Below, piece after piece: positions 1 through 64,000 of a stretch of 64,000 nt of DNA; position 1 is the first letter of the stretch, and every line of letters starts with the position of its first letter. The position numbers were made by a program, and so were the translations under genes. The stretch is from a virus: the IMG/VR virus record IMGVR_UViG_3300044960_000439; one strand, written 5' to 3'. A model generated the notes under the pieces. That model did no database searches and was not told the origin of the DNA. It saw only the letters and a program-made list of their open reading frames with translations.

Positions 1-159
1 CTAAGAAAAGTTACTATAAGCAGGAAAGGCTCTTCTGAAAAAGTAAAAGTATTGCGTAAACTCTCGGAGTGCGAATATTGCCTACTCTGTATGATTTCTA
101 CTGATAGTAAAAAACTATGCTTTGAGCAAGGGCTACCTTTCCGATCATCAAGGAAATAA
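1..159 (+). CDS. 5'-truncated member of the left-end small paralogue family
   Basis: Frame 1 reads LRKVTISRKGSSEKVKVLRKLSECEYCLLCMISTDSKKLCFEQGLPFRSSRK*, near-identical to the C-terminal halves of 162..473 and 476..802. Confidence 0.8.
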   Translation, partial: LRKVTISRKGSSEKVKVLRKLSECEYCLLCMISTDSKKLCFEQGLPFRSSRK

Positions 160-161
160 CT

Positions 162-473
162 ATGAAAATATATTTGGTACAAGATTTTTCTGGTGAAGAT
201 CGTCTCTACACAGTTGATGGACATAATATAACCTATTGTTTCAATCCAAAGCGTCAGGGATTATTATATCTGCAGTCCTACACTAGCCTAAGAAGTAAAC
301 GTGAACCAGTTTCACTAAGAATAGTTACTATAAGTAGTAAAGGCTCATCTGAAAAAGTAGCAGTCTCGCGTAAACTCTCAGAGTACGAATTTTGCTTACG
401 CTGTATGATTACTACTGATAGTAACATTCTACGCTTTGAGCAAGGACTATCTTTCCAAGCATCAAGGAAATAG
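162..473 (+). CDS. Small hypothetical protein, tandem paralogue family
   Basis: ORF track; shares LRIVTISSxGSSE..SRKLSEYE.CLRCMI.TDS with its neighbours. Confidence 0.8.
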   Translation: MKIYLVQDFSGEDRLYTVDGHNITYCFNPKRQGLLYLQSYTSLRSKREPVSLRIVTISSKGSSEKVAVSRKLSEYEFCLRCMITTDSNILRFEQGLSFQASRK

Positions 474-475
474 CT

Positions 476-802
476 ATGAAAATATCTTTAACTGAAGAAC
501 TTCCTGGCGAATATACTATTCATACAGCCGATAGGCGTAAATATATAACTTACCTTTTCGACCCAAATCGTTGTAAATCTCTATATATACAATCTTATGA
601 CTATTTAAGACCTAAAAGCGAACTAACTTCACTAAGAATAGTTACTATAAGTAGTGAAGGATCATCTGAAGAGGTAACAATATCTCGTAAACTCACCTCA
701 GAGTACGAACATTGCTTACGCTGTATGATTTCTACTGATAGTAAAAAACTACAGTTTAGCCAAGGATTACACTTTTATACAAAATATTCAGGGATGAAAT
801 GA
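476..802 (+). CDS. Small hypothetical protein, tandem paralogue family
   Basis: Clear protein- and DNA-level paralogue of 162..473. Confidence 0.8.
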   Translation: MKISLTEELPGEYTIHTADRRKYITYLFDPNRCKSLYIQSYDYLRPKSELTSLRIVTISSEGSSEEVTISRKLTSEYEHCLRCMISTDSKKLQFSQGLHFYTKYSGMK

Positions 803-855
803 CCATTAAGATTTCTCTGAAAATACTTATCATAGATATTTCTCAGTAATCCTAA

Positions 856-1206
856 ATGGTTCGATCTATGAAAGTGAAATACTCTAGAATTGAGGAAAAT
901 TACAAGATTATGGAAAGTCTATATTTATCCTCTGACAATAATGACTACATCATACTGTCAAAGAGTCCTCATGAAGATCTTCATGTATATGGATTCTTAC
1001 CAGAAATTAAAAAGGTAAGATCTGTTTCTATTGTCTCGAATAACAATGCGTCAGAAATTATTTGTTATTACTACGCACAAGCAGTGCCAGCATACTTCGG
1101 ATATATCGTTAGTCGAGTCCAACCACACGACGATGTAAATTTCGTATTAGATTATGGAATAGAACAAGAGAGTAGTACATCTCTATCTCTGATCCAACTT
1201 GTATGA
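856..1206 (+). CDS. Small hypothetical protein (MKV-type start probably 868)
   Basis: ORF track; similar size and spacing to the array; weak VRSVSIVS similarity to LRIVTIS. Confidence 0.65.
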   Translation: MVRSMKVKYSRIEENYKIMESLYLSSDNNDYIILSKSPHEDLHVYGFLPEIKKVRSVSIVSNNNASEIICYYYAQAVPAYFGYIVSRVQPHDDVNFVLDYGIEQESSTSLSLIQLV

Positions 1207-1559
1207 AAGTCATTATTTCTGGCCCTGCAAGTCCTATTCAAGGAATAGGGCAGCTTTATTCCTTCTTTATTCAAGGACGTATTAAAGAATCAGTAGCTAC
1301 TCTTAATTATATTATTCCTACTTATGCGCTATTAAATGAATATGATTTGGATAAAAGGAACGTTGTTATCGGATTGTTTTTCAATCTTGATCGCAAATTG
1401 GATTTAACTTCTATAAAAGTTATAGAAATATCCGAGCACAAATGTCACTATCTGACTACTGTTACTTTAGAACCAACTTATAGAAATAGCATAATGATAT
1501 GGAAAATGCACAATAACTATTACAAGCTAAATATCTATTCTACGAATAGTTCACAATGA
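1203..1559 (+). CDS. Small hypothetical protein
   Basis: ORF track; ATGA overlap with the upstream stop. Confidence 0.65.
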   Translation: MKVIISGPASPIQGIGQLYSFFIQGRIKESVATLNYIIPTYALLNEYDLDKRNVVIGLFFNLDRKLDLTSIKVIEISEHKCHYLTTVTLEPTYRNSIMIWKMHNNYYKLNIYSTNSSQ

Positions 1560-1585
1560 ATTCTTTAGTCTAGTGGAACAGTAAT

Positions 1586-1891
1586 ATGAAAGTGAAATTA
1601 GAAATTCTCAAGTCTGATAATTTAGCTCTCTATGCTTTGTCCTGTAAGATCAAATACGATTCAACTTATTTTAACTTTATGGATTTAGACTATGATAATG
1701 AAAATTACTGCATCAGTATTAGAACATTTCCTAAAGCTGCTAAAATTAAATATAGATTCTGTCAAGTGATTTCTAATAAAATTGTCGAATTTGCGGAATC
1801 TATTGAGAATCAAGGAGAATGTAATATTGCCATAGATTCTGTAGACTCAAGTTTAATTCTTGAAGCTATAAAGCCAATTGATGTAGAGTGA
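1586..1891 (+). CDS. Small hypothetical protein
   Basis: ORF track; MKVK start like the other array members. Confidence 0.65.
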   Translation: MKVKLEILKSDNLALYALSCKIKYDSTYFNFMDLDYDNENYCISIRTFPKAAKIKYRFCQVISNKIVEFAESIENQGECNIAIDSVDSSLILEAIKPIDVE

Positions 1892-1954
1892 TATGTCATG
1901 ATAATTAATCTTTAGCTTAAATCCCTGTTCTCAAGCTACGGGAATATCAGAAAC

Positions 1955-2266
1955 ATGAAGTTGCGACTTATATTCATTCATGATGATGTTTTCGACAGGA
2001 GAATAGAATTATTTAATGTAGATACAGGAAGGCAAAAAGTCTTTATACCATTTATACAAGCTTCTTCATTCTATTTTGAAATGATTACAGGGAGTGCCAA
2101 AAGGGGTGAGCTTCGACAGGAAGTGGAAATTTCTGTTGATCATAAAAGTAATGAGTGTGAGATAAACGTGCAAGAACGTGACTCACAGTTCGACGCGAGA
2201 GGACTCTTAACTTTATACAATTATGAAGATGAGCATGTAATGACTTTTTGTTGGGATGCAATCTGA
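1955..2266 (+). CDS. Small hypothetical protein
   Basis: ORF track. Confidence 0.65.
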   Translation: MKLRLIFIHDDVFDRRIELFNVDTGRQKVFIPFIQASSFYFEMITGSAKRGELRQEVEISVDHKSNECEINVQERDSQFDARGLLTLYNYEDEHVMTFCWDAI

Positions 2267-2618
2267 TCAGGGAGAATTAATGAAAGTTATTGTTAACTCT
2301 TATTATAAAAATAGTCATATAGATATCAATGTTCCAGGAATTGCTTGCGTCGCTTCTGTCTTTGAACATATGCCTAGTTTCGATAATGTTGTACGCTCTG
2401 TATTCATTTATGGTACTATGACAGAGTTACGTGATAGAGTACAAGTTGAGGAAAAAACATTATCGGTAAGATATAAAAATGGGTCTGAAAATACGAGGAC
2501 TTTTAAATATATGAATTGGCGTCGTTTTTCTAAGCGTATACAAACTTTTGTAGATGCTTCTGTTGATTCTTTCAATCACAACTTATCATTTGTAAAGCAA
2601 AGTTCGGTTTCAACGTAG
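2256..2618 (+). CDS. Small hypothetical protein (start probably ATG 2280, MKVIV)
   Basis: ORF track; GGGAG SD before 2280. Confidence 0.65.
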   Translation: MQSDQGELMKVIVNSYYKNSHIDINVPGIACVASVFEHMPSFDNVVRSVFIYGTMTELRDRVQVEEKTLSVRYKNGSENTRTFKYMNWRRFSKRIQTFVDASVDSFNHNLSFVKQSSVST

Positions 2619-2645
2619 GTAGGGAACGTACCGCAGGCACTAGCT

Positions 2646-3494
2646 ATGACGATTAAAGCTATATCTCTTCTTGATTCTGTTCCTGAGAAAAAGCCTAGAC
2701 CAGAAATTGAGCATTATTTCTTTCGACTAATTAAATTAGATTCATACCAATATCGACTGGAGAAGAAACAACGATTCATCATCAATGACAATCAAAATAC
2801 TACGGAAACAGAATCTCTTAAGACTGATAAAGGTGAGGTATATATAAATATTAAAAATGAAATAGACCTAGCCTCTTTTAGAAGGAATAGATCCCAAGAT
2901 TTCAACACTCGAATTAAATACGAACTGTTGATTGATTATTCACTTCCAACGTTTTTTGAACGGTTACCAATAGTTTTTATTATCAGTTATGCTCCTAGAA
3001 TGATTACTTCTATTAGTCTTAATCTAGGACTCTCTTTGGTCGCCCCGTATTGGGTACGTTTATATTTGTCTGTAGATCCTCCTGATAATTTTTATCATGA
3101 TGATGCTGAAGAAACAAGCGATAAAAGCAGTCGTCTAAACTATAGACGCATGAGTAAGAAAATTCAAATTAATAACTATTTTACTTTACGTAAGGTAAGT
3201 CCCGAAATAGAGGATAAATTAGAAGAATTTAAAACTAGAACAACGAACTTTGATGCTTCTACAATCGCTTTTGCGAAACTGTTTGCTGGCTTCTGTATGG
3301 ATAATTTCTATCAGTTCTTTTCTTACGCTGTCTGGAATACAGATCCAAAACTCAAAGATTTGTTCGTGTATTATTTTGACTACTTAATAGCTAAATTTAA
3401 TGTTCTCTTAGATCCCTCTAAGGAGAATATGCAGGAACATATTAAAGACATATTAACTTGGTCAGGAGATATAGCGATCAATGTGTTCTATTAA
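2646..3494 (+). CDS. Hypothetical protein, 282 aa
   Basis: ORF track; no recognised motif. Confidence 0.7.
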   Translation: MTIKAISLLDSVPEKKPRPEIEHYFFRLIKLDSYQYRLEKKQRFIINDNQNTTETESLKTDKGEVYINIKNEIDLASFRRNRSQDFNTRIKYELLIDYSLPTFFERLPIVFIISYAPRMITSISLNLGLSLVAPYWVRLYLSVDPPDNFYHDDAEETSDKSSRLNYRRMSKKIQINNYFTLRKVSPEIEDKLEEFKTRTTNFDASTIAFAKLFAGFCMDNFYQFFSYAVWNTDPKLKDLFVYYFDYLIAKFNVLLDPSKENMQEHIKDILTWSGDIAINVFY

Positions 3495-3555
3495 ATCTAT
3501 TTGTAATTCAATTGATAGATGATCCCTTTTCCCGGTTTTGATCAAAGGAGGTGTT

Positions 3556-3786
3556 ATGTCTAAAGCAAAGACCAAGGAAGTTAAATCCACTCCTACTTTT
3601 CGATTACGAATTATTAATACAGCTAACAAAGACAAACATTCTTTTGTAATTGATGCTAATAAAATTAACTTACTAGCTTCTGCATTAAAGCAAATTGCTT
3701 CTACTGATGTACTAGGAGCTAAAAGCATTAAATTTAAATTAAACGATCTTTTCGAGATTTATGTTGAAAGGGCTACTCAGGAGTAA
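3556..3786 (+). CDS. Small hypothetical protein
   Basis: AAAGGAGGT SD before ATG 3556, in frame with listed ORF 3538..3786. Confidence 0.7.
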   Translation: MSKAKTKEVKSTPTFRLRIINTANKDKHSFVIDANKINLLASALKQIASTDVLGAKSIKFKLNDLFEIYVERATQE

Positions 3787-3789
3787 TCT

Positions 3790-4320
3790 ATGCTCAGTGG
3801 TGCTACTATTGCTCATTTAGTAAAGAATAAGCAGGGAATTGAAATAGAACCGTTTTCTGAAGACAATATTGGGCCTAATAGCTATGATCTAACGTTACAC
3901 AACGAACTACTAGTTTATACTATGCCTATCTTGAATCTAAAGGAAGAAAATCCTACTAGAAAGATTGAAATTCCAAAAGAAGGACTAATTCTCCGCCCGG
4001 GAGAACTTTATCTAGGTAAAACTGTAGAATATGTTAAGACCTCAGATCAGTTTGTTCCTATGCTGGAAGGCAGGTCTAGTATAGGAAGATTAGGAATTTT
4101 TATTCATACGACAGCAGGTTTTGGTGATATCGGTTTTTGTGGTAATTGGACTTTAGAGATTTCTGTAATAAAACCCGTTGTAATTTACCCATTTATCAAA
4201 ATTTGCCAGATTTTCTTCCATCCTCTTTCTCATTCAGCTCCTACTCCAGTAAAATCATACTCTGGAAAGTACCAGAACTCGAAAGAAATTGTCCCGAGTA
4301 GGTTGTATGCCGAGTTCTAG
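3790..4320 (+). CDS. dcd: dCTP deaminase
   Basis: Motifs GPNSYDLTL, LILRPGELYLGKTVE, EGRSSIGRLG, AGFGDIGFCGNWTLEI, ICQIFF, YSGKYQ. Confidence 0.93.
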   Translation: MLSGATIAHLVKNKQGIEIEPFSEDNIGPNSYDLTLHNELLVYTMPILNLKEENPTRKIEIPKEGLILRPGELYLGKTVEYVKTSDQFVPMLEGRSSIGRLGIFIHTTAGFGDIGFCGNWTLEISVIKPVVIYPFIKICQIFFHPLSHSAPTPVKSYSGKYQNSKEIVPSRLYAEF

Positions 4321-4337
4321 ATCGGAGGCACGAGGCT

Positions 4338-4574
4338 ATGCCGAGCATAGACTATTCTGCTACCTTGAAGAAGTTGCCTGTCTCTATGGAAAACGATAAA
4401 TTTATTATGAAGCTCAGTGGGCTAGAACTTTCAGCTTTAGTTTGTACATTAATAGACGAAGCTATTCACATGTCTGCGACAAATGAACATACTAGTGAAT
4501 TGATCTTTGATAAAAACAATAATACAATCACTTTCACTTCTTCTGGTAGAATTTTCCCGGTCAAATTTAATTAA
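4338..4574 (+). CDS. Small hypothetical protein
   Basis: ORF track; GGAGG/GAGG SD. Confidence 0.65.
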   Translation: MPSIDYSATLKKLPVSMENDKFIMKLSGLELSALVCTLIDEAIHMSATNEHTSELIFDKNNNTITFTSSGRIFPVKFN

Positions 4575-4580
4575 ATTTGC

Positions 4581-4598
4581 GGCATAAATAAGTGGAAG
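4581..4598 (+). promoter_or_regulatory. Phage promoter-like motif GGCATAAATAAGTGGAAG
   Basis: Same motif recurs at 41729, 56100, 56743, 57861, 58722, 61544 and 61975, always + strand and upstream of genes or RNAs. Confidence 0.65.
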
Positions 4599-4691
4599 TT
4601 AGTTAATTTCAATAAGTAACTATTTCTAGATTTTACTTCTATCTCACGGTGAGATAGAAATAATTTCTCTGTTTTCTATTGGAGGTGTACC

Positions 4692-5099
4692 ATGAGTGGT
4701 ACTCGTCGCAGGCTTAATTGGGACAAATTGCTACGGTTTATCCACAATACAGTGGACGCTGGGGCTCTTCCAGTATTCCGAAAAGGAGTAGACTATACTA
4801 ATCCAGCAACATTTAAGATGATGTGCAAGAAGAAGCTAGCAGAATTTGGTGGATCCATCAAACTGGAACCCTTTTTACTAGGCAATGATGCTGTAGCAGT
4901 ACTTCCTACTGAAGTAAATACTTTTGTTGAATTCCCATGCTTTGTGTTTTTTGGTGCGACTAATAATAATGAAGGACAGGAAGACGTTGATACAGAAGAA
5001 ACAACAGAATCAGTAACAGATAAGCCTGTGTACGTTGCTAAAAAGGACCCGAATGTAAAAGTCACTATGGAGACACAGGAAGAAGAGGTACCATTCTAG
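4692..5099 (+). CDS. Hypothetical protein with an SSB-like acidic C-terminal tail (EEEVPF)
   Basis: GGAGGT SD; acidic tail ending in PF like SSB-Ct; no OB fold recognised. Confidence 0.55.
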   Translation: MSGTRRRLNWDKLLRFIHNTVDAGALPVFRKGVDYTNPATFKMMCKKKLAEFGGSIKLEPFLLGNDAVAVLPTEVNTFVEFPCFVFFGATNNNEGQEDVDTEETTESVTDKPVYVAKKDPNVKVTMETQEEEVPF

Positions 5100-5129
5100 T
5101 AGCTAGTAACTTTACTCCTGAGAGGAAAT

Positions 5130-5159
5130 TTGCCGCGTCGGGATATCCCGGCGCGGCAA
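5130..5159 (+). terminator. GC-rich 30-bp palindrome, probable terminator
   Basis: TTGCCGCGTCGGGAT/ATCCCGGCGCGGCAA with one G-T mismatch, directly after 4692..5099. Confidence 0.6.
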
Positions 5160-5164
5160 CCTCT

Positions 5165-5192
5165 TTGATAAAAATATCATTTATTGTATAAT
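5165..5192 (+). promoter_or_regulatory. sigma70-like promoter
   Basis: TTGATA-16 nt-TATAAT upstream of 5222. Confidence 0.45.
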
Positions 5193-5221
5193 TTCACAGG
5201 ATAAATAAATGATATAAAATA

Positions 5222-5947
5222 ATGGTTTCCTTGCTAGACAGATGGGATGTACACTTCGGGCGGGTAGTAGTCCAAACCCGCTCTAGCAAGGTCGAGCTAT
5301 TTGAATTGCAGCTAGATTATATCTGTAAACAATTGATTAATTGTTCCAGGGATATCCTCAGGATAAATAAGCATACTATCACTGGTACACACAAAGATAA
5401 AGTTTTATTTGAAGCTGTCTATCTCTATAAGTTGTTGGACAGAACGAGAGATGTTTTCAACAGATATCCTCCTACAAATAAGCTAGATTTCTACATGTCT
5501 TGTGACAGAATTAAGTCCTTTATAAGTAAAGAGTTAGAATCAGGGGCTTTACTTTCTACTTTGGAGTCTTTCTCCAAAAGGACAACTCCTGATGTTATCA
5601 ACACTACTGTAACCACTATTCTAGAGGATCAAGATTTAAGACGTTCTGATATCATTGAATCTTTTATCACTGTACTAGATAAGATAGATCTAGTACATTG
5701 TTTTGCATTGGAATTGAAATTGAATTTCTTAACAGAAATAGTTGAATCCAATAGATTCTTATTTATTAAATACATACATATACTGGAGAAATTTAAAGAC
5801 ACAATTGACGTTAAGTTCTTATCCCCTATAGACTACAACGTAATTACACAAAGCAATATTTTACCATCTATAAAGAAATTCAAAGACTATTTAATCTTGG
5901 TTCACAATATTCCTATAGATGATGAATATTCTATTAAACCTAAGTAG
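5222..5947 (+). CDS. Hypothetical protein, 241 aa
   Basis: ORF track. Confidence 0.7.
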   Translation: MVSLLDRWDVHFGRVVVQTRSSKVELFELQLDYICKQLINCSRDILRINKHTITGTHKDKVLFEAVYLYKLLDRTRDVFNRYPPTNKLDFYMSCDRIKSFISKELESGALLSTLESFSKRTTPDVINTTVTTILEDQDLRRSDIIESFITVLDKIDLVHCFALELKLNFLTEIVESNRFLFIKYIHILEKFKDTIDVKFLSPIDYNVITQSNILPSIKKFKDYLILVHNIPIDDEYSIKPK

Positions 5948-5964
5948 GAAAAGGGAAATTTCCC

Positions 5965-6957
5965 ATGAAATATCAACTTCCTACAGATTTAATTCACCGA
6001 TTCTTTTTTGATGTAGCTTCATTATTTCCGTCACAGTTATCAGATAGTAACGTTTCTATAAAAATTGGCTTGACTAAAAATTTGACTGTACTGCTGTCTC
6101 AAATTGAGACAAGTACAGGTTCCATAGAACTAAATAGATTTCTACATGATCCCAAATATGTTTGGGAAAGTGAATTAGAACGACAAGCATTTTACATTAA
6201 TTTTAACTCATCAAATGTTCCTAAGTTATTTGTCCCCTTATATTTATGCTCTAAGAAGAAGATAGACTCTGTAGCTTTAGACTTAATAACATCTGAATTT
6301 ATCCTAGATGGTAAATATGTACTTAAGGGGGAACCGTTAGAACCAAATAAGATAAAACTTCATTTATGGAAATCTTCTAGACTCTTGACTAAAGAGGTTG
6401 CTAAAGCTTTCAAGCAAAGTTTCCAATTTGATAACACTCTCATAGATAACTTAGCTCCTAACGACCCACTTTACTTGTTTACAATAGATGATAGAATTCA
6501 AGCTCTTACTTTCCTCTCATTCTTACTTCCTGAGAAATTTAACGTATCTAAAAGATATTATCTCTGTAAGAGAATTCTATTACCCAATTTTATTGCATCA
6601 GAAGAAAGTCATTTAGGTTCTGTATCTGTCTTCGGTTGTGCTTTCAATAAGTTGGCATACCAATGCCTTGAGCATTCTGTCTCAGAAGTTTCTAGAGACA
6701 GTAAGGTATGCTTCTCCTTTGAGGATGAATCTTACATCCTAGGACTAGATGAAGATGAATACATCTTCAAAGGTTCCTTTGGCTATAACCTAGACTTGAT
6801 AACGAAATTAGCTTCAACTATTTACAGATTTCAGACACAAGAAAATAAATTACCTAGAATAGGAGAATCTGTAAGATGTTTCACGAAGGATGTTTCTGGT
6901 AGCTGTATTCTCCAGGATGGATTCCTTATCCTAGAAGAGGACCTGGCACATGAGTAG
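5965..6957 (+). CDS. Hypothetical protein, 330 aa
   Basis: ORF track. Confidence 0.7.
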   Translation: MKYQLPTDLIHRFFFDVASLFPSQLSDSNVSIKIGLTKNLTVLLSQIETSTGSIELNRFLHDPKYVWESELERQAFYINFNSSNVPKLFVPLYLCSKKKIDSVALDLITSEFILDGKYVLKGEPLEPNKIKLHLWKSSRLLTKEVAKAFKQSFQFDNTLIDNLAPNDPLYLFTIDDRIQALTFLSFLLPEKFNVSKRYYLCKRILLPNFIASEESHLGSVSVFGCAFNKLAYQCLEHSVSEVSRDSKVCFSFEDESYILGLDEDEYIFKGSFGYNLDLITKLASTIYRFQTQENKLPRIGESVRCFTKDVSGSCILQDGFLILEEDLAHE

Positions 6958-7264
6958 TAACGGTGAGGAGAGGTCAAATGAAGAACAGTTGATGGAAAAA
7001 GCTAAAATGTACTGGTATCTCTCTTCAATTAAGAATAGTGTAGAAGATTTAGTAGCAGAATTAAGATCACAAATAATAGAACTAGCTAAGATAGAGAATA
7101 AGACAGAGATACTGGTGCCCGAATCTGGTATTCTAAAAATCGAAACAGTAATAGTTAATAAATTCGACGAGAAGAAATTTAAGCAGGCTCATCCGTCGAT
7201 TCATACTCTGTTTAAGACAGAGCAAGTACAAACTAAATTGATAAAAGAGCCGTTTGTTCGCTAA
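6950..7264 (+). CDS. Hypothetical phage protein
   Basis: ORF track; FDEKKFKQAHP segment of a type common in phage proteins. Confidence 0.65.
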   Translation: MSSNGEERSNEEQLMEKAKMYWYLSSIKNSVEDLVAELRSQIIELAKIENKTEILVPESGILKIETVIVNKFDEKKFKQAHPSIHTLFKTEQVQTKLIKEPFVR

Positions 7265-8036
7265 ATTATTTCACTTTAAGGAGTTACAAATGTATATGGC
7301 TAAAGGACAGGATGTAGACAATATCATTAAACTAACTTCTACGTGCTTTTTCCGTGGGAAAATGTCCAACCCTAAGACCCGCGAGAAGCAAGAATTGATT
7401 AAATTCTTGCGCGGCTTAAAGGCTATCGCTTTCTGGAAATTCGGAGAACACAGTAATACATATTCACGGTTGGCTAGAACATTTAAAAGGATCGGTTATG
7501 GCGGACACCCCTCTGCTGTATGCTTGAAACAGATCAAGCAAACATTGAACCTTCCCAGAGATGAATATTTCAAGTTGTGTGTTCTATGTGAACAGGTTCC
7601 CTATGAAATACTTTATTTATTCGTAGTTCACAAAGACAGAGTTAGGTTTTGGAAAAAGCTAGATAAATCAATTAAGTTTAATGTTGATGGAACCTGTAAT
7701 GTAGAAGTGGTATGTTCTTTGCTAAAAGAGCAGCTACGTAAATGTACAAAGAAGATTGAAAGAGAAAGGATTAATAGAGTAATTTCACTGCTATTGTCCA
7801 ATACAAAGCGGTTGAAGCTAGTCGAATCTTTAGTAGATCGCGTTGCAAAAGGCGGTACAAAGGACTTTTATTACAAGCTTTGCTATGTAACTCACTCAAT
7901 TCCAAAGTCTGTTAGACTTAAATTAAGTAACAATCCTATTTTATGGCATAAGCTGTATAACGAGCACATAGATTCTCTCAATGTAAGAAATCGGAAGAGA
8001 AACAAGGAAGTGTTTAAGCTTCTCAACCAAACCTAG
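7254..8036 (+). CDS. Basic hypothetical protein, possibly DNA-binding
   Basis: ORF track; K/R-rich. Confidence 0.65.
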   Translation: MFAKLFHFKELQMYMAKGQDVDNIIKLTSTCFFRGKMSNPKTREKQELIKFLRGLKAIAFWKFGEHSNTYSRLARTFKRIGYGGHPSAVCLKQIKQTLNLPRDEYFKLCVLCEQVPYEILYLFVVHKDRVRFWKKLDKSIKFNVDGTCNVEVVCSLLKEQLRKCTKKIERERINRVISLLLSNTKRLKLVESLVDRVAKGGTKDFYYKLCYVTHSIPKSVRLKLSNNPILWHKLYNEHIDSLNVRNRKRNKEVFKLLNQT

Positions 8037-8047
8037 TTCCGCGTGCG

Positions 8048-8422
8048 TTGAAGGAGTCTACCGTGGGAATTTTGCGGCCAGTAATTCTAAAGCCAACAGT
8101 GGTCATTGTCCCTGATCTTACTAATGGGAGGATTGAAGTCTATTCGAGGATTTCTCATCGACCAATCTGGGTCGGCAAACCCAATGTAGAGAAAGATCCT
8201 AGAGGATATTCTCAAGCAGCAATAACTCTAATTAAATATATAGAATCAACTAATCCTGGAGCTGACTTGGGATTTCCTACCTGGGATCCTAATCCTTCTG
8301 ATGCGACCTTCCAAGATTTGAGAGTCTACATGGTTGACTCAGATAAATTTCCTGACACAATTTTAGCTACTATGTTTCAAAGTCTTGAAAGGAAAGGGGT
8401 TATAACAAAACAGACTAAATGA
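8048..8422 (+). CDS. Hypothetical protein
   Basis: ORF track (TTG start). Confidence 0.6.
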   Translation: MKESTVGILRPVILKPTVVIVPDLTNGRIEVYSRISHRPIWVGKPNVEKDPRGYSQAAITLIKYIESTNPGADLGFPTWDPNPSDATFQDLRVYMVDSDKFPDTILATMFQSLERKGVITKQTK

Positions 8423-8452
8423 AGAAATAGAATGAGATAGATAGCTTACTTT

Positions 8453-8483
8453 GGGGCCGGCTAACAACCGGCCCCTATTTCTT
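8453..8483 (+). terminator. Intrinsic terminator-like hairpin
   Basis: GGGGCCGG-ctaacaa-CCGGCCCC followed by TATTTCTT. Confidence 0.65.
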
Positions 8484-8512
8484 ACCCTTTCCCATCATCT
8501 CAGGAGCTTTCG

Positions 8513-9661
8513 ATGGTCAAATCTAAACTAGAGATTGATACCAATCACGTTATCGTAGCTCATATGCTTGCTCGTGTCCCTTGTGTCCTCTGGGGACCTC
8601 CAGGAATTGGCAAGACGTCACGTGTGATGCAAATCGCTAAGACTGTTAACAGGAAATTTCATTCTATTACTTTGCCTATTTATCAGCCTGAAGACATCTG
8701 TGGTTATGTCAGACCTGATGATAACAGAAGAGTCACAGTAAAATATCCAATGGATGACTTTGCTTCTCTTGGCGAAGACTCTATACTCCTTCTAGACGAA
8801 TTTGGTTCTGTTTCAGAAGAAATGCAAGCTGCTTGCTGTCAGCTTCTTCTTGAGCATAGAGCTGGTAATCTATACTTACCACCCTCTATGTACGTTATGG
8901 GTGCTGGTAATGATATGGATTCTGCTATCAATGCCTATGAACTAGGAGCCCCTCTAGCAAACAGAATTTCTCATATAAAATTCACGACGCCCACTGTACA
9001 AGAAATGCGTACCTGGGCATCTACCGATGATTACAAAGTGGATCTTCCATCTATTAATTACAAAGAGTTCAAAGTTACTCTACCTTCTCCTTGGCGGCTT
9101 ACTGTAATAACGTTCTTGGAGTCTAGACCAGACTTGCAGTATGCTTTGCCAGAGAATAGAAGCCAAAGAAGCGGTCCTTGGCCTTCACCAAGGTCTTGGA
9201 TGGCTGCTGCAGATGTGTGGCAAGCTTTATCTTATATATATGGTTTCCATTCTTTTAATTATGATGAAGGTATAGCTACTCTAGCTTATCATGCTGCTCT
9301 ACCTAATGTAGGTGCTGGAGCTGCTACTGAATTCTTCTCTTGGGTAAAGACTATGGATATTCCCAAGATTGCAGATATTTTAGAAGGTAAAGTAAAATGG
9401 ACTCCTTCCAGGTTAGATCAGGCTTATGCTGCTGGTACTGCAATTCTATCAGTGCTACTAAGCACTATTAGCAAATCAGGTAAGCCTAATAAGGAAACCA
9501 AAGAGCTAGTAGAAGCAGCTTGGAATGTTCTCTTGTCTTGGTACAAGGGGAATATGAAACCAGTTGTATATTCATTATCCATTACTATGTTAAATAGGGA
9601 GGAACTTAAACGATTTAATGTTCCAATGGAAATAGTTGATCTCTTGGAGATGTCCTCTTAG
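8513..9661 (+). CDS. MoxR-like / AAA_5-type AAA+ ATPase (module 1)
   Basis: Walker A GPPGIGKT, Walker B LLLDEF, GAGN, LANRISH, PSPRSW. Confidence 0.88.
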   Translation: MVKSKLEIDTNHVIVAHMLARVPCVLWGPPGIGKTSRVMQIAKTVNRKFHSITLPIYQPEDICGYVRPDDNRRVTVKYPMDDFASLGEDSILLLDEFGSVSEEMQAACCQLLLEHRAGNLYLPPSMYVMGAGNDMDSAINAYELGAPLANRISHIKFTTPTVQEMRTWASTDDYKVDLPSINYKEFKVTLPSPWRLTVITFLESRPDLQYALPENRSQRSGPWPSPRSWMAAADVWQALSYIYGFHSFNYDEGIATLAYHAALPNVGAGAATEFFSWVKTMDIPKIADILEGKVKWTPSRLDQAYAAGTAILSVLLSTISKSGKPNKETKELVEAAWNVLLSWYKGNMKPVVYSLSITMLNREELKRFNVPMEIVDLLEMSS

Positions 9662-10994
9662 GAGTATTATTGTGGATAGGTCCTGGATAAATGTAACTTT
9701 ATCTTCTTTACTATCAGACCCCAGTATTGCTTACTTTGCTAGACCTATTCTTAAGTTTGAATACAAGCCTGATGAAACTGTTGTATATACTAAGCCAGCT
9801 AAGGATTTTATAATTCTGTATAACAAAAAATATAATGAGAAATATACTTCAGATTGCAAAGAGGTTGGGTATCTTAAATCCTCTATATTAGTTAGCGTAT
9901 TAAATTATGTATTGAATTATGTAATTAGAAGACAACATAGAGATAAGAAACTCTGGAAAATATGTGTTACTTTTGAAATAAATGAAATTTTGAGATATCT
10001 CAGAGTTGCAGGATTAGTCCTTCCACCGGAAGCTCTTCTTCCTAGTAACTTTGGTCTTCCACCCAATTTATTAGCTGAGCAGTATTACGACTTGTTAACT
10101 AATAAAAAGTCCAATAGCAATTCTAGTGGCTCGGATGAAGAAGGGGGATTCGGTTTTGATAGTAATGATGATGTAAATGATGAGAAAGCAAACGATAAAT
10201 CTGATAAAAGTGGTATATTGAAGAAAATACAAAGTAAAGTAGATAATAACAATAATTTTACTTCATCATACACCGACGAGATCTTTGACGAAGATTCTTC
10301 TTCTGAAAATATTGATACAAAAGCTTTATCTGCCCTATTTGCTAGCTCTCTAGCTCAAGCAATTAATTCTGGGCAACTTCCTGGCAATATGCCATTAGGA
10401 TTGAAAAGATTTGTAGATGCCATATTTAAGCCTGAAATAAATTGGAGACAGCAAGTTCTTGGCTTTATTAAACATATTCATGCCAAGACATTAGCTTCCA
10501 AACGTAGAACCTACTCTAGAGTAGCAAGACAAGAAATTCCTGGAATTATCCTTCCAGGAAGAATTGCTGATCAGACACGATTTGGTTTCTTATTTGATGT
10601 GTCTGGTAGCATGTCTGATGCTCAAGTATCTAAGTCTCTATCTGAGATGCTTGGATGCTTAAGGCAAATAAGAGCAGAAGCTTTAGTTTGGTCTTGCGAC
10701 ACGGACCTTCATTATATTAAGAAACTTAAATCGTCAGAGGCTAGTAAAGTTGTTAAAGAAGGTATAAAATTTATTGGTAGTGGTGGCACAGATATTGTTG
10801 ATTGCTTAGAGAAGTTATATACTGATCCTAAAGTAGATGCAAAAGAAATAAGTGCTTTTATTGTATTCACTGACGGCTATACTCATTGGCCTACTACAGA
10901 ACCTGTATGGTGGAGTAAATATCCAACCATAGTAGTACTTCTAGCTAATCACAAGATACCCAAGTGGGTGAGAAGTATTATGGTAAAAGAATGA
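9636..10994 (+). CDS. VWA-domain protein with DUF2201-like N-terminus (module 1)
   Basis: MIDAS FDVSGSM, GSGGTD, FTDG; INWRQ..L; acidic/Ser linker; adjacent to the AAA gene. Confidence 0.85.
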   Translation: MISWRCPLRSIIVDRSWINVTLSSLLSDPSIAYFARPILKFEYKPDETVVYTKPAKDFIILYNKKYNEKYTSDCKEVGYLKSSILVSVLNYVLNYVIRRQHRDKKLWKICVTFEINEILRYLRVAGLVLPPEALLPSNFGLPPNLLAEQYYDLLTNKKSNSNSSGSDEEGGFGFDSNDDVNDEKANDKSDKSGILKKIQSKVDNNNNFTSSYTDEIFDEDSSSENIDTKALSALFASSLAQAINSGQLPGNMPLGLKRFVDAIFKPEINWRQQVLGFIKHIHAKTLASKRRTYSRVARQEIPGIILPGRIADQTRFGFLFDVSGSMSDAQVSKSLSEMLGCLRQIRAEALVWSCDTDLHYIKKLKSSEASKVVKEGIKFIGSGGTDIVDCLEKLYTDPKVDAKEISAFIVFTDGYTHWPTTEPVWWSKYPTIVVLLANHKIPKWVRSIMVKE

Positions 10995-10998
10995 CTAT

Positions 10999-11044
10999 AC
11001 TGCTACTAGGTCTTAGGATCTAGTAGCAGTTTTTTTAGCTCAAA
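10999..11044 (+). terminator. Terminator hairpin with TTTTTTTAGCTCAAA tail
   Basis: ACTGCTACTAG/CTAGTAGCAGT 11-bp stem then TTTTTTAGCT. Confidence 0.75.
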
Positions 11045-11053
11045 AGTGATAAC

Positions 11054-11524
11054 ATGAAGCGCATCGTAACAAAAGTTAAGGATTTATTAAGACGTAAACC
11101 ACGTAAACATAAACTTGTCATAGACAAATTAGACATAGAAGGTTTAACCATAAAATGTCTGCGTTGTGGTCTTACTATAAGTACTAATGCTATTACATTA
11201 TCTAGGAAGATTCATCCTTTCTCTTGTGCACAGTTCTTTGAACATATAGGTTCCGTTTTAGATCAACCTTGTAAATCAAAGCCTATTACATACTTACAAA
11301 GGGTCCTGAGTTTCTCTTATTACATGTTGAGATTATACTTGATAGATAGATCTCTATTAAGCCAGTCTGAAATAAATAAAAGATTCAGCATTTGCTCCGC
11401 TTGCGCCTTCCATAATAAATTAGAAGGTAGATGTGGAGTTTGTGGTTGTAGAGTTAATTCTAAGAAGCATCCTCTAAACAAATTAGCCCATAAAACTACG
11501 TCATGTCCAAAAGGTTTTTGGTAA
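11054..11524 (+). CDS. Cys-rich Zn-binding protein (DUF6171-like C-terminus)
   Basis: RFSICSACAF..EGRCGVCGC..NKLAHKTTSCPKGFW; N-terminal CLRC. Confidence 0.65.
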   Translation: MKRIVTKVKDLLRRKPRKHKLVIDKLDIEGLTIKCLRCGLTISTNAITLSRKIHPFSCAQFFEHIGSVLDQPCKSKPITYLQRVLSFSYYMLRLYLIDRSLLSQSEINKRFSICSACAFHNKLEGRCGVCGCRVNSKKHPLNKLAHKTTSCPKGFW

Positions 11525-11533
11525 TAAACTCTT

Positions 11534-12187
11534 ATGGTATATATACTTAAATCAGGTGAATGTAATTATTACTCTCATCTATACGTACCTGAAGAGGCTC
11601 CGGTAACAACAGATAAAAGGCCTTTTATCACTCAAGAATTAGTTTCTAAAATAGAGAAAGCAATAAATAAAGGTAGGAAAGATATATCAATATGCAAGAA
11701 ATATAACGTAAGTCCTTTTGTCGTAAGTCTTATAAGGCAAAGATTACAAGAAGAAAATCTATTTGACGTTCCTTTCTTTAGAGATTTATTACTAGATGAA
11801 AAGATATCTGTACAATATGATAAATTTAAAAATTGGATGAAAGAGGAAGGTCTAAAAGCCTTTGACAAACAAGATCTTAATCTTCTATTAAAGAAATACT
11901 GTCAACCATCTTCTCTATCTTTCTCCAGATTTGTTATCCGTCTTCTTGGAAGACTTAAGTTCTTAATTTATACGGCTTTAACTGGTTTAGATACGATACA
12001 CTTGATAAGGCTGGAGAAGGCCATAGAAAAAGGATATAATTTTAGAACTCCTACTTGTTGGAATCTAGTAGTAGGGTATCCTATAGATGACTCCTATAAG
12101 AAGGTAATTCTTAGAACAGTAAGATTAGTCTTGCATAAGGTAAAACGGAAGAGTCATAATAAAAACAAATCTGTAAAAAAGAAATAA
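11534..12187 (+). CDS. Hypothetical protein, possible N-terminal HTH
   Basis: ORF track; KAINKGRKDISICKKYNVSPFVVSLIR resembles an HTH. Confidence 0.55.
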   Translation: MVYILKSGECNYYSHLYVPEEAPVTTDKRPFITQELVSKIEKAINKGRKDISICKKYNVSPFVVSLIRQRLQEENLFDVPFFRDLLLDEKISVQYDKFKNWMKEEGLKAFDKQDLNLLLKKYCQPSSLSFSRFVIRLLGRLKFLIYTALTGLDTIHLIRLEKAIEKGYNFRTPTCWNLVVGYPIDDSYKKVILRTVRLVLHKVKRKSHNKNKSVKKK

Positions 12188-12249
12188 CGTCAATTCTGTT
12201 ATTTTAAACAGAATTTTACTTGTCACAAAACTCATTGGAGTAAAGAGTT

Positions 12250-13239
12250 ATGTTCACACTGCCTTTCGTCTTAAGTCTGCTTCTTACCGGTCAAGATGAT
12301 ATTAATGTACCTCCTCTGGCTCTCAGAGAAATCATGAGAAGAGGAGCAATGGTTGTAGAAACAGATGCTAATTATCGTGAAGATAGTGAGTTAGCATCTG
12401 TAGTAGAGGCGATGGCTCCGCCTCCTGATGACTCTCATAAATGGTTTTTCACACTAGTAGTCACTGATGGCTGCAAATGGTGTGAAAAGATGAAATCTGA
12501 TTTTGATAATAATGAGAAATTAAAAGCCTGGGTAGATACTAAAGATTGGAAGAATTCCTGGGCACATTGGCAGGTTGTAAGATATGAAGATCCTACTCAA
12601 GCATGGCGATGGCAATATTTTAAACCCAAAGGTTTCCCAACATTGATTGTACAACCCCCGATAAATGGAAGCTGGGGCGATCCCAAAACTATTGTCTACC
12701 TTAGAACTGGTTATTTAGAACCAAGTAAATTAGACGCTGAGATTCGTAGAGCTATTAAATCATATTGTAGAAAAGTTCATCCAGAACACATTTCTTGGAA
12801 ATCTAGTAGAGCTAATAGTAATGCTAATACAGAAATCCCTAAAAAGGCTAATCCTCCTAAATTACTTATTACTAACACTGCTTGGTATAGCTCTAGCAAT
12901 GATGATAGTGATGTCGGCCAATACGAGGGGCCGAAGCCCCCTTTTACCCCAGCCCCGAAGGTTCCTCCGGTTCCGGTGACACCGGACGACAAATATCCAG
13001 ATCAAATTCCTCCTTACCCTTTTTACAGGGAAGTTCCAAGAACTGTTACTATCCCTATCCCGAATTTGTCGGATCCGGCATCGCTAAATACTATAATGCT
13101 AGTTATTCTTCTGGGTATGCATGGTTGGGTGATTTACAGGATACTAGCAAAGAAACTGAACATCCCACTGATGCTGACGGACGAACAGTTCAACAATCTG
13201 ATGAAAGTGTTGGGCATGAAAGACAAAGATCAGTCTTAA
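12250..13239 (+). CDS. Exported thioredoxin-fold protein with Pro-rich linker and C-terminal TM segment
   Basis: Hydrophobic N-terminus, CKWC (CxxC), GFPTLIV cis-Pro region, Pro-rich stretch, hydrophobic IMLVILLGMHGWVIY. Confidence 0.7.
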   Translation: MFTLPFVLSLLLTGQDDINVPPLALREIMRRGAMVVETDANYREDSELASVVEAMAPPPDDSHKWFFTLVVTDGCKWCEKMKSDFDNNEKLKAWVDTKDWKNSWAHWQVVRYEDPTQAWRWQYFKPKGFPTLIVQPPINGSWGDPKTIVYLRTGYLEPSKLDAEIRRAIKSYCRKVHPEHISWKSSRANSNANTEIPKKANPPKLLITNTAWYSSSNDDSDVGQYEGPKPPFTPAPKVPPVPVTPDDKYPDQIPPYPFYREVPRTVTIPIPNLSDPASLNTIMLVILLGMHGWVIYRILAKKLNIPLMLTDEQFNNLMKVLGMKDKDQS

Positions 13240-13524
13240 GCCAAGTACTTAACGTACTATTTCAGGTAGGGAAAGCCTTGTTATACTGGTTTTCTCTTCC
13301 TGTACTAGTAGATAAATGGATAACGTTGATATTTTTATTGGTATTGTTATACCTCACTGTTAAAGTTGTAACATTGTTTTTTGGTAAATAATTACTAGGA
13401 GAAAATTATGCAAGTGAATAGCGACTTGATTTATTTAGCCTTAAATGTTGTTTCTGTTGTGCTTTTATATAGGATTTGGACTGTATTAACTGAAAAATTG
13501 AAATAATGTAAGAAGAATCACACT

Positions 13525-14313
13525 ATGGTTCCAGATAATTCTGGTCCACAAGACTGTTGTTGTGATGACTATGACTATTTGGTAATAGGAGAAGGTTTCG
13601 TTGTTCCTCGCTTCGGGCGTCCTATTGTAGATGATTTCTGTTTGGGTCCTAAAGAATGGGAATACTCAGTTGTTCAGCTTCCGTCAAGTCAAGTAGATTA
13701 TCAAGTTAATGCACAACAATATAGTATAGGGGTAACTTTTAATTTTCCTGATACTATACCAGGACCTGAGGATCCTTGTTTTCTATTTTATATTCGTCCT
13801 GGTACATGGAAATATTATCATGATTACAAAACATGTGGTTTCGATGTTTATTTTACAGCTAAAAAAATATTTCCAGTAGATCCTTTTCCGCAGTTAAGAC
13901 CGGAAAAAAAAGTTAGAGTTACTGTAAATGCAACACATAAAACGCTGGGTAGTGTTTTCCCTGTAGACAGACGATATGCAGCTATCAGCTCTGCCTGGTT
14001 TGACGTAAAGGGGTGTGGTACTCTTCTTCCTTCGGTTCCTTTTTCGACTTCTTTCGGTTCTAATGCTTACTCTAAATTTTATCCGAGCCTAAGCACAACC
14101 TTCGATTGTAGCTCAAAAAACTGTCCTAGTCCTATTAATGTTACAGGTTGGACCTGTCAGAGTGAAGATATAGATCTAGATCACACGGTTGATATTTCAG
14201 GGTCACATATACGTGTCATTGTTGGGTGTAGATATAAATCCGGGTTCTCATTTTGTTTCCCATCATCTGTATCAACTAACTTTACTATTTCTGTAGAAGA
14301 AGATGATCCTTAG
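13525..14313 (+). CDS. Cys-rich, beta-rich putative virion protein
   Basis: N-terminal CCCDD; composition and position among structural-type genes. Confidence 0.5.
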   Translation: MVPDNSGPQDCCCDDYDYLVIGEGFVVPRFGRPIVDDFCLGPKEWEYSVVQLPSSQVDYQVNAQQYSIGVTFNFPDTIPGPEDPCFLFYIRPGTWKYYHDYKTCGFDVYFTAKKIFPVDPFPQLRPEKKVRVTVNATHKTLGSVFPVDRRYAAISSAWFDVKGCGTLLPSVPFSTSFGSNAYSKFYPSLSTTFDCSSKNCPSPINVTGWTCQSEDIDLDHTVDISGSHIRVIVGCRYKSGFSFCFPSSVSTNFTISVEEDDP

Positions 14314-14324
14314 TTATTTAATCT

Positions 14325-15644
14325 ATGTTAGTATTTAAATGCATAAAATGTAAATCTTTAGTTTCTGTAGAACAGCATTTTCCAATAACACATTGCGGTC
14401 TAGTTTATGATATAACCCCTTCTGGTATCCGAATAAGAGAAGAAAACGAATTTTCGACTTCTTCTGAGCCTGAAAAAGTTTCTCTAGATCAAGTAACCGC
14501 TTTAATAGTTAGCTTCCGTAGATTCGATTGTCTCCGAGAAACTATTGATTCCATATATTATCTATATCCATCTCTAAAGATATTAGTTGTAGATAACTCT
14601 GGTTCCGGTAAAGAGGATAATGAAGACTATTGGTATTGCATAAAGCATCCACAAGTAACATGGATTGACGCAGAATTTGATGCTGGGTTAGCTAGATGCA
14701 GAAATATAGGGATATCTAACATAGATACTGAATATGTCTTATATACGGACGATGATGATGCTTTACACCCTTCTTCTAGCATTGAAGATGCTATTAGAGT
14801 TTTAAATGAAACTGGGGCATCTTTAGTGTCTGGTATTCTTGTTAAAGATAAAATGGCATCTATGTGGATAAGTCAAATAGATTTGAATCTTTATAATAAA
14901 ACCCGTGAGGCCAAAGATATTGTAGAAATAAATGTGCTTAATGATAAAAAACTACTGAATTGGTTATATACAGAGAAAAGTAGGTTACCTTACATCAAAA
15001 GTGATAAGTATTTGAATATCTTCGTTGCACGTACAAGCATGTTAAAGAAATATCCTTGGAATAATAGACTTAAAATATCGGGAGAACATTATGCTCATAT
15101 TGTTACGTTAAAACAAAATTCGGTTGTTAGCGTATACTCTCCAGTATTAGTATCTTACTTAGTTCGAAACTCGAAACAAACTAGGACTGATAATTATCTT
15201 GATTTCAGAAGACGAAAACAATTTAGTAAAGAATGGGTTTCAAACTGGGAATGTATTAGTGCTCTTAACTTTCCTGTCATTAAGGAACATGAAACTGTAG
15301 ATAAACAAAGTAAGACTAAAGTAGTTGTTTCAGAAGCTTCTCGGTTGAAACCTATCAAAGCTTGTTTTAATTTACTTGGATATTCTACTATCAATGATTT
15401 ATCTGCTTTAGAAGAATTGAAGGATAGGACTACAGTTTTACTGGATTCATCTTCTCTATTGGAAATTGATTTAAATAAGCTTAATAAATACAAGCCAGAT
15501 CTATTATTCGACAAAGATTTAATCAATTTAAATAAAAATGAATCTTCCCTGGAAAAACATAGATTAAAGCATATTATAGATTGGTGGCCTTGGAATAAGC
15601 AAAGTTTGGATTTCAATATCTTCGAAGAAGTTTTGTCGGAGTAA
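14325..15644 (+). CDS. GT2 glycosyltransferase with N-terminal Zn-ribbon-like segment and degenerate sulfotransferase-like C-terminus
   Basis: VTALIVSFRR, ILVVDNS, GLARCRN, YVLYTDDD; paralogous to 20703..22040. Confidence 0.75.
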   Translation: MLVFKCIKCKSLVSVEQHFPITHCGLVYDITPSGIRIREENEFSTSSEPEKVSLDQVTALIVSFRRFDCLRETIDSIYYLYPSLKILVVDNSGSGKEDNEDYWYCIKHPQVTWIDAEFDAGLARCRNIGISNIDTEYVLYTDDDDALHPSSSIEDAIRVLNETGASLVSGILVKDKMASMWISQIDLNLYNKTREAKDIVEINVLNDKKLLNWLYTEKSRLPYIKSDKYLNIFVARTSMLKKYPWNNRLKISGEHYAHIVTLKQNSVVSVYSPVLVSYLVRNSKQTRTDNYLDFRRRKQFSKEWVSNWECISALNFPVIKEHETVDKQSKTKVVVSEASRLKPIKACFNLLGYSTINDLSALEELKDRTTVLLDSSSLLEIDLNKLNKYKPDLLFDKDLINLNKNESSLEKHRLKHIIDWWPWNKQSLDFNIFEEVLSE

Positions 15645-15760
15645 TTGAAATGTGTTTCGAATTACTAGTGCTCGTAATACTAGGTTTCATATTGTGGCAG
15701 TTCTTATCTAATAAGAATGTTAAAGATAAATAATTTACTTCTTTCTTAAGGGCTGAGATT

Positions 15761-16030
15761 ATGAGCAAATTACTATTCTACCTAACTTCTTTCACCATAG
15801 CTGCTGGCGTGTTAGCTCCAGCTCCTCCTGTAGTAAACTACCATACTTACATCTCAGAAGATGAAACAGATAATGTAACACTTCTTACTCCTGAGAGTAA
15901 AAAAGATAGTCCTAAGCCTAAAACACAAGAAAGTAATACAAAAGCTCTTAATGATAGACCTACATATTCTAATCCTAATTATTACTATCCTAGTAGTCCA
16001 CGGTTCCGTTTGTTCCCTTTTCGTAGATAG
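15761..16030 (+). CDS. Small exported protein
   Basis: Signal-peptide-like N-terminus. Confidence 0.6.
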   Translation: MSKLLFYLTSFTIAAGVLAPAPPVVNYHTYISEDETDNVTLLTPESKKDSPKPKTQESNTKALNDRPTYSNPNYYYPSSPRFRLFPFRR

Positions 16031-16041
16031 ATAGGAGTGTT

Positions 16042-16311
16042 ATGGTAAAAAGACGTAAGTCTACTAGTAGTAATGGGAAGGTTGACAATCACAAGAAGCA
16101 ACAGAATAATGGCAGTAATAACACTAATAACGAACCTAAAATCTGTTGCTTATGTGAAAAGAAGGTAGTAGACTACTACAGAAGTAAACCAAAGTTTGCT
16201 AGAAAAGAATACTATTATTGCCCACGCTGTTTTGAAGACTATATTAGAAGGTTTACTAGAGAAGCTATTTACTGTGATGAAAGGTTAAGTATCAAAGAAA
16301 AACTATTTTAA
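16042..16311 (+). CDS. Small Zn-finger protein
   Basis: CCLCEKK ... YYYCPRCFE; AGGAG SD. Confidence 0.6.
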   Translation: MVKRRKSTSSNGKVDNHKKQQNNGSNNTNNEPKICCLCEKKVVDYYRSKPKFARKEYYYCPRCFEDYIRRFTREAIYCDERLSIKEKLF

Positions 16312-16326
16312 AAGTGAGGATTATAA

Positions 16327-16524
16327 ATGAGGTACCAAGTGTATATTACAAGATCTATTAAGAATCATAATGTAATTAACAAAATGGCAGAATTTAATTC
16401 TGCATATTTAGCTACTAATAAAGCTAAGAATCTAGAAAGAAGCGGTAAGTTCAAAGAGGTTTTCGTGTATGACTACGACACTAACAGTGTCGTGTATCCC
16501 CGTTCCGATTCAGATAAGAGATAA
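16327..16524 (+). CDS. Small hypothetical protein
   Basis: ORF track; GAGGA SD. Confidence 0.6.
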   Translation: MRYQVYITRSIKNHNVINKMAEFNSAYLATNKAKNLERSGKFKEVFVYDYDTNSVVYPRSDSDKR

Positions 16525-16527
16525 GGA

Positions 16528-16926
16528 ATGGAAGCCTTACTTTGTTCCACCATTTTATCTTTAGTAGCAACAGTCCCTGTTTCAGACTTCTTTATTAGTC
16601 AGACAGTAGATATTATAGAAAAGAATCATATATACTCTGACTATGGAGATCTGAGATTTGTACAAGTAATTTTCTGGCAATGGGATGATGAAAAGAATAG
16701 ATTTCAAGTAGTTGACTGGAAACAATTTAAATCAGAAATGAAGATAGAATATTATGTAAATGGAAAAGTATCCATGACATTTTCGGAGGACGGTAGCTTT
16801 AGAAAGATATACGCAAGAACTTACTATGAAACCCATTACCAGTGGGATCCAGAAATGGAAGAACGTAAGATTCTTCCTTTGGAAAATAGAAAAAGACTGA
16901 AACCCATTTTTAGAAAATTCAACTAA
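16528..16926 (+). CDS. Exported hypothetical protein resembling a Planctomycete-conserved family
   Basis: Signal peptide then VDIIEKNHIYSDYGDLRFVQVIFWQW, recalled from Planctomycetota hypothetical proteins; not searched. Confidence 0.55.
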   Translation: MEALLCSTILSLVATVPVSDFFISQTVDIIEKNHIYSDYGDLRFVQVIFWQWDDEKNRFQVVDWKQFKSEMKIEYYVNGKVSMTFSEDGSFRKIYARTYYETHYQWDPEMEERKILPLENRKRLKPIFRKFN

Positions 16927-17633
16927 TGTCCTTTGTATACCCTTTCGGTATACGTAAATTACTATTAGATGGCAATTGGCAGACTGATGTATTTAAAGCT
17001 CTGCTGGTAAAAGGAACTTCTACTTATTCCCCAAGCCCCGATCATAAATATGTATCTGACTTAGGTACTAATTTTGAACTAGCTCTCAATGGCTATTCTA
17101 GAATTCTAGTTACTAACAAAGCTATCAATTTGCCATCGAATTCTAGAATTCTGTATTTAACATGTAATTCACTTAATTTTGGGGCTATTCAAACCACACC
17201 TCCTGGTCAGGACCTATCCGTCAAGGCTGTAATAGTCTATAGACGGGTAGGTCCTGACGACTCTACTCCGGCAGATGATGAGCTTCTTCTTTACTATGAT
17301 GGTAAAACTAGAATAAAATTAGCTGCTCCTGCTAGACCAGGAGATAATACTATTTATGTAGATCCATTATTATTTACAATGGCTCCAGGTACCGTTTTAC
17401 AATTGACAGATGGAGCTAATTATGCTACTTGTACAGTAGAAAGTTATAATAGTCCTGGTACTAGAGCTTTATCTTTAAGCAATCCAGTACAAGGTCAAAC
17501 AATATCAGAAGGCGGCTATAGCAATGATATAGATATAGCTAATCCTGGCGGTAAATTTCCTTTCACAATAGGTGGTGGTGTTATTTCTATAAACGTACCA
17601 GATACAGGAATAATAAGAGTCGTTTCTGTCTGA
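16926..17633 (+). CDS. Putative virion/tail structural protein
   Basis: FKALLVKGTSTYSPSPDHKYVSDL..FEL..GYSR pattern typical of tail-associated proteins. Confidence 0.6.
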   Translation: MSFVYPFGIRKLLLDGNWQTDVFKALLVKGTSTYSPSPDHKYVSDLGTNFELALNGYSRILVTNKAINLPSNSRILYLTCNSLNFGAIQTTPPGQDLSVKAVIVYRRVGPDDSTPADDELLLYYDGKTRIKLAAPARPGDNTIYVDPLLFTMAPGTVLQLTDGANYATCTVESYNSPGTRALSLSNPVQGQTISEGGYSNDIDIANPGGKFPFTIGGGVISINVPDTGIIRVVSV

Positions 17634-17655
17634 CATATAATAAGAGGATTAAGAC

Positions 17656-18732
17656 ATGTTAGAAAAACTGTTCTCTGCTAAGCTATTTCATTATTTCTTG
17701 AAAAGATTACGTCCTTTTGGATTTGAAACTAGAATAATAATGTATCCTGAATGTGGGAGTTATGCTCACATGACAGGTATTGAATATCCTTTATCTGGGT
17801 GTCTTTCTCATGCAACTTCTTATATCCTTGACGACCTGGATTTCTGGACTAAAGGTTTTCCTAAGAGAGCTACCCACGAACAGATAGTAAAAGCAATTCT
17901 TCGTTATCTTGCTAATAGAAAACTTGCTTTTAAGAAGAAGTTGAAAGAATTAGGCTCAAATATCATTTGGAGTTTAAGTGATTCTTATGAAAATGATTTA
18001 TTAAAATTAGAGTTTTTGAATCAAAATATTACTAACTATAGTGGCGACAGCGGTGCTGGTAGTGATTTTGATCTTAGAGGCTCCGTTACAGCCGGTAATT
18101 TCTACGTAAGTTTACATTCCAGTAGTCCAGGGGAAAGTGCAACTGAAGCACAGTTTAATAGTACTGAATTGAGCTATTCTGGATACACTAAAGTATCTAT
18201 TCCAAGAAGTACTAGCGGTTGGACTGTTAGCAATAACACCGTTCAAAATGCTGGTGAAGTTACTTTTGCCACTAATAACGGAAGCGACCAGACAGCTATG
18301 TTTAGTGCTTTAAGTAACGGGCTAACTGGTACTAAATTTAGATACTATAGGTATTCTGCTTTAACCGTTAGTAATGCTCAATGGATTCCTTTTACTTCTA
18401 TTGATGCAAGCGATTCACTCAGAATAAGTCAAACTGGTGTTACATTTGCTAATGACGACTATGTAGCTATTGCACCTGCCTATGATGGATCATTACCCGG
18501 TGGTCTTCAGGGTATGGAGACTCTTAGCAAGAAAGTCTACAAAATTGCTAATGTCAACGTTTCAGGTTCTATCATAACTTTCACCTTGAAGGACTATGAT
18601 ACTAACACCGACGTTGCTCTTAGCAGTGAAGGTTGTGGTGTACTTATCAAAGCTAAACCTCTTGTAGTAAGAGGTGGCGGAACTGATCAGCCTCGCTTTG
18701 CGGCAGGTAATATTAGAATCAAAGTAGATTAG
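17656..18732 (+). CDS. Tail-associated structural protein with an extra ~110-aa N-terminal domain
   Basis: SLSDSYENDLLKL..FYVSLHSSSPGE..ELSYSGYTKVSIPR..GWTV..NAGEVTF is a widespread phage tail protein pattern. Confidence 0.65.
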   Translation: MLEKLFSAKLFHYFLKRLRPFGFETRIIMYPECGSYAHMTGIEYPLSGCLSHATSYILDDLDFWTKGFPKRATHEQIVKAILRYLANRKLAFKKKLKELGSNIIWSLSDSYENDLLKLEFLNQNITNYSGDSGAGSDFDLRGSVTAGNFYVSLHSSSPGESATEAQFNSTELSYSGYTKVSIPRSTSGWTVSNNTVQNAGEVTFATNNGSDQTAMFSALSNGLTGTKFRYYRYSALTVSNAQWIPFTSIDASDSLRISQTGVTFANDDYVAIAPAYDGSLPGGLQGMETLSKKVYKIANVNVSGSIITFTLKDYDTNTDVALSSEGCGVLIKAKPLVVRGGGTDQPRFAAGNIRIKVD

Positions 18733-18786
18733 TTTATTTTTTAGCTATCACTTTCCCCTACTTCTAGCTTTGCTACTAGAGATACT

Positions 18787-19524
18787 ATGTTTTGGTATAT
18801 TTCAACACCATATTCTAAATATCCTCTAGGAATAGAGCAGGCTTATAAAGATGCCTGTGAAGCTGCCACCTTCTTCATGGCTAATAAAATCCCAGTATAT
18901 TGTCCCATAGCTCAAACTCATATTGCTGATGACTTATTGGACAAATTTTCTGGGGATGATTGGCTGCAGATAGATTTACAAGTTTTAAATGAGGCTTTTG
19001 GTCTGCTAGTTATTAAAATGCCAGGCTGGGAAACCTCTCATGGAGTAACAGTAGAGGTAGACTTTGCTACTAAGAAGAATAAGCCAATAATATATATTGA
19101 TTGGCCCCTACCCTCCTCTATCCCTGATGAAATAATTAAGTATATGGACGCGGTTAAAGAAAATCCAAAAGATGCTACTAGCAAAGACAAATTACCATTA
19201 GATTTAATTCCACCTATCAGTGAATATCAAGTAGCTATGTGTTTAAAGCACGGAGCAGATAAATATACAGCTTGGAATTGGAGATCTACTCCTATTAAGT
19301 TGTCTAGATACATAGCTGCTATTAAGAGACATTTGCTACAAGTAAGCTTAGGAAATTGGATAGATCCAGAATCTGGACAACCTCATGTAGCGCATATAGC
19401 AGCTACCTGTGCTATACTGATGGATGCCGCTCACCATAATTGTATAATATATGACTATCCACCAGGAACTGTGCTAGGAGAAAATCGTGATGCCCAGGCA
19501 TCCGATAATAAAGGTGGTAAATAA
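18787..19524 (+). CDS. DUF1937-like domain fused to dATP/dGTP diphosphohydrolase domain (DUF5664/PF18909-like)
   Basis: N: YISTPYS..VYCPIAQTH; C: NPKDATSKDKLPLDLIPP, GADKYTAWNWR, AIKRHL, DPESGQPHVAHIAA. Confidence 0.8.
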   Translation: MFWYISTPYSKYPLGIEQAYKDACEAATFFMANKIPVYCPIAQTHIADDLLDKFSGDDWLQIDLQVLNEAFGLLVIKMPGWETSHGVTVEVDFATKKNKPIIYIDWPLPSSIPDEIIKYMDAVKENPKDATSKDKLPLDLIPPISEYQVAMCLKHGADKYTAWNWRSTPIKLSRYIAAIKRHLLQVSLGNWIDPESGQPHVAHIAATCAILMDAAHHNCIIYDYPPGTVLGENRDAQASDNKGGK

Positions 19525-19864
19525 ATTACGAGATAAGTTTCCTCCTGCTTATCCTGTGAAGATAGTATTCAATAAGAATATTAACAGTTCCTGCTTGGGT
19601 TTATGTACTTTAGTAAAACAAGGAAGGAAAAGCATATTTAGAATATCATTGACAGACTACATAAATAACTACCCAGACGAATATCAAGATTTGGCTAGCT
19701 CTGTGATGTTAGAATCCCTAATACATGAATGGGCACACGCCCTGAATTGGTCTCACTTACATGATAATAATGAAGAACATCCTATTCATGACGAGACATG
19801 GGGTGTCTGGTATGCTAAGCTCTATAATTATATCTTTTATGAAATTAAAGATCCTTGGGTTTAA
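19487..19864 (+). CDS. Small HExxH zinc metallopeptidase-like protein
   Basis: SLIHEWAHAL plus downstream HDETWG. Confidence 0.7.
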   Translation: MMPRHPIIKVVNKLRDKFPPAYPVKIVFNKNINSSCLGLCTLVKQGRKSIFRISLTDYINNYPDEYQDLASSVMLESLIHEWAHALNWSHLHDNNEEHPIHDETWGVWYAKLYNYIFYEIKDPWV

Positions 19865-19879
19865 TTTCTACGGTGGTCT

Positions 19880-20713
19880 ATGGATAAAAGTTCTCTAAAA
19901 AATGTAGTAGTTGTTTCCGATATACATGCTGGCTGTCAAACAGGCTTGTATCCGTGTGATAAGAAATTAAAGTTAGATGAAGGTGGTGTATATTCACCTT
20001 CTCCTTTTCAAAGGAAATTATGGCAGCATTGGGTAGAATTTTGGAATGACTTTATTCCATCTATTCTAGAAAAGCAGGATTATGCTGTAGTATTCAATGG
20101 AGATGCTTTAGATGGAGTTCATCATGGTTCTGTAACTCAAGTAACACATAATTTAAATGATCAAATAAAAATTGCATATAATATATTAAAGCCAGTAGTA
20201 GATAAAGCTAAGGGTAATTATTATCACATCCGTGGTACAGAAGCTCACTCTGGTAAAAGCGGTCAATATGAAGAATTACTAGCAACTATGTTAAATGCTG
20301 TCCCTACTCAGAGGGGCCAATATGCTAGAAATGAACTTTGGTTAAAAGTAGGTGACGGAGTTATTCATTTCCTTCATCATATTGGTACTACATCTAGCGT
20401 TTCTTACGAATCTACGGCACTGATGAAAGAATTATCTGAATGCTTCGTAGAGGCAGCTAGATGGAATAGAAAACCTCCAAGTTTAATTGTAAGATCACAT
20501 AGGCATAGATTCTGTGAAGTTGCTATTCCTAGTAAGTATGGTAAAGTAAGATGCATAGTTACACCTGCTTGGCAAGGTAAGACGCCCTTTGTATGGAAAG
20601 TAGCTGGGGCTAGATTATCTACGCCAATGGTGGGTGGGATTGTAATAAAGTGGTGTGATATAACTAAGACTTACCTCGTATTCGAGAAGATTTGGTCTGT
20701 AGATGTATCCTAA
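19880..20713 (+). CDS. Calcineurin-like metallophosphoesterase
   Basis: VVSDIHAG, NGDALDG, GTEAH, HHIG, SHRH. Confidence 0.8.
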   Translation: MDKSSLKNVVVVSDIHAGCQTGLYPCDKKLKLDEGGVYSPSPFQRKLWQHWVEFWNDFIPSILEKQDYAVVFNGDALDGVHHGSVTQVTHNLNDQIKIAYNILKPVVDKAKGNYYHIRGTEAHSGKSGQYEELLATMLNAVPTQRGQYARNELWLKVGDGVIHFLHHIGTTSSVSYESTALMKELSECFVEAARWNRKPPSLIVRSHRHRFCEVAIPSKYGKVRCIVTPAWQGKTPFVWKVAGARLSTPMVGGIVIKWCDITKTYLVFEKIWSVDVS

Positions 20714-22040
20714 CAAGCCACCAACTTACTCTCTTTCTGATGTAACTATAGTCATTAACTTCTTTTATAGATTAGATTTACTGAAAGAATGTATTAGAAG
20801 GATTAGATCAAATCATCCAAGTATTAAAATAATAGTATTTAATAGATCTGGATTAGAATTATTAAAAGTATATCCTGACGCCAAAGAAGATTTTGAGTTT
20901 ATCAAACATCATCCTCAAGTTACCCTAATCAACCTTCCTTACAATCATTCTGAAACAAATATCAAGAACTATTTATTACAAGATGTTACTCGTAAAACTC
21001 CTCTCATCTTCTACTGTGATGAATCCATTCATTTTACTCCTAAGAGTAAATTAGATCATTTACTAGACATAATTAACTACCATGATGCTGATGTAGTCAG
21101 CGGCTGTATTGCTGACAGTGATGATTATGTCTATGTCACTACAGCTAATATTACATATGAATTAGATGAGAATAATAATTTCAAGACAATCCATCTAGTA
21201 GACCCATCTGAATTGGTGTTACATGGAAATAAGCATGAAGTTAAGAAAGTGGATTATGTAACAGATTTCTATCTATTTAAAACAGAAATATTAGCTCGAA
21301 CTAAATGGGACGAGAATCTACAACCTCCGTACGATGATATTGAATTCTTTACTAAGCTTAAACAAAGAAAATGTAATGTAGTTGTAACCCCATCTTTTAT
21401 TGTCAGAAAAGAAAATAGAACCAAATACAAGTTATATTATTCAATTACTGATGTATTACCAGAAAAACCTTACTTTCAAGTAGATATAAAAACTAAAGGT
21501 TACAAAACTTATATCCCTCTAGGTAGTTATTTTGAGGAACCAAGGATCGGTCGTCCTGATATTGTAGTATTAACTACAGGATACTCTGGTAGTAGAGTTA
21601 TAGTTAAACTTCTCAGTTTATTAGGCTACAAAATACCAGATTTAGATGATGAATTTCAAGAATCCTCGGCAGTACTGAAATGGGTGTCACATCATGTAAA
21701 ATCGCGTTCGATACGTGGAGACTTACATGAATTAGAATCCATCATATCTACCTGGCCTCGTCCTTGGGTATTTAAGGATCCAAAGATTACGCCTTTTCTT
21801 GAAGATTTAATGTTTATATTTGAAAAGTACAAACCATTATTGATAGTAAATAGAAAACAAGAAGAAGATATAACAAACAGCTGGAAAAATAAGGAAGATG
21901 CCAATTTTACTAAATTTGAGAGATTCAAAGAAAGACTTGAAAGTATCGACAAATTTGCTGCTTATTGGCCCTGGGATAAGATTGAATTATCTTATGAAGA
22001 TATCAGAGATTTCGTAAAGTGGTGGGATAGACCGCTTTAG
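20703..22040 (+). CDS. GT2 glycosyltransferase - sulfotransferase-like fusion
   Basis: GT2-type N-domain (VTIVINFF..HPQVT..IFYCDE); C-domain VVLTTGYSGS..LLSLLG and PWVFKDPK. Confidence 0.72.
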   Translation: MYPNKPPTYSLSDVTIVINFFYRLDLLKECIRRIRSNHPSIKIIVFNRSGLELLKVYPDAKEDFEFIKHHPQVTLINLPYNHSETNIKNYLLQDVTRKTPLIFYCDESIHFTPKSKLDHLLDIINYHDADVVSGCIADSDDYVYVTTANITYELDENNNFKTIHLVDPSELVLHGNKHEVKKVDYVTDFYLFKTEILARTKWDENLQPPYDDIEFFTKLKQRKCNVVVTPSFIVRKENRTKYKLYYSITDVLPEKPYFQVDIKTKGYKTYIPLGSYFEEPRIGRPDIVVLTTGYSGSRVIVKLLSLLGYKIPDLDDEFQESSAVLKWVSHHVKSRSIRGDLHELESIISTWPRPWVFKDPKITPFLEDLMFIFEKYKPLLIVNRKQEEDITNSWKNKEDANFTKFERFKERLESIDKFAAYWPWDKIELSYEDIRDFVKWWDRPL

Positions 22041-22144
22041 ATATCATTTCTTTTTAATTCTATTTTGATATTGAATCTGGCTAGTTTTTAGTAGACAATT
22101 TACTGACATACTGTCAGTGCTAATTCCTTCTAGAGGATAGATTC

Positions 22145-22807
22145 ATGTTAAAGCTAGTCAAAGATTTAGTCTTTTTAGCAGCACTTCTCTATGGTCTTTT
22201 CTGGTTATTCTCTCATGCATTTGAATTAAATTCAAGCAGATTAATACCAGAAACTCCTCCTGGTCCCCCCGATCTTCCTATTATTAAAAATAATAACTAT
22301 GCTACTAGTATGGAGTTACGTCCTGAAGACAGAGCACATTTCAGAAATCCAGATGGTTCCTGCGTGCAATGCTCTATTGGTATGGTAGGAATGCATATCA
22401 ACAAACCTGAATGGACCTACGTATTATGGGATTCTGAGTATGGTCCTGCCCAAAGGGGAGGTTCTGGTCCCTCTAGGGTCGAAAGATATGCTCAGCAACG
22501 TGGTATGAAAATATTTAACGTTACTGGTGATTCCTATGAAGATACTAGACCTTGGATGCTGTGGGCAGCTAAAACTAATAGATTTGCTGCTATCGGAGCT
22601 GGTACAAGACATTTCCAAACGCTCTACGGATACGATCCTAATAGTGAAAGACCTTGGAAGGTATGCAATAACAATTCCACCTGGAAAATAGATAGTTATA
22701 CTGAAGACGAGTTTAGAAGATTACATATGGCTTCTGGTCCTTGGGTAGTAGTACCTAATGAACCAGCAAGTCCTAAAGCACCTGCTGTAGTAGAATGGTG
22801 GAAGTGA
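22145..22807 (+). CDS. Exported or membrane-anchored papain-like (C39-like) cysteine peptidase
   Basis: N-terminal TM segment, NPDGSCVQCS (Cys), RHFQTLYG (His), CNNN (Asn). Confidence 0.6.
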   Translation: MLKLVKDLVFLAALLYGLFWLFSHAFELNSSRLIPETPPGPPDLPIIKNNNYATSMELRPEDRAHFRNPDGSCVQCSIGMVGMHINKPEWTYVLWDSEYGPAQRGGSGPSRVERYAQQRGMKIFNVTGDSYEDTRPWMLWAAKTNRFAAIGAGTRHFQTLYGYDPNSERPWKVCNNNSTWKIDSYTEDEFRRLHMASGPWVVVPNEPASPKAPAVVEWWK

Positions 22808-22855
22808 TAAATTCTACAACTTCATTTATGTTGTTAGTACAGTTACACAATTTTT

Positions 22856-23830
22856 ATGTCCACTTTGCGTGATTTTTATTTTGCATGCCAGAAGAATCTC
22901 AGAAAAGTTTTAATAGATATTTTTTCTGGTACTAGTTCTACACCCAATTTTAGTCAACTCACTATGTGTTCTGTTACTGGTCCTTTAGATGTCGATGAGG
23001 ATGGCAATCCAACCTTTGGAGAGATTGTTGATCAAGCTGGACTGGAAGAAGGTCCAACTAAAATATCATCATGGATAGGCCTCATTAGGTACGTATTTAA
23101 GTTTGATACTTCTGATGAAGAAAGAAGAAGAGCTGGTTATCATATACTAAAACTAGATGATAAAGTAGTTTACGGTTATGATTTATCCGCTCCTCTGGGT
23201 AAGGGTTTTCCGTACTATGTTAGAATAGATGTTTCTATTCATAATTTTATCAACTGTGGCTGGTTTGCATACCCTGTGGGTTATTTATTTGATAAAAAAA
23301 CATATACTGAATATTTTGGAGCAATAGATGGTACCTCAGAACCAGAAACGAAGCGTCCGTGGTGTCCTCCTCCAGGTAGGCTTAACAGTCTAGCATTTAA
23401 GAGTGCGTATAAGAAATATACAGAGGCTATAGCAGATGTTTTTATATCTGGCTCTATATCTTCTTTCTTTAATGAACTTACTATTCACAATAAAAAAAAT
23501 GTAAAGTGTTGGGATTGTATAGATCTTTTTTCCTACTTTTCTGATTATGACTGTTTCGATGTATCAGATGCTGATAAAAAAGTAACAATAAGAAGAGATA
23601 AGGTCGATAAATTTAATATGCGTTGTATAGGACCAATTTTAGGACAAGAAGATAGATGTAGATATATATTTACTGTACCTGGAAATTCCTCAAAATTTAG
23701 ATGGGCTGGATTATTATTTCAGGATATAGCGCATTATATGGATCGATACATTGATCGCAGTAATCTTAATGATGGAGGAAAACCTATAAAGGTAGTCATT
23801 CATTTTAATATTGTTCCAGACATAATCTAA
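22856..23830 (+). CDS. Hypothetical protein, 324 aa
   Basis: ORF track. Confidence 0.7.
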   Translation: MSTLRDFYFACQKNLRKVLIDIFSGTSSTPNFSQLTMCSVTGPLDVDEDGNPTFGEIVDQAGLEEGPTKISSWIGLIRYVFKFDTSDEERRRAGYHILKLDDKVVYGYDLSAPLGKGFPYYVRIDVSIHNFINCGWFAYPVGYLFDKKTYTEYFGAIDGTSEPETKRPWCPPPGRLNSLAFKSAYKKYTEAIADVFISGSISSFFNELTIHNKKNVKCWDCIDLFSYFSDYDCFDVSDADKKVTIRRDKVDKFNMRCIGPILGQEDRCRYIFTVPGNSSKFRWAGLLFQDIAHYMDRYIDRSNLNDGGKPIKVVIHFNIVPDII

Positions 23831-23861
23831 CTATATTTTTATTAATTTATAAATACCTGTT

Positions 23862-24242
23862 ATGCCTAAACAGACACTCCCCCTCCAAGCTAAATTATAT
23901 TGGAAATTAGAGAAGAAAAGTGTTAATCCATCTTTTCTTCCTTTACATAATTTCATTTACAGACTGACTAAAGGAAGATTGGCTCTATTTACAACTATTA
24001 CAGAGGTAATGTACGGTGACGATCAGGGAATAGTGTTGGTCAAACGTAAAGAAGGTGATAAGTTTGTTTATTATTGGCAGAGACAAGTTCCTGATAAGAA
24101 AACATTTCTGGATGAATTAAATATAAATATAAAAGAAGATGATACTGTTGTAGATACATATAGTAGTACTACTAATCAGACCAATGTAACCTTGAATGTC
24201 CATAATAATGGAACTGATGTTACATCTAATCCTCCAACATAA
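23862..24242 (+). CDS. Hypothetical protein
   Basis: ORF track. Confidence 0.6.
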   Translation: MPKQTLPLQAKLYWKLEKKSVNPSFLPLHNFIYRLTKGRLALFTTITEVMYGDDQGIVLVKRKEGDKFVYYWQRQVPDKKTFLDELNINIKEDDTVVDTYSSTTNQTNVTLNVHNNGTDVTSNPPT

Positions 24243-24342
24243 TATAATTAATGACGTTTATTATTAATATTCTTATAATATCCAAGACTTTACTTTTGGG
24301 AGTAAAATAAGCAACTAGTAAACAGTAACTAGGAGAAAAGAA

Positions 24343-24726
24343 ATGCCGCTTACAAATGCTGGAAGAGACTACCTTGCTCAAGTAATATTTTCTAACTTAA
24401 CTAAGTATGATAATGCAAACGCTTATATAGGTGTTGGTGATGGAACGACTGCCTTTGATAAGACTCAAACGGATCTTACAGGAACTAACAAATTCAGAAA
24501 AGGGATGGTTACTGGGTTTCCAAATCAATCTGGGGTCAACCCAAATCAAGTAGTATTTAAATCCTCTTTCGCTACTTCAGATGCAAACTTTACTTGGCAG
24601 GAATATGGAATATTTAATGCAGCTACTGGCGGTACTATGCTTTGTCGTAAGCAAGAGAATATAGGTTCCAAGACCTCACAGCAAGTTTGGGATTTTACTG
24701 TTACATTGACATTTAATAATCCGTAA
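24343..24726 (+). CDS. Phage tail-associated structural protein
   Basis: LTNAGRD..AYIGVGDGTTAF..TQTDL..NKFRKGM..DANFTWQEYGIFNAATGGTML.RKQE..GSKTS, a recognisable tail protein family pattern; AGGAG SD. Confidence 0.8.
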   Translation: MPLTNAGRDYLAQVIFSNLTKYDNANAYIGVGDGTTAFDKTQTDLTGTNKFRKGMVTGFPNQSGVNPNQVVFKSSFATSDANFTWQEYGIFNAATGGTMLCRKQENIGSKTSQQVWDFTVTLTFNNP

Positions 24727-24785
24727 CAGTAATACTCAGTAATTAATATCAAGTTTATCGTATTTCAAGAGGATGACACTTAATT

Positions 24786-25001
24786 ATGTGTAAGTGTGTC
24801 AATTCTGGCTGTACAGAATCTACACTTTCTATCCTAGAGCAGAAGATAGCAACTCTAGAATCTAAAATAAAGAAGCTAGAACAAGCTATTTGTGATATCT
24901 GTACAGCCTTAGATCAAGACTTAGGTAGCAGATCAGATTACACTTATATTAATATACTTGATAAATTTTATGAAAATAACCACAAACTTAAAAACAGTTA
25001 G
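24786..25001 (+). CDS. Small Cys-containing coiled-coil protein
   Basis: ORF track; heptad stretch LEQKIATLESKIKKLEQ. Confidence 0.55.
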   Translation: MCKCVNSGCTESTLSILEQKIATLESKIKKLEQAICDICTALDQDLGSRSDYTYINILDKFYENNHKLKNS

Positions 25002-25022
25002 TGGTTTTAATAGGAGTAAGAA

Positions 25023-25639
25023 ATGTCCCGTGAAGCAATAAGACAGCTTATTCAGCAGCGTCAACTTCAGGTACTCCAGAGGAGATAGCTGCTGCATTAA
25101 ATGCTAAGACAGAAAGTATTCCCAATTCAGAATTAGTTACTAGCACTGGTTTAATACTTAAAATAGGTCCAGATTTAGCTAGACAAGCGTTAGCTGGATT
25201 TAAATTAGCTGCTGATGCAGATCCATTGTTACAATCTCAGTGGGTTAAATTTAATACTACTGGAATTGATTTATCTCATCCAGTGGCTCAGCAGATGATA
25301 CAGCAGCTGACTACTCAAGGAGTATTCAGTGCAGAAGTCAGTGCTGCATTACAAAATATTAGTGTTATTCAGAAATCTCCTGTTGAAATGTTACTAGGTG
25401 ACGGCGTAACAGTAACTGCTGATGATGTAAGTGCTGCTATAGAACCACCTGTTATTACGAATAAACGGCTAATCTTGAATATAGTTGCTACTAGTGATGG
25501 TCGTGTGACCGGCAGTGCAGTATTACAAGAAGCAACGGACCGTGCAGTCGTAAATAGTTATACTCGTAATGATATTGTAAATGCGATCATTGCGAATATC
25601 CGTGATACTGTATTAGCTTACGTACGTGGAGGCCAATAA
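25023..25639 (+). pseudogene. Frameshifted gene (~205 aa when joined)
   Basis: AGGAG SD + ATG 25023 reads MSREAIRQLIQQRQL then stops at 25086. The -1 frame reads SGTPEEIAAALNAKTE.. into ORF 25226..25639 with no start of its own. One extra T at ~25067 (CTT TCA) joins them. Confidence 0.6.
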
Positions 25640-25642
25640 GCT

Positions 25643-25918
25643 ATGGCTTATCGTGCAATAGATTCTTCTGATGAAATCTTATTTGATACTACTGAAATCA
25701 AACATATTTTAGTACCAGTCTTTAAGGATGAAGTGCTATCAATTACTTTACAAGAAGTATCTTATGGAGGAGGGGTAGAACATAAAATAGATGGCGATAG
25801 CTTTGGAATAACAGTACAAGAACAAGTAGAAGTAGTTAAAAAGAATGCCGTCTTTTCTGTTGCTCAAGTTAGATTTAAACTATCCCCTGTATTATTAGTA
25901 TCTGCACACTTCAAATAA
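25643..25918 (+). CDS. Hypothetical (structural-region) protein
   Basis: ORF track. Confidence 0.6.
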   Translation: MAYRAIDSSDEILFDTTEIKHILVPVFKDEVLSITLQEVSYGGGVEHKIDGDSFGITVQEQVEVVKKNAVFSVAQVRFKLSPVLLVSAHFK

Positions 25919-25943
25919 TCACGTATTTTACGGAGTATGACTT

Positions 25944-26837
25944 ATGGTTAGTTCCTTACTTACAAATTTATCTATTCTTAACAATCTTGTGGAAACAGAT
26001 TTGTTTTACATTAGATCTGAAACGTCTTCTCCTAAAGACAGAAGATTAACTTTCAGAATGTTACTTAAGAATATCCTAATGAAGGAAAATAAGAATAGAG
26101 TAGGGTTAACCTGGGAAAAATCAGGAAATAATACAGTTACTTTTTCTTCTGGTATCTTTATTTCTGACGATACTGATATTAATAATAGAATGCTAGGAGT
26201 ATTTAACTCTTCAATGACTAAGCGTATCAATGTTAACTGGGTATCTGGTGATAATCAGGGAATGTTAGATAGTGGTTCTATTTCTAACGATACCTGGTAT
26301 TACTTATGGGCTATTGCTAATTACGATTACACACCAGATATATTAGCTAGCTCTAATACAATACCTTCCTTACCAACTAACTTTATTTACAGAAGGCTTA
26401 TAGGATGCATTAGATATTTAAATGGTCAGTTAGCAGACATGAAAGCAGAATATGAAGGGGATAGAATAGTAGTAAGATATCTGAATCCTAGTCAGTTTCC
26501 TCTAGCTATAGATGCAACACTAGCCAATGCTAATACAATATATTCATTTAATTTAAGTGCTAGTGGAGTACAGGTCATTCCTCCTTTTGCTGGTAGGATG
26601 ACTATAAATTGCAATGTATACTGTAATAATCCTGTTTACTTCACTACAGAAGATGAAACAAATTTAAATGTTAGTACCTCTGCTCCACCCCTAGCTACTT
26701 GTGGGATTCCAAATACTAGTGCTTTTTACAATCTGACTTTGACCTGCAAAAATGCTACCATCAAAGTCACCACCAGTACAGCTAATACTACCCTACGTAT
26801 GTCAATTAATTCTTTCTATTTTCCTAACTTTCAATGA
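25944..26837 (+). CDS. Tail fibre-like protein
   Basis: LDSGSISNDTWYYLWAI..PSLPTNFIYRRLIGCI pattern seen in tail-fibre proteins. Confidence 0.65.
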   Translation: MVSSLLTNLSILNNLVETDLFYIRSETSSPKDRRLTFRMLLKNILMKENKNRVGLTWEKSGNNTVTFSSGIFISDDTDINNRMLGVFNSSMTKRINVNWVSGDNQGMLDSGSISNDTWYYLWAIANYDYTPDILASSNTIPSLPTNFIYRRLIGCIRYLNGQLADMKAEYEGDRIVVRYLNPSQFPLAIDATLANANTIYSFNLSASGVQVIPPFAGRMTINCNVYCNNPVYFTTEDETNLNVSTSAPPLATCGIPNTSAFYNLTLTCKNATIKVTTSTANTTLRMSINSFYFPNFQ

Positions 26838-26859
26838 TTAGCTTCTTAGGAGGCTCCTT

Positions 26860-27993
26860 ATGTTCGTGAAGTGGGCTAATATCTATAGAGATATTCTGTT
26901 TCAATCTGATTACTTTGAAGATCTAATAGAAGCTAAATATGTAAAAGAAATAAAGCATCCTGAATTACCATTAGTATTGTTAGATTATACAAATGAAGCA
27001 CAGTTTTCTAGAAACTGGGATCCTAGACTAAGAATTGCCAGAGGCTTAATTCTAGAAATTAACAGTAAGAATCCTGCTGAAGTAATAAAAATAGTAGCCA
27101 ATCCATTTCCCCGTTTTGCTAATCTCGGTGAGATAAAAGAAACAGAAGTAAATAATCTACCTGATAACTTGTTCATTTCTAATAAGTTAGATGGTTCTTT
27201 AGTTATATGTTGGTATTACAACTATAAGTGGTATTTCTCTACTCGTGGTTCTTTTAAATCTAAACAATCTTTAGATGCATGTCTCTGGTTTAATGAACAT
27301 TTTTCTACTAATAAATTAGATCCTAGCTATACATACCTCTTTGAGTGGATTTCTCCTGACAATAGAATAGTAGTAAATTATGGAGATAGAAAAGAATTAG
27401 TTCTGTTAGCTGTCAGAAAGACAGAATTTGGTGAAGAAATCCATCCATCAGAATTAAAATATTTTGCCAAAGATATTGGGGTTAACTATATTGAATTTAA
27501 TAAATTTAAGTTTGGATTAGATAAGATAGAATTTGGAGAACCTACTAAAGATGAAGGTAGAGTTCTCTATTCACATAGTCCATATCTTAGAGTCAAAGTA
27601 AAATCTCCAGAATATGTAAAGTTACATAAAGATATTACCAATCTCTGCCTTAATAATAGTAAGTGGACTATATTTGACTTAGTTAAGAACAATACCTTAC
27701 ATGAAACTATAAGGTTCTTACCTCAAGAATATAAAGATATGGTTTTAGAAAGAGCCACTGAACTATTAGATTTGTATAATTCTATAATTTCTGAAGCCAA
27801 ATTATTATTGGAAAGGACTAAGCATCTAACGAGTCGCAAAGAAAAAGCGTTGTTAGTTAATGAAATAGCACCTAAAATAAGCGGGGTATTCTTCTCTCTA
27901 TTAGAGAATAGAGAAGAGGAAGCTAAAGTACGTGCTTGGAGAATAGTTGCTAAATATTTAGAAGAGAAAGAGCCTGTATCTGTTCAACAGTAA
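26860..27993 (+). CDS. T4 Rnl1-family RNA ligase
   Basis: ARGLIL, PFPRFANLGE, motif I KLDGSL, STRGSF, FEWISPDNRIVV, EGRV, VKVKSPEY. Confidence 0.9.
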   Translation: MFVKWANIYRDILFQSDYFEDLIEAKYVKEIKHPELPLVLLDYTNEAQFSRNWDPRLRIARGLILEINSKNPAEVIKIVANPFPRFANLGEIKETEVNNLPDNLFISNKLDGSLVICWYYNYKWYFSTRGSFKSKQSLDACLWFNEHFSTNKLDPSYTYLFEWISPDNRIVVNYGDRKELVLLAVRKTEFGEEIHPSELKYFAKDIGVNYIEFNKFKFGLDKIEFGEPTKDEGRVLYSHSPYLRVKVKSPEYVKLHKDITNLCLNNSKWTIFDLVKNNTLHETIRFLPQEYKDMVLERATELLDLYNSIISEAKLLLERTKHLTSRKEKALLVNEIAPKISGVFFSLLENREEEAKVRAWRIVAKYLEEKEPVSVQQ

Positions 27994-29307
27994 ACAACCC
28001 TCAACTAAAGTCGAAGGTTTTATTGTAGGACGTAGCAAGCATGCTTGCCCACATCCCCAACATTAGGCGTGTTTACAGCCGCCCTTGGCAGCGGGGCACC
28101 ACTACCAATCCGGGCAAGGTTTCGACTGGCATTGCAGTCGGCGTGCGCCCGGAGACCACACTGATCACACACGAAACGATGCTTGATGCGCCGCCCCAAC
28201 GCCCCGCAGCAAGAACATGTCTGGCTGGTGTAAGCGGGGTTGGTGTACTCGACCACGATTCCGACGGCCTTGGCCTTGTATTCGACAAAGGTCTGAAGTT
28301 GCCGAAAAGCCCAGCGATTCAGTCTCGCTCTCATGCGCTTACCAGCCTGGATGCTGCTGCGTATGTGGCGCAAGTTTTCCATCACGATCTTGAAAGCACC
28401 AATGCGCAGCGCTTCGGCAACAATCGCTTTGCTCGTTTCGTGGTTGATATGTCTGACACGTCGCCGCTCTCTGCCAGAGACCTGCCTAAGCTTCTGTTTG
28501 GCGCTTTGGCTGCCGTTGGACTGCAAACGACGACGAAGGGCAAGGTATTGATCGCGCTTGTGGCGCAGCTCCCCGCCGCCCCATACCTTGCCAGTGCTGG
28601 TGGCAGCGAGATTGTTTTCTCCGACATCCACCCCCATAACGGGGCCGGATGTCATGGGTTCAGTATCATCAGACTCGACGACGAGGTCGAAATACCATCG
28701 TCCCTTACGACAAACCAACTCGGCTTCTTTGGCTTTGCCCGACGCAAGGATGCGACGCTGGTGCTCTCCAAGCAGCACGGTGATGGTTATGCGGCCGGAA
28801 AGAGTGTAGAGGCTCAAGCGCTCCCCTTTGAAAGAATATGTGCGCTTGTCGAAATGGACGCTCGCGCGTTTGAAACGGATCGCAGGAACTGGGGCGTCCT
28901 TTTTAATGCGACCAAGCTCTTTTTGCGCCTTGTAGGCTTTGCAGACCGAGAAGATGGCATTACAGACCATTTGCGAGCCCAGTGGCGTTTCCTTGCGCAG
29001 CTTGGCATAGGCCAGATGGTGCAGCGCCACGCGGTTCCAGCAGCGGTGCTCCATTACTATTGGCACCAAGCTGTTGCAGGCCTCGGCATAAGCCGACTGC
29101 AACGCCGTCAAGGCCGCCGCTTGGTTAGGATCAACATTGAGGCGAATCGAAGCGGTGCGCAGCATAGTTTATCGCCGCTTGGTGATATGAATAGACGCAA
29201 TTCCTATTGGCAACTATGCCAATCACGTAAAACATTATACATTATATGGTGCGCTTCGCGCGACTTCAATCCTATCGCGATTGAAATCGCGGGTCTCTCT
29301 GTGGAGC
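27990..29307 (-). mobile_element. IS200/IS605-family element, tnpB-only (IS1341-like)
   Basis: Visibly GC-rich island. Left-end hairpin CGCGATTTCAATC..GATTGAAGTCGCG after TTGAC (minus strand). Right end ..CCTTCGACTTTAGTTGAGGGTTGTTTAC. Promoter TTGAAG-17-TATAAT on minus strand. Exact boundaries uncertain by a few nt. Confidence 0.85.
28020..29165 (-). CDS. tnpB: TnpB RNA-guided endonuclease
   Basis: RuvC GVDVGEN / IVMENL / HADCNASRN; Zn finger CSCCG..CDQCG; TSQTC; intact D-E-D. Confidence 0.93.
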   Translation of the reverse strand: MLRTASIRLNVDPNQAAALTALQSAYAEACNSLVPIVMEHRCWNRVALHHLAYAKLRKETPLGSQMVCNAIFSVCKAYKAQKELGRIKKDAPVPAIRFKRASVHFDKRTYSFKGERLSLYTLSGRITITVLLGEHQRRILASGKAKEAELVCRKGRWYFDLVVESDDTEPMTSGPVMGVDVGENNLAATSTGKVWGGGELRHKRDQYLALRRRLQSNGSQSAKQKLRQVSGRERRRVRHINHETSKAIVAEALRIGAFKIVMENLRHIRSSIQAGKRMRARLNRWAFRQLQTFVEYKAKAVGIVVEYTNPAYTSQTCSCCGALGRRIKHRFVCDQCGLRAHADCNASRNLARIGSGAPLPRAAVNTPNVGDVGKHACYVLQ

Positions 29308-29321
29308 GTCAATGATAGTAA

Positions 29322-32300
29322 ATGGCAGATTACCTACTCATCGGAGACGGTCTTGGAAGACTATATCTCGAATCCGATGATCCAACAAGTCCTTCTTTTC
29401 TGCTGCTAGACGTTGTTGGTGTATCTGCCTCAGATTCTACCACTACCACACCAGGGGATTATAGCTTTACCTGGCCAGACAGAGCACCTTACATCATAGT
29501 AAGATGTACTGGCGCAGGGGCTGGTTGCGTTAGAGTTTTTGATAATTCCGTTAATAACTATTTACTCGTTAGAGGTGGTGGGGGTGGTGGTTATTCTAGA
29601 GTTAAACTAACTAGACCAATAGAAAAAGATGTAGAGAAATTTCATGTAGGAAATAAAGGACTTGCAGAATCTAGTTCTAATACTGAATCTCAAGGAGAGG
29701 CATCCTGGTTTGGTAGATATAACAATAGCATTAAAATAATAGGGAATGGTGCTTATAGAGATCAAGGAGGAACAGGAGCTTGTACTTCTGTATCAGATGG
29801 TTCTACTATCTTAAGCTATTTTCTTGCTACCGGAGGTAATGGATGTACTGCAGATTATACTTACGATCCGAGCCTTGGGTTAATAATAAATAAATGTGGA
29901 TGCCCTGGTCATCCCGGATCAGATTCAGGTGATGGAGCTGATGGTAATTGCGGGTACAACGATGTCAATAACCCTTGCGATGGAATCCCTCAGGATCCTG
30001 GTTCTGGAGGTGCCCGTTGTAGTTCCTTTAATGATGGAAAAGATGGTTCAGTAAGGATAATAGTAGAGGCACCAGGTAGCGTTGGGATTAAATTTACAGT
30101 ACAACCTACTGATACACCAGTAAATATAGTAATAGCTCCTCCTATAGAAGTATCTTCTTATTTTATTAACTACAATGTATTAGGAGGCAGTGAATCTCAA
30201 GTAACTATTAGCAAAGATTCAAGTTCTCCGGGAGGTACGTTATCTGGTACTCTAACTAAAAATGTTGTAGAAGATCATTTATTTGTTTTTGACGATATCA
30301 AGATAAATCAAGCTGGTACTGGGTATAAGCTTGTAGCTACTTCATACCCAAATAATTATCAGGATACCAGTAGCTCTTTTGATATATTTGTTAATTTAGT
30401 CAACTTAAACTCATCTTTCTTTAATACTCCTGACTACTCTCCTTCCATAGTAAATGCGATTGGATCTAACTTATCAGTTTTCACTGGGACTAGAACTAGT
30501 GAAAGTCGTAGTTCAGTATTGCCTAATTTAAAGACTGAAGACAGTACAGCAGGAACCAAGGCTTCTTCTGTAGAATTTAAAAATAATATCTATACTTCTA
30601 TTTCTTATTCAGAATCTACCCTAGCTTCTCTAAAAACTAATAACTACTTTAATTTAAATGACATTTGTACTGACACTGTTTCTTCTATAGTTAGCCCTAA
30701 AGTATCGCTAAGAACAGTAGATAGTACTACTAATCCTGTCTCATCTTTAGCAACAGCAAATAATTTACTATCTACAACTGATATCTCTGTTGAGTATCAG
30801 AATAATACTCTAACTACTTCTTCTCTATTAACTTCTACGGAAGTATCTACTAGATATTATGCTAATACTTTAGCTGCTTCTTCTTTCTTAACATGTAGTT
30901 ATTTTACAGCTAATTATGATGTAACTATTCCAGCAGCTAAATTATATTTACTTACTCAAGATAATAGTATTCATTACCACGGAGGAGAAGCTACTACACA
31001 AGTATTTATACAGGCTTTTTGGGATGACTTCTCACAGAATTTTATCAAATCAAATCTAGATAATAAATTAAGCCTGAACTTACCTGAAGACTCTATATAT
31101 AGAAGTACATATAAATTAGCTTTCATAAGTAATATAGATATAGATTCCCAAGTTAATAGTTTTGAATCTGCTTTCCTTGGGTCAAAAACAACTACGAGCA
31201 GTAATGAAATAAATAATTACTTTGATTCGAATTCGTTGGGATTCAAATCCACTTTTGAATTAAAGCTATATAATGCCGATTATCATCAAGCGCTACTTTC
31301 TGCTAGATCTGCAATAAATAGTTATACACTTAATTATGAATATGGTTCTGCTTTCTTAAGTCTCTTTCTAGAGACAGCTTCTGATATTAGAGATAATAGT
31401 GCTTTCTATGAAGCTGCTACACTAACAAATAAATTATATCTAAATACAATTACAGTCGAAACGGAATCAGATAGTTTACTTCTGGGAGGAAAATTATATC
31501 TATCTGTACAAGATAGTATTTCTACTTATAGTCAGCATATTCCATCTGTAATCAATTATATCTATGTAAATGATTATCAAATTGAATATTCAAGTCTTTT
31601 TTCTGTTATAACTTTATTATTAGAAACTAACTTTCTAAACAAAGACTTCTCTACAAATCTTGTTTCTTTCTATTCAGTAATTAATTCTATACATAGAGTA
31701 TCTCAATATATAAAATCTGCTATCTCTTCTTCACTTATCCTTAATACAAATGAAAATAGTCCCAGATTTGCTAGTAGCAAACTAATAATATTAGCTACTG
31801 CTTTCTTAAATGACTCAGTTACTATCTCTGATAGTTTCCATTCTGGTATTTACCTTCTTTGTATATCTTCATTTGTTAATGAGACTAGTGAAAGAAATAA
31901 TGGTTATTTATCTCAATCTATATCTAGCTCTTACCAAGAAGCCACAGACTTAGCTTCTGCTTTATCTATAAGTTTATCTACTGAAGCGGCATCTGTAGAT
32001 AGTTTCTCTACAGGCTATCTAGCTAGCCAATTATCTTTCAAAACATACTTAACGTCTGAAGATACTGATATCAGTACTGAGACGAATAAATTATCTACAT
32101 TATCTTATATTAATCTCATTTTAGTTAATACTGAATCTTCACTGCACTTCTTATTAATACAAGGAGAATTAATAACATGGTCTACAGATCATCAGACAAA
32201 TTATGAATCATCAACTTTAGATAATATCATGTCTCTATTCACAGAAGAGACTCAAACTACTGCAGAACTTCCTGATGCAGTAGTAGCTCTTTCACTGAAT

Positions 32301-34238
32301 GCTGATTTCTCTAAGTCTTCTTTCCATGAAGCTCCAGATCCTGTTTGTGGAGTAATTGCTTATTCTGATTTCACTCCAACTAATATATCTGCACAGTTTG
32401 TACTATTAGCCTTTGATTATTCAATGGCTATAGACTTCTTGCTGATAGAAGACGGCAAGAGCAGATTGAAGATTGGTTCCGGTGAATTAGATGATTTAGG
32501 GTATTTAAGCCTAGATCCTTATATGTTCTCTGATGGTGATTATATTCAATTAGGTCCATCCTCTTGGTTATATACCATTCCTGACAGATTACCTTACATT
32601 ACTGCAGAAGTTCTAGGAGGTGGTGCTGGTGCTACATCCAAGTCTGGTTATTTCTTACTCTCTGTAGGAGGTGGAGGTGGTGGTTATGCTAGATCTATTT
32701 TAACCAGAGATATTGAATTTGATACTATATTTCTGAAAGCTGGCGGTAAAGGTCTTCCTGCAGAATTCTTTGGGGAAACCATAAGATTAGATTCTGAAGG
32801 TGAACCTTCTTATATAACTAAGCATCCAAACTCTACTGATTATTTCTTGTATGCCAGTGGAGGAAGAAATAGATTTGGAGGTTCTGGTTTTGTCACTAGA
32901 GGAACCAATGCTTTTGTTGCTTTAGGAGGCAACGGATGTGAAGGAGAGGTATTTTACGATTCTATCGTACTCTATGGCTGCGGTGGAAAAGCTGGATCTG
33001 CAGCTGGGGATGGGGAGGATGGAGAATGTGTAGATTCTAGTACTTTTTGCCCTACACCACAAGATTATGGTAATGGTGGCAATGCCAATCCTTTCTGGCA
33101 GCAGCATGGTAATGACGGTTTCGTAAGAATTAGCTGGGATAATCCATATATATTCAGAAAGATTGCTTTCATTCAGCACCCTGGTACTTCTTATGCAACA
33201 GAAGCCATTAAACCGTATTCTGATATAGTTCTTGTCAATTCTTTCTATAATTATGAATATCCTCAGTCAATTGGTTTAGTTACAATTAGCATAGAACATG
33301 ATCCTAATGGAGGATTAGCTACTTTAAGCGGTACTCTAAGTAATACACCAAGAGAAGGATCATGGATATTTGAAGATCTATCTATAGATCTAAGTGGTAA
33401 AGGGTACAAATTAAGAGCAACAGCAGATCTTACTTATAACTTAATTAATTCTAATTACGATATTAGCGATCCTTTTGATATCCTAATCTTTGTAGATCTA
33501 GAATGTTCTTTCAGTTCAAATAACTATACCAATAGGAATTTTGTATCTGCGAGAACTCCAGTAGAAGCTAACTACTCTAGTAACAACTATACAGCACCAG
33601 AAGCCATAGTTGGAGTTATTGCTAATTCCTTAGATAATAGAATCTCTGTCGGTTATAATGTTATGAAAATATCATCTAGACTAAGAACAACAATTCAAAA
33701 TAATGAATTTATAAATAATGCTAAAATAGATTTCAAGACAGGATTATTTGTAACTGATAGTAGTACCAACCAAGAAGCTGAACGTATTTCTTCCTATTCT
33801 AATATTCCTACTGCTTATGATTCCAGTATTTCTACTACTTATGGTAAACTGACATTTAAAACAGGTCTTTTCCTCCCAGAAGTAAATTTAGAATTTGATA
33901 ATAGAATATTCTTAGGAACTAAGAGTGCTGCTTTTCTTCAAGAACAAGAGATATCTAGAGATTCTTTCAAACTAGATTTCACAGTACAGTTAGTCACTAG
34001 AGACTTTAATCCATTAGACTATCAGTCTCTAGATACTTTCTATGTAAGCATATCTCCTTATCCAGTAGAGACTTACGCTGCAGATTTATTAGATTTATTC
34101 TATGATGTAACAATTAATCTTGATACGCAATATGTTAATGTCAGTCCATTATCTATAGAATTCTTGGAAAGAAATAAAGATTTTATAGTTAGGTTCAATC
34201 TACGCCCGATCTTAGATATAAGATGGAGATTTATATAG
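29322..34238 (+). CDS. Large tail/receptor-binding-type virion protein, 1638 aa: two glycine-rich + Ig-like modules and Ser/Thr-rich stalks
   Basis: Module 1 aa 1-~360 (GGGGGGYSR, FTVQP). Module 2 from aa 1035 (MAIDFLLIEDG, GGGGGGYAR, FIQHP). S/T-rich spacers between. Confidence 0.75.
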   Translation: MADYLLIGDGLGRLYLESDDPTSPSFLLLDVVGVSASDSTTTTPGDYSFTWPDRAPYIIVRCTGAGAGCVRVFDNSVNNYLLVRGGGGGGYSRVKLTRPIEKDVEKFHVGNKGLAESSSNTESQGEASWFGRYNNSIKIIGNGAYRDQGGTGACTSVSDGSTILSYFLATGGNGCTADYTYDPSLGLIINKCGCPGHPGSDSGDGADGNCGYNDVNNPCDGIPQDPGSGGARCSSFNDGKDGSVRIIVEAPGSVGIKFTVQPTDTPVNIVIAPPIEVSSYFINYNVLGGSESQVTISKDSSSPGGTLSGTLTKNVVEDHLFVFDDIKINQAGTGYKLVATSYPNNYQDTSSSFDIFVNLVNLNSSFFNTPDYSPSIVNAIGSNLSVFTGTRTSESRSSVLPNLKTEDSTAGTKASSVEFKNNIYTSISYSESTLASLKTNNYFNLNDICTDTVSSIVSPKVSLRTVDSTTNPVSSLATANNLLSTTDISVEYQNNTLTTSSLLTSTEVSTRYYANTLAASSFLTCSYFTANYDVTIPAAKLYLLTQDNSIHYHGGEATTQVFIQAFWDDFSQNFIKSNLDNKLSLNLPEDSIYRSTYKLAFISNIDIDSQVNSFESAFLGSKTTTSSNEINNYFDSNSLGFKSTFELKLYNADYHQALLSARSAINSYTLNYEYGSAFLSLFLETASDIRDNSAFYEAATLTNKLYLNTITVETESDSLLLGGKLYLSVQDSISTYSQHIPSVINYIYVNDYQIEYSSLFSVITLLLETNFLNKDFSTNLVSFYSVINSIHRVSQYIKSAISSSLILNTNENSPRFASSKLIILATAFLNDSVTISDSFHSGIYLLCISSFVNETSERNNGYLSQSISSSYQEATDLASALSISLSTEAASVDSFSTGYLASQLSFKTYLTSEDTDISTETNKLSTLSYINLILVNTESSLHFLLIQGELITWSTDHQTNYESSTLDNIMSLFTEETQTTAELPDAVVALSLNADFSKSSFHEAPDPVCGVIAYSDFTPTNISAQFVLLAFDYSMAIDFLLIEDGKSRLKIGSGELDDLGYLSLDPYMFSDGDYIQLGPSSWLYTIPDRLPYITAEVLGGGAGATSKSGYFLLSVGGGGGGYARSILTRDIEFDTIFLKAGGKGLPAEFFGETIRLDSEGEPSYITKHPNSTDYFLYASGGRNRFGGSGFVTRGTNAFVALGGNGCEGEVFYDSIVLYGCGGKAGSAAGDGEDGECVDSSTFCPTPQDYGNGGNANPFWQQHGNDGFVRISWDNPYIFRKIAFIQHPGTSYATEAIKPYSDIVLVNSFYNYEYPQSIGLVTISIEHDPNGGLATLSGTLSNTPREGSWIFEDLSIDLSGKGYKLRATADLTYNLINSNYDISDPFDILIFVDLECSFSSNNYTNRNFVSARTPVEANYSSNNYTAPEAIVGVIANSLDNRISVGYNVMKISSRLRTTIQNNEFINNAKIDFKTGLFVTDSSTNQEAERISSYSNIPTAYDSSISTTYGKLTFKTGLFLPEVNLEFDNRIFLGTKSAAFLQEQEISRDSFKLDFTVQLVTRDFNPLDYQSLDTFYVSISPYPVETYAADLLDLFYDVTINLDTQYVNVSPLSIEFLERNKDFIVRFNLRPILDIRWRFI

Positions 34239-34330
34239 AATTAATATTGGCTAGATGTATACCATGAATTTAGACTGAAGGGATACCTAGAAGTAACTAA
34301 CATAAATTATGTTGTACCGGGGAATACTAA

Positions 34331-34600
34331 ATGCACAACGTTAAAGCATTCTTAGAAGGTTTGATAGTAAACGAAGTTTTAACTAAAACTGCCTCTTTTG
34401 AAAAACTTGCGTTTCCACCTGTATATGCTATACCTCAAGCTTTACAGACTGCAAACGCTTTACGGGCTGCGAAGGACTTATGGCAAAGGCGGAGAGCTTC
34501 ACAGAAACCACTAGCAATAGATATGGAAGGAAAACCTCCATCTAAAGATGGAGCAATCAAGATAATGAAAGAATGGCTACAGGAAAGACTGGCTAAATAA
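34331..34600 (+). CDS. Small protein with N-terminal KAFLEGLIVNEVLTKTASFEKLA leader
   Basis: N-terminal 27 aa nearly identical to 34831..35370. Confidence 0.7.
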   Translation: MHNVKAFLEGLIVNEVLTKTASFEKLAFPPVYAIPQALQTANALRAAKDLWQRRRASQKPLAIDMEGKPPSKDGAIKIMKEWLQERLAK

Positions 34601-34830
34601 GTAATAGAATCCAAAGAAACTTTATCTGGATGTACTTCAGTAGGTCTTATGAGAATGTTTAAAAATCTTGGAAAGAAATAAAGATTTTATAGTTGGATTC
34701 ACTCTCCGTCTGGTCTTAGCTGTAAAGCGGATACTTATATAGATTTGATATTGGCTAGACACACGCACTAGACTAAAAGAAATAGCTAGGAGTAATTAAC
34801 GTAAACTAATGCTGTATAGGAGAATACTAA

Positions 34831-35370
34831 ATGTATAATGCTAAAGCATTTTTGGAAGGTTTGATAGTAAATGAAGTTTTAACTAAAACTGCCTCTTTCG
34901 AAAAACTGGCACAACAACCTGGTATGTTTTCCCCAAATTGGGTTGAGGCTATTGGAGCTTTGCAGACACAAAGAGCCGCGCAAAGGGCAGCAGATGCTGC
35001 ACATAGAGAGGCATTTTCACAGCAGAGAAAGGAAATTAATGACTTACAAAAACAGAGAGAGGACTTAGGTCTTAATCCGCTATTACAAAGAATGCCTCCG
35101 GCGCAAAGAGCTATTATAGCTAGAAGAATTAGAGAGGGAAAATTACCTACAGAGGACGAGATAAGGACGTGGGCACAAAAGTATCCGGGACGACCGAAAA
35201 ACATAAGTCCCGCTGGTCCAGCATCTAAAGCGACTACACCAGGAATGGAAGCACCAGGAATTAAGCCCCCAGCTTCTCCACCGTATCCACCATACCCGCC
35301 GTATCCACCATACCCACCTTCTCCTTCACCACCAACTCCTCCAACGAGTGATAATAATATCAAAGCGTAA
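34831..35370 (+). CDS. Protein with the same leader and a Pro-rich (PPY)4 tail
   Basis: AGGAG SD; shared leader; PPYPPYPPYPPYPPSPSPPTPP. Confidence 0.7.
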   Translation: MYNAKAFLEGLIVNEVLTKTASFEKLAQQPGMFSPNWVEAIGALQTQRAAQRAADAAHREAFSQQRKEINDLQKQREDLGLNPLLQRMPPAQRAIIARRIREGKLPTEDEIRTWAQKYPGRPKNISPAGPASKATTPGMEAPGIKPPASPPYPPYPPYPPYPPSPSPPTPPTSDNNIKA

Positions 35371-35378
35371 CAGGATCT

Positions 35379-35894
35379 TTGCCAATGCTTTCTCTCATTG
35401 TTGCCAAATCTGAAAATGGTGTTATTGGATCTTCTTTAAAAGAAGGATTACTATGGAATCTCAAAGATGATCTCAAATTATTTAAAAAGCATACTTTAGG
35501 TAAATCTGTGATCATGGGTAGTACTACCTTTAAAACTCTTAAGACCAATCTACCGGGTAGAACATGCTATGTTCTAAGTAAAAGACCATTCAGAGTTCCT
35601 GTTCTTCATGAAAATCAATATGCTACCAATGATCTGGATTTTGCTATCACTAGCTCTCTAAAAGAGAATAAAGAGGCTGTAATTATTGGTGGTAGACAAG
35701 TCTATTCTCTTGCTCTAAGTAAATACAAAATAGATAAATTGTATATCACTACTGTCCAAGCTTACCTAGAAGGAGATATCCTTTTTCCTGAAATAGACCT
35801 AAATAACTATGCTCTAGTAGAAGAAAAGGCTTTCCTTAAAAATGAAAGGAACGAATTCCCTTTCATTTTCAGAGAGTACAAACTCAAAAATTGA
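35379..35894 (+). CDS. folA: Dihydrofolate reductase
   Basis: SLIVAKSENGVIG, LLWNLKDDLKLFKKHT, VIMGSTTF, LPGR..VLS, IIGGRQVY, LYITTV, EGDILFP. Confidence 0.92.
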   Translation: MPMLSLIVAKSENGVIGSSLKEGLLWNLKDDLKLFKKHTLGKSVIMGSTTFKTLKTNLPGRTCYVLSKRPFRVPVLHENQYATNDLDFAITSSLKENKEAVIIGGRQVYSLALSKYKIDKLYITTVQAYLEGDILFPEIDLNNYALVEEKAFLKNERNEFPFIFREYKLKN

Positions 35895-35936
35895 CGGCAT
35901 AATGAACTGAAGAGCTTCTATTTATTTGTGAATCGT

Positions 35937-36023
35937 GCTTGATCTGCTATTTGATCCTCCATATTTTGATCCACTGACTTTGGTCTATTCATTTGCGGTA
36001 TCTATTTGATCGTGTATTTGATA
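35937..36023 (+). repeat. Cluster of five (TA)TTTGAT(C/A)-type direct repeats in an intergenic region
   Basis: GCTTGATC 35937, TATTTGATC 35948, TATTTTGATC 35962, TATTTGATC 36003, TATTTGATA 36015. Confidence 0.6.
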
Positions 36024-36026
36024 TGA

Positions 36027-37148
36027 ATGCGTGTGGAAGTATCTATGATCGAGTATGCTACCAAGCCGTTGCGAGTGTATGATTATGCTTATCTAACCAA
36101 ATTTATTTACTTAAGACTAACCTTTGACTTTCTTCCTGATCTGGGAAAGCAACCTGCTATTAAGGAACAGTTAAAACCAAAAGCCAAGTTTGTAGATCTA
36201 ACTGACATTGAAACTCAGCATCTCCTTTCAAATCTACTGAAAATCTCTATGGACCTGCTTCAGCAAGCCTATGGCGTATCTGATGATAAGATCGCGCATT
36301 GCTACCAAACTTTGCTTACTGACCTACAGACAGATCTTTGTAATAAGCCTACCGAAGAGGCTGACAAATTACTCCAGGAATTAAAATCTAGGTTTCTGAC
36401 TGAAGAATGCCTAGATGAACAAGACTATAACTTTGTTCTAGGAAGTGCTTGTCTTAAGACGGTTACCATTGTAGCTGCCCCTTCTTGCTTTGATGAGGAG
36501 GCCTTAAAGGGTAAACCCTACAAAGTCATTGACCTAGAAGGGATGTTTGATAAAGCAATCAAGATTATCTCAATGGATGGATTAGATCCAAAAGATAGAT
36601 TCCCAGTATCTATAGATACGCAATGCTTTTTAGATACTGGATATATGAATAAAATTAAGAAACTAGCTAAAAAGCTTGGAAATGAGGAACTGAAATGTCT
36701 TAATGAGTTTAATCTAAATGAAGTTAATCTAGATGATGTTCCAGGAAAAGTTAGAACCACGTTAAATAGCTACGTAGAAAAGTATCGGTATTTATTCTGC
36801 AGTGACTTAGTTAATCCTAAAGCTATACTGCTCTGGGCTCTTAAGCAAAGGAGGTGGCTTAAAAAAGCATATAAAAGTGACAAAGCAAAATATCTCAGTG
36901 ATGAGTTGTTCCTCCTGTCAATGTTGATTGCTCAAACTGCTTATGCTGCAACTTCTAAACTAGGATCACTAGGGCAAGCTGCATCTTATTATCCAAAGAA
37001 ACTATTGAATCGTTCTATTGAAAAATTACTAAACGATAGGAGGAACGAGAAAGCTCTAGCTTCATCACCTATGTTCTATGCTCTGTACTTCACGGAGCAT
37101 AAACTGATGCCAGCGTTAGCTGAGTATCGAAAGAAGTACATCAAATAA
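36027..37148 (+). CDS. Hypothetical helical protein, 373 aa
   Basis: ORF track. Confidence 0.7.
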   Translation: MRVEVSMIEYATKPLRVYDYAYLTKFIYLRLTFDFLPDLGKQPAIKEQLKPKAKFVDLTDIETQHLLSNLLKISMDLLQQAYGVSDDKIAHCYQTLLTDLQTDLCNKPTEEADKLLQELKSRFLTEECLDEQDYNFVLGSACLKTVTIVAAPSCFDEEALKGKPYKVIDLEGMFDKAIKIISMDGLDPKDRFPVSIDTQCFLDTGYMNKIKKLAKKLGNEELKCLNEFNLNEVNLDDVPGKVRTTLNSYVEKYRYLFCSDLVNPKAILLWALKQRRWLKKAYKSDKAKYLSDELFLLSMLIAQTAYAATSKLGSLGQAASYYPKKLLNRSIEKLLNDRRNEKALASSPMFYALYFTEHKLMPALAEYRKKYIK

Positions 37149-37207
37149 TTGTTATTCTTAATCACTTATCTAAATCTGTATTTACTCTCCTACAGAAAGG
37201 AGTACAT

Positions 37208-37801
37208 ATGCGCTGTCTCAAGATTCCCCGGGAAGCACTGTCTATTCTCGCCACACATGAAATGTATTGTCTTATTAATGAGCTTAAAGACGTAATAAAA
37301 GAGATGGGTAGTTTTGAAATTGAGTTTATGGAGAAATACACCCCTTCTCAGACTGACTTGACGGACAAAAATCTAGCTCCGCTGGGTGTACTCAAACAGT
37401 TGCATGACGTTGAAGAAATCGCATTACGGAGCTTAGCAGCCTTGGGACTTTGTTGCTTCTATAATTATGAACAACTAGCTGGTTATAACTATTTGCCTGA
37501 AGCAATAATTGATGAAATTAGGGGAAAATCTTCAGAGATAACTACTGTAATTGTATTTCACCCATACGATGGCTTACTTGCTAGTTTGTTTGTTGTAATT
37601 ACTGCTATATTCAAGAATGCTAAAAATAATGGTTCAGCTATTACCAATGAAGATATTTCGAAAATGCTATTTAAAATACTTAAGAGTCTAAAGCAATTAG
37701 AGTACGACGTAGAAACGTTTGTTGCTATTAATTTGATTGTGCTTGGTGGTGGTACTTTAGAGAGTATCTCAATTTACAGCCAGCAGATGCAATGCAATTA
37801 A
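37208..37801 (+). CDS. Hypothetical protein, tandem duplicate A
   Basis: Paralogue of 37878..38453 (SLAALGLCC, ITAIFKNAKNNG, QQMQCN); shared CTCCTACAGAAAGGAGTA RBS. Confidence 0.8.
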   Translation: MRCLKIPREALSILATHEMYCLINELKDVIKEMGSFEIEFMEKYTPSQTDLTDKNLAPLGVLKQLHDVEEIALRSLAALGLCCFYNYEQLAGYNYLPEAIIDEIRGKSSEITTVIVFHPYDGLLASLFVVITAIFKNAKNNGSAITNEDISKMLFKILKSLKQLEYDVETFVAINLIVLGGGTLESISIYSQQMQCN

Positions 37802-37877
37802 CTCTTTCTGTTCTAATTTATTGCTCTGCTTTTTATTAACCCAGATTTGTAGTCTTCTCCTACAGAAAGGAGTATCT

Positions 37878-38453
37878 ATGTATCAGCTCAATATTCCCAA
37901 AATAGCGATACGTGCTATCATTAGGCCTGAAACGTACCATGTGCTTTACTCGAAAAGAGACGTAATACAAGAGATGCTCTCTTTTGGGTTTGAGTTTATT
38001 AAGAAATATAAACCTTCTGAAACTGATTTAATGCATAAAAATCTGGGTCCGCTGACTTTGTTCAAACAATTGAATGCTACGGAAGAAGAAGTATTAAAGA
38101 GCTTAGCAGCCCTGGGACTTTGCTGTCTAGATAACTACAAACAGTTTCAGGTTCCAATCCTTGATGCCCTTGAAGGAGAAGCATCAGAATTAATGACTGT
38201 AATCACATTTCCTCCCTACCAGGAGGCAATTATCCGCTCGTTTATTGCAATTACTGCTATATTCAAGAATGCTAAAAATAATGGCGTGGGTATTAGTAAC
38301 GAAGATATTTTTAAAATGTTATTGAAAATACTCAAGAACCTAAAAGAACTAGAGAACGATGTAGAAACGTTTGTTGCTATTAATTTGATTTTGCTCGGTG
38401 CTTTGATTATAGAGAGTGTCTCAATTTACAATCAACAGATGCAGTGCAACTAA
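37878..38453 (+). CDS. Hypothetical protein, tandem duplicate B
   Basis: AAAGGAG SD before ATG 37878, in frame with listed 37821. Confidence 0.8.
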   Translation: MYQLNIPKIAIRAIIRPETYHVLYSKRDVIQEMLSFGFEFIKKYKPSETDLMHKNLGPLTLFKQLNATEEEVLKSLAALGLCCLDNYKQFQVPILDALEGEASELMTVITFPPYQEAIIRSFIAITAIFKNAKNNGVGISNEDIFKMLLKILKNLKELENDVETFVAINLILLGALIIESVSIYNQQMQCN

Positions 38454-38557
38454 TTCCTTTTCTATTTTAATTGCCATTCTACTTTGTTGTTTCTATATTT
38501 GTCTTTCTAACTTACAGGATGAAAGGTAATCAACTCTTTCCCCCAAGGAGGAACAAG

Positions 38558-39649
38558 ATGGACCTAGTTCTACAAACGGCTGTGGAAATTCTCCGCTACA
38601 ATCAACTACTTGCGGAGATGGATTCTTCTAAAGGGAAGGTTCCGTTTCTTTGGCCGTGTTTTATTGGTGAGACTGGAACTGGCAAGACGGCCCGAGCCGA
38701 ACAATTGAGCAAAATCTTTAATATGCCACATCATAGTCTCTTATTGCAGACTATGGATCCAATTGAAATTGGCGGGGCTCCCCGAGCTAGGGGAGGTAAG
38801 CTTGTGTGGCATTTGGATTCCTGGACTGAGAAGCAAGGAATTATCTTCTTAGATGAATTGGATAAACCAGACAAAGATCATTACAGTGCTGTCCTTAGTA
38901 TGCTGACGGACAGAAGGATCCGTCATGTTAAATTGGAGAATGCACTATTTGTAGCGGCTATGCAACCAGTAGAAAGAGAGTTGTTCTTGTCTCACAAAAC
39001 GAGGCAAGCTCTCTCCGCTAGGTTGGTGTTCTTACCGGTGAATGAAGTAGATTCTTTCAATTATGTGTGCAATAAGCACTACAGAATTCCCATTAAATTG
39101 CAGGCTAGTGAATACGACCTCCCTGTTCTGGATAAGATTAGTCCGCGACAACTTGACTGGCTTCTGGGTTTCTATGATTACATGACTCCCAGTCCAGAAG
39201 TATTAAATCTAGTTGTTCGTGGAGTTGTTCATAGTAAACACGTTAAGACCATAATGAAATTGCTAGAAGCTAAGACTACAGGGCATGCACTTGAATTAGG
39301 TCCCATGCTTAGGGTTCTAGCAAAGAATCCGTCTCTAGTTGATAAAGCTGATTTTGCCACTATTTCTATGGTATTCACTAGGGGCGTTACTGAACCAGGG
39401 TGGACGCCTGAAGTTCTTGAAAAGATTATGCGTAGGGTATTGACGGAAGTAGAAATCCCTCAAATCCATGAAACGTTGAAACAAATGCTCACGACTATTG
39501 TGGATAGCAAAGCTGATGTTAATGAAGCAAGAAATATGTTTGAACCATTAACTTTTGAGCAGTGGACCGAGGTAATGAACAAAGTTGTTAACAGCTCTGT
39601 TGATTTCTACATGGAAAAGTATGGAGATAAAATAAATGAGAAGAAATGA
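38558..39649 (+). CDS. MoxR-like / AAA_5-type AAA+ ATPase (module 2)
   Basis: AAGGAGG SD before ATG 38558; Walker A GETGTGKT; Walker B IFLDEL; FVAAMQP; ALSARL; SPRQLDWL. Confidence 0.88.
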   Translation: MDLVLQTAVEILRYNQLLAEMDSSKGKVPFLWPCFIGETGTGKTARAEQLSKIFNMPHHSLLLQTMDPIEIGGAPRARGGKLVWHLDSWTEKQGIIFLDELDKPDKDHYSAVLSMLTDRRIRHVKLENALFVAAMQPVERELFLSHKTRQALSARLVFLPVNEVDSFNYVCNKHYRIPIKLQASEYDLPVLDKISPRQLDWLLGFYDYMTPSPEVLNLVVRGVVHSKHVKTIMKLLEAKTTGHALELGPMLRVLAKNPSLVDKADFATISMVFTRGVTEPGWTPEVLEKIMRRVLTEVEIPQIHETLKQMLTTIVDSKADVNEARNMFEPLTFEQWTEVMNKVVNSSVDFYMEKYGDKINEKK

Positions 39650-40874
39650 GATAGGACATCTAGGAAATATTTTGCCAACTGAGGTTTGTGATTGGTTGAC
39701 TGAAAATGTTGATATAACTGCTTCAATCGGAGATCACAACGTTAGTTTATCTCTGACTGAAGAAGGGCATGTAATGAATATTGATCCAATATTTTTTAAT
39801 AATCTTACAGATGATGCCAAAAAGACTGTCCTCTTACAAGCAATTATGCATATTGTAAGAGGAGATTGTATCAACATGAGGCAAGTTGATTATCCAGAGA
39901 TCTGGAATATTGCGTCTGAAATTGTAATTAATGAACAGATTGGTGATTTAGGTCCTGCTCAAATTCAGACTGGCAGGCAATTTCTCACGTATCAGGATAT
40001 CAGGCAAGAGAAATGGCCAGAGTATACTCCACCTACAGGGTGGATTTATAACAAGTTAATTAGAGATTTGAAGAAGAAATTTGGTGAAAGCTCTTCCCTT
40101 GAGGAAGGATTACAACCACTTCCATCCGATATAAACGAGGATGATAATAAGGAGAATCTTACTAATTCTCACCTTCCAATTGACTACATGACTTATGCTA
40201 CTAAAGAAGGCAATTACCTTTATGTAAGAGTTAATCCTGCAGAAGGTGATTTGGATAAGTGCAAGGAAGCCTATGCTTCTACCTTTCTACAGGCCCCTAG
40301 TAGCTTTCTTGGTGGACATGATCTTCCAGATTACGATAGAAATCTGGAATATAAGCCAACACCTGAACCGAAAGTATTACGAGTTTTAGAATGCATTCTT
40401 TCTCAAATAACTAGTTATCAAGGTGATACTAAAGTAACTAATAAAACGTGGTTTAAAGAACACAGATCAAGTAGATATTCTAAAGGGACTCGTAGACTAC
40501 GGAGACTTACAATAGAAGTTGGTGTAGACGTTTCTGGTAGCATGGCAGAACATCTACTGAGGGTAATTGGAATAGCAGAATGGCTCAAGCAAACGCATGA
40601 CGTTACTGTAATTGCTTGGGCTGATAGAGCTGCAAAAGTAGATAATTCCAATTACAGTAAAGTATCAGTAGGAGGCGGTACAAATCCAACCTCCGTATTG
40701 AAAATGATTAAGAAAGATAACCCTGATGTTGCAGTCATTATGACTGATGGTTATTTCTGTGAAGCTGCCGAGCCGATTCCCACTTGCCCTGTAATTTGGA
40801 TTCTAGTAAATAACGCAACAGAAAGTGATATATTTAAGAGACCAATTGATCAGGTAGTTAAATTGACAGATTAG
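39636..40874 (+). CDS. DUF2201-like + VWA protein (module 2)
   Basis: WNIASEIVIN, MIDAS VDVSGSM, GGGTN, MTDG; HExxH replaced by QAIMH. Confidence 0.85.
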   Translation: MRRNEIGHLGNILPTEVCDWLTENVDITASIGDHNVSLSLTEEGHVMNIDPIFFNNLTDDAKKTVLLQAIMHIVRGDCINMRQVDYPEIWNIASEIVINEQIGDLGPAQIQTGRQFLTYQDIRQEKWPEYTPPTGWIYNKLIRDLKKKFGESSSLEEGLQPLPSDINEDDNKENLTNSHLPIDYMTYATKEGNYLYVRVNPAEGDLDKCKEAYASTFLQAPSSFLGGHDLPDYDRNLEYKPTPEPKVLRVLECILSQITSYQGDTKVTNKTWFKEHRSSRYSKGTRRLRRLTIEVGVDVSGSMAEHLLRVIGIAEWLKQTHDVTVIAWADRAAKVDNSNYSKVSVGGGTNPTSVLKMIKKDNPDVAVIMTDGYFCEAAEPIPTCPVIWILVNNATESDIFKRPIDQVVKLTD

Positions 40875-40884
40875 TATCAACAAG

Positions 40885-40906
40885 CCGCATATCTTCGGAT
40901 ATGCGG
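40885..40906 (+). other. Perfect 9-bp cUUCGg tetraloop hairpin 4 nt upstream of tRNA-Val
   Basis: CCGCATATC-TTCG-GATATGCGG. Confidence 0.7.
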
Positions 40907-40910
40907 TAAC

Positions 40911-40984
40911 GGGCCAGTAGCTCAGCCGGTCAGAGTACCTGCCTTACACGCAGGGGGTCGCAGGTTCGAGTCCTGCCTGGCCCA
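40911..40984 (+). tRNA. tRNA-Val(UAC)
   Basis: Acceptor GGGCCAG/CTGGCCC; anticodon arm CCTGC-CTTACAC-GCAGG; T loop GGTTCGAGTCC; CCA not encoded. Confidence 0.95.
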
Positions 40985-41024
40985 CTCGATGTTTAAAATG
41001 AAATCCTCAACGTTAGAGTTAAAG

Positions 41025-41276
41025 ATGATAATAAAGGTAAATAGCCTTACTCATAACTTAATGATTTGTTATGCTAGTTCTGATGAACCAATAGCTGCTT
41101 TAATCTTTTACGACAAAGAAGAAACTTCAATCCGTTTATTCGGTAAAACGACTAAACTTAATGAAGGAATAGCTGTTTATTTAAACCAGGAAAACACTAT
41201 CTGTAATGTTCGTTCTGACGCGATTAAAAGACTAGAGATAGGAAGTGTCAGAAATGAACTTATGTTAATAAGATAA
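41025..41276 (+). CDS. Small hypothetical protein (small-paralogue family)
   Basis: In frame with listed 40989; LFGKTTKL.EGI.V shared with 41395..41658. Confidence 0.65.
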   Translation: MIIKVNSLTHNLMICYASSDEPIAALIFYDKEETSIRLFGKTTKLNEGIAVYLNQENTICNVRSDAIKRLEIGSVRNELMLIR

Positions 41277-41394
41277 AGAAAAAGCTAAAATCCAATAAAT
41301 ATGGGTCTACATATCTGAGGAGGTGAAGGCTTTGATTTCGAGTTCTATCTAGTCTACTAGATATTTAAATTGAAATCCTCAACTGGAGAAATAA

Positions 41395-41658
41395 ATGCAA
41401 GTAAAGTTAATCATACATGACCCTAACGTATTCGGTTTTCGTACTGCTTTTAATACATCAATAGCTTATTTAAACTACAAGCTTGCAGATAGAACCACAA
41501 CTAGTCTATTTGGCAAAACAACTAAACTTAGTGAAGGGATAACTGTTTAGTTAAATCAGGAAAAGGTTAAACGTAGTTTGAATTATGATATAACCAGAAT
41601 AGTAGAGATAGAAAGTTTTAAAGACAGACTTACGTTAATAAGACAAAGAAAAAGCTAA
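41395..41658 (+). pseudogene. Paralogue of 41025..41276 with an in-frame amber stop
   Basis: MQVKLII..SLFGKTTKLSEGITV*LNQEK..; TAG at 41548 aligns with TAT (Tyr) in the sister gene. Confidence 0.7.
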
Positions 41659-41728
41659 TTCTAGTAATAGACAGGCAAGTATTCTAAGCAGAGATAAGGT
41701 AAAAATGTAAACTAAACGCATAATTTGC

Positions 41729-41746
41729 GGAATAAATATCTGGGAG
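41729..41746 (+). promoter_or_regulatory. Phage promoter-like motif GGAATAAATATCTGGGAG
   Basis: Preceded by AATTTGC exactly like the 4581 copy; ends 9 nt before the orphan CRISPR repeat. Confidence 0.6.
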
Positions 41747-41755
41747 TCCTTTCGC

Positions 41756-41791
41756 GTTGCAATGCCTGCGAAGAGGCTTGGTTTCTTCGAC
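41756..41791 (+). CRISPR. Orphan CRISPR repeat (36 nt) GTTGCAATGCCTGCGAAGAGGCTTGGTTTCTTCGAC
   Basis: The last 33 nt match repeat 45505..45537 except for 2 positions; 3' stem CGAAGA/TCTTCG followed by AC. Confidence 0.8.
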
Positions 41792-41840
41792 ATTTGTAAG
41801 GACTTTTGGTAGCTACATTTTAATCCCGGGAGGAAAAGCT

Positions 41841-42551
41841 ATGAGGTACCTATCTCTCCTTATTGGCCTGCTTTCTATTTGTATTACCATTACTTCTCAA
41901 GCACAAAATCTCAAAACACTTAATGACCCAAATGTTGAAGTAAGGATTTTGTGTGATGGTGTACAAATTACTAATACGAGTCCTGCAGAAGTCAGTGTAT
42001 TTGATTGGACTGTAGTAATTGGACAGAGAACTGATGATCATTATCCTCAGCCGTTGTGTTGTGCTTATATTTTAGATGGTAAATACGATCCAGTTATCAC
42101 TTACACTTCATTTGGAACTCCAAAGCAAGGTCTTCGCGAGAACGTTAGAGGCGGTGGTTTCTATTTTCATTGCACAATCCCACCACGTAATTCTGTCGTA
42201 CTAAGGGCTCTAGTACTTGGTTTCGGTAATGCTCACGCTATTACAAATATTCCGAAAAACGCAGTTTATAAACGAGTTAATAGAAATCTTGGTAGAAAAC
42301 ATGCTTTTGGAATCTATGCTTGCATGTCTACAATTCAAACTGCAATAGATAAGGGAGTCACTAAAGAAGAAGATTTGAAATCGACCAAAGAGATTGGTAT
42401 CCTGCTATTAGCTTTTTACGAAGAAAAATTTCCAGAATATGCGAGAATACGAGCTGTCATTTCAGAAGACTTTTATAAACAGCTAAGAGATCATTTCAGT
42501 GATATGCAACGCACAGGAGAACAACTATATAAAACAGTCTTTTGCGAGTAA
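41841..42551 (+). CDS. Exported hypothetical protein
   Basis: GGGAGG SD before ATG 41841; signal peptide MRYLSLLIGLLSICITITSQA; the listed TTG start 41757 lies inside the CRISPR repeat. Confidence 0.75.
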   Translation: MRYLSLLIGLLSICITITSQAQNLKTLNDPNVEVRILCDGVQITNTSPAEVSVFDWTVVIGQRTDDHYPQPLCCAYILDGKYDPVITYTSFGTPKQGLRENVRGGGFYFHCTIPPRNSVVLRALVLGFGNAHAITNIPKNAVYKRVNRNLGRKHAFGIYACMSTIQTAIDKGVTKEEDLKSTKEIGILLLAFYEEKFPEYARIRAVISEDFYKQLRDHFSDMQRTGEQLYKTVFCE

Positions 42552-42663
42552 TTAACTCTAATAAGATTTGCAAGATTAACAAGTCCAAGGCGAATTTGGA
42601 CGGTCAATTATCCTTCCACAGTTGCAAAAATATAGTCTATGACACTGTCGTGTACCACAAACG

Positions 42664-42775
42664 CCGGTGGTAATGTTGAGCTACCGGAAACGCTATGGGC
42701 GGGCGGTCCGCCCATGTAATCACCAGCCAGAGTGCTGGCGGCGAGCCGGCTTGGCCGAGACGACCGGAGGAGTGT
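42664..42775 (+). other. GC-rich multi-hairpin leader
   Basis: CCGGTGG/CTACCGG, ATGGGCGG/CCGCCCAT and CCAGC/GCTGG stems before the GGAGG SD of 42780. Confidence 0.45.
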
Positions 42776-42779
42776 TGCT

Positions 42780-43544
42780 ATGTCTGCTATTGTTAAGGTT
42801 ACCGTTCAGCGTACCAAGGATTGGGTGCGCGCACGGCGATTGGAAACCGGGGAAAACGTCCCGGAAACAATCGAAGTTGAGGTCCTAGCAGATCAGTTAC
42901 CTCGCGAAGTCCGGGAGCTACTGATCGAAGCCGGGGGCGGATCATACCCCGACGAATTCGCTGGCGATATCCGGCAGGACTACCTATGGATGTATCGGTC
43001 CGACTTGCGGTACGGGCGTGTACCGATCATCGTAGATGCCGACCAACCGACGCCGGAGTCAATAGCCGCGGCGATTCTGACTGCCGACAAGGAACGGCGT
43101 CGGATGAAGATGGAAGTTGAGGAAAAGATTCGTCAGCGTGAAGAACGAGAGCGTGCACTTGCCGAAGAATGGGCGCGGCTGCCCCTGGAGCAGCGGGCCA
43201 GTGCGGCTGGCGTGTGCGTTGCCCGCGACCCCGAGACGGGTACCATGAGCGCCTATGGGGTGCAATTGTACGATATCTCGGCGCTGAAGAAGTACGTACC
43301 AGAGGCGTTGGACGAGGCGGTCCTGGAGGTGGAACGCCTTCGCGAAATCGAGCGTGGCAGAGAGGCGATCAAGCATCGCGCTCTGCTGGCTGAATTACTC
43401 GGCTTAGTACCAGAAGACGCGCTGCGGCATGCCGTTAAACGTGCCGCCATTGATGGTATCGCCGGGAAACCGGCGTCAATTGAAGAAGTGCGGAAACAAG
43501 TCCATCAAGCCTGCCAGGCTGGCGGCGTCCGCATAAGTATTTAA
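42780..43544 (+). CDS. GC-rich hypothetical protein with coiled-coil
   Basis: GGAGG SD before ATG 42780, in frame with listed 42732; codon style distinct from the AT-rich backbone. Confidence 0.75.
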   Translation: MSAIVKVTVQRTKDWVRARRLETGENVPETIEVEVLADQLPREVRELLIEAGGGSYPDEFAGDIRQDYLWMYRSDLRYGRVPIIVDADQPTPESIAAAILTADKERRRMKMEVEEKIRQREERERALAEEWARLPLEQRASAAGVCVARDPETGTMSAYGVQLYDISALKKYVPEALDEAVLEVERLREIERGREAIKHRALLAELLGLVPEDALRHAVKRAAIDGIAGKPASIEEVRKQVHQACQAGGVRISI

Positions 43545-43564
43545 CAAACGTTGCGTTTATTACA

Positions 43565-43596
43565 GGCGGCCGGTGTGTACTCAAGCACCGGCCGCC
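43565..43596 (+). other. Perfect 11-bp hairpin between 42780..43544 and the Cas12m-like gene
   Basis: GGCGGCCGGTG-tgtactcaag-CACCGGCCGCC; no U tract. Confidence 0.6.
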
Positions 43597-43717
43597 GTTG
43601 TATCGGAAATCAGCGCTTCCTACTTCGCCCTGCAGTAAGAGATGCTCTAACGAATGTTGTCTATTCTAGTGGAACTGAGGGTTCTTTATCTCTAGGAATG
43701 GGAATAGGAGGACTATC

Positions 43718-45379
43718 ACGCCATTCGGCAGAATAGCCGGCCCAACTATTGTCTATAAATATGGGGCGAAAAAACCAACTACAAACGCAGAAGCGATTTT
43801 GGACCAGTTGCGCAAAGCACATCAGTACCGCAACAAGCTTGTCGAAATAGAGCTTCAACGACGCAAACTCGTCGAAGAAGCTGTCAAGAATATCGAAAGT
43901 GATGTCCGCCATTTGACGGACAAGTTAGAACAGCTTGAACTGGACATTGACTATACGGTTAGAAAAATCAGCAACCACAAACAGAAGAATCAGACTCGAA
44001 CTATCCCTGTCGAATTGAAAGAACGTCTCAAATCATTGAAAACTCAGTACAGAGAAGCGCTGCGGCGTATGAAAAAGGCCAAGAAAGCCGCGTACGCTCG
44101 TCCAGAAACGCAGGAGGCATTGAATCGAATTGAAGGAAAAGTGAGGGCTGAACACAAAAAAGCCCGTAATTTGTGTGGGCTCTATTGGGGTACTTACTGC
44201 CACGTAGAGCAGATCATCCCATGTATCAGAAAAGGACCGCCGCCGAAATTCCGCCGTTTCGACGGCAGCGGTGTATTAGCGGTCCAGCTTCAAAAGGGAG
44301 AAAACATTGCACGGTTGGAGAGCGGCGAAGACCGTCGCATCCGCATTGAGGGCTGCGGCAAGCGACGCATATTATGGCTGCGCATCGGATCGGACGAGAA
44401 CCGCGATCCGATCTGGGCGACGATTCCATTTACTTATCATCGTGAAATTCCAAGCGATGCGAAAATCAAGTGGGTGAAAGTCAAAGCCCAACGCATTGCA
44501 TGCCAAACTGAGTGGGAGGTGCTCTTTACGCTGGAACGGAGTTCCGGCTGGAAAAAGCCCGACCTAGCTCAGGATGGAGCAGTTGCCATCGACATCGGTT
44601 GGCGCAATTTCGATGATCGCATTCGCGTAGCATACTGGATTGGTAGTGACGGACGCGAAGGCGAAATTGCACTGCCCCATAACATGGTTGGCAAGGCGCT
44701 TGAACAAGTTGAGCATTTACGATCATTGCGAGACAAGAATTTTAACGAGATTAAGCAGCAACTGCTTGACGCTATCGGTGCGCTCCAGATTCCGGAGTGG
44801 CTAAAGGAGGTTACGAAAACGCTGCATCAGTGGCGTAGTCAAGGAAGACTGGCGGCGCTGGCCATTCGATGGCGGCAACAGCGATTCGATGGTGACAATG
44901 ATATATTTGCTCTACTAGAAACGTGGCGGGTCCGCGACAAGCACCTTTACGAATGGGAGGCACATCTCCGCGTGAAGGCTATTCGTTGCCGCAACGATTA
45001 TTTTGCCAACGTCGTAGCCGATTTGTCTCGTCGTTACAAGACAGCGGTTGTTGAGGATTTTGACTTGCGGAACGTTACACAGGTCGATCCGATACAAACG
45101 GAACAAATTGGCGATGGACGTCAGCTCTATCGTGCACACATCGCCGCGGCCGGTGGCTTACGGCAGATGATTAAGAATCGCTTTGCCGAAACGCAGATCG
45201 TGTCTGCCGTGCTCACAACGCAGACCTGCACGGAGTGCGGCGAAATCATGAACTTCGACGCGGCCGAGAGCGTATTTAGCAAATGTTCACATTGTGGCCA
45301 TGCGTTTGATCAAGACCGCGCAGCGGCGATTAACCTGATGCGACGATACGAGGAAAGGCTAGTTGCTGCGAACAGCTAG
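43718..45379 (+). CDS. cas12m: Type V-U1/V-M (Cas12m-like) TnpB-derived RuvC effector, ~553 aa, apparent ACG start
   Basis: IVYKYGAKKP..LDQLRKAHQYRNKLVEIE, LYWGTY, KFRRFDGSGVLAVQLQ, PIWATIPF..HREIP, RuvC-I VAIDIGWR, QWRS.GRLAAL..RW, RuvC-II VVEDFDLR, Zn finger CTECG..CSHCG, RuvC-III FDQDRAAAINL; CRISPR repeats downstream. Frame is open from 43679; the listed TTG 43799 cuts off conserved residues. Confidence 0.85.
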   Translation, partial: TPFGRIAGPTIVYKYGAKKPTTNAEAILDQLRKAHQYRNKLVEIELQRRKLVEEAVKNIESDVRHLTDKLEQLELDIDYTVRKISNHKQKNQTRTIPVELKERLKSLKTQYREALRRMKKAKKAAYARPETQEALNRIEGKVRAEHKKARNLCGLYWGTYCHVEQIIPCIRKGPPPKFRRFDGSGVLAVQLQKGENIARLESGEDRRIRIEGCGKRRILWLRIGSDENRDPIWATIPFTYHREIPSDAKIKWVKVKAQRIACQTEWEVLFTLERSSGWKKPDLAQDGAVAIDIGWRNFDDRIRVAYWIGSDGREGEIALPHNMVGKALEQVEHLRSLRDKNFNEIKQQLLDAIGALQIPEWLKEVTKTLHQWRSQGRLAALAIRWRQQRFDGDNDIFALLETWRVRDKHLYEWEAHLRVKAIRCRNDYFANVVADLSRRYKTAVVEDFDLRNVTQVDPIQTEQIGDGRQLYRAHIAAAGGLRQMIKNRFAETQIVSAVLTTQTCTECGEIMNFDAAESVFSKCSHCGHAFDQDRAAAINLMRRYEERLVAANS

Positions 45380-45501
45380 GTACGATAATATAGATATTAA
45401 TCGCTCGTAATATACAAGTTGAAACAACGTAATAGATGTCACAACGACTGCTACCAAAAAGAGGTCCAACATGTTATAAAGAACATAGTTAGATGAACGC
45501 T
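45380..45501 (+). promoter_or_regulatory. Probable CRISPR leader
   Basis: AT-rich non-coding 122 nt between effector stop and first repeat; contains ATGTT/AACAT inverted repeat. Confidence 0.5.
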
Positions 45502-45598
45502 CGTGCAATGCCTGCGAAGAGGCTTTATTTCTTCGACAGTGAAATGGATGATCAGAAGGGAACGTGTAATGCCTACGGAGAGGCTTCATTTCTTCGAC
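45502..45598 (+). CRISPR. CRISPR mini-array: two 36-nt repeats and one 25-nt spacer
   Basis: R1 45502-45537 CGTGCAATGCCTGCGAAGAGGCTTTATTTCTTCGAC; spacer AGTGAAATGGATGATCAGAAGGGAA; R2 45563-45598 CGTGTAATGCCTACGGAGAGGCTTCATTTCTTCGAC (4 mismatches to R1). Confidence 0.85.
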
Positions 45599-45612
45599 GA
45601 GGCGTCAGTACT

Positions 45613-45685
45613 GGGCCGGTAGCTCAGTGGTGAGAGCGGGCGCCTTATAAGCGTCAGGTCGCAGGTTCAATTCCTGCCCGGCCTA
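45613..45685 (+). tRNA. tRNA-Ile(UAU)
   Basis: Acceptor GGGCCGG/CCGGCCT; anticodon arm GGCGC-CTTATAA-GCGTC; T loop GGTTCAATTCC. Confidence 0.92.
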
Positions 45686-45719
45686 CTGTTTCATCCCCTT
45701 CCCCATATAGGAGGACAAT

Positions 45720-46466
45720 ATGACGAAGGTACGAAACATTGCTCTGTTCATTTTGATTTTCTCTCTTGGATTCGTAGGTTGTAAGTCTAAGGACGTTGTA
45801 GGACAGAAATATATTGATCCCTATGACATGGCTATTGATTATGTATACGAAGATGGAATTCTTAAAATTATCAATAATTCAAACAAACCTGTAGAGCTTG
45901 CTACACCAACGGTGTTTTTGGGATTCCCCTCTAAAGAGGGTGAAAATATGTTTTTCCTCCTTCTTAAGGAGGGAACGCACTCATTGACCCTTTATGATTT
46001 TGGTGGCGAGGACTACGTTGAGGATATTTATCCTTCAAACGATAATTCCAAAGTTAAAGAGATCTTGGTTGTTGACTTGAAGCCCAAGGAAGTTAGGGAA
46101 TATCCCGTAATTGCCGTTGCTATTCCTACCGAGGGATTTAGTTATCTGGTTGGAGACGGTACTTATGCTGTCCTTCCAGTAATCGGACACCACGAAAAGC
46201 GTTGGATCACCTTTATTGCTCTGTCATTCCTGGCAGAAGTATTGGATAAAGACAACTCTGATCTATACAAGAAAGCATTGGCTCTTGCTTTGCGATTCAT
46301 TTGGGTAGGACCAAATGATGACACTGAATTGAAAAGTATTGAAAAAGACTTGTTGCAAGAAGGCTGGTCAGAAGATGTTATCTCAGTTGCCTTTTCTGTC
46401 TTTGGAATGGCAAGGGAGAAAGCCAGGAAACATTTGAAGGATATTACGAAGATTAAAAGAATCTGA
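45720..46466 (+). CDS. Predicted lipoprotein
   Basis: AGGAGG SD; signal peptide with lipobox GFVG-C. Confidence 0.75.
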   Translation: MTKVRNIALFILIFSLGFVGCKSKDVVGQKYIDPYDMAIDYVYEDGILKIINNSNKPVELATPTVFLGFPSKEGENMFFLLLKEGTHSLTLYDFGGEDYVEDIYPSNDNSKVKEILVVDLKPKEVREYPVIAVAIPTEGFSYLVGDGTYAVLPVIGHHEKRWITFIALSFLAEVLDKDNSDLYKKALALALRFIWVGPNDDTELKSIEKDLLQEGWSEDVISVAFSVFGMAREKARKHLKDITKIKRI

Positions 46467-46497
46467 AGGATTCATACCCCCCCCCAAGGAGCAAAAT

Positions 46498-47592
46498 ATG
46501 AATAATGACATTACTATCAAGGCGGCGAAATCTATTCTTGAGTACAATATCATTCTTGGGTGTCAAGATCAGGAAGACAAACAAGGTTATATTTGGCCAT
46601 GTTTCATTGGACCGACTGGCAGCGGGAAGACTGCCAGGGCTGAGAAGTTGGCCAAGGAGTTGGGTTTGAAGCAGCACAAATTGCTGCTTCAGACGATGAA
46701 TCCAGAAGAAGTTGGTGGGATTCCTCGTCCCGTTGGTGACAACCTTCATTGGTTCCTTGATTCTTGGGCTGAAGATAATAGCTGTATTATCTTGGATGAG
46801 CTTGATAAGCCGGATCGTGAGCACTGGTCCACGATCCTTTCTTTGTTGACTGACCGTAAATTGCGTCATAAGCAACTAAATAGTACTGTCTTTGTGGCTG
46901 CTATGCAGCCTGTCGATGTTGAAATGTTCTTGTATGAAGAAACTGGCAGGGCACTCAGTGCCCGGCTTTGTTTTCTTCCCATTAATGAGAATGACTCATT
47001 TGAATTCGTTAGTAAGAAACATGGAAGGAAAAACTTGTTCCATCATGTTGGAGAAATTAAACTTCCAGTTTTGGAAGACGTGAAGGCCCGGCAATTGGAT
47101 TGGCTCGCTGGCTTTGTGGATTCTATGAATCCGGAAGCCTCGGTCTTGAATTTGGTGGTGAATGGGATCGTTCACCACAGGCATAGGGCCAAAGTCTTTG
47201 AATGGCTTGAAGCCAGGTTGGTTACTGAACTTGAGCCTGAAAGATTACTCAAGATTCTCGGCAGGAAGCCTGAATTGCATGATGAACTGGATATTGCTAC
47301 TGTCAATTTGCTCTGGCAGAATGCCAGTACTCTCTACGGTTGGACTGAAGAGATTTTAGAGAAGGTTTTGACCAGGATTTCTTGTGAAGTTGAACGCGAG
47401 CAGGCGTTCAATGTAATGAGAAATATGGTTGATAATTTGAAAAAGTATCCGGAAGATCAGGATGGCTATAAACCATTTGTTGAACCATTGACTTATGAAC
47501 AATGGTGTCGAGTTGTGGATAAAGTTTCCAACAATATTGTAAAGTACTTTACCGCAAAGGAGAATAAAAATGGACAATCTAAACAAGGATAG
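46498..47592 (+). CDS. MoxR-like / AAA_5-type AAA+ ATPase (module 3)
   Basis: GPTGSGKT, IILDELDKP, FVAAMQP, ALSARL; close paralogue of module 2. Confidence 0.88.
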   Translation: MNNDITIKAAKSILEYNIILGCQDQEDKQGYIWPCFIGPTGSGKTARAEKLAKELGLKQHKLLLQTMNPEEVGGIPRPVGDNLHWFLDSWAEDNSCIILDELDKPDREHWSTILSLLTDRKLRHKQLNSTVFVAAMQPVDVEMFLYEETGRALSARLCFLPINENDSFEFVSKKHGRKNLFHHVGEIKLPVLEDVKARQLDWLAGFVDSMNPEASVLNLVVNGIVHHRHRAKVFEWLEARLVTELEPERLLKILGRKPELHDELDIATVNLLWQNASTLYGWTEEILEKVLTRISCEVEREQAFNVMRNMVDNLKKYPEDQDGYKPFVEPLTYEQWCRVVDKVSNNIVKYFTAKENKNGQSKQG

Positions 47593-48766
47593 TCCATATT
47601 ATTACTATAATTTGTTTCCTGTTGAACTCAGTGATTGGATGAAGAAATATATTAATATTCAATGGAATAACGATTTGCCATCGGCAGCTGTAAAGCTGTC
47701 GGCTGATAAAGGTTATATCATTGAATTAAACAAAGAGTTTATGGGGAAGCTCTCTGACAATTGTAAGAAGAAAGTAATTCTGCATGAAATTAGTCACGTC
47801 ATTCGTGGCGATTGTCTGACGATAAAAAAGTGTGAGCGTCCCCTTGATTACAACATAGCCAGTGATGCTCACATCAACACCCAAATTGGTGATCTGACTG
47901 AATTAGAGGAGGAGGCTGGTACTAAAGTTGTTACTTACGAAAGGATTCGTGAAGAAGATTGGCCGGAAGGGATGCCTTCCACTAAAGTAATTTATGACCT
48001 CCTTAATAAGAAGAGGAAACAGCAATCTTCTAAGGGGAAGGAAAGTTCTTCTGAAGAAGGAGGTGACGACAATAATTGTGGTACTGATAAAAAGTTCATT
48101 CTTTCAGGTGACGTTAAAGGTACTGAAGGTGATTTTGAGATTTGCATTGATAAACATACAGAAGCAATAGCAACTGTTCCTAAAGCATTAGGTGCGGGTA
48201 TTAATATCAGATTTGATAATTTTGATAGTAAAGTTTATGAAGTGCGACCGAAGCCAGAACCCAAAATATTGACGGCTTTGAAGAAATTGCTTCGCTATGT
48301 AGTACCAAAATATGGTACTACGAAAGTGAAGGTAAAGACTTGGACGAGGGAAAATCGCTCTAATGATTTGTTTCGTGGTTACATGCGTAAACGTAAGGTG
48401 AAAGTATGCCTTGCTGTTGATGTTAGTGGCAGCATGCGTGAGTATGTCCCAAACATACTCGGCATTGCTGCTGATATGAAGCATAAATTAGATACGGAGA
48501 TTATTGTTTGGGCAGACTATGCCCAGAAAATTCGTGGTGTTGATGATAAATGGGATGTTGGCTGGGGAACCGACGTAAACCCAGCAATTGAATTGATTAA
48601 CAAAATTAATCCTGATATTTCTGTAATTGTTACTGACGGTGATTTTTATCGTAATATTGAGAAAATACCAAAGACACCAGTGCTTTGGGTGCTTTATGGT
48701 GATTTCAGTTGCTCACACAAATTGGTTAAGAAGGCGGTGGATCAAATCATCAAAATTTCAGCATAA
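47570..48766 (+). CDS. DUF2201-like metallopeptidase + VWA protein (module 3)
   Basis: Intact ILHEISH (HExxH), YNIASDAHIN, MIDAS VDVSGSM, GWGTD, VTDG. Confidence 0.87.
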   Translation: MDNLNKDSPYYYYNLFPVELSDWMKKYINIQWNNDLPSAAVKLSADKGYIIELNKEFMGKLSDNCKKKVILHEISHVIRGDCLTIKKCERPLDYNIASDAHINTQIGDLTELEEEAGTKVVTYERIREEDWPEGMPSTKVIYDLLNKKRKQQSSKGKESSSEEGGDDNNCGTDKKFILSGDVKGTEGDFEICIDKHTEAIATVPKALGAGINIRFDNFDSKVYEVRPKPEPKILTALKKLLRYVVPKYGTTKVKVKTWTRENRSNDLFRGYMRKRKVKVCLAVDVSGSMREYVPNILGIAADMKHKLDTEIIVWADYAQKIRGVDDKWDVGWGTDVNPAIELINKINPDISVIVTDGDFYRNIEKIPKTPVLWVLYGDFSCSHKLVKKAVDQIIKISA

Positions 48767-48785
48767 TTTGTTTTAAATATTGAGT

Positions 48786-48858
48786 GGGGCTGTAGCTCAA
48801 AGGATAGAGCAAGGGATTTCTAATCCCTAGGTTGCAGGTTCGAGTCCTGCCAGCCCTA
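48786..48858 (+). tRNA. tRNA-Arg(UCU)
   Basis: Acceptor GGGGCTG/CAGCCCT; anticodon arm AGGGA-TTTCTAA-TCCCT; GGTTCGAGTCC. Confidence 0.95.
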
Positions 48859-48894
48859 GTAACGTTTGAATGCCACACTATCAGAGGTGAAAAA

Positions 48895-49149
48895 ATGAGA
48901 ATAATGAGAATAAAATGCGATATTTATGTATCCTATTCGTCCTTCTTTACCAACAATTACTCAGAGATACTTTATGAGGAACATGATATTGTTGAAATAA
49001 TTGGTAAATATAAACAAAAAGAGCTTGACGCATTTGTAGTTAATGCTGAACCAGACCATAACATATCTAGATATCCGTGTTCATCCGAAGTGCATAAAAT
49101 ATTTTATTTTCAGGATAGAATTGGCGTGGCACTTGAACAAAATAATTAA
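48895..49149 (+). CDS. Small hypothetical protein (first gene of right-hand array)
   Basis: GAGGTG SD before ATG 48895; the listed 48832 start overlaps the tRNA. Confidence 0.65.
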   Translation: MRIMRIKCDIYVSYSSFFTNNYSEILYEEHDIVEIIGKYKQKELDAFVVNAEPDHNISRYPCSSEVHKIFYFQDRIGVALEQNN

Positions 49150-49184
49150 ATAGACGAAGGAGACTAACCGCCTGGAAGGATATT

Positions 49185-49436
49185 ATGAAAGTTAAAGATG
49201 ACGGATACAGTTCGATTTGGGACGACAAGTCACGGAAAATAATGTTCGTTACGCATAAGTGTAAGATTCAATTACTTGGTACATTTACAACTAAAGTCAA
49301 TAACATAACTATAAAAGAATCTGGTAATATCTCGCTAAGTAATTGGTATATTAATTACACTGGTATAAAATTCGTACATTGTGTGAACGATAAAAACGAT
49401 GAATATGAAATTATTGTAGCTGTTGAGGATAAATAA
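49185..49436 (+). CDS. Small beta-rich paralogue, array member
   Basis: Shared pattern MK(V/I)..W....I.L.G....V.I.E.G.IS....V.F...Y.I.VAV. Confidence 0.75.
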   Translation: MKVKDDGYSSIWDDKSRKIMFVTHKCKIQLLGTFTTKVNNITIKESGNISLSNWYINYTGIKFVHCVNDKNDEYEIIVAVEDK

Positions 49437-49555
49437 TCTAATAGAATTCATCAATTTATCTCTAAAAGATGAGATAAATTTGATAGCTGTATCCGAAAAG
49501 GAGGAACAATGAAAATCAAATAGATAAATAATGGCAACTACCAAAGAGGACAGTT

Positions 49556-49816
49556 ATGAAAGTTAAATATGCCGGCGATTCGATTTGGGTCTACAAATCA
49601 GGGAAAATAATGTCCTTTGAATATAATCGTAATATTCATTTATTTGGTGCAACTACAACAGATGCTGCTAAGCCCAGTAGTGTAATCATACACGAATCCG
49701 GTCGTATCTCACGATACAAATCGAATTTTAATTACGTTTCTTTCATAAAATTCGTGTGTCGTTGGAAAGTCCAAAACTGTAAATATGAAATTAATGTAGC
49801 TGTTGGGGATGAATAA
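49556..49816 (+). CDS. Small beta-rich paralogue, array member
   Basis: Same family pattern. Confidence 0.75.
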   Translation: MKVKYAGDSIWVYKSGKIMSFEYNRNIHLFGATTTDAAKPSSVIIHESGRISRYKSNFNYVSFIKFVCRWKVQNCKYEINVAVGDE

Positions 49817-49888
49817 TCTAATAGAATTCATCAATTTATCTCTAAAAGATGAAATAAATCTGATAACTGTATCTGAAAAGGAGGAATA

Positions 49889-50149
49889 ATGAAAATCAAA
49901 TATGATAGCTCATGGTTATTCGCGTGGCGTACTGATTCGTTTAAAGAAGTTCTTAAGGTTGATCTGAACAACATAAAATTACTTGGTGCTCCTATAGAAG
50001 CTTTTAGCAAAATAAGTATTGTGACTGTACTAAGTACAGGTTACGTATACCCACATACAACATCTCATGGGATACATATATCTTTAGTACGGTTTTACAA
50101 ACATGATACGGATAACTATGCAGTTAAAGCAGTGACTAAACATGAATGA
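49889..50149 (+). CDS. Small beta-rich paralogue, array member
   Basis: Same family pattern; AAAGGAGG SD. Confidence 0.75.
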   Translation: MKIKYDSSWLFAWRTDSFKEVLKVDLNNIKLLGAPIEAFSKISIVTVLSTGYVYPHTTSHGIHISLVRFYKHDTDNYAVKAVTKHE

Positions 50150-50211
50150 CTTAGTATTAATAATTAGTATTAATAATGAAATTGAGTAAAATATGATGAG
50201 CATGCCGGAGG

Positions 50212-50472
50212 GTGGCTATGAAAATCAAAGCTGACTGGTGTTGGCATGATATCTTGCGACATGTAATTATTTCTGATAATTCGAATGTTGTGAGGTTACT
50301 TGGCGCACCTGCGAGACTTATTTCAACAGAAACAAAGTCAGTATTAGTAGACGATGCGGGTTTAGTTTCATGTGAAAACATACAGTGTCGTTATAGTTCG
50401 TTTGTCAGGTTTATTCATTGGGATACAAACAACTTAAGTAAATACGCCCTGGAAGCAGTTATTAAGCAATAA
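50212..50472 (+). CDS. Small beta-rich paralogue, array member
   Basis: Same family pattern. Confidence 0.75.
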   Translation: MAMKIKADWCWHDILRHVIISDNSNVVRLLGAPARLISTETKSVLVDDAGLVSCENIQCRYSSFVRFIHWDTNNLSKYALEAVIKQ

Positions 50473-50543
50473 TGACTGCGTATAATTTCATTGACATTTA
50501 TTACGATATGAGATGATTTAATGACTATCTAAGGAAGGAAGCT

Positions 50544-50801
50544 ATGAAAATTAGATATGATAAGGCATTCGTATTTTGTGATCCAGCATTGAGATCAATT
50601 ATTATTAGTGATTCAACTAATTTGAAATTGTGTGGAGAATCTGTAAAAGCGTATGATGCCTACAATCTTGCAACTATAGATGAAACTAATCGTATTTCAC
50701 CTTATAGGAAGTATGTGTTATCATATTCCAGTACTTTTGTCGCGTTTAAGCACGATATATATAACGAATATACGATTGAAGTATCAGTTAAACCTGAGTA
50801 A
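50544..50801 (+). CDS. Small beta-rich paralogue, array member
   Basis: Same family pattern; CTATCTAAGGAAGG RBS. Confidence 0.75.
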   Translation: MKIRYDKAFVFCDPALRSIIISDSTNLKLCGESVKAYDAYNLATIDETNRISPYRKYVLSYSSTFVAFKHDIYNEYTIEVSVKPE

Positions 50802-50859
50802 GTTGATATATCTATTGAGATAAGATAGTGGGATAACTTCTATCTAAGAAAGGAAAACT

Positions 50860-51111
50860 ATGAAAGTCATGTGTAGTAAGTTGTCTACCATATGGATTGA
50901 TAAACTACACAAGTCGATTTTCGACGCTGGAGCTGATAGCATAATATTATGCAGTAAATACGTAGAAGATGCTGTTAAAATGAATGCAATAGTAATTCCG
51001 GAGGTTGGTAAACTTTACCAACATGGAGTGTGTCTTAGACATAGTTCCCTAATTAGGTATGACTACGTTGGCACACATGAATTTGAACTTACGGTAGCGA
51101 TTAAGAACTAG
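50860..51111 (+). CDS. Small beta-rich paralogue, array member
   Basis: Same family pattern; 31-nt RBS/start identical to that of 51180. Confidence 0.75.
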   Translation: MKVMCSKLSTIWIDKLHKSIFDAGADSIILCSKYVEDAVKMNAIVIPEVGKLYQHGVCLRHSSLIRYDYVGTHEFELTVAIKN

Positions 51112-51179
51112 GTAACTATGTAATTTTACTAATATCCATTGTGATAAGAAATGACCTAGCTATCTAAGAAAGGAAAACT

Positions 51180-51437
51180 ATGAAAGTCATATATGAGGAC
51201 TTGCATGAGTCATGGCTTGACAAATCGCAAGGGTCGGTCATTGGCAAAGCATTAGGTGAAGTGATGTTATTCGGTGCGCGAAGAGAATATCAGAATACGT
51301 TGAACGAGGTGAAAATCCCAGAAATCAGCAATATTTCACAATATGTAAATTATCTCAAATTTGATTCCATGATTACGTTTAGGTGTTTCGGATCAGAGGA
51401 AGCTGTACTTAAGGCAGCAATCAAAGTAAGTAGTTAG
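51180..51437 (+). CDS. Small beta-rich paralogue, array member
   Basis: Same family pattern. Confidence 0.75.
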   Translation: MKVIYEDLHESWLDKSQGSVIGKALGEVMLFGARREYQNTLNEVKIPEISNISQYVNYLKFDSMITFRCFGSEEAVLKAAIKVSS

Positions 51438-51488
51438 TAGTAATCTTCTGTTTGAAGAATTTGGAACTAATATCAGTAAAAGGTTGCC

Positions 51489-51722
51489 GTGAAAATAACC
51501 CCGCGCAACGATAGTTATGGTTCCTCTTTGTATGATGAATCAGGAAAAACTGTATTCTATACAGATGGGACAGACGGAGGTACGATCTGTCTTGTTGGTA
51601 AAGATAATATGAGGGAACCTAGTACTTGGTGGTTTTATCAAGATAAATACAAAAACAGTAGCAAGTATTCCTACGGAAATATTGCTTTTGTAGCAGAGTT
51701 TATTCGGGTAACTATAACATAG
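51489..51722 (+). CDS. Small protein, near-identical to 55749..55973
   Basis: CLVGKDNMREP.TWWFYQDKYKNSS.YSYGNI.FV.EFIRVTIT shared. Confidence 0.75.
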   Translation: MKITPRNDSYGSSLYDESGKTVFYTDGTDGGTICLVGKDNMREPSTWWFYQDKYKNSSKYSYGNIAFVAEFIRVTIT

Positions 51723-51790
51723 TATTAGAAGAATTAAAACGAGGACTATTAAGTACTTTGTCAAGAATGTCTCACTCAAAGGAGAAATAT

Positions 51791-52054
51791 ATGATCGACG
51801 AAATCCCTACTAATTCAGTTGCATATGTTTATGCTTTTACTGAGAAAGACGGCAAGGCCATTTTCAGAGGCGTTGCCGCAGATTGGACTAATAAGACCAG
51901 TCCAGTTTATATATGGGATGGTCAGTCTTGGGTAAATATGGGACTTATAGTAGATGATCTTACTTCTGAGAGTAAACTTGATCTATGTTCATTGCTAGAT
52001 GCCCGCAAGGAAGACATCTGGGAAATCAGCGAGCCGACCGATTTATTTGATTAA
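51791..52054 (+). CDS. Small hypothetical protein
   Basis: AAGGAG SD before ATG 51791, in frame with listed 51758. Confidence 0.65.
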   Translation: MIDEIPTNSVAYVYAFTEKDGKAIFRGVAADWTNKTSPVYIWDGQSWVNMGLIVDDLTSESKLDLCSLLDARKEDIWEISEPTDLFD

Positions 52055-52071
52055 TACTTATTAGTAACTAC

Positions 52072-52144
52072 GGGGTCGTAGCTCAGCGGGTAGAGCATCG
52101 GACTTTTAATCCGAAGGTCATGGGTTCGAGTCCCATCGGCCTCA
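52072..52144 (+). tRNA. tRNA-Lys(UUU)
   Basis: Acceptor GGGGTCG/CGGCCTC; anticodon arm TCGGA-CTTTTAA-TCCGA; GGTTCGAGTCC. Confidence 0.95.
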
Positions 52145-52149
52145 CAGAA

Positions 52150-53388
52150 ATTGCGGCGCGGAAACCCCGGACTTCAGTCCGGGGAGGAAGCGCCGTCTCT
52201 TGATCTGCTCTGCGGTATGTGATACTATACAGTATGCCACAGCGCACCGTTGTATGCAAGATAAATCCAGCCCCGGTGGCGGCTAACGCCCTCAAGGATA
52301 CTGTAGAGAAGTACGCGCTCGCCTGTGATGCTATCCTCGCCGTAACCATCCGTGAGAAGACTTCCAACAAGGTTAAGCTCCATCACGCCTGCTACAGGGA
52401 GATCAGGGAGCGCTTCGGCCTCTCTGCCAACCTGACCGTCCGCGCCATTGCCCGCGTGGCGTGGGCGGTCAAGGCAGCAAGGTGCAAGGGACGAGTCGTC
52501 AAGAAGTTCAAGCCGACGAGCATAGACTATGACGAACGCATCTTCTCCTATCGCGAGAATGAGGAGGTAGTGTCCCTATCTACCACGAATGGACGTGTCC
52601 GCGTCCCCCTTGTACTCGGACAGTACCAGCGAGATGCATTGCGCGGGAAGAAACCCACCGCCGCAAAGCTCGTCTATCGGAACCGTGAATGGTACATCCA
52701 CATCGTCATAGAGTATGATCCGGGCCCGCGGTCCAACCCGAGCTGCGCCATCGGCGTGGATCGAGGTGTCTACAATATCGCTACTACCTCCACAGGGAAG
52801 TTCTATTCCGGACGTAAAGCCACGCACGTGCGCGAGAAGTTCGCGTCGCGGAGAAAGGCTCTCCAGAGCTTGGGCACGAAAGGCGCAAAACGCGCCCTGA
52901 AACGGCTGAGCGGACGGGAGAGCCGGTACATCCGCGACCTGAACCATCGAATCTCGAAGGCCATCGTTGCGGAGGCGGTTCGGAGAAACGCCGTGATCAA
53001 GTTGGAGGACTTGACCGGCATCCGGGATCGCCTCAAGCGGCTCAGCCGCGCTTGGAATCGGAAGGTCAACGCTTGGGCTTTCCGAGCACTGGAGACGATG
53101 ATCCGGTACAAGGCCGAACGTGCTTGGGTCGAAGTCGTTTCGGTTCCTGCTCGTGACACGAGCCGCGAATGTTCCAAGTGCGGAGCCGTGGGCGAAAACT
53201 CTCGAAGCGGGGCACATTTCAGGTGCGCCGTCTGCGGCTATCGTCTGGCCGCCGACTTGAATGCCGCAAGGACGATTTCTGGGAGGCATGCCTGCACAGA
53301 AATGGTCGCCGTCAACCGACCTATGGTGGCGGGGTTGCATTCGTGCACCTCAGCTACAAGCCCCGCACTTTAGTGCGGGGTAGTTGAC
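52150..53388 (+). mobile_element. IS200/IS605-family element, tnpB-only, inserted just 3' of tRNA-Lys
   Basis: LE hairpin CGGCGC..CCCCGGACTTCAGTCCGGGG..GCGCCG; RE CCCCGCACTTTAGTGCGGGGTAGTTGAC; GC-rich; promoter TTGATC-17-TACTAT; left boundary approximate. Confidence 0.87.
52234..53373 (+). CDS. tnpB: TnpB RNA-guided endonuclease
   Basis: RuvC GVDRGVYN / IKLEDL / AADLNAART; Zn finger CSKCG..CAVCG; ATG 52234 lies 5 nt after the -10 box (leaderless). Confidence 0.93.
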   Translation: MPQRTVVCKINPAPVAANALKDTVEKYALACDAILAVTIREKTSNKVKLHHACYREIRERFGLSANLTVRAIARVAWAVKAARCKGRVVKKFKPTSIDYDERIFSYRENEEVVSLSTTNGRVRVPLVLGQYQRDALRGKKPTAAKLVYRNREWYIHIVIEYDPGPRSNPSCAIGVDRGVYNIATTSTGKFYSGRKATHVREKFASRRKALQSLGTKGAKRALKRLSGRESRYIRDLNHRISKAIVAEAVRRNAVIKLEDLTGIRDRLKRLSRAWNRKVNAWAFRALETMIRYKAERAWVEVVSVPARDTSRECSKCGAVGENSRSGAHFRCAVCGYRLAADLNAARTISGRHACTEMVAVNRPMVAGLHSCTSATSPAL

Positions 53389-53401
53389 AGGAGGACTCTC
53401 T

Positions 53402-54409
53402 ATGTTAAATATGGTAGAGTATTATGTGTCGATTTCAGTTGTGAGAGACGTTGTACTACAACTATTTAAGATTATCCTTGCTGAAAAGGATATGGCTAAT
53501 GACAAGGACGGCTTTACTGATTTCACCAAATCAGTAGCCAAAAGTGCCTTGCAGAAATTGCTGCCATATTATGAGCCTGACAGAGAATCAAAGAAATTTG
53601 AAGATAGGATATTGAAAGAAATTTATGACGCAGAAATTAATCTTGATCATGTAAGCTCGTTAGATGAAAAACTAATGAGATTACGTGAAGTACTTAGTGC
53701 TATTTCAGATGAAGATCTTGATAACTTATGTGAAGCAGCAAAGTTGTTTGTTGGTATCTTCTTCTACATTGCTAATCAAGAACCCAATAATATTTTCCTT
53801 TTTGATTCAGTACGAGATAAAGTAAAACGATTAGTAGAAAGTGAATCAGAATATAAATTCCCATTACTAGTAGATATTGGTGATTTGTTCATAGTTAGTT
53901 TAGTTAAAGGTAAGCAATCTGTTCTGAACGATAAAAACATTGCATTATTACTTGACTACAAATTGATAGCATCTAAAGAGAAGCATTACAAATTTATCAT
54001 TCACTACTTGAAAAACGAGCCTGCTTATCTTGATTTTTATCAATTAAAGCAGGTTTATAAAGAAATTGAAGATTGTCTAGATAAATTGAGTGAAAGATTT
54101 GATAGCAAAGCTACTATTAAATGCCTTTGCTATCTGCAGTATGCAAAGACTACTGCAGAAAAACTTGACAAAGAAAAATACGACTCTCTACTTGAGAAGG
54201 TAGAAAAGATCCTGGGGCCACTTGATCCGTACGTTACTATGGCGGTGCTGAGTGATAAATTGCTAGCACCCTTCTTGTTCGTATGCAATGAAGATGTTCT
54301 TATTCCTACTTTCAGGAGAATCAAAAATGAGCAATTAACCTTCACTAACGAATTGCTGGAAAGTAATTTGCGTTCTTTATTTGGAAGTGGCGAGCTACGT
54401 CTTGAGTAG
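53402..54409 (+). CDS. Hypothetical helical protein
   Basis: AGGAGG SD right after the IS right end; ATG 53402. Confidence 0.72.
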   Translation: MLNMVEYYVSISVVRDVVLQLFKIILAEKDMANDKDGFTDFTKSVAKSALQKLLPYYEPDRESKKFEDRILKEIYDAEINLDHVSSLDEKLMRLREVLSAISDEDLDNLCEAAKLFVGIFFYIANQEPNNIFLFDSVRDKVKRLVESESEYKFPLLVDIGDLFIVSLVKGKQSVLNDKNIALLLDYKLIASKEKHYKFIIHYLKNEPAYLDFYQLKQVYKEIEDCLDKLSERFDSKATIKCLCYLQYAKTTAEKLDKEKYDSLLEKVEKILGPLDPYVTMAVLSDKLLAPFLFVCNEDVLIPTFRRIKNEQLTFTNELLESNLRSLFGSGELRLE

Positions 54410-54446
54410 TCCTTGTTCACCTAATATCAAAAAAGGAGGATCAGCT

Positions 54447-55097
54447 ATGTCTAAGCATGAGCAGAATCAGCTAGAGCATGTTCACTTCCGTCATCGGAAT
54501 GAGGTGCTGGCCTTTAAGGCCACGCAGGAATGCGTGGTGTTCCGTACTGTGAAGGGGCACTTCGTCATCATTGGTGACGTTGTTTCGATTCACCTTGGTG
54601 ATTCGAATAGCTTCCAAAGTGTTGTCGTTAGTGAAGTTGTAGAGAAGTTTGGCGGTCTCGGGACGTACAAGGATGTGATTGTCCCAGCACCGCTGCGTAA
54701 AGCGGTGTACGAGTACTTTGTCAAGGAAACCAGTGACGAACCTGCCTTGTTCCGGATTCCGAATGGGGAATTTTACTTCCCAGAGAAGGTTTACAATGTC
54801 TCCTACTGGAGAAAGTTGTGTTCTCTTGAACCGCGGCCGGGGTACGAGAAGGTCCGCTTCGTGTGTAAGCGGACCAAGATTAAATCCGGTGAAAGTTGGG
54901 CGGTCGGTATCTACGCCGGGCGCAGGATGTGGCCTAAGCTCTTTGGTCATGCCATTGGATACGGGTCTCCGCTTCAAATTGTCGATGCTTTGCCGAATGT
55001 TGTGGTAGAGGACCTTGGTCATCCGTTGGATGATTATCATGCTGATAACGTTGTAGATGCAGTGGAGGTGAAAGCTTGTCACCTCCACCCAGAGTAG
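54447..55097 (+). CDS. GC-richer hypothetical protein
   Basis: AAAGGAGG SD before ATG 54447; followed by a terminator. Confidence 0.72.
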   Translation: MSKHEQNQLEHVHFRHRNEVLAFKATQECVVFRTVKGHFVIIGDVVSIHLGDSNSFQSVVVSEVVEKFGGLGTYKDVIVPAPLRKAVYEYFVKETSDEPALFRIPNGEFYFPEKVYNVSYWRKLCSLEPRPGYEKVRFVCKRTKIKSGESWAVGIYAGRRMWPKLFGHAIGYGSPLQIVDALPNVVVEDLGHPLDDYHADNVVDAVEVKACHLHPE

Positions 55098-55112
55098 TAA
55101 ATTGATATTTAA

Positions 55113-55176
55113 TAGCTAAAAAAAGCAGCACTAGGGCGGGGTGGGAATAATCCCATCCCGCCTATCTCTTTTTATT
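55113..55176. terminator. Bidirectional terminator-like hairpin
   Basis: GGCGGGGTGGGA-ATAA-TCCCATCCCGCC; T-tract on + side; TTTTTTTAGCTA on the minus side (55113-55124). Confidence 0.7.
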
Positions 55177-55204
55177 TGACCGGTAGTACAGTTTTACATC
55201 TATC

Positions 55205-55591
55205 ATGGAGGAACATATGGATCTCCAGTCTTTATTGAATAAGTATTTGTGCAAGGAAGCTACTCAATTAGAGACAGCTGCAATCTGTACTACAGATGTA
55301 ATTTGTACTGAATATGCTGGGATGCGGCATCCCGCATTGATTAATTATTGGGATATTGAAAATGTATTTAATATCAGCTTGCTTGCTAATGGAAAAATAA
55401 AAATGACTAGTGATAGTTTAAGATATGAATCTAGATTTGGAAACCTAGTGCTGACAGCTAAGTATGCTCCATTAGTAGTAGCTAATTGTCTATTAGAAAT
55501 ATTCGTAAAACAGTGGAAGGGAACTTTGCAGCTTCCCAGCTCTTGTTCACAGTTCATTTTTAACACCCCTAAAGCTTCAGCAGCTTCTTGA
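55205..55591 (+). CDS. Hypothetical protein
   Basis: ORF track; GGAGG inside the 5' end suggests ATG 55217 as start. Confidence 0.6.
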   Translation: MEEHMDLQSLLNKYLCKEATQLETAAICTTDVICTEYAGMRHPALINYWDIENVFNISLLANGKIKMTSDSLRYESRFGNLVLTAKYAPLVVANCLLEIFVKQWKGTLQLPSSCSQFIFNTPKASAAS

Positions 55592-55644
55592 GCTAAAAAA
55601 TTGCCGGGGACCACACGATCTCGCACGGTAGGAACCCGCACGTA

Positions 55645-55709
55645 GCAGCTCCTGCATCAAGTGTAAGGCAAAGTCTAGGTGACTATAGACTTGCCTTGGC
55701 AGGAGCTGC
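55645..55709. other. Long two-segment hairpin in non-coding DNA
   Basis: GCAGCTCCTGC/GCAGGAGCTGC (11 bp) enclosing AAGGCAA(A)GTCTA/TAGACTTGCCTT (12 bp). Confidence 0.6.
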
Positions 55710-55748
55710 ATCTTTAAACCCGAAATTCCGGTAAGTCAGCAAGTTGCC

Positions 55749-55973
55749 ATGAAAATAACCCCTCGCAATAGTAATTTTGGCTCCTTTTTGCATGATGAGT
55801 CAGGGAACACTGTATTCCATATAGATGCGCGTATGGTCTGTCTTGTTGGTAAAGATAATATGAGGGAACCGACTACCTGGTGGTTTTATCAAGATAAATA
55901 CAAAAACAGCAGCAATTATTCGTATGGAAATATTGTTTTTGTAGAAGAGTTTATTCGGGTAACTATAACATAG
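55749..55973 (+). CDS. Small protein, duplicate of 51489..51722
   Basis: Near-identical protein and DNA. Confidence 0.75.
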   Translation: MKITPRNSNFGSFLHDESGNTVFHIDARMVCLVGKDNMREPTTWWFYQDKYKNSSNYSYGNIVFVEEFIRVTIT

Positions 55974-56099
55974 TATCAAATTAGACTAAAAATAGTGTTA
56001 TATGCACTAAAAAACACAGTATAAGGGCTAAAAATACGCGATTTCGCCCCTATTGAATCTAAAAATAGGCCTAAATATGGAATATTTAGGCTAAAATAA

Positions 56100-56117
56100 G
56101 GCATAAATAAGTGGAAG
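56100..56117 (+). promoter_or_regulatory. Phage promoter-like motif GGCATAAATAAGTGGAAG
   Basis: Identical to 4581; followed by hairpin GGTCTGCA-TTG-TGCAGATC. Confidence 0.7.
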
Positions 56118-56164
56118 GTCTGCATTGTGCAGATCGGAATGTGTCCACTTCCCGAGAGGGACAA

Positions 56165-56575
56165 ATGAGTCACGCTCAAAAGATTTGGCAGTCGCTTTGT
56201 ATGCATCGTGGCAAGGTTGTGATGGTAGTGCTTCTCATGACCACCCTTTTCGCTGCCTTCTACATTTTGAACAGCAATTCCGGCCTTGATAGGAAAGCAC
56301 AGGCAATTGCGGTTCAGTTGTCAAAACGAATTGGTGTACCATACAACGAGGCTTATTTGATTGCCAAGAGTACGTTGAAGGAAGCTGAGAAATTGCCTGA
56401 ACGCGGCAGCTTCTTCGAGAATATTTGGTACGGGTCTCCACGGGCCCGTTATTTGGAAAACACTATTGAGACGAGATTGAGGCGAGCCGGCATGTCCGGA
56501 TTTTGGTTGGGTAGTGAAGTCCGTACTTCGGTTCGCAGCGGCCTCCGTGAGGCCGCCGAGCCGCAGAAGAAGTAG
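56165..56575 (+). CDS. Membrane-anchored hypothetical protein
   Basis: GAGGG SD before ATG 56165; TM segment VVMVVLLMTTLFAAFYIL. Confidence 0.7.
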   Translation: MSHAQKIWQSLCMHRGKVVMVVLLMTTLFAAFYILNSNSGLDRKAQAIAVQLSKRIGVPYNEAYLIAKSTLKEAEKLPERGSFFENIWYGSPRARYLENTIETRLRRAGMSGFWLGSEVRTSVRSGLREAAEPQKK

Positions 56576-56583
56576 TTGTCCTG

Positions 56584-56627
56584 GGGCCTGCTGACCTACT
56601 CAGTAGGCCTCTTTTTTAGCTAAAAAA
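56584..56627 (+). terminator. Hairpin plus perfect palindrome TTTTTTAGCTAAAAAA
   Basis: GGCCTGCTGA/TCAGTAGGCC stem then 56612-56627 palindrome. Confidence 0.7.
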
Positions 56628-56742
56628 TAAATGCACGATATTTAATCTCGTGCACGTATTTATACGTGCGTTTTATTGCTTAGTTTAAGGTGCTTTTTTG
56701 CATTAATTGCACGTTCGTCAATGGACTTAGCTATAGAATTAA

Positions 56743-56760
56743 GGCATAAATAATTGGTGG
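56743..56760 (+). promoter_or_regulatory. Phage promoter-like motif GGCATAAATAATTGGTGG
   Basis: Followed by GGTGGAAA/TTTCCACC hairpin. Confidence 0.7.
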
Positions 56761-56822
56761 AAATTAGTTGTTTTCCACCGGCCATTCCCCGGGCCATTGA
56801 CGGGGAACAGGAAAGCAAGAAT

Positions 56823-57146
56823 ATGACTAGCACTAACAAGGTTGCAGGCTCAAGGATCGTTGTGTTTGAGGCAGAACTTGTGGAAATCTTGAAACAGAAG
56901 TCGCTGGCAGCCGCTGCCGGTTATTTGCATTCGCAAAACCTTCGCTACAACGGTAGCGCCTACCGCTACCGTTGCTTGTCTTCTGGCGATTTGTTCGACT
57001 TGCGCCGGCTGCCCGACGGGCGGCTAGTGCTGCGGAAATTGACTCCGCTCGGTGAGTTCCAGCATCCTCGGGCCGCTGATGCATTCGTGTACTCGGCGCG
57101 TGAAAACGCGCCGAAAGGAAAAGAATACTTCTGGGTCAAGATCTGA
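56823..57146 (+). CDS. GC-rich hypothetical protein
   Basis: ATG 56823 in frame with listed 56754; hairpin AGCGCGGC/GCCGCGCT follows the stop. Confidence 0.65.
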   Translation: MTSTNKVAGSRIVVFEAELVEILKQKSLAAAAGYLHSQNLRYNGSAYRYRCLSSGDLFDLRRLPDGRLVLRKLTPLGEFQHPRAADAFVYSARENAPKGKEYFWVKI

Positions 57147-57228
57147 CCCAGAGAGCGCGGCTTGCCCAAGGCCGCGCTATATAAATGAAAACTTGGGCTT
57201 TCTTTTTTACCTAAAGAGGAGCCCAGAT

Positions 57229-57867
57229 ATGTTACTAGCTCCACAGATATTTGAAGAAGAATTATCTTATCTCAAATGTGTGGATATTTGTTCTGACAAA
57301 TATGTTGTCACTAAATCTGATTTAGTTACGTTTGTTTCTTCTATTGGTGAGATGGAATTATTTGACGTGATTGGTAGGGAAGAATTTGATTCCAATAGAA
57401 TTAAGAAAGAATTAGAGCATGTGGAAGCCACTACAATTGCTGATCTAGTTCTAGATTATTTGAATTATGACTTTGATTCATATTTGCATGAATATGCGAA
57501 AGAACTTGGAAAAGAATTTGATGACTGCGTTGTTACTTGTTCTGAGGAAACAGAATTTGCTGCCTCCGATATTTTAGATACTTGTAACACGCTACTTAGC
57601 GTAGAAGTTGCTATCAAACAATATTTTGATGGTGTAAATAAAGAATTATTTGGATTGTTTTGTGACAAACGTCGTCATTTTGATACCTTACTTCAGATGC
57701 AAGATAATTTGAATGTATTAGCTCGTTATGTAAATTTGAATGAACTTAAAAATTGGCGTAAGCTTTGGAAGCCAAGGGTGAAGATTGATATCCCTTGGTG
57801 GCTTGATGGAACGCTGGAATTTCTGTGCAAGGATGCACAGAGAAAAGTTAAGAAAAAGAGTGAATAA
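57229..57867 (+). CDS. Acidic hypothetical protein
   Basis: GAGGAG SD before ATG 57229, in frame with listed 57052. Confidence 0.7.
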   Translation: MLLAPQIFEEELSYLKCVDICSDKYVVTKSDLVTFVSSIGEMELFDVIGREEFDSNRIKKELEHVEATTIADLVLDYLNYDFDSYLHEYAKELGKEFDDCVVTCSEETEFAASDILDTCNTLLSVEVAIKQYFDGVNKELFGLFCDKRRHFDTLLQMQDNLNVLARYVNLNELKNWRKLWKPRVKIDIPWWLDGTLEFLCKDAQRKVKKKSE

Positions 57868-57878
57868 ATAATTGGGTA
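57861..57878 (+). promoter_or_regulatory. Phage promoter-like motif variant TGAATAAATAATTGGGTA
   Basis: Matches the consensus except the first base; upstream of 57899. Confidence 0.55.
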
Positions 57879-57898
57879 GTTCCACCCAAGGAGGTGCT

Positions 57899-58198
57899 AT
57901 GAAACGCTTTCCAGGTATTTGTTTCGTCTTCATTTTGTTGATCCTGTCTGCTGGTAATTTGACGGTGTACGCTTCGAATAATGAATTGAACCAACCTCTT
58001 GAAAAGCAAGAGGTTATTAATATTTGCAAAGTGCTACTTGATGGGTATATGACTTTTATGATTGAGAAGAATAATTGTGAGCGGCTTGCCGCTGAAGCAC
58101 TTTATAAGCATTTGATCGAGCCTGCTAACGTTCTGTTGAATCATTTGTTTCCAAAGTATGCGAGGAAAATGGAGTACAGATTTGTGCAGGATAAGTGA
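57899..58198 (+). CDS. Small exported protein
   Basis: AAGGAGGT SD; signal peptide MKRFPGICFVFILLILSAG. Confidence 0.7.
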   Translation: MKRFPGICFVFILLILSAGNLTVYASNNELNQPLEKQEVINICKVLLDGYMTFMIEKNNCERLAAEALYKHLIEPANVLLNHLFPKYARKMEYRFVQDK

Positions 58199-58204
58199 AT
58201 TAAT

Positions 58205-58245
58205 AGCCCCAGGAAATTACTCCTGGGGCTTTATTTTAGCTAAAA
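58205..58245 (+). terminator. Hairpin plus TTTTAGCTAAAA
   Basis: AGCCCCAGGA-aattac-TCCTGGGGCT then TTATTTTAGCTAAAA. Confidence 0.75.
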
Positions 58246-58262
58246 CTGTTCAAGGAAGAACT

Positions 58263-58742
58263 ATGATTGATTCTGATTTCGAAATTATAGAACGAAATCT
58301 GAATAGTAGATTTATTTGTCGTAGTTCTTCTGTATATGGAGATTTAGCAAAAGTAATTTCTGTAGAGACTATACATAAATTGCATAACGGAGAACCTGTA
58401 ACTATTTATGTTTGTCTCACCAGATACTTTTATCCTTGCATATTTATCTCTGATTCGAGAAAGGCTAAAGATTATTTATTAGATAAGAAAGCTAAATTAG
58501 AACTGACTATAGAGGAAAATGAATACTTTTCACAACGTGATGTATGCGTTTTTAATTCATTTATCATTTCTCTAAGCCCGCTTCATATGTCAGTTGATGA
58601 TTTGATAGCCCATATTGGAGATATAATCAGCAATATTACTGATTGTATAATTTATGTAATTAATAATAGAACTAAAGATACATTAGACTGGAGACTGGAT
58701 TGTGTAACAAATGGAAAATATGGCATAAATAAGTGGACGTGA
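58263..58742 (+). CDS. Hypothetical protein
   Basis: ATG 58263 after the terminator, in frame with listed 58158. Confidence 0.6.
   Translation: MIDSDFEIIERNLNSRFICRSSSVYGDLAKVISVETIHKLHNGEPVTIYVCLTRYFYPCIFISDSRKAKDYLLDKKAKLELTIEENEYFSQRDVCVFNSFIISLSPLHMSVDDLIAHIGDIISNITDCIIYVINNRTKDTLDWRLDCVTNGKYGINKWT
58722..58739 (+). promoter_or_regulatory. Phage promoter-like motif GGCATAAATAAGTGGACG
   Basis: Immediately upstream of the structured GC-rich block. Confidence 0.65.
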
Positions 58743-59057
58743 GTCCACCCTCCTCCGGGAGGGTTTTAGGTTGGGTGCCAGAAACCCTGTAGCTGCGAGC
58801 ACAGCTACATGGCGGAGGCTAACCGACGTGAGGGAGTCGGGGGTACATGCACAGCCCGGTATTCGACATGCTCGGGTCGAATACAAGGGATGCATGTGCC
58901 ACGGGTTCGAGACCCAAAACCCCTCTTTTTAGACCTGCAGCGAATTGCCCTTTCTAGGGATGTCCCCGCGCTGCAGGTCGTTAACCTATCAAGGGAATCT
59001 CTGCCTTTTTTAGATAAAAAGGTAGGGATTGGGACGTCCCAGCCTGGCCGCTAGGCT
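58740..59057 (+). ncRNA. Candidate ~320-nt structured non-coding RNA of unknown class
   Basis: At least 8 stems, several with G-U pairs (details in findings); GC-rich island with no credible CDS; directly behind a promoter motif. Confidence 0.55.
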
Positions 59058-59076
59058 TTAGTGGCAGGAGCTAGAT

Positions 59077-59769
59077 ATGAAGAACCTAAAAAACATTTGC
59101 ACGCGAGTTGAAGCTCGGGAGTATTTGGAATCGCTTGATTTGCCTGAGTCTGTAATTGAGGCGCTCTTGAAGGAGACCGCACTTGATCGACACAATTGGA
59201 GGACGAGTCGGGCACTTGAAGCAGCGAAAAATTGGGTCGTTAGTTGTTGGGGGATGGAGGAACATAAAATTGGGGAGTATGTTGTGGCGGCGCAGGTTAG
59301 CGCCGTCTTGCTTGCTGATTGCTTTGGTATTGGAGGTCATTTGGGCGTTTCGGGTGCCGGCACTAAAAGACACCCGGCTTTGGTAGGCCTTGGAAAAGGC
59401 CGGAAGAATTGTAGTGATGGTCCAGCTTGGTCGGCGGCAATTCGCGCCGCCGTCGATAATTGTCGTGGATATTTTGCCCCGTCATATATGGATGGTATTT
59501 GCTTGGCTTATTATGTTGATTATTGGAATATGTTGACCCTGCTTAATTCGAAACTTATTCCATTTGAATGGCAATTGACGATTGCCCGTGAGGGGTTGAG
59601 GAGGTCCTTTGGGCTTGATCCTTGGTTCCCGGACTTGTTGGACTTTGTTAGGGCTGACGAGAACACTTGCACGGGTTGGGCTCAATTGGTTGACTACTTG
59701 ACTGAGGAATTGGAAAAAGCAAGGCAACAAGCTGAAGAGGAGCAGCCTGAGGAGGCTGCTTCGACTTAA
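59077..59769 (+). CDS. Hypothetical protein, 230 aa
   Basis: AGGAG SD; ORF track. Confidence 0.72.
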   Translation: MKNLKNICTRVEAREYLESLDLPESVIEALLKETALDRHNWRTSRALEAAKNWVVSCWGMEEHKIGEYVVAAQVSAVLLADCFGIGGHLGVSGAGTKRHPALVGLGKGRKNCSDGPAWSAAIRAAVDNCRGYFAPSYMDGICLAYYVDYWNMLTLLNSKLIPFEWQLTIAREGLRRSFGLDPWFPDLLDFVRADENTCTGWAQLVDYLTEELEKARQQAEEEQPEEAAST

Positions 59770-59836
59770 TTGCTACGTATTATTTGTTTGGCTACTTGTT
59801 TTTTTAGCTCAAATATTTCGGAAAGGAGGGTTATTT

Positions 59837-60907
59837 ATGAAAATCTCTAGCATGCATCTCACTAATGTTGGTCCAATTAAGGATGCTCAAGTTAATTTTG
59901 GCGATTTAACGATATTATTAGGACCTAATGATCTAGGTAAAAGCATTTTTTTACAGCTATTTAGGCTAGCACTTGATTATGGATACATTAATGATGAATT
60001 AACAAAGTATGGAATAGATTGGAATGGTTCTTTATCTCTGTTTCTTGAATCGTATCTAGGAACTGGATTACAGAGCGTTTGGCAAAATGATAGTAGTATT
60101 AAACTAAATGGTAAGCCAATAAATTTGAAGCAAATGGTACAAAAGCCAAGCAAAGCAATAGAACCCACTGTATTTTATATTCCCGCCCAGCGGCTTTTGA
60201 TGTTCACCCACAACTGGATTAAACCTTTCACAGAATTTAGATATATGGATCCGTTTGCCATTAAAGATTTTAGCGAAACGCTCCGTAGGGCAGTAGATCA
60301 TAGAATGATGAAGAAGAGAAATTATTTGAAGCCTTGGCTTTTGAAGGCAATTAGTAAGGATATTTTTGGAAATTTAAATTTAGATATTGCTATATATTCT
60401 TTTAGGAAAAGCATTGTGCTTGGAGATAGTAAGAAGGATACTGTCATTCCTATTGATAATTGCTCTATAGGACAAAGAGCTTTTGTTCCTCTGCTTCTAG
60501 GAATTCAATGGTTATTGCATGAGGCAGCTGATAAGAAAGGTAATTCAATTAAGTGGGTAATTATTGAAGAACCTGAATTAGGTTTACAATTATGCACTCA
60601 TTCTTCTCTCTTTTCTTCTATCTTTCATACATTATTTCTATTGATTACTGGGCTGCTTCAAAAGGGCTATAACGTTTGCATTAGTACACATTCTGAGCAG
60701 GTATTTGCTTTTGCTTGGTTAGCTCGTTACTTGAAGTCTTGCAGCAAATATCCGTCAGGATTGATTACCTGGCTTCAACCAAATAATTCAACGGAATTAG
60801 AGGATTCAGTTAAATATTTATGTAAAAGAAATGTTATGGTCTATGAATTTGACAATAGCGGGCTGGCTGCGGATATTTCACAAGAATATTGTCATAGTAT
60901 GATGTAA
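59837..60907 (+). CDS. ABC-type (AAA_15/AAA_21-like) ATPase
   Basis: N-terminal MKISSMHLTNVGPI, Walker A GPNDLGKS, YIPAQR, signature-like SIGQR, Walker B IIEEPELGL, H-loop STHSE. Confidence 0.82.
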   Translation: MKISSMHLTNVGPIKDAQVNFGDLTILLGPNDLGKSIFLQLFRLALDYGYINDELTKYGIDWNGSLSLFLESYLGTGLQSVWQNDSSIKLNGKPINLKQMVQKPSKAIEPTVFYIPAQRLLMFTHNWIKPFTEFRYMDPFAIKDFSETLRRAVDHRMMKKRNYLKPWLLKAISKDIFGNLNLDIAIYSFRKSIVLGDSKKDTVIPIDNCSIGQRAFVPLLLGIQWLLHEAADKKGNSIKWVIIEEPELGLQLCTHSSLFSSIFHTLFLLITGLLQKGYNVCISTHSEQVFAFAWLARYLKSCSKYPSGLITWLQPNNSTELEDSVKYLCKRNVMVYEFDNSGLAADISQEYCHSMM

Positions 60908-60938
60908 AACTGATTTTTTAGCATGGAGGTTTTGAGAA

Positions 60939-61250
60939 GTGAGCATTTATTTTCCGGTCGGCAAACCTAATATCATTAGATGGTATTCCCCTGACGGGAA
61001 GCACTCGGCGGTGCTACATGTGACGAGCACCACGAATCCGAGGGCTAATGATACCTTGACATTTTACTTCCGGGATTACAATGGTAACCCAGCGACAGCG
61101 CTTGATGGATTAGTTCTATCCTTAGATGGGGTCACCTCTGTCATTGGTACAGAGGTGCGGGCATACGTAGACAGGAATATATTAGCTACTGTATTTAGCC
61201 CTAAGATGACTTTGAAGGTAGGTAATGATATTTGGATTATGAATAAATGA
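60939..61250 (+). CDS. Small hypothetical protein
   Basis: GGAGGT SD, GTG start. Confidence 0.65.
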   Translation: MSIYFPVGKPNIIRWYSPDGKHSAVLHVTSTTNPRANDTLTFYFRDYNGNPATALDGLVLSLDGVTSVIGTEVRAYVDRNILATVFSPKMTLKVGNDIWIMNK

Positions 61251-61379
61251 GATGAAGATAGTAGCAGGGGCCAGATGATCCCCTGACGGGGACAGGGGAC
61301 ACACGATTCAGCTGCATATAGTTTAGGCTTGATCGTAATTCGATAATAAAATAAGATTATATCTAGCCCCCTCCTTGCG

Positions 61380-61423
61380 CCCCCGGTCGCGCCCTTGTGG
61401 CGTGGCCGGGGGTTTTTTATTTT
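61380..61423 (+). terminator. Strong intrinsic terminator
   Basis: CCCCCGGTCGCGCC-cttgt-GGCGTGGCCGGGGG then TTTTTTATTTT. Confidence 0.8.
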
Positions 61424-61543
61424 CGCAGCTTCAAGCATTTGCTTCTTTTTTAGCTCAATGAGAAAGAAGAAGAGGGGCTACTTGTTTTCGGGTGCCCGCA
61501 TTCGGAAAGGCTTCTGGGGGCCAGACGAACGCGCTGCTAAGCT

Positions 61544-61561
61544 GGAATAAATAATTGGGAG
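61544..61561 (+). promoter_or_regulatory. Phage promoter-like motif GGAATAAATAATTGGGAG
   Basis: Followed by GGCCCC/GGGGCC hairpin. Confidence 0.7.
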
Positions 61562-61611
61562 GCCCCTGCTGTGGGGGCCGATTTGAGTCCACGTACATAA
61601 GGAGCATAAGC

Positions 61612-61797
61612 ATGTACGTGGTTATCTTCTCGTATTCTGAACGGGGGCCGGTGCGGCGGCTCCCGTTCAAGGCTAAGAGCCGGGCTATTCGGGCGGCCCG
61701 GCTCCTTGAGAAGGCAGGCCTTCGGGCTTGCCTCATTAGCCCGTATCCCCTGCGGACTTCCCCGCAGGGGAACAAGGAAATGAAGCCCCGGGTTTGA
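61612..61797 (+). CDS. Small basic GC-rich protein (MYVVIFSY..)
   Basis: AAGGAG SD before ATG 61612; has its own promoter motif and terminator. Confidence 0.65.
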   Translation: MYVVIFSYSERGPVRRLPFKAKSRAIRAARLLEKAGLRACLISPYPLRTSPQGNKEMKPRV

Positions 61798-61974
61798 TCC
61801 TGGGGCGGCTCCTGGGAGGTCGGTCTCTACTCCCAGGAGTAAAAAGCATAGAGACCTTCTTTTTTAGCTAAAAAACAATGATTTTTTAGTTAATAATAAA
61901 AGCTAATTAGTTAGTAACAAAGCTAGTTTTTTTATAAGCAAGCTATAGCTGTATGGGCAAGGTAGGAAGTAGCA

Positions 61975-61992
61975 GGCATAAGTAATTGGAAG
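61975..61992 (+). promoter_or_regulatory. Phage promoter-like motif GGCATAAGTAATTGGAAG
   Basis: Followed by GGCCTCC/GGAGGCC hairpin. Confidence 0.68.
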
Positions 61993-62039
61993 GCCTCCGC
62001 CGTGGAGGCCGAATTCGTTCCGCGTCCGGGAGGGGAAAA

Positions 62040-62252
62040 ATGTACGCGGTGCTAATATACCATACGAAGGGCAGCGACCTGACAGGCCACGAGGTCGAGC
62101 GGGTGAACTTCACCACCCTCTCGGCGGCCGAGGAGGCCGCCGAGAAGGCTCAGCACGAGGGCAAGGATGCCATCGTGCTGCACATCATCCGCCAGCCCTA
62201 CCGATTTACGGTAGGGCCCGACGGGATCATCCGGGACATTGAGTGGTGCTAG
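62040..62252 (+). CDS. Small GC-rich protein (MYAVLIYH..)
   Basis: GGGAGG SD before ATG 62040; terminator 62270-62317 follows. Confidence 0.68.
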   Translation: MYAVLIYHTKGSDLTGHEVERVNFTTLSAAEEAAEKAQHEGKDAIVLHIIRQPYRFTVGPDGIIRDIEWC

Positions 62253-62269
62253 CCGCTCGGTGTCCCACT

Positions 62270-62317
62270 AGCCCCAGCCGCGCCAGGACGGCGTTGCTGG
62301 GGCTTTCTTTTTTAGCA
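62270..62317 (+). terminator. Terminator hairpin with TTTTTTAGC tail
   Basis: AGCCCCAGC..GCTGGGGCT then TTCTTTTTTAGCA. Confidence 0.75.
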
Positions 62318-62586
62318 CTAATCCCCTTACTTCTTTTTTAGCTAAAGAAAACAATATTTGCTTTTTAATTCATTACATTAACAACTGTTGTCATTATATA
62401 GCATACTTCCTTTCTTTATCGCTCTTTCATTTATAGCTACCTCTCGCTCATTCTCTCTCTATCTTTACTGCTTTTATTCTATACTCGCATTCTATTAAAG
62501 GTAAGTAATAGTAACACATAATCGCCTATTGTATTATTGTTAATGTATATAGAGATGTATATTTATATTGTCTATGGATTATTCAA

Positions 62587-63090
62587 TTGCTTATTTATAT
62601 ATATCACTCTTCTAGAGTAGATCTTATATTTAAGCTACTATGAATGACAAGCATGGATAAGCACTCCTTCGCTCTTCTATATATATAGCTCGCTTGTTTG
62701 TTATACATTGCTTATTTCTATGTTACTCTTTGAGAGTAAATATATCAGTCATTATTACTGAAATGATAAACAGAGATAAGCACTCCTTCGCTCTTCTACG
62801 TATACATATTCAGCTATAGCTATCGTCTTAATGTACTTAATATGCTTATCTATATATTACTCTTCGAGAGTAAATATGATATTCAATCTATTATGAATGA
62901 TGGATATGGATAAGCATACACATACTCTCTCTTATATATCTATATCTCCTTTTTAATATACTTAATTTGCTTATTCCTATGTTACTCTTTGAGAGTAAAC
63001 ATATCATTCATATTTCTGGAATGACAAACAAGTTTCTGGAATGACAAACAAGGATAAGTACTCACTCTCTTCTATATATTCTCTCTCTTC
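62587..63090 (+). repeat. Four degenerate ~121-134-bp tandem repeats with internal palindromes
   Basis: Units start at 62587, 62708, 62842 and 62967; each TGCTTAT..TTACTCT-N3-AGAGTAA..AATGA..GATAAG(C/T)A; unit 4 contains an exact 20-nt duplication at 63013/63033. Confidence 0.75.
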
Positions 63091-63487
63091 TATCCATCGC
63101 TATTACCGCTCTCTCTTCTATATACTTCTACGATACAGCTTCCTCCCAGGAGTAATATCTCTCTTAGAAGCAGCTAATAGCTATGCAGTTGAATGCTATT
63201 ACTTACTTAGTAATTATTATTGTTAATAACGATAGAAATCTAATAAAAATGAGCAAAAAAGTCGTTTTATAGGAAGCCCGTTTTAGCCACGAAATTAAAA
63301 ATAGGTATTAGAGATCGTTGAGTGCTAGCGGGCTCTAGAACGCTTCCTATTGCGTTTAAACGCATGCTTTGCTGTCTCAAAATGAGACTTCGCTCCTCGA
63401 AGGAAAATTTCCAGTCTCAATAAAAATCCTAATTTTCACTAAAAATTTCCCAGAAAATTTGCCCTAACTTAGAATTGCTCTTGACTT

Positions 63488-63518
63488 TTGACACTTTTTC
63501 TGGGAGAAAAAGTGTCAA
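63488..63518. repeat. Perfect 14-3-14 inverted repeat
   Basis: TTGACACTTTTTCT-GGG-AGAAAAAGTGTCAA. Confidence 0.8.
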
Positions 63519-63660
63519 CTTTTGATAATCAACACAACTTACGTCAATTCCTCCTATCACTTTCCATCCTTTCCAGTCAGTCTCAATAAGAATTTTAGTT
63601 ATTAATGTTAATCAACTTAGTAATGATTCATAATAATAGTACTCAAGATATCCCAGCACT

Positions 63661-63775
63661 ATTACTATTGTAAGCAGATTACTATCGTAAACTAATTACT
63701 ATCGTAAACTATTATTGACGTAAACTAATTACTGACGTAAGCGATATTACTATCGTATACTATCGTATACTATTG
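63661..63775 (+). repeat. Six ~17-bp iteron-like tandem repeats (consensus ATTACTATCGTAAACTA)
   Basis: Units at 63661, 63678, 63695, 63711, 63728 and 63746. Confidence 0.75.
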
Positions 63776-63897
63776 CATTAGCGATAAGTAGCAGCCTTTG
63801 AGTAGCTGCTTAAGTTATCTTAGGTCGGCTTAAGAGCGCCGCCAAAATTTTCACCTCCTGCATATGAAGACACCCCGCACGGGGGTAGAAGGGGGCT

Positions 63898-64000
63898 AGC
63901 CAAGAAGAGAGAAAAGAGTATCCATTTATTATTCTATACAGATATCAATGTATATAAACAGCCAAAAGAAGAGAAGAGAGTATCTATTTATTCTATAGCC
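63898..64000 (+). repeat. Purine-rich direct repeat (2 copies, runs off the window)
   Basis: GCCAA(A)AGAAGAGA..GAGTATC(C/T)ATTTATT..CTATA at ~63899 and ~63961. Confidence 0.6.

What the first reader, a model, noticed from the sequence alone, without database searches (positions are those of the whole stretch)
58722..59070. ~320-nt highly structured candidate ncRNA behind a phage promoter motif
Seen stems: ACCCTCC/GGAGGGT (58747-64); TGTAGCTG/CAGCTACA (58788-809); CCGAC/GTCGG; a long arm GGTACATGCA/TGCATGTGCC enclosing GTATTCGAC/GTCGAATAC (58842-900); GACCTGCAGCG/CGCTGCAGGTC (58932-79); a 15-bp AATCTCTGCCTTTTT/AAAAAGGTAGGGATT stem with three G-U pairs; AGCCT/AGGCT next to the SD of 59077. GAGGGTTTT (58759) can alternatively pair with AAAACCCCTC (~58916), closing a ~165-nt domain. 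G-U pairs that keep helices intact point to selection at RNA level. It does not match tmRNA, RNase P, SRP or group I/II cores as I recall them. Inference: a novel phage RNA class or a large switchable 5' leader.
Basis: partly seen in the sequence, partly recalled or inferred. Interest (0 to 1): 0.7.

Follow-up and report, generated by a model that had tools for sequence, protein, structure and literature searches.

The report
Unclassified structured leader RNA in phage
A hot-spring phage carries a real, conserved, about 345-base folded RNA that matches no known RNA family, lies between a phage promoter and a fast-evolving gene of unknown function, and has so far been found only in this narrow phage group.

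Summary
Window 58733-59076 (+ strand) folds far better than shuffles (z -8.0). It is conserved in 8 further sequences, from 10 hot-spring and microbial-mat metagenome contigs. It shows in-register compensatory changes: 10 pairs in the 5' domain, with 0 of 500 shuffles reaching the observed values. G-U cells outnumber A-C cells 54 to 5, so the + strand is the folded one. It is not coding: the ATG of ORF 58809-59054 is ACG in two relatives, indels shift the frame, and changes show no codon-position bias.

Rfam 15 and ARAGORN find no known family. The anatomy is as follows:
- a promoter motif, enriched 7 copies against 0.02 expected;
- two 5' hairpins;
- a roughly 155-nt multi-helix junction domain (58771-58926) with a T-loop-like hairpin, a G-A-rich internal loop and two invariant apical loops that are perfect 6-nt complements (candidate kissing loops);
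- four 3' hairpins, the last ending one base before the Shine-Dalgarno sequence of a 230-aa orphan-fold gene.

That gene is a divergence hot spot. More distant homologues of it lack the RNA.

Best reading, inferred: a cis-acting sensor or regulatory leader (about 0.45). The main rival is a trans-acting RNA or RNP partner processed from the leader (about 0.3). Transcription could not be tested. The scan has not noted this RNA on other DNA.

The parts
58722..58736 (+). Phage promoter-like motif GGCATAAATAAGTGG. Its last bases are already the 5' strand of hairpin 1.
   Evidence: There are 7 copies of the degenerate motif, all on the + strand, against 0.02 expected. Each precedes a gene and is followed by a hairpin. 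The motif is invariant in all 7 relatives that reach it. Promoter activity itself was not tested.
58733..58748 (+). Hairpin 1: a 6-bp stem with a GNRA tetraloop (GUGA, GCAA or GUAA). It is the generic 5'-terminal hairpin of this phage's transcription units. The stop codon of the upstream 194-aa gene lies in its loop.
58747..58764 (+). Hairpin 2: G+C-rich, with a 4-nt loop. It is kept through indels (a 7-bp stem in the window, 4-6 bp in relatives). The U-run after it is not conserved.
58771..58926 (+). Domain 1: a multi-helix junction of about 155 nt. It is the most conserved part (94-98% identity against L001, L008 and L009).
   Evidence: Alignment A6. Covariation test: 10 pairs changed on both sides, 0 of 500 shuffles reached this, and the slid controls gave 0-1. 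Identity profile. Model R1. The main arms persist in silico at 65-75 C.
58777..58819 (+). Arm A. From base to tip: 3 bp (GCC/GGC), a G-A-rich internal loop (58780-84 / 58813-16), an 11-bp helix, and an invariant loop CGAGCA (58796-58801).
   Evidence: Five pairs show double changes (L008 and L013 changed 4-5 pairs). An A-C to G-U switch at 58784/58813 occurs in L008. The basal 3 bp and the G-A pairs are inferred, because those bases are invariant.
58823..58840 (+). Hairpin 4: a 5-bp stem with an 8-nt loop, GUGAGGGA. The stem is invariant.
   Evidence: Because it never varies, its structure is inferred from complementarity only.
58842..58900 (+). Arm B: three helices of 10, 3 and 9 bp, separated by two small internal loops. 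The invariant apical loop AUGCUCGG (58868-75) contains UGCUCG (58869-74), the exact complement of the arm A loop.
   Evidence: Five pairs of the basal helix show double changes (L015, L001). The candidate kissing loop is read directly from the sequence. Both loops are invariant in A6.
58903..58915 (+). T-loop-like hairpin GGG-UUCGAGA-CCC. It is invariant and 15 of 17 bases identical to the T arm of the phage's own tRNA-Lys, but its stem is only 3 bp.
58916..58931 (+). C-rich 3' strand, AAAACCCCUCU, followed by a U-run and AG. It has several possible G-rich partners:
- 58772-76, closing domain 1
- the hairpin 2 3' strand
- GAGGG in the hairpin 4 loop
- AAGGG at 58990-94
   Evidence: All partners are invariant or nearly so, so the pairing is unresolved.
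58932..58979 (+). Hairpin 7: an 11-bp stem that is invariant in all 9 sequences, with a small inner hairpin and a variable loop.
58996..59030 (+). Hairpin 8: a 14-15-bp stem. Its loop carries a copy of the phage's terminator-tail motif, TTTTTTAGATAAA (59006-18).
   Evidence: Two pairs show double changes and there are several G-U switches. The motif TTTTTTAGMTAAA matches 13 times against 1.15 expected.
59031..59040 (+). Hairpin 9: a short 3-bp hairpin (GGGACGUCCC in the window, GGGACAUCCC in relatives).
59047..59065 (+). Hairpin 10: GCCGCUA/UAGUGGC. It ends one base before the Shine-Dalgarno sequence and is mutually exclusive with 59041-45/59053-57.
   Evidence: There is one double change (A-U to G-C in L001) plus two G-U switches.
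59066..59079 (+). Shine-Dalgarno AGGAG (59066-70) and the ATG (59077-79) of the 230-aa gene.
59077..59769 (+). The 230-aa gene served by the leader. The protein is Arg-rich and has no family match. The model is confident (pLDDT 91) with no known fold match. The gene is a local divergence hot spot (68-83% nt identity, against 90-100% in the flanks).

Best explanation
SHOWN. Window 58733-59076 encodes, on the + strand, a conserved non-coding RNA whose helices are maintained by compensatory and G-U-preserving substitutions. It belongs to no family in Rfam 15 and is not a tRNA or tmRNA.

SHOWN. It lies between a recurring phage promoter-like motif (58722) and the ribosome-binding site of a 230-aa gene. 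Other units with this motif in the same phage have leaders of only about 25-75 nt.

INFERRED (mechanism). The RNA is transcribed from the 58722 promoter as the 5' leader of the 230-aa gene and acts in cis. The compact 155-nt junction domain (58771-58926) would serve as a sensor or binding module for a protein, small molecule, tRNA-like partner or temperature. It would be held together by a 6-bp kissing contact between the arm A and arm B loops and by a T-loop-like hairpin. The four downstream hairpins would serve as the expression platform. They include:
- an invariant 11-bp hairpin;
- a hairpin whose loop is the phage's terminator-tail motif;
- two mutually exclusive hairpins ending at the Shine-Dalgarno sequence.
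Together these would set how much transcription or translation reaches the fast-evolving downstream gene.

The confidence given (0.45) is for the cis-leader mechanism. That the element is a real, structured, non-coding, unclassified + strand RNA I hold at about 0.9.
For: Structure:
- Folding z is -8.0.
- Domain 1 has 10 pairs with changes on both sides. 0 of 500 shuffles reach this, and the slid controls give 0-1.
- The 3' half has 3 further such pairs, reached by 7 of 500 shuffles.
- G-U cells number 54 and A-C cells 5, which points to the + strand.

Not coding:
- The start codon is lost in L008 and L013, and indels shift the frame.
- Changes fall 14/19/19 across codon positions.
- A protein search with the ORF finds only itself and one fragment.

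No known family.

Leader position:
- The promoter motif is enriched and invariant.
- In L007, L013 and L016 the promoter-RNA-gene unit follows a terminator motif directly in a different upstream context, so it is an autonomous unit.
- The last hairpin abuts the Shine-Dalgarno sequence.
- No canonical intrinsic terminator separates the RNA from the gene.

Conservation pattern:
- Junction strands and loops are invariant while stems vary.
- The domain 1 core is 94-98% identical next to a gene at 68-83%.
- The two apical loops are exact 6-nt complements. This is read directly from the sequence, and I estimate chance at about 0.01.
Against: - There is no direct evidence of transcription, of RNA ends or of any switch.
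- No ligand or partner is known.
- All long-range and junction pairings involve invariant bases, so they are untested.
- The Shine-Dalgarno sequence is not visibly sequestered in the consensus fold.
- At 345 nt and about ten helices, the RNA is larger than most cis-regulators, which is more typical of ribozymes or RNP scaffolds.
- The sample is 9 closely related sequences (83-93% identity). Single-pair covariation therefore has a high background, and the shuffle control is not a probability.
- Homologues of the 230-aa gene elsewhere do without the RNA, so it is not needed for that protein family as such.
Confidence: 0.45

Rival explanations
1. A stable trans-acting non-coding RNA, or the RNA subunit of an RNP. 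Domain 1, or the whole leader, would be released by termination or processing near 58926-31 or 59006-30. It would then work with a protein, such as the Arg-rich 230-aa product or the neighbouring PDC-M56A-like ATPase, or as a decoy for a host factor. Retron, IS110 bridge, IscB omega and DRT ncRNAs are likewise encoded in the 5' UTR of their partner gene (my own knowledge of those systems).
For: - The size and complexity point this way: a multi-helix junction, candidate kissing loops, a T-loop-like hairpin and many invariant single-stranded bases.
- U-run plus AG tails resembling the phage's terminator tail occur after domain 1 and inside hairpin 8.
- The 230-aa protein has many invariant Arg, Lys and His residues.
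- The ATPase matches a candidate defence family at 7.9e-88, so the locus looks like a conflict locus. The 230-aa gene is a divergence hot spot.
Against: - There is no hairpin-plus-U-run terminator of the usual form at either place.
- Homologues of the 230-aa protein at about 50% and about 35% identity have no such RNA and keep the same invariant residues. The protein therefore does not generally need it.
- The ATPase gene follows a terminator-tail motif and has its own ribosome-binding site.
- No expression data exist.
Confidence: 0.3
2. A self-processing or processing-signal element. It could be a small ribozyme, or a tRNA-like punctuation mark cut by RNase P or RNase Z, possibly a remnant of a mobile element. 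Its role would be to separate the upstream transcript from the 230-aa mRNA.
For: - There is a T-loop-like hairpin 15 of 17 bases identical to the phage tRNA-Lys T arm.
- Relaxed ARAGORN settings can draw an acceptor/T-arm frame at 58758-58926.
- tRNAs punctuate gene modules elsewhere in this phage.
- The G+C content of 56% in a 38% genome suggests import.
- The upstream gene has no conserved terminator of its own.
Against: - ARAGORN at default settings finds nothing.
- The relaxed model cuts through the covarying arm A and treats it as an intron.
- The T stem has 3 bp rather than 5, and 3 unpaired A residues separate it from any acceptor-like strand.
- No Rfam ribozyme, intron or tRNA-clan match appears even at E up to 10.
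- There is no second copy in the window and no terminal repeats.
Confidence: 0.1
3. A DNA-level element. The inverted repeats would be protein-binding palindromes or single-stranded-DNA hairpins, such as an origin, a packaging site, an operator or an IS200/IS605-type end, rather than RNA structure.
For: - The 11-bp arms of 58932-42/58969-79 are absolutely invariant, as expected for sequence-specific recognition.
- Each arm contains a CTGCAG palindrome.
- The phage carries TnpB-like genes.
- G-T wobble pairs are also tolerated in single-stranded DNA.
Against: - Double-stranded DNA sites do not select for G-U-compatible, strand-specific compensation, yet G-U cells number 54 against 5 A-C cells.
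- Ten nested helices with in-register double changes are not expected of operators.
- The element sits exactly between a promoter motif and a ribosome-binding site.
- It is not adjacent to either TnpB-like gene and shares no sequence with their ends.
Confidence: 0.05
4. Conservation reflects a small protein: ORF 58809-59054 (81 aa) or another short frame in the region.
For: A frame of about 90 codons is open in 5 of 7 full-length relatives.
Against: - The ATG is ACG in L008 and L013 and is displaced in L007.
- Several indels are not multiples of three.
- Substitutions are spread 14/19/19 over codon positions.
- Changes are compensatory in helices.
- Among 5.8 billion proteins, only the window's own ORF and one 55-aa fragment match.
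Confidence: 0.02

Closest known systems
Large riboswitch or leader aptamers built on multi-helix junctions with loop-loop contacts, such as the lysine riboswitch (five-way junction, P2-P3 kissing loops) and T-box leaders. This comparison rests on my own knowledge.
   Same: - It sits in a 5' UTR between a promoter and a ribosome-binding site.
- It has a junction of several helices with invariant joining strands.
- Its two long arms have complementary apical loops.
- Hairpins lie downstream that could act as an expression platform.
   Different: - It matches no Rfam riboswitch or leader model, even at E up to 10.
- No ligand is known and no terminator/antiterminator pair is evident.
- The downstream gene has no metabolic annotation.
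- It is found only in one phage clade.
ncRNAs encoded in the 5' UTR of their partner protein gene: retron msr-msd, IS110 bridge RNA, IscB omega RNA (HEARO) and DRT2/DRT9 ncRNA.
   Same: It is a heavily structured RNA of 150-350 nt directly upstream of, and co-oriented with, a protein gene in a mobile or conflict locus.
   Different: - The neighbouring genes contain no reverse transcriptase, recombinase or RuvC/HNH nuclease.
- There is no HEARO or retron-type Rfam hit.
- The partner-candidate protein family mostly occurs without any such RNA.
tRNA-like elements: tRNA, the tmRNA tRNA-like domain, and bacterial and phage Y-RNA-like YrlA.
   Same: - It has a hairpin with a canonical T-loop sequence, UUCGAGA.
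- A neighbouring hairpin loop contains GG.
- C-rich and G-rich strands are present that could close an acceptor-like helix.
   Different: - ARAGORN and the Rfam tRNA clan do not recognise it.
- The T stem is 3 bp.
- There is no CCA or discriminator context.
- Two long covarying arms occupy places that no tRNA-like fold has.
- No Ro/Rsr (TROVE) gene was seen among the proteins scanned.
Phage HK022 put RNA and other promoter-proximal antitermination RNAs.
   Same: It is a promoter-proximal, cis-encoded structured RNA in a phage unit that contains terminator-like signals.
   Different: put RNAs are two stem-loops of about 70 nt in total (my own knowledge). This element is five times larger and shows no sequence resemblance. 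The function was not tested.

Membership tests
Any Rfam 15 family (RNase P, SRP, 6S, tmRNA, group I/II introns, riboswitches, HEARO, GOLLD/ROOL and others) | A score at or above the family's gathering threshold against its covariance model. | tested here: not met
   At gathering thresholds the only matches in the whole window are four tRNAs elsewhere. In sensitive mode with E up to 10 on 58300-59500, the only match inside the element is a chance miRNA-like hairpin at 20 bits against a threshold of 88. The same holds for the seven homologous loci.
tRNA | A cloverleaf with a 7-bp acceptor stem, D arm, anticodon arm and 5-bp T stem, detected by ARAGORN. | tested here: not met
   Default ARAGORN finds none. 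A call appears only at an 80% threshold with an 81-nt 'intron', and that intron removes the covarying arm A. The T stem is 3 bp.
tmRNA (standard or permuted) | A tRNA-like domain plus a tag reading frame, detected by ARAGORN or the Rfam tmRNA models. | tested here: not met
   Searches are negative. The relaxed ARAGORN 'permuted tmRNA' spans 498 nt into the next gene, and its tag runs through the ribosome-binding site into the first codons of the 230-aa gene.
Retron msr-msd or DRT ncRNA | An adjacent reverse-transcriptase gene. | tested here: not met
   Pfam, PADLOC and NCBIfam scans of the five genes from 56111 to 61250 show no RT. The only NCBIfam hit is a sub-threshold P-loop match of the ATPase to a retron Eco8 effector (25.6 bits against a cut-off of 250).
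TnpB/IscB omega RNA | The RNA overlaps or abuts the 3' end (TnpB) or 5' end (IscB) of the nuclease gene and ends in a guide. | tested here: not met
   The TnpB-like genes lie at 43799-45379 and 52219-53373, more than 5 kb away. The RNA shares no sequence with their ends, and there is no HEARO hit.
Type III toxin-antitoxin RNA antitoxin (ToxI-like) | Tandem direct repeats of about 34-36 nt upstream of the toxin gene. | tested here: not met
   Tandem Repeats Finder reports only a 7-nt, 2-copy repeat at 58685-99, outside the RNA.
Cis-regulatory leader or riboswitch (functional kind, not a sequence family) | Transcribed as the 5' UTR of the regulated gene. | not testable with these tools
   The position between an enriched promoter motif and the Shine-Dalgarno sequence is shown. 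The transcript itself was not observed.
Cis-regulatory leader or riboswitch (functional kind, not a sequence family) | Mutually exclusive conformations coupled to a terminator or to the ribosome-binding site. | tested here: inconclusive
   Two exclusive hairpins occur at 59041-65, and both remain compatible with the L001 changes. The C-rich strand at 58919-25 has several possible partners. None of the alternatives is discriminated by covariation.

The most novel reading that the evidence does not exclude
Domain 1 (58771-58926) is the founding example of a new class of compactly folded phage RNA. The class would be either a ribozyme, a ligand- or tRNA-sensing aptamer, or an RNP scaffold. It would be used by thermophilic phages to control or assist a rapidly diversifying conflict gene, and its fold (kissing arms plus a T-loop at a five-helix junction) would have no described relative.
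Probability: 0.25. Interest if true: 0.75.

Novelty: new variant of a known kind. Interest (0 to 1): 0.55.

Why it matters
Large RNAs with complex folds that match no family are rare. Historically they have turned out to be ribozymes, riboswitches or RNP cores.

This one is backed by compensatory evolution. It comes from a thermophilic phage, so its helices should be unusually stable and convenient for structural work. It also sits next to a hypervariable orphan-fold gene and a candidate defence ATPase, in the kind of locus where new phage-host conflict mechanisms are being found.

If it is a sensor leader, it would be an uncommon case of a phage-specific riboregulator of an accessory gene. 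If it is an RNP partner, it would give a function to an orphan protein family.

Its narrow known distribution and the lack of expression data limit the claim for now.

Tried and rejected
1. Expression. No listed run holding the stretch is on record as RNA. Three raw metatranscriptome runs, from the same study as a DNA run holding a relative, were laid on 57900-60300 and gave 0 reads. This is no test of expression either way.

2. Wider distribution.
- blastn of 58000-61000 against 50,697 GenBank phages found no match.
- Four exact or gapped patterns were scanned in IMG/VR: three found nothing, and one gave a chance hit inside a coding region of a high-G+C phage (L021).
- The one metagenome pattern scan returned a single contig, L011, identical to L001 in the RNA.
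- A scan of species genomes with the 230-aa family returned only two distant relatives, a Saccharimonas MAG and a deltaproteobacterial MAG.
- The earlier-findings index holds no look-alike.

3. Covariance model R1 found no diverged copy in the window or in the loci of distant homologues.

4. The 230-aa protein as a clue. There are no hits in Pfam, PHROGs, PADLOC or NCBIfam. The confident model has no convincing match in PDB Foldseek (best E 1.5), AFDB clusters (best E 0.55), VIA-align wide (best Z 4.0) or the ESM Atlas (TM 0.32 or less). These absences do not prove a new fold.

5. The tRNA-with-intron and permuted-tmRNA calls from relaxed ARAGORN were rejected.

6. An all-against-all search for extra covarying column pairs (pseudoknots) was uninformative. 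Singleton changes in L001 and L008 make hundreds of spurious pairs.

7. A shuffle-based z-score scan of the whole window timed out. A cheaper G+C-regressed MFE scan ranks 58751-58900 only ninth in the window (residual z -2.8). Folding energy alone is therefore not what makes this element special; conservation and compensation are.

8. Literature searches for PDC-M56 and for comparable phage RNAs gave nothing relevant.
Full report
CONTEXT

The window is an A+T-rich (32-40% G+C) phage-like contig, and nearly all of its long ORFs lie on the + strand. It carries four tRNA genes, MoxR-like ATPase/VWA pairs, a Cas12m-like gene and a TnpB-like gene. No whole genome is held for it. Public runs that contain the stretch are hot-spring and microbial-mat metagenomes. 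The 3' quarter of the window is a mosaic of short transcription units. Each has a copy of the motif GGCATAAATAA(G/T)TGG followed at once by a hairpin, and many end in a TTTTTTAGCTAAA-like tail.

THE OBSERVATION

Window 58722-59076 folds at -167.6 kcal/mol, against -126.1 +/- 5.2 for dinucleotide shuffles (z -8.0). The reverse strand is weaker (z -6.1). Its G+C content is 56%, in a 38% genome. A G+C-corrected scan of the whole window ranks the region only ninth, so folding energy alone would not single it out.

HOMOLOGUES

The downstream 230-aa protein has relatives in metagenomes at 74-94%, about 50% and about 35% identity. I fetched contigs for the close group (L001, L007-L010, L012-L016) and one contig from a DNA pattern scan (L011). 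All carry the same element in the same place: seven full-length distinct copies and two partial ones.

Among those with the same backbone, identity to the window differs sharply by region:
- the upstream gene is 90-98% identical;
- the ATPase gene is 88-100%, apart from one 100-nt bin at 71% in L009;
- the 230-aa gene is only 68-83%, with one 100-nt bin at 91% in L008;
- the core of the RNA (58800-58899) is 94-98%.

So the RNA is held constant next to a divergence hot spot. In L007, L013 and L016 the promoter-RNA-gene unit follows a terminator motif in a different upstream context. This shows that it travels as a unit.

RNA-LEVEL SELECTION

RNAalifold on nine sequences gives ten local helices.

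In arm A (58787-58810), L008 and L013 changed four to five base pairs on both sides, including a G-C to C-G transversion. The 6-nt loop stayed the same throughout. In the basal helix of arm B (58842-51/58891-900), L015 and L012 changed five pairs, and L001 and L007 add G-U intermediates.

I wrote a structure for domain 1 and tested it on alignment A6:
- 97.7% of cells pair;
- 10 pairs have double changes, against 4.4 +/- 1.4 in shuffles (0 of 500 shuffles reach 10);
- sliding the partners by 1-3 columns gives 0-1 such pairs.

The 3' half has weaker support: 3 pairs, reached by 7 of 500 shuffles. Over all pairs, G-U cells outnumber A-C cells 54 to 5, so the + strand is the one that folds.

One caveat applies. 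The sequences are close relatives, and single-pair covariation has a high background in this set. The argument rests on runs of in-register changes.

NOT CODING

ORF 58809-59054 loses its ATG (to ACG) in L008 and L013, and the ATG is displaced in L007. Six indel sites in the full-length leaders are not multiples of three. Substitutions fall 14/19/19 on the three codon positions. A search of 5.8 billion proteins with the ORF found only itself and one 55-aa fragment.

NOT A KNOWN FAMILY

Rfam 15 gives nothing in the element, neither at gathering thresholds nor at E up to 10, in the window or in seven homologous loci. ARAGORN at default settings gives nothing. Relaxed ARAGORN settings yield a 'tRNA-Arg with an 81-nt intron' that cuts through the covarying arm A, so I reject it. 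There are no tandem repeats. No reverse transcriptase, recombinase or nuclease gene lies beside it.

ANATOMY (window coordinates)

- Promoter-like motif, 58722-36.
- Hairpin 1, 58733-48, with a GNRA loop. This is the generic 5' hairpin of the phage's units.
- Hairpin 2, 58747-64.
- Domain 1, 58771-926, made of five parts:
  - a candidate closing helix, 58772-76/58919-23;
  - arm A, 58777-819, in which a G-A-rich internal loop is flanked by an A-C pair that becomes G-U in L008;
  - hairpin 4, 58823-40;
  - arm B, 58842-900;
  - a T-loop-like hairpin, 58903-15, which is 15 of 17 bases identical to the T arm of the phage's tRNA-Lys.
- Hairpin 7, 58932-79. Its 11-bp stem is invariant in all nine sequences.
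- Hairpin 8, 58996-59030. Its loop is a copy of the terminator-tail motif.
- Hairpin 9, 59031-40.
- Hairpin 10, 59047-65. It ends one base before the Shine-Dalgarno sequence AGGAG (59066-70), and the ATG is at 59077.

I also noticed that the arm A loop (CGAGCA, 58796-801) is the exact Watson-Crick complement of UGCUCG (58869-74) in the arm B loop. Both loops are invariant although the arm A stem beneath has turned over. By my arithmetic (38 possible registers among loops of six or more bases, times 4^-6), chance is about 0.01. This suggests a kissing-loop contact that would clamp the two long arms together, as in several riboswitch aptamers.

The junction itself is unresolved, because the C-rich strand at 58919-25 has at least four G-rich candidate partners, all invariant. 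The main arms remain in the predicted fold at 65-75 C.

SURROUNDINGS

The 230-aa protein has no hit in Pfam, PHROGs, PADLOC or NCBIfam. Its model is confident (pLDDT 91) and has no convincing structural neighbour. Its invariant residues are mostly Arg, Lys, His and Gly.

Homologues at about 50% identity lie in G+C-rich phage contigs, one from the same metagenome. There the gene directly abuts a 165-168-aa gene instead of the RNA. Homologues at about 35% lie among HTH, HNH and YqaJ genes, with 54-85-nt gaps upstream. Model R1 finds nothing in any of them. The RNA is therefore a lineage-specific addition to the leader of an imported gene.

The next gene (59837-60907) is an AAA_15/AAA_21 ATPase that matches the PADLOC candidate defence family PDC-M56A over its full length (7.9e-88). 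It has its own ribosome-binding site after a terminator-tail motif.

HOW IT MOST LIKELY WORKS

Shown: this is a conserved, structured, non-coding, + strand element between a promoter motif and a ribosome-binding site. Other units with this motif in the same phage have leaders of only about 25-75 nt.

Inferred: it is the 5' leader of the 230-aa gene and acts in cis. Domain 1 would be a sensing or binding module, and the 3' hairpins would be the platform that gates transcription or translation. I put this at about 0.45.

The main rival (about 0.3) is that the RNA, or domain 1 alone, is released and acts in trans or as an RNP subunit. Its size and complexity fit that reading better, but the 230-aa family mostly lives without it.

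Minor rivals:
- a processing signal or ribozyme (0.1);
- a DNA-level element (0.05);
- a small protein (0.02).

Transcription could not be tested. No RNA run is listed as holding the stretch, and laying three metatranscriptomes gave no reads. These results are recorded under Tried and rejected only.

VERDICT

The finding is real and is not a member of any described RNA family. Its function is unknown and its known distribution is one narrow clade of hot-spring phages. It is a good candidate for experimental follow-up. The evidence does not yet establish a new class of system.

Noticed in passing
window 59077-59769: The 230-aa gene is a sharp divergence hot spot. It is 68-83% identical at nucleotide level to L001, L008 and L009 (with one 100-nt bin at 91% in L008), while the flanking genes are mostly 88-100%. 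Its product has a confident predicted structure (pLDDT 91) with no family and no convincing structural neighbour, and many invariant Arg, Lys and His residues. It could be an arms-race (anti-defence or exclusion) gene.
   Followed up: partly
window 59837-60907: The AAA_15/AAA_21 ATPase matches the PADLOC candidate defence family PDC-M56A over its full length (7.9e-88). No partner 'B' protein was recognised among the neighbours. This is a phage-borne copy of a candidate defence gene.
   Followed up: partly
window 4581, 41729, 56100, 56743, 58722, 61544, 61975: The motif GRMATAARTAWNTGG occurs 7 times, all on the + strand, against 0.02 expected. Each copy is followed at once by a hairpin whose 5' strand starts in the TGG. 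This is probably the phage's own promoter type with a 5'-terminal stabilising hairpin.
   Followed up: partly
window 11031, 55588(-), 56612, 57203, 58232, 59006, 59800, 61446, 61860, 62334: The motif TTTTTTAGMTAAA, often self-complementary, matches 13 times with at most 1 mismatch, against 1.15 expected. Most copies lie after genes and after G+C hairpins, so it is probably a terminator tail. One copy forms the loop of hairpin 8 of the RNA.
   Followed up: partly
window 61544-62350: Two further promoter-motif units have 60-65% G+C and very strong predicted folding (residual z down to -4.4). They appear to encode short G+C-rich ORFs starting at 61613 and 62041. I did not examine them for RNA structure or homologues.
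   Followed up: no
window 52072-53373: A TnpB-like gene (OrfB_IS605 plus the Cas12f1-like TNB domain, 57% G+C) starts 74 nt after tRNA-Lys. The strongly folding stretch at 53351-53500, at its 3' end, could be its omega RNA.
   Followed up: no
window 58201-58350: This stretch has the strongest G+C-corrected folding signal in the window (residual z -4.6). It includes the hairpin at 58205-30 plus a terminator tail, inside the first codons of the called 194-aa ORF. The true start of that gene may therefore lie further downstream.
   Followed up: no
L002 2501-3675; L004 2492-3648: In G+C-rich phage contigs, one from the same hot-spring metagenome as L010, L012 and L014, the 50%-identical homologue of the 230-aa gene is tightly coupled (2-nt gap) to a conserved 165-168-aa gene. 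That gene has no family and no counterpart in the window, and it occupies the place the RNA occupies here.
   Followed up: partly
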